Assembly (NCBI GenBank): GCA_020137815.1
Contig: CM035350.1
Span: 9,734,001-9,798,000 of the forward strand
DNA from: Hormiphora californensis
Lineage: Eukaryota; Animalia; Ctenophora
Direction of reading: 5' to 3'
DNA: 64,000 bases
Shown here: piece after piece, positions 1 through 64,000 of the stretch
How positions within the stretch are numbered: position 1 is the first letter of the stretch
How the letters are laid out: every line of letters begins with the position of its first letter
Made by a program: the position numbers and the translations under genes
The notes under the pieces: generated by a model
Told to the model about the DNA's origin: nothing
The model's input: the letters and a program-made list of their open reading frames with translations, nothing else
Database searches by the model: none

Positions 1-54
<54 letters not shown>

Positions 55-65
55 CCTCTCTCCCT

Positions 66-14386
<14,321 letters not shown>

Positions 14387-14419
14387 GAAATATAATTACC
14401 GTGTTAGGTGTCTGTTGGG

Positions 14420-16682
<2,263 letters not shown>

Positions 16683-17088
16683 TGTCTGTTGGGTTTACCC
16701 GCCCCCACATGGTAACACTGACAGGGGGAATATAATATCCGTACAAGTATAATATTGATACACGTGTCTCTATGATGTGTGGTTAAAAATTAGACATTAG
16801 GTGGGGAAGGTGTGATAACTGGTAAAAAAGGGAATGAGGTGCACAGTTGATGCTTGATACTTTGGTCTTTGTGTCATAATAATTGCATGCATGATTTGGG
16901 ATGCACCTCTATGATAGCTATGCAGTATGCTACACACACACACCACACCCTCCCTCTCTGTGTGTTTCAGTAGTAGGGTTAACCTAGTTGTAGTCCCCCT
17001 ATTTGGATTTCTCAACCCACTAGCGTATAATACACTAAGCGGGCCCCGTGTGCAGCGGTGAATTCAATAAATGTGTCTGGACAGTGAG

Positions 17089-17143
<55 letters not shown>

Positions 17144-17147
17144 TCTC

Positions 17148-17194
<47 letters not shown>

Positions 17195-20100
17195 CCACTA
17201 CACGCACCACTCCCACACGGGGCCGTAAGGCCCCGTGCGAGAGCAGGGTTAAATCCCCCGAGCCCGGATCCTGTTGGATCTGAGGGCCCGGAGGGCCTGC
17301 GGAGTAAAGGTAGGTAGAACAATGTACATAAGGGTATGTTGAACAATGTACATATGGGGTAAAGTAAGGATAAAAAATAAACAAGGGGGAATAAAGCTCA
17401 TGGTGACGGAGCACAAGACCTTCTAAACTATCTGGAAAGAGGCCCAACCTTCTGCAACGGAGACTAAGAAGATTCAACCTATCAGGAGCCGAAGAAGCAA
17501 ATTGCTGGAACGGAATCTAAGGCAGCCTAAAAACAAGCAGGAACGGGTGAAAATACAAAAAGGGGGGTATCCGGAGGTTGATTACATGTCGAGAACTTTC
17601 CGGAGCGTGTTCATCGAGTTGAAGAGGACTGATTTTTGGAGCTGTGAGGGGTAGATTTGCCGGGTTATAGCCTGCAAGTACTTCTCCAGTCGGGGGCTAA
17701 CTCCGCCAAGAGCTCCAATCACGATGGGAATGACCGTGGCCTTTTTTGAGCTTCCCAAATTCTCGTGATCTCTCTCCGTAGTTCTTTCGGTACTTCTCGA
17801 TCTTCTCCACCTCCCTGTCTGAGGACTAACCGGTCTTTCGGTACGGCAACATCAATGAGGAGTGCCTCTTTTTTCCGTTTGTCCACAAGAACTAAGTCGG
17901 GCTTGCAGGCCTCAATGGGGTTGTCTGTTTGTATGAGAAAATCCCAGAGTATCTTATAATCATCGTTTTCTAGCACTTTGTCTGCGTAGTGGTTGTACCA
18001 CTTGGACTCAGCAGGGAATCCACGGTCTCTGCACACTCCCCAGTGTAGTGCAGCAGCTACTCGATCGTGACGCAGTTTATAGTCTCCATTGGCAAGCTTT
18101 TGGCACCCGTTTAGGATGTGTTCCACAGACTCATTGTGTTGGTTGCAGATACGGCACTTCTCGGACACTCCTTGTTGTTTTTCTATAGCAGCTTGTATCC
18201 AGTTTGTGCGAATGGCTTGATCTTGGGCGGCAAATACATCGGCTTCGGTGTATCTGCTGAGGCTCTCCTTGTTGAGCCAAGCCCAAGTCGCATCAGGGTC
18301 GCAACCCCCTTCTTCTAGCTGCTTCAGAAATCTTCCATGAAGTGGCTTACCCTTCCAGTTATCTATCAGTTGCCCTTCCAGTCTTTCTTTGAGGGCTTCT
18401 GCATTCTCTGGGGGTTTGTTCAGCATATCCTCTTTCACCATAGCTGTGTGAAGTGCACGTATCTTAGTGTCTGTGGAGTTGCTGAAGATATGATACTAGT
18501 CCTATTTCCTCCTTCACAATGACGTCTTCAATCCGTTGGAGACCTCTTCCTCCCAGCTTCCTGCTTACATACAGTCGATCAATGTCGCTGTTACTCTTGA
18601 GGAAACCTCTTCTCAGGATCTTTCTAGTAATCATGTCTAATCCTTTGGCATCAGTAGTGGTCCAGTCTAGTATCCCAGCGCCGTAGCGGATCACTGGTAT
18701 CGCCCAACGTGTTGATCGCAGTGGCAAGGTTCTTGCCGTGCAGGCTCGAAGATAGCAGTCTTTTGACTCTTCTGACGTATTCGGTTTTAACCTGGTCTTC
18801 ATCTCTTGTGCAGGATAACGTCAACCTCCAGGATGCCGAGGTATTTATAACCACCGTCTTCCACTTCCGGGATTGTGTTCCCACTTGGTAGTTCAATTCC
18901 CTGCATGTGTTGTCTGACCCCCGTCAACGATGTCTAGTGATCCACATTTAGCTATACCAAAAGACATGTTGATGTCGGTGCTGAATTTCTCAGTGATTTC
19001 CAAGAGATGCTGGAGGGTCTCCTCTCGAACTTGCGTACAGTTTCAAGTCGTCCATAGAGCCGATGGTTAATGGTGATATCTTCACCTTCCTCTTGTGCAT
19101 CTGGTTCGGATATGGTGTAGCCTCTCCTTCGGCGGTTAGTAGTAGGGAAAGGGGGATCAGTCCTATAATGAAGTGTATCCGGAGATCAGCGTCTCCTTGG
19201 TAATAGCCTCTCTTATTTGTACTTTCCTACCGATTATCCTACTGTACTATATTAACTACAACATTGTTGACGAGGCCTCAACAGTCTAATTATCTGGGGG
19301 TTTATTCTTTCTTGCACATCTCCATAGATTTCAAGGATCCAGAGTGGGGGTGAGTCTATGCCTTTTGGAGTCGACGAAGGCCATGGTGTAGAGAGGATTT
19401 TGTTGCGTTTGCAATGCGTGGATTAGTTTTTGTCGCTTGCTAGCTGTTCTTTACAATCCGTCTACTCTTCTTGCGCACCCTTCTGCCCTCAGGAAGAGAC
19501 TATTTACAATCCAGGTGTGGTAGATGTTCTCCGATACGATTCCTGTAATACAACAATTTCCGAGTTTTGGAAGACAGGTAATTGGGTCTAAAATTTCCTT
19601 CCCCGGGGTGGACATTCCCTTCTTGGGGCTCTTGATCATGAGTAGGTTCTAACCTTCAGAGTCATCCAATCTTGGATCTGGCTTGTAGTGAGGCTTCCGT
19701 TGAGTAGCTCAGCTATCCTTCCGTGGAGGCAGGTGGTGTGTTTTTTTGATCCAGAAGGCGTGGAGCCCGTCTATTTCCCGGGAGATGACCCAGCTTGGTC
19801 CAGTCCCTTTTCACTCGTGGGATGCAACTCTTTCTACGGGGTGATCATGGAAGTCCTCTTGTTGAGTGATCGTCTCGAAGTTTCCTTGGACGCCATCTAA
19901 CCATTCTGCTTCGGTGTTGTGGCCGGTTTCGGTTTTTCCTCCATATGTTCGTTCCAGAAGTTTATGGTCCTTGTTTCTCTTCCGCTGTGTTTCGAGTGGC
20001 GTGGGGGTGATCCTCTGTCCTCATTTCCTGTAGAAATCACGTTGGTTGTTCTGGAATTAGTTATTGTCCTTTAAAACCTCTGCTGCTTTCTTCTTATATC

Positions 20101-21584
20101 GCTTATCTCCCGGCCTTGGCCAGCAGGCCGCTGCTTGACCTCCTCTATTACTTGTTTATAGCCCTTCTATGGCCGCAGCGGGGTAGCTGCTTAGATGGTC
20201 TATAGTTTTTTGGAACTTTTGAGTGGCTCCTCTGCTCATTTCGGTCAGCCTGGGAATAGTCTGCGGCGAAGTTGGCGACACTCTCCTCGAGTCGTCGCAG
20301 GCCACATTTGGGTTGTTTGTTCCTTCCTTCCGGGGGAGTTCTAGGGTTTTTCCACTTGTGGCTTTATACCGCATTTTGTTTTCCCGGAAATATGTGCTAA
20401 CCCCCATCAGGAGGGTGTTCAGTGGTGGTGAGGTTCCTGGGACTTCAAACGATCTGATGACCGGAACTAAGTCGTCCGATGCACACGTAGTTTTTCCCCA
20501 TGGGACCTGCCTCCAGGCTCAGTGACTTTGATGGCGCTCGGTTTCCTCAAGGATTTCTTAAACTTGCTCCCTGATTTCTGGGTTTAGGTGCTTGACTCCT
20601 CATGGGGCCGCTGATGTGCAGGTGCACGGGTTCTGGAGGTGAATTGTCCTCTCGCTCAGCCTGCCGAGCCCGCGTCGGCGTTCTCCCCTTCAGATGGTGG
20701 CCGCTTCTCTGATTCCATGAGCCTTTTGTGGTGAAAGTAGTCCCGTGTGTTTCATAGACATTCATTTGGGATCTGAGCTGGGTATCATTCTGAAGGGTAG
20801 GTTTGTCTTTAACCTCTCTCCTCCACTCGATTCCACATCTCCGCTTTTTCGGTTGTAGTACCCACATGGATGAACACGAGGTGTAGTGTTCATTTCTGTG
20901 GTCCATTTCGTTCGTGGGCCTCTAGTTGGGGGTGTGTGGGGGTGTGGGGATCGGTGGTGTCCCAATTCGTTGTTGTACTGGGAACCAGCGTTGTTCTATT
21001 AACCGTGAGGTCCCCCTACCGGTATACTTTTAGGCCAGTTGCTAGGGCTTGCATATCTGTCATCTCCGTCCGGCGTTACCATGTTTCCTATTCTTTTCTC
21101 TAAGATCTGAACTGCCCAGCGAGTTTTTACCTGGCATTGGGTCATATCCTTTATCTCCCACAAGGCGTTCTACTAAAGCCTCTCCCTTCCAGGATCCGGA
21201 TGTGCCGGGTTTACTGCGGTAGGAGCAGTATACCAAGTCAGTTCTCTTGCTTAACCAGACCTCCTTGGTTTTCGGGTGTTTGTACTCAATTCGTATAGAT
21301 GAGTAGTTTTGGGGTGAGTTGCAAACCAATCACTGTATTTCATAGTCATCGGTTTGTTGTAAAGAAGAAGCCGGGTTTGGGGGTCCTTAACCCTGACCCC
21401 GGTGACAGGGTAACGGAATCCCCCCGCCACATTTGGTCCGTTAGTAGATGGTTTGTGCCCCGGCCCATCCTTGCAGCTTTCAGCACGAACGACACTTTAG
21501 CGTACGGGTGGTGTATCTATATAAATATGTCTATAGGGGATCTGGGATAGGGGCCCAGTGTGAATCATTATGATTCACGGGGAC

Positions 21585-22810
21585 GGGTGTAAACTATCCC
21601 TCTCTGGAGCGGGTAGACTATCCTCCTCCGTAGCAGGGATAAACTATCCTCTTGAACAGGGTAGACTACCCTCTTACGGACGGGCAACTATCCTCTGTGG
21701 AGCGGGGTGAACTATCCTCTCTGGAACAGGGGTAAAGCTATCCTCTCGGGAACACGGGGTAATGGGGTAGACTATCTCTCTGGGACGGGGCAACTATCCT
21801 CTGTGAATCGGTAACATCCTATCCTCTCTGGACCGGGTAAACTATCCTCTCTGGGACGGGCAACTATCCTTGAAGCGGGTAAACTATCCTCTCTGGACCG
21901 GGTAACATATCCTCGCCTTGAACGGGCCTACCTATCCTCTTGAACGGGGTAAACTATCCTCCTGGAACTGGGTAAACTATCCTCTCTGGGACGGGGGCAG
22001 CTATCCTCGTGTGAAGCCTTGGTAACTATCTTCTCTGGACCGGGTACAATATCCTCTCTGGACGGGGCAACTATCCTCTGTGACGCGGGTACACGATCAC
22101 TCTCTGGACCCGGGGTAAACGATCCTCTCTGGCACGGGCAACTATCCTCTGTGAAGCGGGGTAGTTGGGGAACTATCCTCTCTGGACGCGCGGTAAAACT
22201 AAATCCTCTCTGGAACGGCCTATTAATCCTCTGTGGCGGGGTAAACTATCTTCTTCTGGACCGGGGAAAACTATCCTCTCTGGGACGGTTCAACTATCCC
22301 CTGTGAAGCGGGGTAAACTATCCTCTCTAGACCGGGTAAACTATCCTCTCTGGGACGGGGCAACTACCTCTGTGAAGCGGGGTACCTATCCTCTCTTGAC
22401 CGGGTAAACATCCGCTCTGGACGGCCTACTATCCCTCTTGTGAAGCGGGTAAACTAATCCTCGTCCGGAGCGGGGCAAACTATCTTCTCATGACCGGGGG
22501 GTATGGGGGACTAATCCTCTCTGGGCCGGGGCACTTCCGCTGTAAGCGGGATAAACTATCCTCTTGGGACGGGGTAAACTATCCTCTCTGGACCGGGTAA
22601 ACTATTCTCTCTGAACGGGTACAACCTAACTGGAACTGGATCGAGACCCTATTAATGAGATTGAATAGTGGGTTTTAGCAGATTATAATCAGGATGGTCG
22701 TGGTTAGTAGTAAAGGGCAATGGAGGTCCACAGGGTAACTATACCTGTGGAGCGGGGAAACTAGCCCCCTCGGGATCGGGGTTAACTTATCCTCTCAGGA
22801 ACAGGGTAAT
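21585..22810. repeat. Degenerate ~22-23-bp tandem array in the 5' region of the retrotransposon
   Basis: Units like ggggtaaactatcctctctggac. Confidence 0.9.
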
Positions 22811-23042
22811 GAAAGGGTTTGGGGGTTAGAAGATTAGTATCAGGATGGGTTAGTGGGTTAGTAAGATAAAGGGGGCATTGGAGGTCCACACAGTGGTGGA
22901 AGGTGCCTGTTCCACGGGCACCCTAAGCCGGAGAAGGCGGGTAGAACATGTAGTTGGCGATGATACACTGTGGGGCCGCCTAGCCAGAAGATATTTTTGT
23001 GTTTTTTGGTATTTTATGATTTTTTTCCGTATTTTTGATACA

Positions 23043-23179
23043 CAGCCACGCTTATCCACGGCCACACGGACGAAATCGATCAAGGGTGAAAAGGGGAATG
23101 GGGAAAAGGGTACTCCGTGGGTGACCCTGTTGCCCTGGGGAAACCGATAGGAGGTGGTGGCAGGTGGACCAACTCCCCC
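23043..23179 (-). ncRNA. Putative HDV-like ribozyme at the 5' end of the RLE element (possibly degenerate)
   Basis: P1 GGGGGAG/UUCCCCA; P3 ACC/GGU; L3 UCCUAUC; then GG-GCAACA as in HDV. J4/2 and P2' are imperfect. Confidence 0.5.
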
Positions 23180-25414
23180 CCCTCTCTCTCTCTCTCTCTC
23201 TCCTCTCCTCTCTCTCTCTCTCTCTCCTCTCTCTCGCTCTCCTCTTCCTCTCTCCTCTCTCTCTCTCTCTCTCCTCTCCTCTCTCTCTCTCTCTCTCTCA
23301 CTCTCCCCTCTTATCTTGCTGTCTCCACAGCCCCAAAGCAGGCTAATAACAGCGCTGATAAACCACATTATAACCTCATCCTAGGTGATTACCAGCTAGA
23401 AGTATCAACTGAAATACTTTGACACACAAGCTGGCATTTCTCGTCCTCCTCTTTTTCTCCCCCTTATTTTCATATTATGTCGTTCTCTCGCCTCAAAATT
23501 CACAACGACATACAATTTATTCATCCTACACAACTCTCCAAGCAACACACCGACACTGTAACTTGCCGAAGTAACGCTTCTCCAGTACCAACCTGGCCGC
23601 TAGAGACGAAGGGTCCAAATACACCCATCTTACCGTAGCAGCCCCCACCCTCTGGTGCGTAATTTGGGGAGCAGCTTGCTTCTTATGTATTGGGGCAGAG
23701 GGAGAGAGGGAGAGAGGAGAGAGAGAGATGTAGAGAGGGGAAGAGAGCGAGAGAGGAGAGAGAGGAGAGAGAGAGAGAGAGCGAGAGACGAGAGAGGAGA
23801 GCCCGCGAGCGCAGATCTCGTCGAGCGCGAGACGAGCTCGCTCGCGCAGCGCGCGCTCGCCGAGAGCGAGTATCCGGTCGAGCGCGATAGAGAGATCTCT
23901 ACTCTGTCTCTCTCTCGCTCTCTCTCTCGCTCTCTCTCGCGCTCTCTCTCTTCTCTCGCTCTCTCTTCGCGCCTCTCGCTCGCGCTCGGTTCTCTCTTCT
24001 CTCGCTCCTCTCTCTCTCTCATCTCTGCTCTCTCAGCTCTCATCTCTCTCTCTTCTCCCTCCTCTCTTCCTCTCTCTTCTCTCTCTTCTACTTCCCCTTC
24101 CCCCATCCCTTATCTTCCCTTCCTGCAAATACGGTGCATGCAGCTGTTATTATCTGTGTGCGGTATAGAAAAACTATCCCTCTTTGCTGCAGCACACACA
24201 AACACGGGCCCCTAATTCCCTCACTATACCATCACTCATGTTCACTATTACTTACTTTCACACAAATTAGGGGAGCCCTAGGGCTTGCAGAACATGCACC
24301 CATTTACAAGGGGGATCACAACAGTTGACGGAATTTTGTGCCATAAATGATAAAACGAACGGAGAATTTGAGAACTGAGGATGGGTGAAAGGAAATAAGT
24401 TCAGCAGAGAGAGATGGAGTTTGGAAGATGAAGGAACTAATAAACAGGCTAGAATCTTCCCAATCTTTTTGAGCCGAAGCCAACACTTCTATGTTCCATA
24501 TTTGATTTGATGGGGCAACCAGTAATTATGAATAAAAGTGTTACTTGTGATAAAAAACGATGAAAAAATGTGGTGAAAACAAGATAAAAACCTCTCAAAC
24601 GCTGCTGTGTCAAAATGGGTATGTATTCGAAGAGGTACCCTGTCAAGTGCTTCACTGCTTCTCACCAGAACCTAGGGGGAACACAAAATACATGTCAATT
24701 TGAAAAACAACAGAGATAAGAGAAAGTGGGTGAGAAAAGTTAATATATGTATGGGACACATACCTTTAGCAAGGCTAAAAGAAGTATCATCTGCATCTCA
24801 TAACAAGGCCATAATCTGTGGAATAATAAGTAATTATAGTCTGATTTTTTTAACTGTCCCCCTTTTTGTATAACAGTCGTGATATCTGTCATATACTGAA
24901 GAAGGGTGGCCATGGCGGTCAGAATGGAACTTTATTGAACTGCAGTATAATAGATTCTGGTGATCACAATAGTACGACCGGTAGAGGAAGAGCAAACGTT
25001 AAAATATGGGAGCCTTCCATTGCTAACAATCCACCGATTTGGAAGTCGAGACGGGTCAAAGCTGCCCGTTAGGGTCTGGTATGGGTTATATTTGGGGTTA
25101 TCGGTTAGTGCTATTGATTATCAGATACCGTTTAGTTTAATCAAATTTGTCATGTGGTTGCATGACCATTAGATGTATAGTACATAAATATTATAATCGC
25201 ACCCACTATAATAGAAGACCCCATTAAAATTGCCACTCGACGTGCGTCTCGTGCAGTACAGTGTGGATACGGCAGTACTTTTCAAAGAGCAATTTAAATT
25301 ATGCACTTAAGGTGATTCCTGATAAGATAGAGTTCATCTTGAAAGCATTGGAAAGATCCATATTATAATTTCCACAATGTTAGTTAGTCAGTCCTTATCA
25401 GCAGTGATGATACC

Positions 25415-25510
25415 TAACATTTTTCAAACGCTTCTAAGACCCCTAAGTTTAAGTTTATGCACAATTTATCACAAAGTCTTTAGGGTCTTAGAAGCGTTTG
25501 AAAAATGTTA
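25415..25510. repeat. Short foldback/MITE-like inverted repeat
   Basis: taacatttttcaaacgcttctaagaccc ... gggtcttagaagcgtttgaaaaatgtta. Confidence 0.8.
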
Positions 25511-26899
25511 GTTTGTATCGCGCAATGACGGCTCTAAGTAAAAACTAACACAATAATGGGGAAAGAGAATCGTTTGATTACCCGTAACTCAATATTTAAG
25601 GGTCCTAAATCGCGTCGGAAAAGTTAAGATGTCAAAAAATACGACATTTTTCACCGTAGCCACCCCAAATATTATCCAATCGATATGAAACTCGGTCAGT
25701 ATGTGCGTTTTGATGTCCTTTGGCCAGGGGCTCCCAGCAAACGGATTGGCAAGATGAGAGCTGACTGGAGTTCTTAAAGTTTCACGAAATTTCAAATTTG
25801 AAGTTTTTTCGCGTCAAAACGCGATCACTGAGTGAAACAGCAATCCGACACCGGGGTCTCAGATAATAAACGCACACCACGATCGGTCACAGAGTGAACC
25901 TGCAAAGTGGTACAACACCGAAGTGTCGAAAAGATGTACTCTACCCCATCATGAACCGGTATTCATTTATAGCTTATTAGCCTGGACTCATGCGTGCCCG
26001 TTTAGCAAATCACGTATCAAAACTAGAACCCAAAGGCTTTTTGGAATTCAAGAAGAGGGCTATATCTAAAATTTTAAATTTGCCCATTAGGCCTTCCGTT
26101 TCTACGACAAATCCGGAGCATTTATCTGTAACAGGGAAAATGTTTAAAGACCCATTGAAAGATTTAAAATCAGTCCAAAAGTTGCCGGACAATAAGCCAG
26201 AAACGCCATAACACTCCGCGCGAGCTGATCTATCTGGCAAGTGGCTTGACTCATTGTGAGATTGCATTCAGAGGCTATATAGCTAAAGTGATTTTTTTAT
26301 AGTTAAGTTTACGGTAATTCCAAGCACATGGAACGGCATTCCATAGGCGCCCTCCCCTGCCATCGACGCGCATAAAAACGGGATTACAAATGTTAGGGTT
26401 CATTGAAAGCAACATTAGGGGAAAACTCCCCAAAAGAGGACTTTTGGCTGATTCAGGGGAAGAAGTGGCATTATGGATACAGATCTGTGAAATTAAAATT
26501 GGCAATAAAGGTTTAGGGAGAATGATACTAAGAATTGCGCATTAGCTGTTACATAACGGCAATCTCTCGGAAGATGATAGGAGAGAGTTATAAAAATTAG
26601 GAAATTTAGTGAAAAGATATTAAAATTTGGCAAAAGTTACCGGAAATTAGGGATGATTTGGGAGAGATTAGGGCACAATTCAGGGATGCCCTTTAGAAGA
26701 TAACAACTACTTCAGGCGACAAAAGGAGAATTGGGCAATGTAGGGAGATATTTAGGGAAGATTACCAGAAGGAGGCGAATTATAGGCGAGAATAGGAGAA
26801 ATTTGGTCAATTATGGAATAAGGTTTAGGATAGAATAGAAAAGAAGGATTTAGGAGAATGAGACCGAAATAATGTATCGGAGGAGGGCCCCCACAAATT

Positions 26900-28719
26900 A
26901 TAGGGAGAAAAAAGGGAGGTCGGAAGAAAGGGAGAATAGAGAAGGGAGAAGGAAGAACCCGAGGCGATTAGGGAGAAAGGAGGGGATATTGAGGGACAGT
27001 AGTGGGATAATATAGGAATAGAAGGGATAAATTAAAGGATAAGACACTGAAGGGACATAGAAGAAGGGAGGGGAAGAGAAGGGAGGGAAAGAGAAGGGAG
27101 TGAAGAGAGAGGGAAAGGGAAGAGAAGGGAGGGGAGAGAAGGAGGGGAAAGAGAAGGGAAGGGGAGAGGAAAGGGAAGGAAGGGAAGAGAAGGGAAGGGG
27201 AAGAAAGGGAGGGGAAGAGAAGGGAAGAGGGAAGAAAGGGAGGGGAGAATAGGGGAAGAGAAGAAGGGAAGAGAAGGAGGGAAGAGAAGGGAGGGAAGAG
27301 AAGGGAAAGAAAGGGAGAGAAGGGAGGGGAAGAGAAGGGAGGGGAAGAGGAAGGGAGGGGAAGAGAAGGGAGGGGAAGAGAAGGGAGGGGAAGAGAAGGG
27401 AGGGGAAGAGAAGGGAGGGAGAGAAGGAGGGGAAGAGAAGGGAGGGGAAGAGAAAGGAGGGGAAGAGAAGGGAGGGAGAAAGGGAAGAGAAGGGAAAGAG
27501 AAGGGAGGGAAGAGAGGGAGGGGAAGAGAAGGGAGGGGAAGAGAAGGGAGGGGAAGAGAGAAGGGAGGGGAAGAGAAGGGAGGGGAAGAAGGAGGGGAAG
27601 AGAGGAGGGGAAGAGAAGGGAGGGGAACGAGAAGGGACAGGGAAGAGAAGGGAGGGGAAGAGAAGGGAGGGAAGAGAAGGGAGGGGAAGAGAAGGGAGGG
27701 GAAGAGAAGGGAGGGGAAGAGAAGGGAGGGGAAGAGAAGGGAGGGGAAGAGAAGGGAGGAAGGAAAGGAGGAAGAGAGGAGGGGAAGAAAGGGAGGGGAA
27801 GAGAAGGAGAGGGAAGAGAAGGGAGGGGAAGAGAAGGGAGGGGAAGAGAAGGGAGGGGAAGAAAGGGAGGGGGAAGAGAAGGGAGGGGAAGAGAAGGGAG
27901 GGGAAGAGAAGGAGGGGAAGAGAAGGAAGGGAAGAGAAGGAGGGAAGAGAAGGGAGTGGAAGAGAAGGGAGGGAAGGGAAGGGAGGGGAAGAGGAAGGGG
28001 AAAGGAAGGAAGGGAAGGGAAGGGAAGGAAGGGAGGGGAAAGGGAAGGGAAGGAGAAGGGAGGGGAAGAGGAAGGGAAGGGAAGGGAGGGAAGGGAAGGG
28101 AGGGGAAAAGGGAAGGGAAGGAAGGGAAAGGAAGGAAGGGAAGGAAGGGAAGGGAAGGAGAAGGGAAGGGAAGGGAAGGAAGGGGAAGGAAGGGAAGGGA
28201 AGGGAAGGGAAGGGAAGGGGAAGGGAAGGGAAGGGAAGGGAAGGGAAGGAGGGAAGGAAGGGAAGGGAAGGGAAGGGAGGGAAGGGAAGGGAAGGGAAGG
28301 GAAGGGAAGGGAAGGGAAGGGAAGGGAAGGGAAGGGAAGGGAAGGGAAGGGAAGGGAAGGGAAGGGAAGGGAAGGGAAGGGAAGGGAAGGGAAGGGAAGG
28401 GAAGGGAAGGGAAGGAAGGGAAGGGAAGGGAAGGGAAGGGAAGGGAAGGGAAGGGAGGGAAGGGAAGGGAAGGGAAGGGAAGGGAAGGGAAGGGAAGGGA
28501 AGGGAAGGGAAGGAAGGGAAGGGAAGGGAAGGGAAGGGAAGGGAAGGGAAGGAAGGGAAGGGAAGGGAAGGGAAGGAAGGGAAGGGAAGGGAAGGAAGGG
28601 AAGGGAAGGGAAGGGAAGGGAAGGGAAGGGAAGGAAGGGAAGGGAGGGAAGGGAAGGGAAGGGAAGGGAAGGGAAGGGAAGGGAAGGGAAGGGAAGGGAA
28701 GGGAAGGGAAGGGAAGGGG
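26900..28719. repeat. Polypurine low-complexity tract, (GGGAA)n and 15-mer variants
   Basis: Almost pure G/A on the + strand. Confidence 0.95.
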
Positions 28720-30435
28720 TAGTGGCGCTTGGGTAGCTGTACGCATAACACACTAACCTATCATGGAGATATCTCCAGATGAGGGTCAACAGAAGAAGTG
28801 GACTGTCCCATGCCGCATGTGGTAGTCGAACACTCCGTTGACTGTGGATTACACACCATCGTAACTCTCGGTGCCCGGTGGTGGGCACATTTTAATAGCT
28901 AGAGGTACTCCTGAATGGGATTTGGTCGTTAGAAATTCGTTTTTGGTAGCCCATTACCCATTTTGACACTTCTGTCAGTGGACCCGTGCTGACAAGAAGG
29001 GGAAGAAATGAAAAGAGAGCCGTGGCTTGAAGTCAATACCTAGAACAAACCTTTTTTATTCACATAACCCTCCAACTCCACCTCTTCCATCAATTGTATA
29101 ATAACTGCAAAGTTTAGTACTCGCCAGACGCCATATATGCCATTTTTTCCAGAATTCCAAATAGGGCCTGACGGTCAGAGGACAACCAATCGCATACCAT
29201 AGACTGTTTGCTGGCATTTTTTACTTATCAATGACGGGAGAATCATAAATTCGCCTTTCCGAAGGTTTTTTATTGTCTGGGAAGTCGTTCTTAGGAAAGC
29301 AAAAGTCAAAACAAAAATGCACACTTTTTTTTAAAAATGCACACTATTTTAAAAAAGTCTGGGTCAAATTGAGCTTGGAATTTCGAAATCGACAAAAAAT
29401 TTCAAAATCTACAAAACGCGCAGCGCGCTCCGACGCGCAAATCGAAAAAAGACGCCGCGCACCCCCCCATTTTCCCCACTAATTGGGCCAATTTGGGTAG
29501 CGCCGCGAGCATCGGAGCACTGCAGCAGCAGCACGTCACTGAGAATTTCGTTACAATCACACTGCACACACATGCCACATTGCATCAATGGAGTGCATCA
29601 TTGGCGTTGGAACATCAATGAGGAACAGTTCGGTGGAAGGGAAACCAGTCCAAGAGTGCTGTCATGGCTGTAACCAGCCCCAGCGTCGTCTAATTACAAC
29701 GATAAAGTATGAAAGTTTCACCCTCCGCCGAAACATTCCTAATTGATATATTGGGTACAAAATAAATATTCTTTGATTAGATGGATTTATAACAAATTGA
29801 ACGCAAAGTTCTAAGAAGACAGATCACAAACAATTGTTAACTTTCTGGACACTACTTATCGATCACAATATATGTATGTAATATTCTCAAAGAGTTTTGT
29901 TCAAACCCTGGCCCTAGAACATGGTAAAAAGAGTTCGTGATCTGATATCCTAATCTAACGATAATTATAGTCCTATAAATCTCAATTTACAGCAGCATCT
30001 TGTAGGGAATGCGGACAGTGACAGCTCCGTGTCTAACTTTAGTAGACGTGTCCGATGTCCGTACCGTAGTTAGTCGAATTCCGTTATAATATTATTATGG
30101 GAAACGGGTCTAACGGCTGATTCAAGGCATCGATTTTAGATACACATATCTTGTAGATGGGATGATATTAATCGTCTAGAGAGGGTGTTGTAACCAGTAC
30201 TCGGCATAATCCTGGGAGGGGGAGGGAATGTTAGTTAAAAGAGCGTCCAGTACCATGCTCCTTTTATAATTTGGTTTATCGACTATTCAAAAAGACAACC
30301 GTCTAGCTGAGAAAGAGACACAAATCGTCTCTTCTGAGAAGGGATGATTTCAGTCTTCTCCGCTTCCTTCCTTATCTTAATGTGTCACATGGGGTGGGCC
30401 TCTATCAGAAATGACAAGAATCGATAATTTTGTAC

Positions 30436-32984
30436 CTCTCATCTGGCCGGGATCCGAAGTGGCGGGGCAACTAAAATGTGGTTTGAATGGGAGCCTCTCT
30501 CATTATCTCTAGTGCTCGGTCGTGGGTACAGTTAGTCAGGACCTGCAAGGAGAGCTGTTATTACATATCTAGGTATGTATGATTGTGTAAAAATTCCCTC
30601 TTATTCCCTCTCCTGAATTCCCCTCGACAATGTTCTTATGTTACATTTGTTCGCGGCGTGGTGAAGCAGGGTGGAACAAGACAATCAGGTTCAGTACTCA
30701 CCAGCTACACTGAGCAGTGTATCCTTAGGTATAATCTCAGTCGCCACTGCAGGACTACTCAACACCCTGATACAGCCCTGGAGTGTGTCGCTACCTCCCT
30801 GAATCAGAATGCAGAATGGTGATGCCAAGAGCCTGCCGAACTATTGTCACCGTCACTATTTGTTCGTAGTGTAGAGTTTTACTGATCGTCAAACCTAGAG
30901 GATGAACAGGGTTTAGAGAGATCTGCCACTCGGTATCAGGGGAGTGTGAGCAGGTGTTGACCTCCTAAAAGTTGGAAACACACACAACAAGAATCCCAGT
31001 CAAAAGAAAGACGATGGAAAGGCGGTAGCACAGCTGCATGCGCCATCTGCCATGCTCCATCTCCCAGGCTCAGCTGCCAGCTGCCAGCGCCAGCGCCAGC
31101 GCCAGCGCCAGCGCCAGCGCCTAGCGCCATAGGCCAGCGCCAGCGCCAGGCGCCAGCGCAGGGCAGCCAGCGCCAGCGCCAGCGCCAGCGGCCAGCGCCA
31201 GCGCCAGCGCAGCAGCGCCAGCGCCAGCGCCAGCGCCAGCGCCAGGCGCCAGCGCCAGCGCCAGCGCCAGCGCCAGCGCCAGCGCCAGCGCCAGCGCCAG
31301 CGCCAGCGCCAGCGCCAGCGCCAGCAGCGCAGCGCCAGCGCCAGCGCCAGCGCCAGCCGCCAGCGCCAGCGCCAGCGCCAGCGCCAGCGCCAGCGCGCAG
31401 CGCCAGCGCCAGCGCCAGCGCAGCGCCAGGCCAGCGCCAGCGCCACGCAGCGCCAGCGCCAGCGCCAGCGCCAGCGCCAGCCCACGCCAGCGCCAGCGCC
31501 AGCGCCAGCGCCAGCGCCAGCGCCAGCGCCAGCGCCAGCGCCAGCGCCAGCGCCAGCGCCAGCGCCAGCGCAAGCGCACAGCCAGCGAAAGCCAAGGCCA
31601 GCGCCAGCGCCAGCGCCAGCGCATAGCGACAAGCGCCAGCGCCAGCGAACCAGACGCCAGCGCCAGCGCCAGCGCAAGCGCCAGCAGCCAGCGCAGACGC
31701 AGCGAAAGCACAGAGACAGCGCCAGAGAAAGCGCCACATCTCCAATCCATCTCCATCTCATCTCATCCACCCATCTGCCAGTCTCATCCGATCAGCATCT
31801 CCATCTCCATCTCCATCCATCTCCATCTCCATCTCCATCTCCATCCCATCCATGCTCCATCTCCATCTCCAATCCCATCTCCATCCCCTCTCATCTCCAT
31901 CTCCATCTCCATAGTCCATCTCCATCTCCATCTCCATCTCTATCTCTATCTCTATCTCCATCTCTATCTCCATCTCTATCTCTATCTCTAACAATTCTCC
32001 CTCCCTACTCACGGCGGAGTAACTTTTCAGCTACTATAGTGTAACTTAGCCTACAGTGCAACAAGGTCGAACAAGGCAAGGCAGGGGGTGTGATTTGATC
32101 GATACTGGAACTGGTAAGAGATTATAGCAAGTAGCAACGTGTGATCTGAAACTTACTCATGAGTGGTAAGTGCACTGCTATCTCCATCCCCGATATTAAA
32201 GAGCATCTCCAGCTCTGCATCGGATGGGGGCACTGGACAAGATTGGCATTCATTACAGTTAGTCGGACCCTATTCTTGCATTGTCGTAGTAGGCTGCCTG
32301 TTCGAATGATAGGCCACTAACGGGGACATCGTTTATTGCAGGGACAACGTCACCCGACCGGAGACGGCCATCTTGGTATATTAGACCTGGGGGAAGAGGT
32401 GAGGTCAGTCAAGACTAGATCTGGTGAAGAGAGGATCAGGACCTGGTGATGGATATGTAATCAATAAACCTGGGTTTATATTTAGCGGGCCACCCGCTAG
32501 GGTGATTCGCTGCACCATATACTGCCCGACCTGCGAAGCAGGGAGGGTGGTATATGGTATAAAACCCTACCAAAGGGAGGGGTTTATACTTTATATAAGC
32601 AAGGATTTATTGATTATAAGTTTTAGCGGCAAAAACATCGTTGCTTTAATAGCGGGCGGGGTATATCAGACAAATTTTCACCCGCTGACATTCATATAGG
32701 GAAATGGAAGTGAATTTGATACTTTGTTCAAGTGCTCACACTTGCACTCTATGTTCCAAAATCCCCATCTAAACTATATACAGCGTGCACTAACCTGTTG
32801 ACACGATATTCTTGACAGCAAGATGTTCCTGTTCATTTAGACAGAGCGTCATACCAAGCCTGGAATTATTTTCTCTCACAAACTCTACCACAAAGGGCCG
32901 ATCCAAATATCTGTCCATCATATTGTACAGAGATGGTCGTGGTGTCGGGTAGATACACAGTGGTTTTACTAAACGATCTTCAAC
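30436..32984 (-). CDS. Multi-PDZ protein exons with apparent frameshifts (pseudogene or consensus errors)
   Basis: PDZ1: FVVEFVRENNSRLGMTL..LAVKNIVSTG|LIYQDGRLRSGDVV.AINDVPVSGLSFEQAA / LLRQCKNRVRLTV. PDZ2: VTVTIVRQALGITI..SSPA..PKDTLLSVAG|LTNCTHDRALEIMREA. GT-AG boundaries present. Confidence 0.7.
31080..31990. repeat. Adjacent hexamer microsatellites (GCCAGC)n then (ATCTCC)n in a PDZ-gene intron
   Basis: Directly visible in the sequence. Confidence 0.95.
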
Positions 32985-33046
32985 CTAGAGGATGATAGGA
33001 AGAGTTAATATTGTGCCTAGCTGTTAATAACTTTTTCATAGACATA

Positions 33047-33120
33047 CAGTCGGACCCCGATTTAGTGGCATCCTTCAATCTTCAATCTAAATCGGGGGCC
33101 ACTAAATCGGGGTCCGACTG
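33047..33120. mobile_element. Tc1/mariner-type MITE; related partial copy near 45772-45922
   Basis: TA|CAGTCGGACCCCGATTTAGTGG ... CCACTAAATCGGGGTCCGACTG|TA. Confidence 0.8.
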
Positions 33121-34696
33121 TATTGTCAATCTCCCTCTTGTGACTTGACTAGATGATAGACTTGACTAGATGATAGAATATGTAGGTCATAGGTGCCCAG
33201 TGGAAAACCCCAACGGGGCACCTACCTATTCTATAATCTAGTGTGTGACCAGGTTACATAGTACCAATGGTACCGTACCATTCGATCTAGTCTCTCTGTA
33301 GGGCCGTATCTTCACAGTTAGGATTATTATTATTATTATTATTAAATCTTGTATACAAAATACATAACGCTTCTTTCTTGTAAGCTATACGGAATTAACT
33401 ACTGAAAAGATTCACTGCTGATTAGATTCTATGCTCTTGATTTCTCTAAACTTAGTGATAAGTATATATCTATATATATGTATTATATTATATTAGTGCT
33501 GTAGTAATATAATAGTTGTAACAGATAATGATTAATACAGTTAATAAATTAAGTAATGTAATAAGTTAATTAATTAATGTAATAAGTTAATAAGATAACA
33601 ATAGTAATAATGGATAATTAAGCTATGTAATGTAGTAGAGAAAAGCTACCGCGTGGCCCAAATTAAAGGGAGGGCACGTTGGCCCTCCCCCCACCCAGAA
33701 GTTCAATTTCAATCACTCTGACACCCCGACACAACGTCTGCATGGCCACTCATCCGAGGAATCCGAAGCTTCAGCCCTCTGGATAAAAGTTCATTTTTTT
33801 TCGACCGAATGAACATTGAATGAACACCAATATGGGACCATATTTCGGTACCAAAGTTAGGAATCTTTTCTTAACATTTTTGTAGATTCTTAGTGCTCCC
33901 TCGTGAGACACAGGGACGGCACTCGTGGATGTCCACGGACACCCAGGCCAAAAAGACGGAGAAAGAAAAGAAAAAATGGAAAAAACCAAAAAGAATGGTG
34001 CTCCAACCACAATTTACAATTACTGCAGAGTACAGAAGGGCAATTCTTTATCTTGTGTTACCTGTTTGGAGGTGAGCATCAGCAGCTGCAGCCTGCAGCC
34101 CCATCTGAATGTCTTTCTTTTATGTAGGGAAACAACGAATCAAAGGAGCTTTGTCTAAAGAGTAAAAACAGAAAACTAAAAACTGAATCGAAGAAACGAT
34201 AAATTTGAGAAATCCACGCGCAGCCCAGCTGTTTTGTCAGCACTGTATATGCTTTCGGCGTGGGAAAAATGCGCGCAGCGTGAGAATTTCCCACGCTCGT
34301 GGGAATTACCGTAAGAGCTTCCACTAGAAGTTGTCACCCCCCTTCTCGTGCGCGGAATGTTTTTGCGCGTCACATCACATGTTAACGTGTGGTGTGCGCG
34401 TCAAAATTGATAAATTTCACACGCGCGGTCATTTTGGGGTGACAACTTCAAAAAATCCGACATTAACGCGATCACTGAAATTTTCTCTTCGTTGAAATTT
34501 AAAATTTAACACTGTGCGCGCAAACCGAAATTAGCGCGCCACATTTTGCAGTGAATTTAATTTTAAACCGCCGCGGCCGCGCAGCAGGTGTTCTTGACAC
34601 GTCTGTTATTACACCAGTCATTTCTAGGTGGCATGAGGGGCCTCAGAAATTAAATCTTCATGTCATGCATATCCAGGTCACGCCCACCTTGGTCAC

Positions 34697-35509
34697 TTGG
34701 TGACATTAACACCTAGTGACGTGCTTGGTGACATTGACACCTAGTGCGTGCGAGATCGGAGCGGACACCTATGTGCGACGCAGCGACCGAGATCGAGCTC
34801 GCACATAGGTGTCCGCTCCGCCCCCTAAAAAAGGGTCGTGTCTTTCAAGCCAAATTGCACGTGATCCACTGGACCGATTTGCATCCGGTTTGTCGCAAAA
34901 GACTACAAATTGTTCCTAGTTTACTGGAAAATACCCGAGAAGTTTGTCTGTAAACAGGAAGTGGGTCAAAATTGACACTGAAGTCAAATCTATAATCTGG
35001 CTTCCGAGCCTTTTTGCACCACTCCCAGACGGTGTAGAATGAATCTGAGGGTATCAGAAGATAGGTTGAACTCTTGTGAGTACTGGAAAATACCCGGCAT
35101 TAATAGCTGATGCTAATTGCATCAACATATCTCCCAATATCTTCTAAATCGCATGGGCGTAGTGCAGAAACTCTCGGAAGCCAGATTATAGGTTTGGCTT
35201 CAGTGTCAATTTTGACCCACTTCCTGTTGACAGACAAACTTCTCGGGTATTTTCCAGTATATTAGGATCATTTGTAGTCTTTTGCGACAAACCGGATGCA
35301 AATCGGTCCAGTGGATCGCGTGCAACATCCCTTGAAAGAAACGACCCTTTTTGAGGCGGAGCAGACACCTGTGTGTGAGCTCAATCTTGGTCGCGCACGG
35401 TGTCTATGTCACCAAGTGACGTGCGTGCGAGATCGAGCTCGCACATGTGTGTGAGCTCAATCTTGATCTTGGTCGCGCACGGTGTCTAATAGACTGTCTA
35501 TGTCACCAA
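34697..35509. mobile_element. Nested Mutator-like MITEs with 9-bp TSDs; inner copy 34725-35415
   Basis: TIR TTGGTGACAT..ACACC; outer TSD cttggtcac, inner TSD gtgacgtgc; long internal inverted arms. Confidence 0.75.
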
Positions 35510-36079
35510 CTTGGTCACATTGATACCTGAGTTGTGCACTTCCTGTGCTTGTCGAATTTGTTTGTTTACCTGTTTGTCTACCTGTAAGTGTACCTGTTTA
35601 TTTGTCTCTTCGTTTGTCAGTTTATTCCTTTGTGTGGCTGTTCAGTTGTCTGTCTGTCGGTTTCTCTGTCTATATACTTATAAGTTTGTCCGTTTATATT
35701 TCTCAGTTTGTCTGTTAGTTATCCGGTTTGTTTGCAAGCTATGCATTCTTTATGTCACGTATTCACTTTGTCACTATTGTTTAACATCACTGTTTTATTG
35801 TCATTTTAGTTACATAATTGTTGGTCTCTCATATTCATCATTTTGTCTTCGTCTTATCACCCATATTATTATGATTCTCTCATGACCATTGGAATTATTT
35901 CCCCCGCTCATTGATCAGCTCATCGTTCATTATAATATTGAGTCCCACATATTCATTTGTGCACCCAATCATTTGATAAGCCCATTTGAACTTTAATCAA
36001 GACTGCATTAGCCATATTGACCCCGATCACTCATCCTTAGAGAGAGAGAGAGAGAGAGTGAGAGAGAGTGAGAGAGAGA

Positions 36080-36152
<73 letters not shown>

Positions 36153-36503
36153 CTTGGAGAACCCATCTGTAAAGACGAGGAGATTAAAATATTGAGGAAT
36201 TATATATTTGTTAAATTAAAGGTCCCGGAAATCTTGTAAGACCACGTGACCGTGATCTTTTCGATGAGCGTGAGAGACCTAGTAGAGAGGTCATATTTAT
36301 ACAAGTTTTTGAATTAATAAGGGAGAACACAACAAAAATCTGTATTCCACCCGCTCTTTGTTCTGTGCCCTAATCTTGTTCACCAAACAAAAATATCTGT
36401 GTTTTCCTCGTACCCAATGGGAGGCGACGGTTCGGTTAAGGGTAGCGTAAAGAAAGGTCCTATTGGTCGGAAGACAGGGGACACAAATGGTGACAGAAGT
36501 GGG

Positions 36504-37880
36504 ATGAGTTCTCCACCACTACTGGGATCCAGAGTGAAGCACGAGAATAGGAGGCCAAACATCGCGGCTCTTTCTGCTGGACGTAAGCCAGATGTGTTCA
36601 ACCCAGCTAGTATGGTCTTCAGTCAGTTTTTGGATTCATTTGAGACGTACCGGGACGTTGTTGGACTGGAGGGAAATGATGCCGTCAAACTGTTACTGAC
36701 CTACCTGGACGTGGATACTCAGAACAAGCTGCGGGAAAAGGACCTCCATCATTATCATGACTGGGATGAGTTTCGGAGGGATGCAGTGAGGGTGATGCAG
36801 CAGCACGAACGTCAGAGTGAGATTGAAGCACGGTTCAAACTCAAAAGTGAAATACAGCGTGAGGGAGAATCGGTCATCGACTTCGGAAACCGGATAAAAA
36901 TGCTCTCCAGAACCGCTTTTCCTGGAATTGGCCCTGGCGACACAGCTACCCGGGAAAACATGCTGAAAGATGCTCTTGCTGCGGGTGTGCGGAGACCAGA
37001 GATTGGAGTTCAGCTTATACGGTTACAGAGGGAGATGACGTTTACTGAACTTTTTGGAGAGGCATGCATCCTAGACTCTTCCTACGAGGCTCTGGATAAC
37101 ATCAGGCGAGGCGGACAGATTGTGGTTTCAGCTCTCAGAGCTCAGGTACGTGAACACCAGCCTCAATCGCAGCCCAAAACAGACCATTCTCAGCCCCGTA
37201 ACCAACCGTTATCCGTACCGCCCAATGCTAACCCCGTCCCAGGTCCGTTGCTTTCTAATTCCGCTCCCAGTGCTCAGCATTCTAACACCGTACCTAGTGC
37301 TCAATATTCTAACCACGTTCCCGATGCACAGTATTTTCAGTCTTACCTCGTTCCCGGCTCTCAGTGTTCAAATGTCATGTCTAGTGCACAACAGCCTCTT
37401 AGCGCTATGGGTCCCCGAAATTGGCCAGATGACCAGACTCAGTTCCGTTACAATCAGGCCTATAGCTATGCTCAGCCCCAAAACCAGCCCTTGCATCAGT
37501 TCCGTCATCATATGGGGTCGTCGCAGAATCAGCAGGATCAATCTTCGTGGTCTGGAGGTGGATGGAACCCAAAATCGGTGACATGTTGGTCCTGCAATGG
37601 GCAGGGTCACACTGAGGGTAATTGTTGGAAGCTTCAACGGGATCAGCAGAACGCCGGTGAGAGTCAATGGAATGATGGGAACAGAGACGGAGCTAGGTAC
37701 CAGCGTAATCAGGGTGATTGGTCTGATTTCCAGGAACGAGAGGCTAGAAGAAGGGAACATATGGATACGAACAGAAACCTCGGGTTCCAGAGCCACCAGC
37801 ATCAATGGACACCTCGTGCTGCCGCCCCTGTAAGTACTCAACATCAGTTTGGTTCGTACAGTTCCCTTCCTTTAAACTAG
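36504..37880 (+). CDS. gag: Retrotransposon Gag with CCHC zinc knuckle
   Basis: Intact ORF after the PBS; QREGESVIDF motif; CWSCNGQGHTEGNC; TTTAAAC slippery site just before the stop. Confidence 0.85.
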   Translation: MSSPPLLGSRVKHENRRPNIAALSAGRKPDVFNPASMVFSQFLDSFETYRDVVGLEGNDAVKLLLTYLDVDTQNKLREKDLHHYHDWDEFRRDAVRVMQQHERQSEIEARFKLKSEIQREGESVIDFGNRIKMLSRTAFPGIGPGDTATRENMLKDALAAGVRRPEIGVQLIRLQREMTFTELFGEACILDSSYEALDNIRRGGQIVVSALRAQVREHQPQSQPKTDHSQPRNQPLSVPPNANPVPGPLLSNSAPSAQHSNTVPSAQYSNHVPDAQYFQSYLVPGSQCSNVMSSAQQPLSAMGPRNWPDDQTQFRYNQAYSYAQPQNQPLHQFRHHMGSSQNQQDQSSWSGGGWNPKSVTCWSCNGQGHTEGNCWKLQRDQQNAGESQWNDGNRDGARYQRNQGDWSDFQEREARRREHMDTNRNLGFQSHQHQWTPRAAAPVSTQHQFGSYSSLPLN

Positions 37881-39375
37881 TTTGCCCCTCTCGAGAAGGA
37901 GGGGATGTTGAGGCAGCTCAGTCGCCAACAGTTGATAGATCACGTGCACACTCCAGCTTTTGTTCAGCTTGTATTATTGCCTGGGTAAAACTCGGTCTCA
38001 ACGTTGTATATTTGACCAAGGGTCTGGTGAATGCCGGTGCTTGTGTGAACATCATCAACACTATATTGGCAGGGAAGTTGCAGGTCAGGATTGAGAAAGC
38101 GGATGGATTGCAACTGGTAGTTGTTTCGGCAGTGTTCCAAGCAGTGTTGACTCGTTGGATTCTCGATTTGGCAGATTATGATTTTGTTCTGGAATATCGG
38201 GCAGGAAAATTGATGGAGGTTCCTGACTGTTTCTCTAGACTGCCGAAATCTTCACAGGAGTTGTATGACTGGTAGACCGAGGACCACGGGAAGGATATCG
38301 AGGTAAATAGGGTGTCTGTTGCTGTGTTGACAAACCGGATCCAGGGAAGTTGGGGAGTTTTGAAAAACAGTTTCCTGCTACGTTTAGCTCTCGTATAATT
38401 ATATTGGAAGTTCAGAAAGCGGATATGAGGGTCGACTATTCGTGGATATCGGAGGTGAAGCGAACGGACGTGAGACCTCAGACTGCATCTGACACACTTG
38501 TGAAGATCTGGATGCTCTTCCCTCACATGGCTAGCGGCGCAGAAGGGTCGGTGGGGTACACGTTTTTCCATCACCAGTCTAACTTTGATTGCTGAGTATC
38601 ATGATCCTGATTCAGTTGATCACTTGGGTCTCAACAAGACCACACACCGGCTAGCCCTGGACAATATGCAGAGGGTGATCGTGTCTTAGTCTGGAAACCA
38701 CTGTCATCCACCATCACGGATTACAGAAAGTTCAGAAACCAGTTCACTGGACCCTGGGTCATCAGTAAGGTGCTATCTGACTAAACTTACCTGGTACTCA
38801 ACGAGGAGTTGCTAACTACCAGAGTGGTTCACTTTGACGCTCTCAGGAAGCTACCTCTGAATTTACGTGAGCTGAGAGATAGGGAGGAGCTGGCGGAGTC
38901 TGATGAGGAATCTACGTGTGTAAACTGTACGGGGAGAACTGAAGAGGACGCTGGTTTTGACCTGGGACTACTGTTCGGTGATATCTATCCAATCAATAAC
39001 GGTGAGGTAGACAAACATACAGAGACCAAGACCAGACCAGATGACTGCCATGGAAATTCAGTTCTGACAGACCCTGCAGTTAGTCAACCCATTAACCCTT
39101 GCCCCGCTCTAGAAACTTCTGTTCTGTTGCCTGGATCTAGCAGTGGGGATAACTCAGTAAACAGTGATGAGGGCTTGGAGGTCACGTTGGTAGGAGAGCT
39201 GACTGATAAATCGGGTGATAATGGAGACGAAACGTTCACTATGGTTATTCCTAGCAGTGGTACAACTGATAAGTATGATGATGAGCACCTATCTGATACT
39301 GAGCCTGTGATTGATGCGGAGAACAGCCTCTATTTTCTGAGGAGGAAATACCCGTTCTATACACACTGTAAATGA
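37875..39375 (+). pseudogene. Deleted pol remnants (protease, RNase H end, integrase fragments)
   Basis: LVNAGAC (catalytic D replaced by N), RWILDLADYDFVLEYRAGK..PDCFSR, HLGLNKT, GDRVLV..FTGPW; no RT core. Confidence 0.8.
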
Positions 39376-41013
39376 GGTATTTTTATTGTAACGAAAAGGA
39401 CGTTGCTATGGAAATGATGGACAAATTAACAAGACAGTACATTTTTTATATTCTTGCACGATATTGTATGATTAAAATTATGCTCATATTACTTCTGTGA
39501 GGTGAGGTGAGTTGTTGTGTGACCGCAGTGAGGTGAGGTGATGTGAAGTGAGACAGCAGTGAGGTGAAGTGAGACAGCAGTGAGGCGAGGTGAGCATTGT
39601 TAGCAAGTGAAGCAAGTATATCGTTTTCTATTCTTTATTTAGCACGCAAGTATGTGTTATGGTACAACACACATTTTCTTATGATGTGAAATAGCATTCA
39701 GTTGAAAAGCCGTGAGTGATGACTAATCTTGAAACTGGAATGTGTCGATCCTAGACAATGATAGTGCGAGATTCGATACCATACGTCGGTGCCACTGTGT
39801 GCAACTTATCAATGTCTGAAAAGTCTGTTCGAGATACTGAAGATACTGAAGCCATGGCCATGTTGCATTGTGACTTTTTGAGTGAGGTTGTGAATGTGAT
39901 GTGGACGGAAACAGTGTTTTTTGTGTGAGACTATGATATGTTTGAGAATGTTTTGTGGTAGACGATAGAGTATTAGAGAGGCCTGTGCACTTCATGAAGT
40001 TTCATCCATTTCCCCCAGTACTAGTACTTATCCCCACCCATGTTTTTGTTTGTCTACTTGTTGTCTCTGTATCTCATACGTTTGTCCGTTTTAAGATGAC
40101 CCTGCTTGTATCACGCTCTAAATGTGTTACTGTTTGTAGGTGATGTTCGGATGTCTGTATGTCTACAGTACGCAATCAGTTTATTTATGTATGTATGTAT
40201 GTTTTATCTTGGGTTCCTTTTTCTTAGCAGTTCTTGCATGGTCTTCTGTCCCCAACTAAGCCTTGTTTCTATAGATGAGGGAAGGGATTTGGTGGGAGAG
40301 GACTTGTGTCCGTCTACTTTAGTCCCTCTGTCACCATATTCCAGACGGATTTCCTCTGAATGGAACCTGGCATAGTTGTTTTAGTTTTTTCTCTCGCAGT
40401 TACGTCTATATATTTGTCCATTGTCTAGTGTGAGCAGGAGGTGTAGTTGCCCCCTAAGAAGGGGCGATTGTGCACTTCCTGTGCTTGTCGAATTTGTTTG
40501 TTTACCTGTTTGTCTACCTGTAAGTGTACCTGTTTATTTGTCTCTTCGTTTGTCAGTTTATTCCTTTGTGTGGCTGTTCAGTTGTCTGTCTGTCGGTTTC
40601 TCTGTCTATATACTTATAAGTTTGTCCGTTTATATTTCTCAGTTTGTCTGTTAGTTATCCGGTTTGTTTGCAAGCTATGCATTCTTTATGTCACGTATTC
40701 ACTTTGTCACTATTGTTTAACATCACTGTTTTATTGTCATTTTAGTTACATAATTGTTGGTCTCTCATATTCATCATTTTGTCTTCGTCTTATCACCCAT
40801 ATTATTATGATTCTCTCATGACCATTGGAATTATTTCCCCCGCTCATTGATCAGCTCATCGTTCATTATAATATTGAGTCCCACATATTCATTTGTGCAC
40901 CCAATCATTTGATAAGCCCATTTGAACTTTAATCAAGACTGCATTAGCCATATTGACCCCGATCACTCATCCTTAGAGAGAGAGAGAGAGAGAGTGAGAG
41001 AGAGTGAGAGAGA

Positions 41014-41081
<68 letters not shown>

Positions 41082-41428
41082 CTTGGAGAACCCATCTGTA
41101 AAGACGAGGAGATTAAAATATTGAGGAATTATATATTTGTTAAATTAAAGGTCCCGGAAATCTTGTAAGACCACGTGACCGTGATCTTTTCGATGAGCGT
41201 GAGAGACCTAGTAGAGAGGTCATATTTATACAAGTTTTTGAATTAATAAGGGAGAACTCAACAAAAATCTGTATTCCACCCGCTCTTTGTTCTGTGCCCT
41301 AATCTTGTTCACCAAACAAAAATATCTGTGTTTTCCTCGTACCCAATGGGAGGCGACGGTTCGGTTAAGGGTAGCGTAAAGAAAGGTCCTATTGGTCGGA
41401 AGACAGGGGACACAGAGTGAGATCGACG

Positions 41429-41472
<44 letters not shown>

Positions 41473-41937
41473 ACACAGGTCTCGGCAGTCGGCTCCGATA
41501 TTGATTTTAGAGCAAACTTTTTCAAAGACCTGGCTGCAACTACTGAACCGATTTGCATCTCGTTTGTTGCCCCTGGCAGATAATTGTCTCTAGTTTTAGT
41601 AAAACTTTTACGGAAAATACGGAAAATACCCGCGAGTAAATCAGCATTTGAGGAATAGTGCATCAAAATTTTGTTGGAAACAGTTTTCTCACTACACATA
41701 AGCCTTGTGGTATATGAATAATTCAAAGTGCCATGATGTATCATTATATGTTCATTTAAAAGTAAAACCAAACTAAATTCACTCATCATAATCATAATCA
41801 ATGTTGCAATGCATGCAGCCCATTCTACTTCGTCGGGAAGTTCTCTCACACAGTAGAAACGTCTCTGATTTGTGGCAGCGTGGAAGCTGCAAGGGGAAGG
41901 TCGTCCTTTTTACGCTAAATCAACCCAATTAGCTATT

Positions 41938-44900
41938 TCAATGAGTTCTATTGTTGACTGCCTCTGGAGAGAGTTCCATCCTGAGGTCGCCCAGTCCCTC
42001 AAGGCCACGCTGGAACACCTCCATCCCTTCTTTAGCTTCAACAGGTCGTCCAGTCACTCGAGATTGCTTTATCCGATACAAACCTGATACAAAGGAGATA
42101 ATCACGACACTGAATAACTTTTCATTAATACTCCGTTTAGTACTGCAGAATGAAACTTAACGAGAACTATATATTTATTACCTATTGCGAGTAGTCTGTT
42201 GTTTTCGTCCAAGTCTCTGACAGCTTCCCGATTGATCAGCTTCATTCTAGCGGATCTGAGTTTAGTTCTTCCCTCTTCTACCAAGGATATTCCAGCATTG
42301 ACTTCCTCAAATCTGTCCACCTCCATACCCGTCTTGATCCTCTTTGCCCCTAGAAGTAGTAGTAGTAGTTGCATATTAGCTGTTAGGTCTCACTTCACAC
42401 CAACTTAATACCCGGGTATATTAAGAAATAAGACTCTTGAGTACTCTGTCCTGTCGGGACCAAAAACAAGTCTAGAAATAAGACTGTGTAGTTTGCTATG
42501 CTGTCCCTGGGGGATCTGGGCAGGATACAAGTCTGGGCAGATAATTATAGTTTTTAGTAAAATGTCTAAACCACAACACTGATTCCCAGCTCACCTTCAG
42601 TGCACAGGATTTCAGCCTCCTTTATATTCTGTAGCCCTGATTTGTTGAACTCTACAGAGGCAAGAAGACTTATCCCATCTCCTAGAATACCACTACCCGC
42701 AGCCGATTTGTTAGCTTTTGAGGAATAGTGATTGCTGTACCTACAAATATGTGTTAGTTAGTTAGTTTGACATATTATAGAACACACACGTTTTATAAGT
42801 CAAGTTACAAGTTCTTACTTGCCAAGTTAGACTGTTTTTCGCGCGCCCCGAATATAAAATAAAATAAAAGAGTTTGTACAAAACAAGTTCTTACGTAGAG
42901 AATCCCTCCTTGTATGCAGCGGATAGACCATCAGTAATGGGAACAGAGGCAACATTTCCAGCGCAGTGGAGCTTCACATACTCCCTGACCACCCGGGTAG
43001 ACCTCCTGTGGTCTAGGACCTTCAAGGCATCCAGGTCAGTGGGTGGTGGCCTGTAGTATAGACACAGCATCACCTCGACCATCCTACCCAGGAGACCAAA
43101 CCTCTGGACCCCACCCAGGGCGGTCATTTTAAAGACTCTGTCCCAATAATCCTCCATTGTCTCATTGGACTGTTGCTCTCCAATGTCACTCGTCTGGTAG
43201 AGGTCCCATTCATCCAGTGTTTTGTTGATTGTGTGTCCATGGACTAGCTGGGGTAGACTCTCCACTAGTTCCTTCAAAGTAGCATACTGCGCCTTATCTA
43301 CTCTCTTCACTGCAGAAAAGATGTTGTAACCAGGAACCGACCGACACAAGTAAACAAATAATCAGAACTCGTTATTTAGGTCACGTGATATCAGCCAATC
43401 AGGGACCAGTATTTCCTGATTCGGCCTAGTATGTACCTGGATCAAGTGCCCTGGCTCCCCGTACAACTGGGTCCATGATGGGTAAATTGTCCAGGAGGTA
43501 GCCGAACAAGACAGAGTATGCTGCTCTAACATCGCTGTAGAATAATGTCATCTTCCCGGATGTCACTTCCCTGGTGATTAATGGCGGTATTTAAAACTTG
43601 ATAATCTCTAATCTCTCATGAAAAGTGTAATTGATCAGTTCGTATTTGCTTGATCAATTATATTCAATGAAGATAGCTACAGAAATCATATATTATCTAC
43701 CTAAACAAGGATCCGGGGGGAGCACCGATATTAATCATATCGTCTGGCAGCTGCTGTTCCCTCTCCTCGTATCGAATATGGGCAACCCCGCTCACTGCAC
43801 TAGCCCTTGGCTCAGCTCTTAGAAAACGGCCTAGAGAACAGAATAATATGTATCATGACGTGGGAACCACGTGACAGAGATATATTATAGAGGTGCTAGA
43901 ACTTTTCCAAGCCATGGAAGCTGCATACGTGATACTCATGCTACAACTTGACAAATAGCACATGTCTTCCAATTACCTCCAATGTCCTTAATGAGATGAG
44001 ATATAGAGTTGGAGAGAAGGTGAATTGAGGAGCCCTCAACGCCAATGGAGGAATCAATGAAATCCTCCAGACTCTGCCCAACGCTCCGAAGGAAGGTCAC
44101 CCTCAGAAGGGTCAGGGGAGAAATGAGGGTGTTATAAATCCTCTGGAACCGAGGGACTTTCTTCACCCCTCGCTCTGAGCCATGCACATATATTGTAAAG
44201 TACTTCACCAGGCAGGGCCAGTTTGCTAGGATATCGGCAAAGGACTTGGCTAGTCCGAGTGAGTGCCTGGGGCAAAGTATTAAAGTCAATGCGAGGTTAT
44301 GTTCTTGCTATTTTTGACCCTTTTCCACAAAAATCTGTCTTCGCTGACCGCAACGAGAAAGACTCGAGCAAGGCAAAATGTTGGATTATGCGAGGGTTAA
44401 CAAAAAACTGTGCATTTTTAGTCAAGTGATATCAAATAAATAATGCAATAGGTACATCTAAAGCTGCTACAGCTGCACTGACCGGTAATTGAGGGCATCA
44501 TTTATCCGATAAAATGAGCTCGTACTGGTATCACCTGGGGCGGTGTTCCGGGAAAATCTCTCACTCTGATGTCCCAGATCCTCATTGGCAAATACCTCTA
44601 CTAGCGACAAAAAGGGGGTATCTGGAGTGCGGCAGGTCTTGAACCAGCACTGCAGGTCATATACTAGGTCCTCCATGCCCCAGTCTGATACAACGTGCAG
44701 GAACTGTGGTTGAGGACGGTGACATGAGGAGGGGGGTTAGGAGGGGGATGAGGAGGGGTTGAGGAGGGGGTGATGAGATAATCAAAATGAGATATGCAAC
44801 AGCTCTTGCAGGATAACTCAAATAGAGAGTTCCATGTCCAAATACCTTACTGTAAGCGTGGTAGATGACATTTTCATTGAATGGTAGGGTCTCAATGAAG

Positions 44901-47900
44901 GGTAGACCCCCCTTGCTCTGGACCTCCTCCTCCAACCCTCTGAACACCTCCAGATCACCGCCAGTACGGTGTGACGTCACATACACTAAGTACTTCATGG
45001 GCAGACCCACGTTGTTCACCGCTTCAGAACACTTCCGGAGGGCAAACCCTGAGTCATATCGTTTGATGCTGTGACTTGCTATCATAATGTTCGCCACTCT
45101 TCCACCGATATCATGCCAAAACCTATAGAAAACTTGTTGAGTAAGAAACAATAGAAAACAAGAGCGTAAACACTGAATATAACATGTTCAGCTCGAGTAG
45201 TAGACCCTACGATCAATCACTTGTTATTATATGCCGACATATGATATGATTCTTAAATCAAACAGATGAGGCCGTGGGAGGTTTCACTGCAAGCGTTATA
45301 CCTTGCATAGATATCTAACGAGCGCTTTCCAAACTCATTGATGAATTCTTCGTAATGTAGAATCCAAAAGTTATTGTTCTCCCCATATAACGGCTTCAAA
45401 ACTTGCTGAAAGATGGTATTGGTTTGAATCTTATCCTAGTTAGGGTTAGGGATAATTGGGTTATGGACCACTATTGGAGAAGATTTTTGGTATAAAAACC
45501 TATGGATCATGGTGTTTCCACTAATATCAACGTGTAAAAACCTCATGATCAATACTCAACAAACCTGTAGTATGTGAGGTGTAATTCCTTTGTTGATCTC
45601 ATAGCGAACTTTACTGCGACCCAATACCACTTGTTTGGCTACTTTAGAGTCCACAAACATGTTCGAAAACAATTCTAAAATAAAACAATACAATAGTATT
45701 ACTTCTTGATTTCTTACTTCTCGTGTAATAGTTAGTGGAGTATTTTTGATTTGATCATGATATTATATACTACAGTCGGACCCCGATTTAGTGGCATCCT
45801 CGGGGGAAAAATCCTGCCACTAAATCGGGGTGCCACTAAATCGGGGTTCAAATAATGTTAATTTCCTACATCGGGGGAAAAAATCCTGCCACTAAATCGG
45901 GGCGCCACTAAATCGGGGCGCCTTAATTAAGTTAATTTCTGTGATGTACTATATCGTCACAATATGTGTTCCCAACTCACCAGCTACATTAGCGGTGTGG
46001 TAAGGGTACCCAGAGTTGGCGACATGCAGGCACCACAAGATCTCAGCCCGCTCCTGAAGGTTTGTCTTGGAGACACTGCTCGCTAGCTGATCTCTACTTC
46101 CCAGCCTTCCCTCTGTTTGGAGAATGGGTATTTTAGTAAGAGAGATAGTTGGGGTACTCTTCTGATCAGGCACAATGGGGGAAACAGTCGTGCCTGAAAC
46201 TTTGGGTCGCCTGACACTGTGTTCGTATGAACAACTCAACTGAAACTCAGGTTCAGGTCACGCGGCTTATTAGTAATATTAGTATTTACCCCTGAGATCT
46301 GAGATTTCAGGGTGTCCTCCACGAACAGTACTAAACTTTTAGATCTCGACTAATTAGGCCTTTTGAGTGTGAAAATTGGAGAGCTCTATCGATTTCGTCC
46401 ACGAACTACAGAATTAGTGTTGGTTTTTTGTGCTTTGAGTAGGGTTTTAGAGAGGGATTAGTTCCATACTAAAACCCCCTCCACGTGGTACAAGTCACGT
46501 GATTTCACGCCCCATTTCACACTGAACCCATTTAAGCCCCACTAACCTAGCACTAAAATTTCGACTAAACATTCTGAGAATTTAGCCAACCCAAAGGCTG
46601 TCTAAATTGAAACTAAATTTTACTATTGTGGAAATGCGTACCCAAAACGACCCCAAAATGACTCAAAATTGCCAAAATGGCCACGTTTGTCTTTGACACA
46701 CATGCTTACATGATGAACTTGAGATATTGAAATTGTTTAAATTGAAAAAATCATTTTAAAGGAACGAGATAAGAGGGAGAGAGAGAATTCCTTATGTACA
46801 TATCCCAGAAATATGAGAGGATGTATGAAAGAGTATAATTAGACAGTACTTCTCAAGATATGTACTAGGGGGCCAAAATGAAATATTATATTGGATAGAA
46901 TTGCCTGTATTATGTTTAACTAGCAAAATCATAGCAAAAGTATCAAAAGTAACTGTAAGTACATACCTATCTCTCTTATAATAGTCTCTCTCTCTCCTTC
47001 TCTTTCATTAGTCATTCCCCTCTCATTCCCCTCTCTCCCAATCTCAGTCCCCCCTCTCATTCTCCCCTCTCATTCCCTCTTCTCTCCCAATCTCATTCCC
47101 ATCTCTCATTCCCCCTCTCATTCCCCCTCCCATTCCCACTATATCCCAATCTCTCACTCCACCGCTCATTATCCCCCTCTCACCCCCTCTCATTCCCCCT
47201 CTAATTCCCCCTCTCATTCTCCCTCTTTCCCAAACTCATTCCCATATCTCATTCTCCATCTCTTAACTCTTTCCCTCCTATCTCCCAATCTCTCATTCCC
47301 GGTTCCCCCTTTCATTATGCCCCTCTCGTTATCCCCCTCTCAGGTGTGGCACTGGCTATTAATTATCGCACATTGAGAATCAAGTGTCCTGATTGGCCAG
47401 TGGATCTCTATCTCAATTCACACATTACGTTCCACGTTATTGTATGTCACGCTGATATCATCACGTGATGGAAAAGAGAGAGTGCCCATTGGGTGTCGCA
47501 TTCTATCACATGTATAACACCTCAGTATCACGTGGGTCGGATCAAGCCCCGAAACATGTTGTTCGTGGACGGTTTTCTAAAGTTTAGCGAAATATTAGTC
47601 GCTCACTAACTTGACTTCTAAATTTCAACACTAAACTGAATTTAGTTTCGTGGAGGACACCCAGGGGTAAATAGCCGTGACCTGAACCTGAGATTCAGGC
47701 ACGACTGTTTTTCCCCACAACTGAATACAATCAGCTAAGGATCAGTAGAGGTAAAGGAAAAAACCGTACCCTTGGGGGGGGGGGGCGAACTGAACAAAAA
47801 GCAAGCTATCTCAAGCAAACCTTTTTTGAAGCTGGTTATAAACTGGTGAGTTTCAAGTTCACTGTGTGCTAGGAGAGCCTCCACACCTTCCTTTCTCACA

Positions 47901-48127
47901 CTGATGTAGCACTGGCAGAACTCGCAGAAGGCTTCCTCCATGGTCCTCCCTCTGGACACCCACCTGGAAAGTAAACAACCAATTAGAACTCGTTATTTAG
48001 GTCACGTGACTGGTTATTAGCCAATCAGGGGCCAGTATTTCATGGTCCTCCCTCTGGACACCCACCACAACTGCTCGTACTGGGACTTCCACCCCGGGTC
48101 ATACACCAACCCTCCACGGGCAGACAT
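41938..48127 (-). CDS. Domesticated hAT-transposase-derived gene with an N-terminal BED-like zinc finger, ~12 exons
   Basis: W..AFCEFC..H..H; AEILWCLHV; LFSNMFVDSKVA...GRSKVRY.I.KGI.P; YRFW; W.CL..YF; LP......ALDP; EDYWDRV..G..RF..L. All are joined by canonical introns. Confidence 0.75.
43331..43425 (-). mobile_element. Family A MITE occupying most of a ~125-bp intron
   Basis: Core sequence lies between the donor near 43436 and the acceptor near 43312. Confidence 0.8.
46178..47717. mobile_element. Non-autonomous DNA element with long imperfect TIRs, in an intron
   Basis: ggggaaacagtcgtgcctgaa / ctcaggttcaggtcacg / gggtgtcctccacgaa are mirrored at 47648-47717; TSD unresolved. Confidence 0.65.
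47964..48065 (-). other. 102-nt intron built from an exon duplication plus a family A MITE core
   Basis: 26-bp direct repeat at 47939-47964 and 48041-48066; GT..AG removal restores the reading frame. Confidence 0.8.
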
Positions 48128-49247
48128 GACGATCTGCAGAGAGTGAGGGGATCATGTGAGAGTGAGGGGATCATGTGTTTAAAATAGTGAGGGGGGGGGG
48201 TAGGGTCATAAACCAACCCTCCACGGGCAGACATGACTCTGCAGAGTGATGTGTTTCAAATAGTGATGGGGGGCAGACATGACACTGCAGAGAGAGTGAG
48301 GGGATCATGTGAGAGTGAGGGGACATGTGTTTCAAATAGTGAGGGGGGATGTGTTTCAAATAGTTGGGGGGATGTTTCAAAAAACCAACCCTCCACGGGC
48401 AGACATGAAACTGCAGAGTGTGAGGGCATCATGTGTTTCAAATAGTGAGGGGGGAGACATGACTGCAGGGTGTGAGGGGATGTGTTTCAAATAGTGAGGG
48501 GAGGGATGTTTCAAATAGTGATGGGGGGAGGGATGTTTCAAATAGTGAGGGAGGAGAGATGTTTCAAATAGTGAGGGGGGATGTTTCAAATAGTTACTAA
48601 TCATATATCATAACTATATATCATAATTGTGGTCTGCAAATAAAAGAAAGATGCGACGTTGCAATTGTCACTGCATGTGAAACTACTAAATTAACAGCGA
48701 GACGGTGGACACGGTTGGTTTAACCCAAGTCACAACAAAAGAAGCAAATTAGAAATCAAGAGAAGTATACTGGGTCAAGCAGGAGAACTACATCAATGTG
48801 TGTAATATAACGTGTGGCCAAGGTTATAAGCTGCTGCCTCAAGAATTATACCGTGTACATGTGTAACATGTCTCTTTTCTTTAGATCTCACTTGACCTCT
48901 GCAGATCGACCTGATGAATATATGCCAAATTAAAGTCACTCAAAAACAGATCAAGTTTAACCACGGGTCAGATAGGCAGCTGATATACTCGACGTGATAA
49001 ACATCTCTCGATATCAGTATCATGACCGACCCCCCTGTTAACCAGATAAAGGAAGCTTGCCAGGTGACAAACACAGATCGGTATAGTAGAGACATTGACC
49101 ATATAGGCAGATAGATAGAGAGAGAGATAGATAGAGTGATATATATAGAGAGAGAGAGAGAGAGAGTCGAGAGAGAAAGAGATAGAGAGGGAGGGAGAGA
49201 GAGAGAGAGAGAACGATAGAGAGGGAGAACGATAGATAGAGAGAACG

Positions 49248-49313
<66 letters not shown>

Positions 49314-49555
49314 AGTGATATGATGTGTACGGAATGGCGATGTAAACTAGAGCTGAGCTTACACAACCCGGGATCTATCTCTCTGTCTCTAGTATCACTA
49401 CAGGCACGTGAATGACTTACTTAGCCGTGTGTGAAACATTTTACAATTCGCCACTTTTCATTACGTATCCCATGGTAGTTGTTGGTTAACTTTTTGAGAC
49501 GTATTTTCCTGATCATCATATCAATTGGTGCGGGGAAGAAGGTAAGGGTTTCCAG

Positions 49556-49664
49556 CAGGAACCGACCGAATCAGGAAATACTGGTCCCTGATTGGCTGAT
49601 AACCAGTCACGTGACCTAAATAACGAGTTCTGATTGGTTGTTTACTTGGTTCGGTCGGTTCCTG
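49556..49664 (+). mobile_element. Family A hAT MITE, intact
   Basis: Perfect TIRs and a perfect 8-bp TSD gtttccag. Confidence 0.95.
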
Positions 49665-50329
49665 GTTTCCAGTATATGCTCTGTAGTTTGTTTGAAACCT
49701 TTTTAAATACAGCACCTCGCAGAGCTGTGCAGCTGATATATGCATCTGCTGGCTGCTTTAATTGTTGTAAACTCTCCAGATAGAATGATCTATTCAACTA
49801 TATTTTACGCTGATTAAATCGCTGGTCGGGGTTCTATATACTATCGCTGTACCATGCAATTCACATACACTACCATACCCAAAAGGAAAGCCTGGCCGGG
49901 AGTGTTCTCCCCTCAGAAACAGGGTCAGGAACCCCCCTCAATCATGATCACGCAATATTTCAACCACGACATGATCATGAGAAGGATTTCAAGTAGGGCA
50001 CTCCCTACACACACGTACTGGGGGAAAGAGTCGCGATACTGAACAGCTCAGATTCAGGCACGACTATTTCCCCCGGATATGATAATTCCATGCTTGTATA
50101 AGCTTGGATGATATATCTATCTCGTGCTAGTAGAAAAACAGCAACTTTCCAGGCTGGTGGAGCATTCTCTGATCCGTGATGCAAACATATTTCTAGCTGG
50201 TCGTATAACCTAGTATTGTGTAGCTGCTACTCAGTGTAGATGTAAGCATTGCCTGCAGATAACAGTTTGACTTTTTGAACCGTCTTCACCCAGGTGTATA
50301 ACTAAGTGGAGCTGAGGGAGTCTCGTCAG

Positions 50330-51536
50330 ATGGAGGTGAGTCATGTGTGTGTGATGGAGGTGAGTCATGTGTGTGTGTTTAGAGCTTGCGTCGCTAAGAT
50401 CAAGAAAAATAGAAGGTGCGGACCCTCAAATGATTGAGGCCTCAATCATTTGGAGACTGCTATTCTTCTTTTAAATAGTACATTTCTTATCAGGGTCATG
50501 ATAACGGAGATGCAGGTTTAGAGGCCTTGGAGAGAGTCCAGGCACTGGAGCACAGGGTAGATGAGATTGAGACTGTCCTGGAAGTAAGGGCCAACCCTCA
50601 GGAACGATCCGGTAGACCAAGAAGCGCTGGATACTCCTTCTTCTCATCGGTCAGTGCAGCTATAATACCATCGTTCTGCAGTATACTGCAATTCTTTGTG
50701 TTTTGTTGAATTGTAAATTTCTTCGTCGCGTAGCAGCCTTGTCCAATTCCTCCAATTCATTTCAGTTCCAAACGGGACTCTGCAACGGTTTCACACTGTG
50801 TCCCTGTTTGTCGAGACAGCACGAGCCGGACTCCCCACCACCGCCAACTATTGTAGCTGAACCCCCACGGGAACCAACCCCTGAACCAAGTGAGCCCTAT
50901 CACGAGGAGCCAGAGGAGCCATCCTATCGGACCGAGGACTATCCAGTTGAGAACTCAGAGCCCTTCCACTCAGAGGAACCCGACCAGAGACCCGGCAAAA
51001 AGAAAGGATTCTTTTCGAAGATGGGCGCTAAGGGGAACAGAAGGAAATCAGAAATGAGGGAGCCTGGACCGGTTCAGCCAGCACCTGCACCTGCACAACA
51101 CCACGAACCTGCACCACAGGAGCAGCGAGGGGGCCAGAGTGTCCCCCGAGGACAGCCAGCCCCAGTTAGGGGTGGGGTGGTGCCGGGTCGGGGTGCTGGA
51201 GGGAGGGGTGGAGCAACCCAGCCTAGAGCAGCAGTGCCAGCAGCTCCGGGGGGAGGGAGAGGAGCAGCCCCAGGTAGAGGGGGAGCAGTGGCACCTGGAG
51301 GGACTAGTAGAGGGGGAGCAGTGGCACCTGGAGGGACTAGCAGAGGTGGTCAGACCCAAGGTCGGGGTGGTCAAACCCAAAGTCGGGGTGGCCAGACCCC
51401 AGGTCGGGGTGGCCAGGCCCAAGGTCGGGGTGCCCAGACCCAAGGTCGGGGTGGTCAGGCCCAAAGAGGAGCTGTTCAGGGTGGTCAGGGTGTTCAGGGA
51501 GGAAGAGCTGTAAACAGAACAGTAGCAGACTACTAA
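50330..51536 (+). CDS. Unknown protein: short coiled coil + Pro/Glu region + RGG-rich tail (3 exons)
   Basis: ATG GAG|gtgagt; exon 50494-50649 (LERVQALEHRVDEIE); exon ~50820-51536 with GRGGQTQ repeats. Confidence 0.65.
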
Positions 51537-51674
51537 ACAATTTTAATTACAGTTCACACAAATTTTTGAAAGAAAGTTGAAGAAGTTTTTAAAATTCCCA
51601 ACCATTGCTAAAGTTTAATTTATCTAGACAACAGAATTATATTATATTTCGTTTTAATAGCCCCCTTTTAACAA

Positions 51675-52599
51675 TCAGTAAACATTCACACACATTGAGC
51701 AGGCTCAATTTAGCTAATCACTGGCGGGGTATGGGGCTGAGGCACTGGCAAGATATAGTGGGATCGCTACTTCCCACATCTCATGTGTATCCCGAATTGC
51801 GAATTTAAAAGGGTTGGGTGGTCTCTGGGACCGTCTAGACTTCGCTCCCTGTTAACATGCCAGAAACCAGGGGTCCATCTAGCTCTCATACGCACTCGGC
51901 CATTACTTTCCCAACCAGTAGTACTGGATTTCACATCCTCTTATACTCGCAATTCAGGATAGAAACAATCCTTGTGTTCTAATAGCGATCACCCCGTATA
52001 TCTTGCACTGACCCGTACTACCACACATTTAGTGTGCTTGAAATGGCACTACGGGAATATCTCCACTACACGGCCAGCACTGTGGGTAGACAGCCACCAT
52101 TCAAGTTCCATCACGGTTGCTAACCGGACAATACATTAGTAGAGGGGGTTGGAACACCAGGAGGAAGATCAGTAAACATTCACACACATTGAGCAGGCTC
52201 AATTTAGCTAATCACTGGCGGGGTATGGGTCAGTGCAAGATATACGGGGTGATCGCTATTAGAACACAAGGATTGTTTCTATCCTGAATTGCGAGTATAA
52301 GAGGATGTGAAATCCAGTACTACTGGTTGGGAAAGTAATGGCCGAGTGCGTATGAGAGCTAGATGGACCCCTGGTTTCTGGCATGTTAACAGGGAGCGAA
52401 GTCTAGACGGTCCCAGAGACCACCCAACCCTTTTAAATTCGCAATTCGGGATACACATGAGATGTGGGAAGTAGCGATCCCACTATATCTTGCCAGTGCC
52501 TCAGCCCCATACCCCGCCAGTGATTAGCTAAATTGAGCCTGCTCAATGTGTGTGAATGTTTACTGATCTTCCTCCTGGTGTTCCAACCCCCTCTACTAA
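51675..52599. mobile_element. 925-bp complex insertion (direct + inverted repeats) with a 12-bp TSD
   Basis: TSD cccttttaacaa at 51663-51674 and 52600-52611; 52227-52567 is the reverse complement of 51674-52014; 62-bp direct repeat at 494-bp spacing. Confidence 0.8.
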
Positions 52600-52657
52600 C
52601 CCTTTTAACAACTTATTTTTAATCCCCTCACTCTTTGCATCTAGCTAGCACACAATC

Positions 52658-52959
52658 ATGGGACGACGATGGTTTAGGAGGAAGAAGAGGGGTCCGGGAG
52701 GTCCTGGAGGTCCAGGTGGACACGGTGGACCTGGAGGACCTGGAGGTCCCGGGGGACCATCCCCACACCACGGGGGGCATCATGAGGGAGGGTGCTTTAG
52801 TGGATTCTGGAGACGGGTAACTAATTAGCAAATATACGATTAACAGATAGTAGGGCAAACTTTAATCCCCTCACAAATAAACTGCCGTAATAACAATTAT
52901 TAATTTTAAATCTTGAATTTCAGATCTGTGTATGCTTCTACTGTTGTCATGCGGAGTGA
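52658..52959 (+). CDS. 64-aa Gly/Pro-rich protein with a Cys-rich C-terminus (CYSTM-like), 2 exons
   Basis: MGRRWFRRKKR(GPG)n..GCFSGFWRR|ICVCFYCCHAE*; phase-0 intron 52817-52923. Confidence 0.7.
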
Positions 52960-53151
52960 AGGTGCTGCGGCAGTTGAGGATTGGTAGAGAGCTATAGGAA
53001 GGACGTTCAGATTTTATATGAATCAGAGTTGGTTGTGTTATTGTTGTGTTTTGTTCAAAGATTTTTTAACGCACTGTAATTTAATTTAGTTAGTTTTCAC
53101 CAAATATTGCAATCCATCCCTCTCTATCTTAGGATGTAAGTTCGTTTAAAG

Positions 53152-55724
53152 ATGGGAAAAAGTAAAAAGAGGTAGGTAACAAGTAAACTCCTTGGTGACA
53201 TAGACACCTGGCGCGACCCCCGCACCAGGTGTCTATATCTCACCAAGTTAAATCCTTGCTCCTCTAGTTTGTTGATTTGCTTGTAAGAGATGCTCTACAA
53301 GAGTTGACCGGCTGTAACCCCTTTGTTTTCAGTGAAGGTGGTGGATCGGTACCACCCCCTCCCGAAGAGGGGGCTGGAGGGGACCCTGCTGCTGCCCCTC
53401 CTCCTGCTGAAGACCACCAGATCTCAGCGACAGTTGAACACCACGAGGAACACCACCCGGACCACCACCACCACCACCAGCAGCATAGTGAGAAGCCCAA
53501 GAAACAGAGATATGTGCAGCCCCCGGAGCACAATCTAAAGGTAACAAGCAGAGTCACCATGGTAACAAGCAGAGTCACTGCACTCAACTAGGTCTTTCTT
53601 TGAAATATACATGCACTTTATGTATCTTTATCTGTTGGGTAGCATGATTCTTAGTACAACTTCCTCCCTGCAGGCGTCTCTAGTTGGTAAGAAGTTGGGG
53701 ATTCCTATTGTAGACGTACTGAGGAACCACCACGAGAGGATAGCTCTACTAGAGGAGAAAATCGGTGAGACAAGGATGGATTCAATATCTCGAGGATTCC
53801 TTCAGGGAGACGGGGTAAAGAAGAAAAAGAAGAAGAAGAAAAAGAAGAAGAAAAAGGTGAAAATGAGCCATTTTAGTTGTCAATTAAAAAGTCTCTGAGT
53901 TTGATCTCCCTATAACCCCTTTCTTTTCCAGAGTTCATCTTCTTCATCTTCCTCCTCTTCCTCCTCTTCATCGAGTAGTTCCAGTAGTTCCAGCAGTTCT
54001 TCCTCGGATGACGACCTGCCAAGGAGACATCCGGGAACTATACCCATTGATATCATGGCTGCTGGCATCTCCCGTGAAGAGGTTTGTTATGCGGGACGCG
54101 CGAAACACAGTCTAGCTCTCGTGAAGAGGTTTGCTCCAAGTGTCGTTTCAGCTGCCTCTCAGTTAGAATATAGTATGAAATAAACTACTCAATGTTTATA
54201 CCACCATTCTCTATTGTGCTAATGGACCCCTAACCTCATGTTTTCTTTGCTCCTCAACATGATGGATATTTTCTATAGGTAGCGAGGATGTTTGCGGCAC
54301 AGAACGCTGTTTTCAAGGAGTTACTTCGGGAGCAAAGAAAGTGTTATGACGGGGCCCTCAGCGCCGTAATGAATGAGATCCTCATTGCTCTGGGTGAGAG
54401 TGAGGTGGGAGCTGCCGGGGTCAGGCTGGACAGTCTTGAGGAGAGAGTTGAGTCGTTGGAGAAGAAGGCCCTCACTGAGAGTGTTCAAGTTGTCAAAACT
54501 ATCCCAGCTAGTGGTCCGGCCGATACAGCAGATCCAACGAAGAAGCTACCTAAAATGCCATCTTTTGTAAGTATTGTGGTTATCCAGCTGGACCCCGAGC
54601 ACTGTTTGAGTTCCCTTTCTATCACACCGAGAACCACTCATTAAGGTGGTTTGATGGATGGCTTAGTAAATAACTTGCTCTCATCAGGGGAATCCATTCG
54701 GGAAGAAAGAAGAGGTAGAGGAGCCTGAAGAAGAGAAGAAGGGAGGGCTCTTCGGGGGAGGTGGAGGGGGACTCTTTGGGAAGTGAGTATGGAGACTTAA
54801 CCTTGTTTTGATTGAGCGTGAGAGTAATATTGCTTTGTCTCATGATACCGTCCAGAGAGTTTCAAGCAAGGTAATTATAATACAAGAATTTTATCCTCCT
54901 AGAAAGAAGGAAGAGGAGGAAGAGGAAGGAGGAGGTGGTGGGTTCTTCAAAGTACCGAGTGTCCCCAAAATACCTGGCCGCGGCGGGGGAGCCTCACCGG
55001 AACCATCGGTAACAACCAATCAGAGCTCGTTATTTAGGTCACGTGACTGGTTATCAGCCAATCAGGGACCAGCATTTCCTCTGCAGGTAACATTTAGCAA
55101 GTACAAACGGGACAGGGATCGGAGGAAAAAGGAACGGGAAGAACGATATATGGAAGACTATGAATATTACAGAAAGTAAGTAACATATTGAACTATATTG
55201 TTCTATGACTCATATTGATTCGATAGAACAAAGGATCAATCTAGACTTTATTATAAAGGGGCAGAATCCCCCCGCTGAATACGGTAAACACATCCCCTGC
55301 ATGCTACTCATGGTGTTTTTTAGGCAACGCGACACAAGGAGAACGGACAACGGGAGATCAGAGAGAGGTGCAGGGAGACCGGACAGATCCCCAACGAGCA
55401 CCCAACGGAAATCTAAATCAGGATCTCGGAGAAGAAGGATATCAGATAGGGACCGTGAAAAGTAGGTCCGTGTACTCTGTTGTTCTAACCCTCCCTCTAC
55501 ATTTGTAAAGGTGCGGGGCGCCCGAAACACAGTCTAGCCAGGCAACTTCTCTGTTGTTATAACCCTGATCCGGGGGGGGGGGTGAAACAGGGGTGAAACA
55601 GGGGTGAAACAGGGTGAAACAGGGTCCTCCGGGGACATTAGAAATTAATTGTTTTCTTTTATTTAGATCAGGCACTGCAGTTGGTCGGTCGGGGAAGTAC
55701 GAAGTGAGAAACTTGGATGACTGA
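53152..55724 (+). CDS. Unknown low-complexity/coiled-coil protein, ~9-10 exons
   Basis: Chain of GT-AG exons with His, Lys and Ser tracts, RIALLEEKI and LEERVESLEKK; the first junction is uncertain. Confidence 0.6.
53192..53246. mobile_element. 55-bp Mutator-like MITE, same TIR as the element at 34697
   Basis: ttggtgacatagacacctgg..ccaggtgtctatatctcaccaa; near-matching 9-bp TSD gtaaactcc/gttaaatcc. Confidence 0.7.
55009..55086 (+). other. 78-nt candidate intron consisting of a family A MITE core
   Basis: gtaacaacc...ttcctctgcag, with ggtaaca repeated at both junctions. Confidence 0.7.
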
Positions 55725-55962
55725 GACAATGATTCTTCTGATAGATATAAGCTGCGAGTTCATAGATTTAGGAATGCATTTTAATATATTGAGTATTTGT
55801 GAAAATTAGAGGAATTAAAGACTCTTTTTCTATCTGTAAATATACAACGGTCAAGTACAAGCTCATAAGATGATCAATTAAACATGTTATAACTCCTCTC
55901 TTTCTTTCATATTATTTCATTACTAGGACTAATTAATTGTTTAAGTGAGTCGGCGGGGGAAG

Positions 55963-57224
55963 TTAAACCCGTTCCATCTGCTGTCCGGGCTGAAGGCGAG
56001 CCTGGAAAGAAAAGGAAAGGTGTCAGGAAAATAATAGATCGATCTGAGCTGAGTGAGAAATATCATTGGGCCGTCTAGGGCGCCGCCAAACAGACATGAC
56101 AAACAAACAGACATGACAAACAGACAGACATGACAAACAAACAGACATGACAAACAGACAGACATGACAAACAAACAGACATGGCAAACAGACAGAAATG
56201 ACAAACAGACATGACAAACAGACAGACATGACAAACAGACAGACATGACAAACAGACAGACATGACAAACAGACACAACTGACCTGTCTCGCCATCTGGA
56301 TGAGGGAAAGTTGGGGGCAGCAGCATATCATGAGCAAATCATTTATTACACTTCCTTCAATTCCAAACTTCTCTCGGACCTGAATTAGTTGAAAGAATCG
56401 TTATATTTGTCTCCGTAAATTAGTAGGGGTATAATTCCGGATAACCCAGATAGCTCGGATAGTCTGGATAATCGTTTTATTTCTGCCAGGTTAGCCCTAT
56501 AAGGGACCAACCCATGGGGTATCTGAACTTGATCTATGATCCATTCTACTAACCAGGAACCGACCGAAACAAGTAAACAACCAATCAGAACTCGTTATTT
56601 AGGTCACGTGACTGGTTATCAGCCAATCAGGGACCAGTATTTCCTGATTCGGTCGGTTCCATTCTACTAACCCGTCCTCGAACGGTAAGGAAGCAGTAAA
56701 GGTTGAGGAGGGGGACCATGGAAGCGACACCAGCCATCAGACAATCATCTCCCAGCATCTCAGCAGTCTGTCCTGGAGGAACATAGAATTAGCAACATAA
56801 GATGACATGTCTAACATAGAATTAGCAACATAAGATGACATAAAATTAGCAAATTGTAGGACCCTGGACCATGCAGCATGTTTATTGTTTCAGTCTACAA
56901 ATTCTATTGGAACTGAATTGTTCAAAAAGATGCTAATACAATATTGAGTCTGGGTCGTGGTGTTTATACCGAAGGTGAGGCAGGGTACAAAGAGGGTGAT
57001 GCAGCAGAGACCGATATCATCCAGACAACTGCACAGACCAAAGGCCCAGGTGGGTGGGGCACCGTTTCCATGTTGTTGACCGTTAGACTCCCTGCAAGGG
57101 ACACGGTTAGGTTATACTGATCGGTGTGTGCGAGAGCTGAAATGATAAACTGATGGAGAGAATATTCTCTCGAGAATATTCAAATCATAAACTAATAACT
57201 ATGTAGTTCAATTGCCACTTACAT
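55963..57224 (-). CDS. PLAC8/cornifelin-family cysteine-rich protein (~117 aa, 5 exons)
   Basis: WAFGLCSCLDDIGLCCITLFVPCLTFG|QTAEML..RGR|VREKFGIEGSVINDLLMICCCPQLSLIQMARQ|ARLQPGQQMERV*. Confidence 0.88.
56088..56278. repeat. Intronic ~15-bp repeat (acagacatgacaaac)
   Basis: Directly visible in the sequence. Confidence 0.9.
56554..56659 (-). mobile_element. Family A MITE with a longer flanking duplication
   Basis: cattctactaac on both sides; last TIR bases missing. Confidence 0.85.
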
Positions 57225-58443
57225 TTTCGCTAACTATGAAAACTATCACTACTAAAGATAATATACTTGATTAGAATACGAAAACACAAAAGTAACTGAA
57301 CTACAGAAGTACTATAACAGAAAGGAAGTAACATCAATGTAACACAAGGAAGCAACTACAGAAGGCTCAACACATGGGGGGGGGGGGGGTAACTGCAGTG
57401 TTTTTCTACACACCGGTGCTGAATCGGCAGATATACCCGGCCCTCCCGATCAGAGCTGTAGAGCCCCCCTCCATCTTGTTTCCTCTCTCTACACAAATGT
57501 ACAAAGGTCACTCGATGAGCTTGGCAGTGATCTCCCTCCCACCGTCACACACACACACACTTAGCATGAGCCAATCAAGGAAATTTAGAGACTTTTAAAC
57601 AGCTCTAATATCTGCGTAATAATATGTATACCATATGAAAAACATGAAATGTTCAGGAAAGAATTATCGTTCATTCGAGTTCCAGTCTCAATCTCTCCTA
57701 GTAGGAGTCATAACACACAATTTGGTTGTTTACCGTATGCCACAAGTCAGAACTGTAGTATGTGTTGTTTTGTTCGAACAAGGCAAAGTATGTGTATCAT
57801 TTTCTCATTATTTCCTCCTCGTTCCACTTTCAATTAATTACTGAGTAAATTATATTTGCTATAGATCATTATTATAGGGCGTGGGTATTACACGGAAATA
57901 TATCTACAGACAGACAGACAGATATATTGTGTCTTGGACACGATCAAGAGCTACTCACCAGCAAAATACACAATGTGATTGTTGTTACTCAACAACAATG
58001 TGTAGATACACCATCCTCTTTTCAGAAGAAAAGTTGTCATTTTGTTTTCCTCCACAGCTTCCACGAGATCAGCTCTGCCCCCCCCTGGCCCCCCCCGGTG
58101 TCGTAGGGCGATCCCCTCACAGGCTTCCACGAGATCAGCTCTGCCTTTCATTTCTAGAATGTTTTTGGTTTGGTTCGGTGCTCCCAACTGCCCATATATC
58201 ATGTTACTGTAACACGCATAAATGCAATAAGGGTATTATATGCCATCGCGTGACTCTCTAGCTCAACTTGAAATTCAAAAGTCGAAACCCAACGTGTTTC
58301 AACTTTTGGATATACCGTGAGTCATGCTATATAAACAAGCCATCTGATTGCTCATTGTAGCCAGTTGTGTAGTGTGTGTAGTTAATTTGTGTTTGTTTTT
58401 AGTGCTGAACAGGATATTTACCAACTTCAAACAGTATCAGATC

Positions 58444-63497
<5,054 letters not shown>

Positions 63498-63826
63498 CAT
63501 TATGATGACAGACAATTTGGGACTTTGTGTAAAATGAAGGTGTGGCGTGATTTTGAATGGATGGTAAATGGTAATACTAATTTGTGATGGAGAAACACTT
63601 GGGTGGGATTTCTGCGGTTTTTTATTTTGATTGATGCATTCGTTTGCATGTGTGATTTATTGAATTGTTCATACTTTGTGCGGGAGCACGAACACAGTGT
63701 CAGGCGACTTAAGTGATTTATTGTTTTCGATATTTTGACTGCAAAGTATAAACCATCATCTACCGAGTCTAAAAACAAATCAGTGTAAACACATCAAATC
63801 ATCATTAAGAATATCTGCCTCCAATC

Positions 63827-63935
63827 CAGGAACCGACCGAATCAGTAAATACTGGTCCCTGATTGGCTGATAACCAGTCACGTGACCTAAATAACGAGTT
63901 CTGATTGGTCGTTCACTTGTTTCGGTCGGTTCCTG
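63827..63935 (+). mobile_element. Family A hAT MITE, intact
   Basis: TIRs present; TSD ctccaatc/ctccgatc. Confidence 0.92.
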
Positions 63936-64000
63936 CTCCGATCATATGTGTGTGTTCTACTAATAAAATACTACATATACCTTACTCTCGTTTTTTAAGA

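Follow-up and report, generated by a model that had tools for sequence, protein, structure and literature searches.

In Daphnia pulex, neointrons have been attributed to the repair of staggered double-strand breaks and carry exon repeats of 4 to 12 bp at both intron ends (PMC4202315). Duplication of an exon segment that contains AGGT was shown experimentally to yield a functional intron (Hellsten et al. 2011, PMC3265369). Introners have defined termini and a short, family-specific target duplication (3 to 9 bp), and they are inserted by transposition (PMC9860276). Finally, when complementary overhangs (43 nt in the study of Schimmel et al. 2021, PMC8355091) are filled in before the ends are joined, small tandem duplications result that measure tens of base pairs.

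Here, we describe a candidate intron from a 64-kb window (the whole stretch of DNA analyzed) of Hormiphora californensis, a ctenophore whose assembly comprises 110 Mb in 44 scaffolds with 13 chromosomes and shows ~3.2% combined SNP and indel heterozygosity (PMC8527503). Like the Daphnia neointrons (Li et al. 2009; Li et al. 2014, PMC4202315), it is a new insertion in an exon; the Daphnia insertions are polymorphic, and contig ends suggest that this one may be as well. It lies within a coding exon of a real gene and is bounded by a perfect 26-bp repeat. The Daphnia repeats measure 4 to 12 bp and the source of their filler is mostly unknown, whereas here the repeat is 26 bp (13 to 77 bp across the class described below) and the filler is an identified, reused, and end-truncated MITE. 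Splicing has been demonstrated for Daphnia neointrons, whereas 47964-48065 is a candidate intron from its sequence.

As in AGGT duplication (Rogers' model), the donor would come from the first copy of the exon segment, and joining it to the matching position in the second would restore the original mRNA exactly. Two other members of the class, in a DUF726 gene (L094) and a cathepsin gene (L077), have AG/GT (slash, splice boundary) within the duplicated segment as that model describes. At our locus the segment supplies G/GT only, and the two splice sites do not both derive from a duplicated AGGT. The intron body of the AGGT model is duplicated exon, whereas here it is foreign MITE DNA, with the acceptor A taken from the filler. 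Introners and MITE-derived introns (Huff et al. 2016; Gozashti et al. 2022, PMC9860276; PMC12130899; PMC11282704) resemble the locus in that a nonautonomous DNA transposon is the candidate intron body and the duplicated target helps supply the splice sites. Unlike introners, the copies studied here have lost their termini at variable points and sit in long, variable duplications. The introner papers that we consulted make no mention of ctenophores. The breaks of Schimmel et al. were made by a Cas9 nickase and were mostly repaired without long foreign filler, whereas ours would be natural breaks holding a transposon fragment of 52 to 102 bp.

What is novel against these precedents is the length and variability of the duplication, the identified and reused MITE filler, and the loss of the terminal inverted repeats (TIRs); the repair route itself has precedents. 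An earlier note on this DNA had proposed a distinct repair- or template-switch-based route. The structural part of that proposal stands (TIR loss and a 26-bp duplication) and extends to a recurrent class with microhomology at the junctions, but the route is less novel than the note supposed, given the Daphnia and AGGT precedents.

RESULTS

A truncated MITE core lies between two copies of an exon segment

A repeat search of the window found a perfect direct repeat of 26 nt (100% identity) at 47939-47964 and 48041-48066, with a spacing of 102 nt. The 76 nt between the copies (47965-48040) are the core of an abundant hAT-type MITE. The features of the locus are as follows.

48041 to 48066, minus strand: 26-bp target duplication, upstream copy in gene direction; donor candidate G/GTGGGT, first intron base 48065
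47965 to 48040, minus strand: MITE-core insert, 76 bp, TIR-less; holds CTAAT, a pyrimidine tract, and the acceptor A
47939 to 47964, minus strand: 26-bp duplication, downstream copy; begins at 47964 with the base that completes the acceptor AG (G)
47964 to 48065, minus strand: candidate intron, 102 nt, GT..AG; its removal restores the empty-site frame exactly

The complete MITE is 109 bp long and has 15-bp TIRs (CAGGAACCGACCGAA and TTCGGTCGGTTCCTG). Consistent with the hAT superfamily, a target duplication of exactly 8 bp flanks 35 of the 46 complete copies scored. The window holds a copy that served as the reference.

49556 to 49664, plus strand: complete reference MITE, 109 bp, both TIRs, 8-bp duplication GTTTCCAG

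The core repeat occurs nine times in the window versus zero times in shuffles, and a 29-mer of the core has 3114 places in the 110.7-Mb genome at one mismatch or fewer. The local density (9 copies per 64 kb) compares with a genome mean of ~1 per 35 kb. The family is also found in contigs of organism B, at very high depth. In the core consensus (49576-49650), two CCAAT-box-like TGATTGG motifs lie on either side of a perfect palindrome, GTCACGTGAC (E-box).

When aligned locally with the full-length MITE, the insert matched positions ~16-92 of 109 only, and alignment to complete copies confirmed that both TIRs are missing from 47965-48040. The MITE derivation of the last 4 nt of the insert (TCCA) is not clear. 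A canonical hAT MITE insertion has TIRs at both ends and an 8-bp target-site duplication. Because the TIRs are missing and the duplication is 26 bp rather than 8 bp, the insertion at 47939-48066 is not canonical transposition. The structural reading, a truncated MITE core within a long duplication, is secure. The description in the earlier note, 26 bp of coding sequence doubled around a TIR-less MITE core, was borne out, with the core measuring 76 bp against the ~70 bp given there. We also considered whether the 26-mer is itself a decayed TIR and rejected this; ~8 of 15 positions are alike, which amounts at most to microhomology.

Two variants of the insert are common to just three genome copies, namely, the insert itself, a complete MITE on contig 11, and another long-duplication insertion on contig 6. 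It follows that the variants were already present in a source subfamily and did not arise after insertion. The contig 6 member (L193, ~7741136-7741211) lies in a repeat of ~18-20 bp (GTAATTATACAGTGTCAG) and has kept its right TIR and lost its left TIR.

The insertion interrupts a predicted hAT-derived gene

The exons read around the insertion are listed in gene order.

48066 to 48127, minus strand: first coding segment, ATG at 48125-48127 (MSARGGLVYDPGWKSQYEQLW); preceded by an acceptor-like ctgcag at 48134-48139
47821 to 47963, minus strand: second coding segment (WVSRGRTMEEAFCEFCQCY...FKK); zinc-finger-like Cys-x2-Cys...His-x5-His; donor AAG/GTTTGC at 47819-47820
45981 to 46112, minus strand: next exon; acceptor cag at 46113-46115, donor GTGAGT from 45980
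45565 to 45674, minus strand: exon (ELFSNMFVDSKVAKQ...); canonical GT-AG, phase-consistent
45302 to 45405, minus strand: exon (QVLKPLYGENNNFWILHYEEF...); canonical GT-AG, phase-consistent
44657 to 45122, minus strand: exon region (RFWHDIGGRVANIMIASH...); putative RNase-H-like part of a hAT-derived ZMYM1/FAM200-like protein; single copy

Without the 102-nt unit, the first exon is 205 nt (62 + 143) and ends in phase 1, which matches the exon at 45981-46112. By phase arithmetic from the sequence, five successive canonical GT-AG junctions are phase-consistent solely in the proposed frame. The empty-site frame is open from 48151, with the ATG at 48127, and the host exon ORFs have one copy in the genome.

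The second coding segment has a weak zf-U1 match in Pfam (E 0.002). Searched exon by exon, no host ORF had a significant Pfam match (E<=1), and none matched a DUF4371 or FAM200 RNase-like profile. A phmmer search of the whole library returned two short fragment homologues with 52 to 57% identity from ENA metagenome contigs, one of which (P0001) sits on a 32-kb ENA contig; the same search also matched a repeat protein (DUF7507) whose relation to the host gene is not evident. A protein homology search with the exon-2 ORF found no homologous protein. Among metagenome contigs, an exact 34-mer had no match and a search for related loci found no relative. As a lead only, a protein language-model atlas gave ZMYM1/FAM200/DUF4371 look-alikes at a score of 0.85. 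Proteins of the ZMYM1/FAM200/DUF4371 family are hAT-derived. We take the motifs MFVDSKVAK and RFWHD of the host protein to be compatible with this family, and GWKSQYEQLWWV...AFCEFC presumably shows the spacing of a TTF-type zinc finger, W..Y..W(L/V)-x9-FC-x2-C. Taken together, these features show that the host is a real gene, with several exons and a single copy, and it probably derives from a hAT transposase of the ZMYM1/FAM200-like type. The insertion therefore interrupts coding sequence, in a zinc-finger-like N-terminal segment.

Repeats surround this exon. Just upstream, a tandem-repeat block at 48103-48600 holds three more copies of a segment that comprises the acceptor-like ctgcag, the ATG, and the initial ~30 nt of the ORF.

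48103-48141, 48210-48248, 48382-48420, and, weaker, 48256-48294: copies of repeat family D4; the exon start is duplicated repeatedly

The first host intron carries another high-copy repeat (47263-47742), which occurs in organism B too. Contig depth over it was thousands-fold in sequencing runs X1 and X5 versus ~50 on the flanking exon.

The 102-nt unit has the signals of an intron and can be removed exactly

With the unit kept, the minus-strand translation runs ...YEQLWWVSRGRTM, then KYWPLIG, and then meets an in-frame TAA at 48019-48017. With the unit removed (48065 to 47964, GTGGGT...TTTCCAG), the frame continues as ...YEQLW-WVSRGRTMEEAFCEFC, and the continuous empty-site reading of the first exon is ...YEQLWWVSRGRTMEE... 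The removable unit reads GTGGGT...CTAAT...TTGTTTACTTTCCAG. Its branch-point candidate (CTAAT at 47982-47986, A at 47983) is supplied by the insert, as is the pyrimidine tract, TTGTTTACTTTCC. The duplication begins with GGT and the insert finishes in A, which together make the acceptor CAG/G. Thus, donor, branch candidate, pyrimidine tract, and acceptor are all there, in the right order and with the right spacing. The donor GTGGGT is of moderate strength only, and at 102 nt the candidate intron is shorter than three neighboring introns (110, 159, and 179 nt).

These results agree with the earlier note that the upstream copy holds the donor on the minus strand (G/GTGGGT within 48041-48066) and that removal of 102 nt gives a continuous frame while retention leads to TAA. 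The note had also assigned the acceptor to the insert, which is correct for the A but not for the G, with which the second repeat copy begins. Judged by these signals, 47964-48065 is a plausible candidate for a nascent intron, at roughly even odds. The step from exactly removable to actually removed is one that we infer.

Contig ends point to a recent insertion with an empty allele

Contigs from public DNA runs were mapped to the region and read by their ends. In run X1, a 90-nt contig stops exactly at 48041. A second X1 contig covers 47713-47964, derives from a divergent haplotype with indels at 47784-47806, and carries 4 extra letters past 47964 that are unmatched to the filled reference. 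In run X5, which is from another sample, a contig stops exactly at 47964. In a simulated k=31 de Bruijn graph, for which the sampled MITE copies served as background, the filled allele by itself gave unitigs that extended 29 to 34 nt into the core, while with filled and empty alleles they stopped exactly at 48041 and 47964. The 4-letter overhang equals the k=31 prediction for a contig that follows the empty allele, by reasoning outside the simulation. Among the contigs mapped to the region, none was seen to span an empty site.

From the contig ends, the insertion looks recent and polymorphic, and filled and empty alleles both appear to be present in the sequenced samples. The phrase "caught in the act" in the earlier note is upheld as to recent age, by the identical repeats and the contig ends, and as to age only. 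In a heterozygote, a test by junction reads at 47964/48065 is confounded because the empty allele gives an identical exon 1-2 mRNA.

End-truncated MITE fragments in long duplications form a recurrent class

An unselected sample of ~115 MITE copies was drawn from the genome places of the core 29-mer (the first 100), together with the copies in the window and a few other loci. Both TIRs were present in 66 copies, one in 21, and neither in 28. Complete copies have flanking repeats of ~8-10 bp, while direct repeats of 13 to 60+ bp flank 7 of the 21 copies with one TIR and 17 of the 28 with neither (15 to 60+ bp in these 17). After removal of one double-counted locus, the unselected set held 23 end-truncated cases with long duplications. 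A pattern that excludes the left TIR has 114 places genome-wide; the 92 that we examined as an enriched sample gave 33 further cases, for a total of 56.

Across the 56 cases, duplications are 13 to 77 bp long (median, 26.5) and inserts 52 to 102 bp (median, 77). Divergence between the two repeat copies is 3.6% of sites, with 17 perfect pairs among the 56. This spread of divergence implies events of varied age, with our locus among the youngest. The element starts at reference positions 0-28 and ends at 82-109, and the constant termini and constant short target duplication of an introner were not found across the 56 cases. End-truncated MITE fragments in long duplications are therefore a recurrent class in the H. 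californensis genome. The earlier note had suggested scanning the genome for introns made mainly of this core between exon duplications; dozens of similar insertions were found. Extrapolating 23 of 115 to 3114 copies gives an estimate of several hundred such events genome-wide.

Two other explanations for the class were tried and set aside. An independent mobile core element or LINE-mediated retroposition was rejected, since both ends vary rather than the 5' end alone and a tail is absent. The idea that selection favors multiples of three for the length of insert plus repeat was rejected as well, 8 of 23 being the chance level.

The window contains further structures of this general kind. At 62437-62588 (minus strand), a second TIR-less core lies in a 41-bp duplication with 1 mismatch; the unit is 111 nt, there is no exactly removable GT..AG on either strand, and 146 codons are open on the plus strand across the empty site. 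A third TIR-less core, at 55002-55093, has a flanking repeat of just 6 to 7 nt (GGTAAC) and reads, on the plus strand, GTAACA...CTGCAG/GTAAC, which is intron-like. Isolated two-copy direct repeats of 23 bp at 51351-51457 and 58057-58145 (spacing, 84 and 66 nt) have fillers other than the MITE. Repair in the H. californensis genome may in general leave a duplication with filler.

Junction anatomy fits break repair with a MITE filler

Among the unselected cases, truncation points at an end without a TIR fall within positions 8-28 (left end) or 82-102 (right end). They cluster at the inner TIR edges (15 and 94), and none lies deeper, though the anchor permitted it. Microhomology is frequent at the junctions: an overlap of at least 2 nt between duplicated segment and MITE was found on the left in 30 of 56 cases (complete copies, 11 of 52) and on the right in 24 of 56 (complete copies, 14 of 52). 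This anatomy fits two models, capture of an excised, end-trimmed element or copying of the single-stranded loop of a folded element; in either, microhomology would join the fragment into a break whose long overhangs are then filled in. Junction anatomy does not distinguish between them, and the type of break is likewise read from the junctions alone.

From this anatomy we infer a repair mechanism at the locus. A staggered chromosome break would have occurred in the first coding exon of the hAT-derived (ZMYM1/FAM200-like) host gene and would have been repaired with a MITE piece placed between its ends. Both 26-nt overhangs would have been filled in, doubling the exon segment on either side of the insert. 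The filler would be the inter-TIR part of a 109-bp hAT MITE from a small subfamily whose sole complete member found is on contig 11. It may be a captured piece of an excised element with trimmed ends or a copy of the loop that is left single-stranded when the element folds, and it would have been joined via short microhomologies. The event would be recent, with the empty allele apparently still in the sequenced samples, and splicing would take out exactly the insert and one repeat copy.

Exact removability in other genes

Having defined the class, we scored each case for removability, which requires that the upstream repeat copy contain a GT and that an AG precede the matching position in the downstream one. 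An exactly removable GT..AG was found on 18 of 112 strands overall versus 7 of the 20 strands on which a long frame stays open over the empty site, a weak enrichment on coding-looking strands.

Two insertions split recognizable genes on contig 2. Near 331.7 kb (L094), the insertion splits a DUF726/TMCO4-like exon, with Pfam DUF726 positions 4-78 upstream and 77-260 downstream; AGGTTAGTAAGTTG is duplicated, and a GT..AG unit of 86 nt can be removed exactly. Near 571.4 kb (L077/L185), a cathepsin is split at ...QGSCGSCWAF...AYAIQT/GDVV..., with Peptidase_C1 positions 1-43 upstream and 40-187 downstream. Here the unit is 94 nt (CAG/GTAAAC...AACAG/GT), and 335 codons are open after its removal. 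Because these unit lengths are not divisible by three, both genes are broken on the examined haplotype unless the units are spliced. The mid-exon insertions with homology or gene-model support are exactly removable in 3 of 3 cases versus a background of ~16% per strand, a small sample that is suggestive of intron formation.

Other insertions (L111 and L062/L191) lie on existing exon-intron borders and would be harmless. In L111 (contig 4, near 1914.8 kb), the duplicated segment spans the 3' end of an EGF/LDL-receptor-like exon, and in L191 (contig 1, near 9820.5 kb), it spans the ctgcag acceptor of an attractin/Kelch-like exon. Each of the two duplicates a splice site because the duplicated segment spans an exon-intron border.

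The host gene was not found as RNA among the sequencing runs listed. In run X13, which is possibly RNA, the sole contig touching the region matches the MITE core only. This contig, of 1374 nt, has a different, TIR-bearing MITE copy in its interior. Either MITE copies may occur in transcripts or X13 may contain DNA.

DISCUSSION

We consider moderately probable the account as a whole, in which a staggered break was recently repaired with a MITE filler and the resulting unit, being exactly removable, is removed by splicing. The same origin by repair could also have left an unspliced, recent loss-of-function allele, with a premature TAA and likely nonsense-mediated decay, that is either carried in the heterozygous state, in a population of very high heterozygosity, or tolerated because a transposase-derived gene is dispensable. 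Several observations lean that way: the MITE core was all that possible RNA run X13 matched, the empty allele seems to coexist and would permit a heterozygous null, and the identical repeat copies speak for a young event with little time for selection. The chance rate of exact removability is also appreciable, as the 18 of 112 strands show. Set against them are the 3 of 3 supported mid-exon insertions that are exactly removable versus ~16% per strand, albeit in a small sample, and a donor, branch candidate, pyrimidine tract, and acceptor that are rightly ordered and spaced. We regard an unspliced allele as somewhat unlikely.

The insertion would be neutral for the protein if translation began downstream of it. 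The downstream repeat copy closes with ACCATGG, and its Kozak-like ATG at 47940-47942 could serve as the start, so that the insert would merely lengthen the leader and add a 9-codon upstream ORF (MKYWPLIG-stop). The upstream copy and insert do read ATG AAA TAC TGG CCC CTG ATT GGC TAA, and the true N terminus is uncertain in that the 5' end of the upstream segment falls within tandem repeat family D4. However, the frame is open from 48151 with its ATG at 48127 directly after an acceptor-like ctgcag, and the zinc-finger spacing that we presume in GWKSQYEQLWWV...AFCEFC argues that the upstream part is coding; a downstream start is accordingly improbable. Transposon filler flanked by a direct repeat also recalls an ordinary, introner-like insertion with its target-site duplication, or else an artifact of assembly. 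An ordinary transposon is contradicted by the absence of TIRs, by 26 bp in place of the family's 8 bp, and by the census of the class, in which ends and duplication lengths vary. An artifact would have to explain dozens of independent loci with the same anatomy and short-read contigs from two samples that break exactly at the repeat edges, as expected for filled and empty alleles. Both of these we consider very improbable.

We therefore return to repair of a staggered break with a MITE filler that is then spliced. A broader claim, which we advance tentatively and at clearly less than even odds, is that this would be an ongoing, transposase-independent route in which the MITE loop has entered staggered breaks several hundred times and exonic copies persist as exactly spliceable introns.

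Whether introns arise by transposon insertion, break repair, or exon duplication is debated, and the locus and its class combine all three. The duplicated exon gives the donor, and the transposon fragment gives length, branch site, and pyrimidine tract. With the source family, the duplication, and probably both alleles still visible, the process can be dated and counted genome-wide. If splicing is true, the system would be the first of its kind in a ctenophore, and abundant MITEs would seed introns without transposing. If the ongoing route is true as well, an early-branching animal would have a source of new introns that is still active and can be dated.

What the first reader, a model, noticed from the sequence alone, without database searches (positions are those of the whole stretch)
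51663..52611. Insertion resembling a copy of a structured 494-nt circular or tandem template with an inverted arm
Seen: between 12-bp TSDs the order is A-B-C-D-A-B'-A'-D'. A (62 bp) recurs after 494 bp. The inverted arm reads B'A'D', so its template had D-A-B contiguous, which implies a circle or multimer. The unit is self-complementary: gcaagatata/tatatcttgc, gatcgcta/tagcgatc, tatcccgaattgcga/tcgcaattcaggata, plus small hairpins. The strand switch occurs where ggtatggg can pair with cccgtact. No ORF and no CUGANGA hammerhead core were found on either strand. Known: retrozymes and Penelope-like elements give partial-tandem and inverted copies, and TPRT gives TSDs and inversions. Inference: a possible new retrozyme/viroid-like circular RNA.
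Basis: partly seen in the sequence, partly recalled or inferred. Interest (0 to 1): 0.8.

Follow-up and report, generated by a model that had tools for sequence, protein, structure and literature searches.

The report
Ribozyme-less repeat with Penelope footprint
This is one insertion, absent from other copies of the same site, of an abundant 494-base non-coding repeat in a marine animal; its shape matches the footprint of Penelope-type jumping genes, so it was likely pasted in by their enzyme from a folded RNA, but it carries no known self-cutting RNA motif and whether that RNA is a ring is untested.

Summary
The unit is a high-copy family, and an empty site appears in 3 of 3 DNA runs laid across the locus. 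Partial tandem, inverted copy, 30-40-nt tail at one end and a TSD are the published signature of endonuclease-containing Penelope-like elements (PLEs). Best reading: a non-autonomous PLE passenger, copied twice from one head-to-tail minus-strand RNA at two starts 32 nt apart. No known ribozyme was found, so it works like a metazoan retrozyme but is not one by definition. Head-to-tail RNA contigs exist, one closing at 494+30 nt, but a DNA run shows the same joint, so circularity is unproven. The autonomous partner was not found. Hammerhead-less non-autonomous PLEs are described in green algae; my searches found none described in an animal. The scan noted what look like the same and a sister family earlier on other DNA of this genome (e1-10607138, e1-10648733). 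New variant of a known kind; interest 0.4.

The parts
51663..51674 (+). Left target-site duplication CCCTTTTAACAA (last A shared with unit position 1)
   Evidence: present once in the aligned part of the X1 empty-site contig
51674..52167 (-). One full 494-nt unit (A-B-C-D on +); inferred RNA is the minus strand
   Evidence: minus strand folds better; X8 RNA contig of 524 nt covers the whole unit
52168..52229 (-). Second copy of A (62 nt): the partial tandem / pseudo-LTR equivalent
   Evidence: D5, 62/62 identical
52223..52229 (.). Head-to-head inversion junction; 3-nt perfect and 6-of-7 microhomology with unit 339-345 (window 52012-52018)
   Evidence: (I1)
52230..52567 (+). Inverted, 5'-truncated copy B'A' (reverse complement of unit 338 to 1)
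   Evidence: 370/370 with the tail
52568..52599 (+). 32-nt tail D' (reverse complement of unit 494-463), at this end only
   Evidence: (I2); compare 31-bp tail in PMC3846280 and 30-40 bp in PMC8557442
52600..52611 (+). Right target-site duplication
52136..52167 (-). Source of the tail inside the unit: the stretch between the two inferred reverse-transcription starts (unit 463 and unit 1)
   Evidence: meaning inferred from PMC11167929
51726..52018 (-). Predicted 290-nt rod (helices of 26 and 24 bp on the minus strand)
   Evidence: z -5.5 against 60 shuffles; variant support mixed
51694..51709 (.). 6-bp hairpin next to the left end, also recognisable in the sister family
   Evidence: X7 loose end before 51709 (table 7)
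52105..52155 (.). 6-bp helix 52105-52110/52150-52155 enclosing the tail end; two double-sided changes in the sister family
   Evidence: permutation P 0.005 among 22 perfect helices of 6 bp or more; low ensemble probability; first spotted by eye

Best explanation
The locus is one copy of a high-copy, non-coding 494-nt repeat that likely moves as a non-autonomous passenger of an endonuclease-containing Penelope-like element. Shown: the architecture, the TSD, the empty sites, the abundance and the head-to-tail form in DNA and RNA contigs. Inferred steps: (1) tandem genomic copies are transcribed into a minus-strand RNA longer than one unit, most simply a linear multimer, possibly a ring. (2) A PLE protein made elsewhere nicks both strands of an AT-rich target 12 nt apart. 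(3) Each 3' end primes cDNA at an internal start with at most 1 nt of homology to the target, one at unit position 1 and one at 463; the 32 nt between them become the tail. (4) The left cDNA runs 556 nt and stops as it re-enters the base of the rod; its end pairs with the complementary strand of that helix, on the second cDNA or on itself, giving the head-to-head join. (5) Repair fills in and leaves the 12-bp TSD. Internal initiation means the RNA needs no ribozyme-cut end.
For: Architecture: direct repeat + inverted truncated copy + 32-nt one-sided tail + 12-bp TSD against Pen2a_Av with two direct pLTRs, one inverted pLTR, a 31-bp tail and a 9-bp TSD (PMC3846280 passages) and fig. 2 of PMC8557442, where the tail is said not to arise in non-LTR TPRT. 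In vitro a PLE nicks and extends both strands, prefers AT-rich DNA, starts internally at two sites that bound the tail, and does not need hammerhead cleavage (PMC11167929). The 50 nt on each side of the TSDs are 69% AT against 48% GC in the unit. Family: 1191, 380 and 392 contigs laid from X1, X5 and X13, with summed depth hundreds-fold above the flanks (not a copy number). Empty site in 3 of 3 DNA runs. 10 of 15 listed joints (6 hidden) run from the forward into the inverted arm at other positions, as other copies with the same polarity of inversion would. Head-to-tail form beyond what this locus holds: X7 DNA, and X8, X19 and X9 RNA, 3 of 4 RNA runs laid. The architecture predicts a minus-strand RNA, and the minus strand is the better folded one.
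Against: No autonomous PLE sharing sequence was found: no genome is held; 100 of 115 selected window frames gave no PLE domain in Pfam; four 10-nt motifs gave one apparently unrelated hit in the Naiad/Chlamys supplement. Recurrent ends at unit 1 and 463 were not counted across copies; only two X13 loose-end rows near unit 1 were visible. The inversion joints of other copies have sides of only 22-31 letters at 85% likeness and some may be mis-laid. The in vitro PLE starts in an AC-rich stem-loop, whereas the inferred RNA here is GU-rich at that end. The junction partner is not the best duplex available (-6.9 against -7.3 kcal/mol at unit 304-323). Structure support from variants is mixed: on the minus-strand fold 2 double-sided, 1 one-sided and 4 breaking changes for the sister family. 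RNA contigs do not prove transcription, strand or level.
Confidence: 0.78

Rival explanations
1. Same PLE-driven insertion, but the template is a true 494-nt circular RNA made by an unknown ribozyme or host enzyme and copied by rolling-circle reverse transcription (a hammerhead-less retrozyme). This is a version of step 1, not an alternative to PLE mobilisation.
For: Both arms cross the D|A joint. X8 RNA contig is 524 nt = 494+30, as a closed cycle would be. Fixed unit length and a strong rod. Metazoan retrozymes make circles (PMC7229834 section 13).
Against: The DNA run X7 shows the same joint and a 519-nt sister-family contig, so tandem DNA explains closed contigs. No Rfam ribozyme at E up to 10; no hammerhead or HDV-like descriptor hit (no positive control available); no AG|GT back-splice site on either strand. 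PLE protein uses unprocessed RNA in vitro.
Confidence: 0.3
2. LINE-type twin priming retroposed a host circular RNA or a SINE.
For: Head-to-head inversion with microhomology and a 12-bp TSD resemble L1 twin priming (recalled); a non-LTR remnant lies at 17719-18495.
Against: No poly(A) or simple-repeat tail; no Pol III box motifs, tRNA, ORF or back-splice signature; the one-sided 32-nt tail is described as not seen in non-LTR TPRT.
Confidence: 0.06
3. An endogenised copy of an infectious viroid-like RNA that replicates RNA to RNA.
For: Held by RNA runs of marine metatranscriptomes from several studies; rod-like part; no ORF.
Against: Very abundant in DNA of organisms A and B and present in seawater DNA; no ribozyme in either polarity; only about 60-66% paired as a circle; 0 hits in viral contigs.
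Confidence: 0.04
4. A DNA foldback element, MITE, or TRIM/LTR-type element.
For: 345-nt perfect inverted arms and a TSD; a purine run precedes A.
Against: Ends are asymmetric (tail on one side only); inversion points appear to vary among copies; ends are not TG..CA and the TSD is 12 bp, against 4 bp in LTR retrozymes.
Confidence: 0.04
5. The inversion is an assembly or foldback-read artefact.
For: Arms are identical; no displayed contig bridges this junction; such structures are noted to trouble assemblies.
Against: A perfect 12-bp duplication of a motif that is single in the empty allele, and a PLE-sized tail, are not products of read foldback.
Confidence: 0.04

Closest known systems
Endonuclease-containing PLE insertions, e.g. 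Pen2a_Av of Adineta vaga (PMC3846280, passages) and Naiad/Chlamys (PMC8557442, sections 6, 10, 15)
   Same: Partial tandem, adjacent inverted 5'-truncated copy, 30-40-nt tail at one end, TSD of about 10 bp, AT-rich target.
   Different: No ORF; whole unit 494 nt; no sequence link to a catalogued PLE found.
Non-autonomous Chlamys PLEs such as MRC1 of Chlamydomonas (PMC8557442 section 10)
   Same: Non-coding, pLTR-forming, often head-to-tail, polymorphic insertions; the clade mostly lacks hammerheads.
   Different: Here in an animal; 3' similarity to an autonomous family not shown; carries a long predicted RNA rod.
Metazoan non-LTR retrozymes (PMC7229834 section 13 and passages; bioRxiv 10.64898/2026.07.22.740005 parts 1 and 3 of 5)
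   Same: Small non-coding head-to-tail units, GC under 50%, TSD longer than 4 bp, self-paired RNA, proposed PLE dependence.
   Different: No type I hammerhead, which defines them; 494 nt is above the 150-450 bp quoted; circular RNA not shown.
PAc (Poseidon) in vitro mechanism (PMC11167929, parts 1-2 of 4)
   Same: Two starts bounding the tail, no homology to the cut DNA, both strands extended.
   Different: PAc has an ORF and a hammerhead, and starts in an AC-rich stem-loop; the inferred RNA here is GU-rich there.

Membership tests
PLE-mobilised (non-autonomous) element | Partial tandem / pseudo-LTR | tested here: met
   62-nt direct repeat at 494 spacing; head-to-tail joint in other copies
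PLE-mobilised (non-autonomous) element | Adjacent inverted 5'-truncated copy, head-to-head | tested here: met
PLE-mobilised (non-autonomous) element | 30-40-nt tail at one end, equal to the sequence following the repeat | tested here: met
   32 nt, 52568-52599
PLE-mobilised (non-autonomous) element | TSD with an empty allele | tested here: met
   12 bp; empty site in X1, X5, X13
PLE-mobilised (non-autonomous) element | Ends of other copies recur at the same two starts | tested here: inconclusive
   two X13 loose-end rows near unit 1; 213 rows hidden
PLE-mobilised (non-autonomous) element | Sequence shared with the pLTR of an autonomous RT/GIY-YIG element | tested here: inconclusive
   no genome; nothing in the window or by short motifs in one supplement
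Metazoan non-LTR retrozyme | Type I hammerhead in each unit | tested here: not met
   Rfam; no CUGANGA, one 1-mismatch core on +, 0 descriptor hits
Metazoan non-LTR retrozyme | Head-to-tail non-coding unit of a few hundred bp | tested here: met
Metazoan non-LTR retrozyme | Circular RNA in vivo | tested here: inconclusive
   closed 524-nt RNA contig, but the same joint in DNA; only contigs were available
Metazoan non-LTR retrozyme | Self-cleavage in vitro | not testable with these tools
   needs transcription of a dimer
Viroid-like replicon | No DNA counterpart; RNA-to-RNA replication | tested here: not met
   abundant in DNA; replication itself untested
LTR retrozyme / TRIM | LTR ends, 4-bp TSD, type III hammerhead | tested here: not met
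   definition
Back-spliced circRNA pseudogene | Exon-derived unit with an AG|GT junction | tested here: not met
   no AGGT on either strand; no ORF

The most novel reading that the evidence does not exclude
The 494-nt unit is a circular RNA of an animal, cut and closed by a self-cleaving motif of an undescribed class (candidates: the rod apex 51827-51890 or the tail stem 52105-52155), and is copied by rolling-circle reverse transcription by a Penelope protein: a retrozyme family without a hammerhead.
Probability: 0.12. Interest if true: 0.8.

Novelty: new variant of a known kind. Interest (0 to 1): 0.4.

Why it matters
The copy is short and its repeats are identical, so the inferred steps of a PLE insertion can be read from under 1 kb: two starts 32 nt apart, a 12-nt stagger and a join at an RNA helix. 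It is a ready substrate for the in vitro PLE assay and bears on how inverted PLE structures form (two primed cDNAs annealing, or self-priming). It also suggests that retrozyme-like passengers need no hammerhead, which would mean that hammerhead-based screens miss them. If the RNA proves circular, an unknown cutting and closing route is at work.

Tried and rejected
Whole genome: none held. Rfam at E up to 10 over 51500-52800: 7 weak matches, none a ribozyme, all far below gathering; whole window at gathering: 0. Motif and descriptor scans for hammerhead, HDV-like, hairpin, twister, pistol, group I S, Pol III boxes (motifs recalled): no complete set; single fragments only (hairpin loop-B 5' strand and a twister-like GRAGRG on +); no positive control, since the window has no hammerhead pattern. 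By-eye twister and HDV parses of the rod apex failed. ARAGORN: 0. Metagenome scan with a 19-nt motif: 3 loci, all matches of only 19-20 nt in unrelated DNA, rejected as chance. Viral and prokaryote scans with a 21-nt motif: 0 and 0. ESM Atlas on an EGF-gene frame gave no host phylum; the comb-jelly host label comes only from earlier AI notes and is untested here. Pfam on 100 of 115 selected frames: EGF domains, one weak zf-RVT, one weak zf-U1, no PLE domain. Covariation over all perfect helices was marginal (P 0.009, 0.054, 0.078 for minimum length 4, 5, 6) and used 38 differences; 11 rows table 3 were hidden and 51791-51857 was unaligned. Of 24 runs listed, 8 were laid; the rest are no evidence. 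X18 did not show the head-to-tail joint. Earlier-findings search by sequence: nothing. Literature searches listed no description of this family or of a hammerhead-less non-autonomous PLE in an animal; repeat databases and subscription papers were not searchable, and bioRxiv supplements were not seen.

Full report
Observation. CCCTTTTAACAA flanks the insert at 51663-51674 and 52600-52611. Call the 494-nt unit U = 51674-52167. The forward arm follows U head-to-tail for 556 nt, to 52229, and the inverted arm 52227-52599 is the exact reverse complement of doubled-unit positions 463-835. All internal copies are identical (62/62; 370/370). There is no ORF of note (59 aa from Met at most) and no CUGANGA. 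The fold is real but partial: the rod 51726-52018 has z -5.5 on the minus strand and -2.95 on the plus strand, the remaining 150 nt are unremarkable, and the whole unit scores -2.64 and -1.70.

It is a family, and this copy is polymorphic. No genome is held, so I used public runs. 20 of 24 listed runs, from 11 studies, hold part of the unit. Across the locus X1, X5 and X13 gave 1191, 380 and 392 contigs; summed depth over the element is about 1,800-5,600 against about 7 in the unique flanks in X1, and similarly raised in X5 and X13. The tool warns that this is no copy number, but it marks a high-copy repeat. All three DNA runs hold contigs that join the left flank to the right flank without the element; in X1 the aligned part includes the TSD once. 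Ten of the 15 listed joints (6 hidden; 8 in X5, 2 in X1, two probably one junction read both ways) run from the forward into the inverted arm at positions other than this locus's own. Each is weak (22-31 letters on the short side), but together they suggest that head-to-head inversion is common in the family. The locus's own junctions were not among the rows shown.

Head-to-tail form. The joint 52167 to 51674 is spanned, with more sequence on both sides than this locus holds in one piece, by X9 (260+205 nt), X8, X19 and X7. X18 does not show it. The X8 RNA contig is 524 nt, the unit plus 30, as a closed cycle in a contig graph would be. But X7 is on record as probable DNA and shows the same joint, and also a 519-nt contig of a sister family about 85% alike. 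Tandem DNA copies therefore explain closed contigs, and contigs cannot show strand, ends or level. Circularity is not shown.

What the architecture is. PMC8557442 (section 6) describes PLE copies as partial tandems with an adjacent inverted 5'-truncated copy and a 30-40-bp tail often at one end only. PMC3846280 (passages) describes Pen2a_Av with two direct pLTRs, an inverted pLTR, a 31-bp tail continuing the sequence behind the pLTR, and a 9-bp TSD, and shows pLTRs mobilising unrelated DNA in trans. PMC11167929 (parts 1-2 of 4) gives the biochemistry: both strands nicked and extended, AT-rich targets, two internal starts without homology to the target that bound the tail, and hammerhead cleavage dispensable. 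Here the target surroundings are 69% AT and neither arm end has more than 1 nt of homology to the target. The geometry puts the RNA on the minus strand, which is the better folded one; the two family variants in the central helix keep pairing on that strand through G-U pairs.

Mechanism. Shown: architecture, TSD, empty sites, abundance, head-to-tail form. Inferred: a longer-than-unit minus-strand RNA; a PLE protein in trans; nicks 12 nt apart; cDNA 1 from unit 1 running 556 nt; cDNA 2 from unit 463; a join where cDNA 1 re-enters the base of the rod. Its last 7 nt have a complement with at most one mismatch at only two places in the unit, and the join uses one of them (unit 345), although a slightly stronger 5-bp duplex exists elsewhere. 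Annealing of two long cDNAs and self-priming of cDNA 1 (proposed in PMC3846280) both fit; simple foldback alone cannot supply the tail, so a second start is needed either way.

Ribozyme and circle routes. Rfam gave 7 weak unrelated matches at E up to 10. Descriptor scans for hammerhead and HDV-like folds gave 0 on either strand, without a positive control. No AG|GT site exists for back-splicing. Variants give mixed support for structure: for the sister family the minus-strand fold has 2 double-sided, 1 one-sided and 4 breaking changes, the plus-strand fold 1, 4 and 4. One 6-bp helix around the tail end carries two double-sided changes (P 0.005 among 22 helices), but I first saw it by eye and the ensemble gives it 0.01-0.28.

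Comparison. It works like a metazoan non-LTR retrozyme (PMC7229834 section 13; bioRxiv 10.64898/2026.07.22.740005 parts 1 and 3, which argues that these are PLE derivatives) but fails the hammerhead test. It is closest in definition to non-autonomous Chlamys elements such as MRC1; Naiads and most Chlamys lack canonical hammerheads. The partner is unidentified. Earlier AI notes place this genome in a comb jelly and report hammerhead-bearing Penelope palindromes in it; I tested neither. The supplement lists two ctenophore Naiads, one commented HHR_core.

Verdict. A real, probably recent insertion with an ordinary PLE footprint, of a repeat family I could not find described. The PLE reading was reached, before the earlier notes were seen; those notes agree but are not independent evidence. 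New variant of a known kind, interest 0.4; a new ribozyme-made circle has about a 12% chance.

Noticed in passing
window 51709-52163 (X7 record 6, X8 record 9, X9 record 27; matching loose ends in X1 and X5): A sister family about 85% alike, with a 519-nt contig in X7; it keeps the left hairpin and the tail stem. It may be the 485-nt unit of e1-10648733 (not tested).
   Followed up: partly
window 51827-51838 and 51871-51882: A 12-nt internal direct repeat with 2 mismatches, 44 nt apart, at the rod apex; no sister-family difference is listed for 51858-51890 (some rows hidden). Candidate protein-binding or catalytic core.
   Followed up: partly
window 52018 / 52090 (X18 record 2): One 151-nt RNA contig (depth 2.4) changes strand at the base of the rod with the opposite polarity to the genomic join; another copy or a library foldback.
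   Followed up: no
window 51536-52658: The insertion sits about 125 nt after the stop of a Gly/Arg-rich frame and 46 nt before the ATG of a small Gly-rich gene with a Cys-rich last exon (CYSTM-like by recalled motif) that has RNA cover in X9; the spacer varies among empty alleles.
   Followed up: no
window 53191-53247: A near-perfect 19-bp inverted repeat with a 5-nt loop (I12).
   Followed up: no
window 59975-61325; 56557-56660; 63820-63935: A foldback element with GGTTC-repeat arms and several copies of a roughly 100-nt palindromic MITE-like repeat, read by eye.
   Followed up: no
window 17719-18495 (-); 36321-39375 (+): A non-LTR retrotransposon remnant (weak zf-RVT) and gag/pol-like remnants judged by eye, without a Pfam hit.
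   Followed up: no
window 69-4637 (-): Exons of an EGF-repeat protein with a Thr/Glu-rich stalk.
   Followed up: partly
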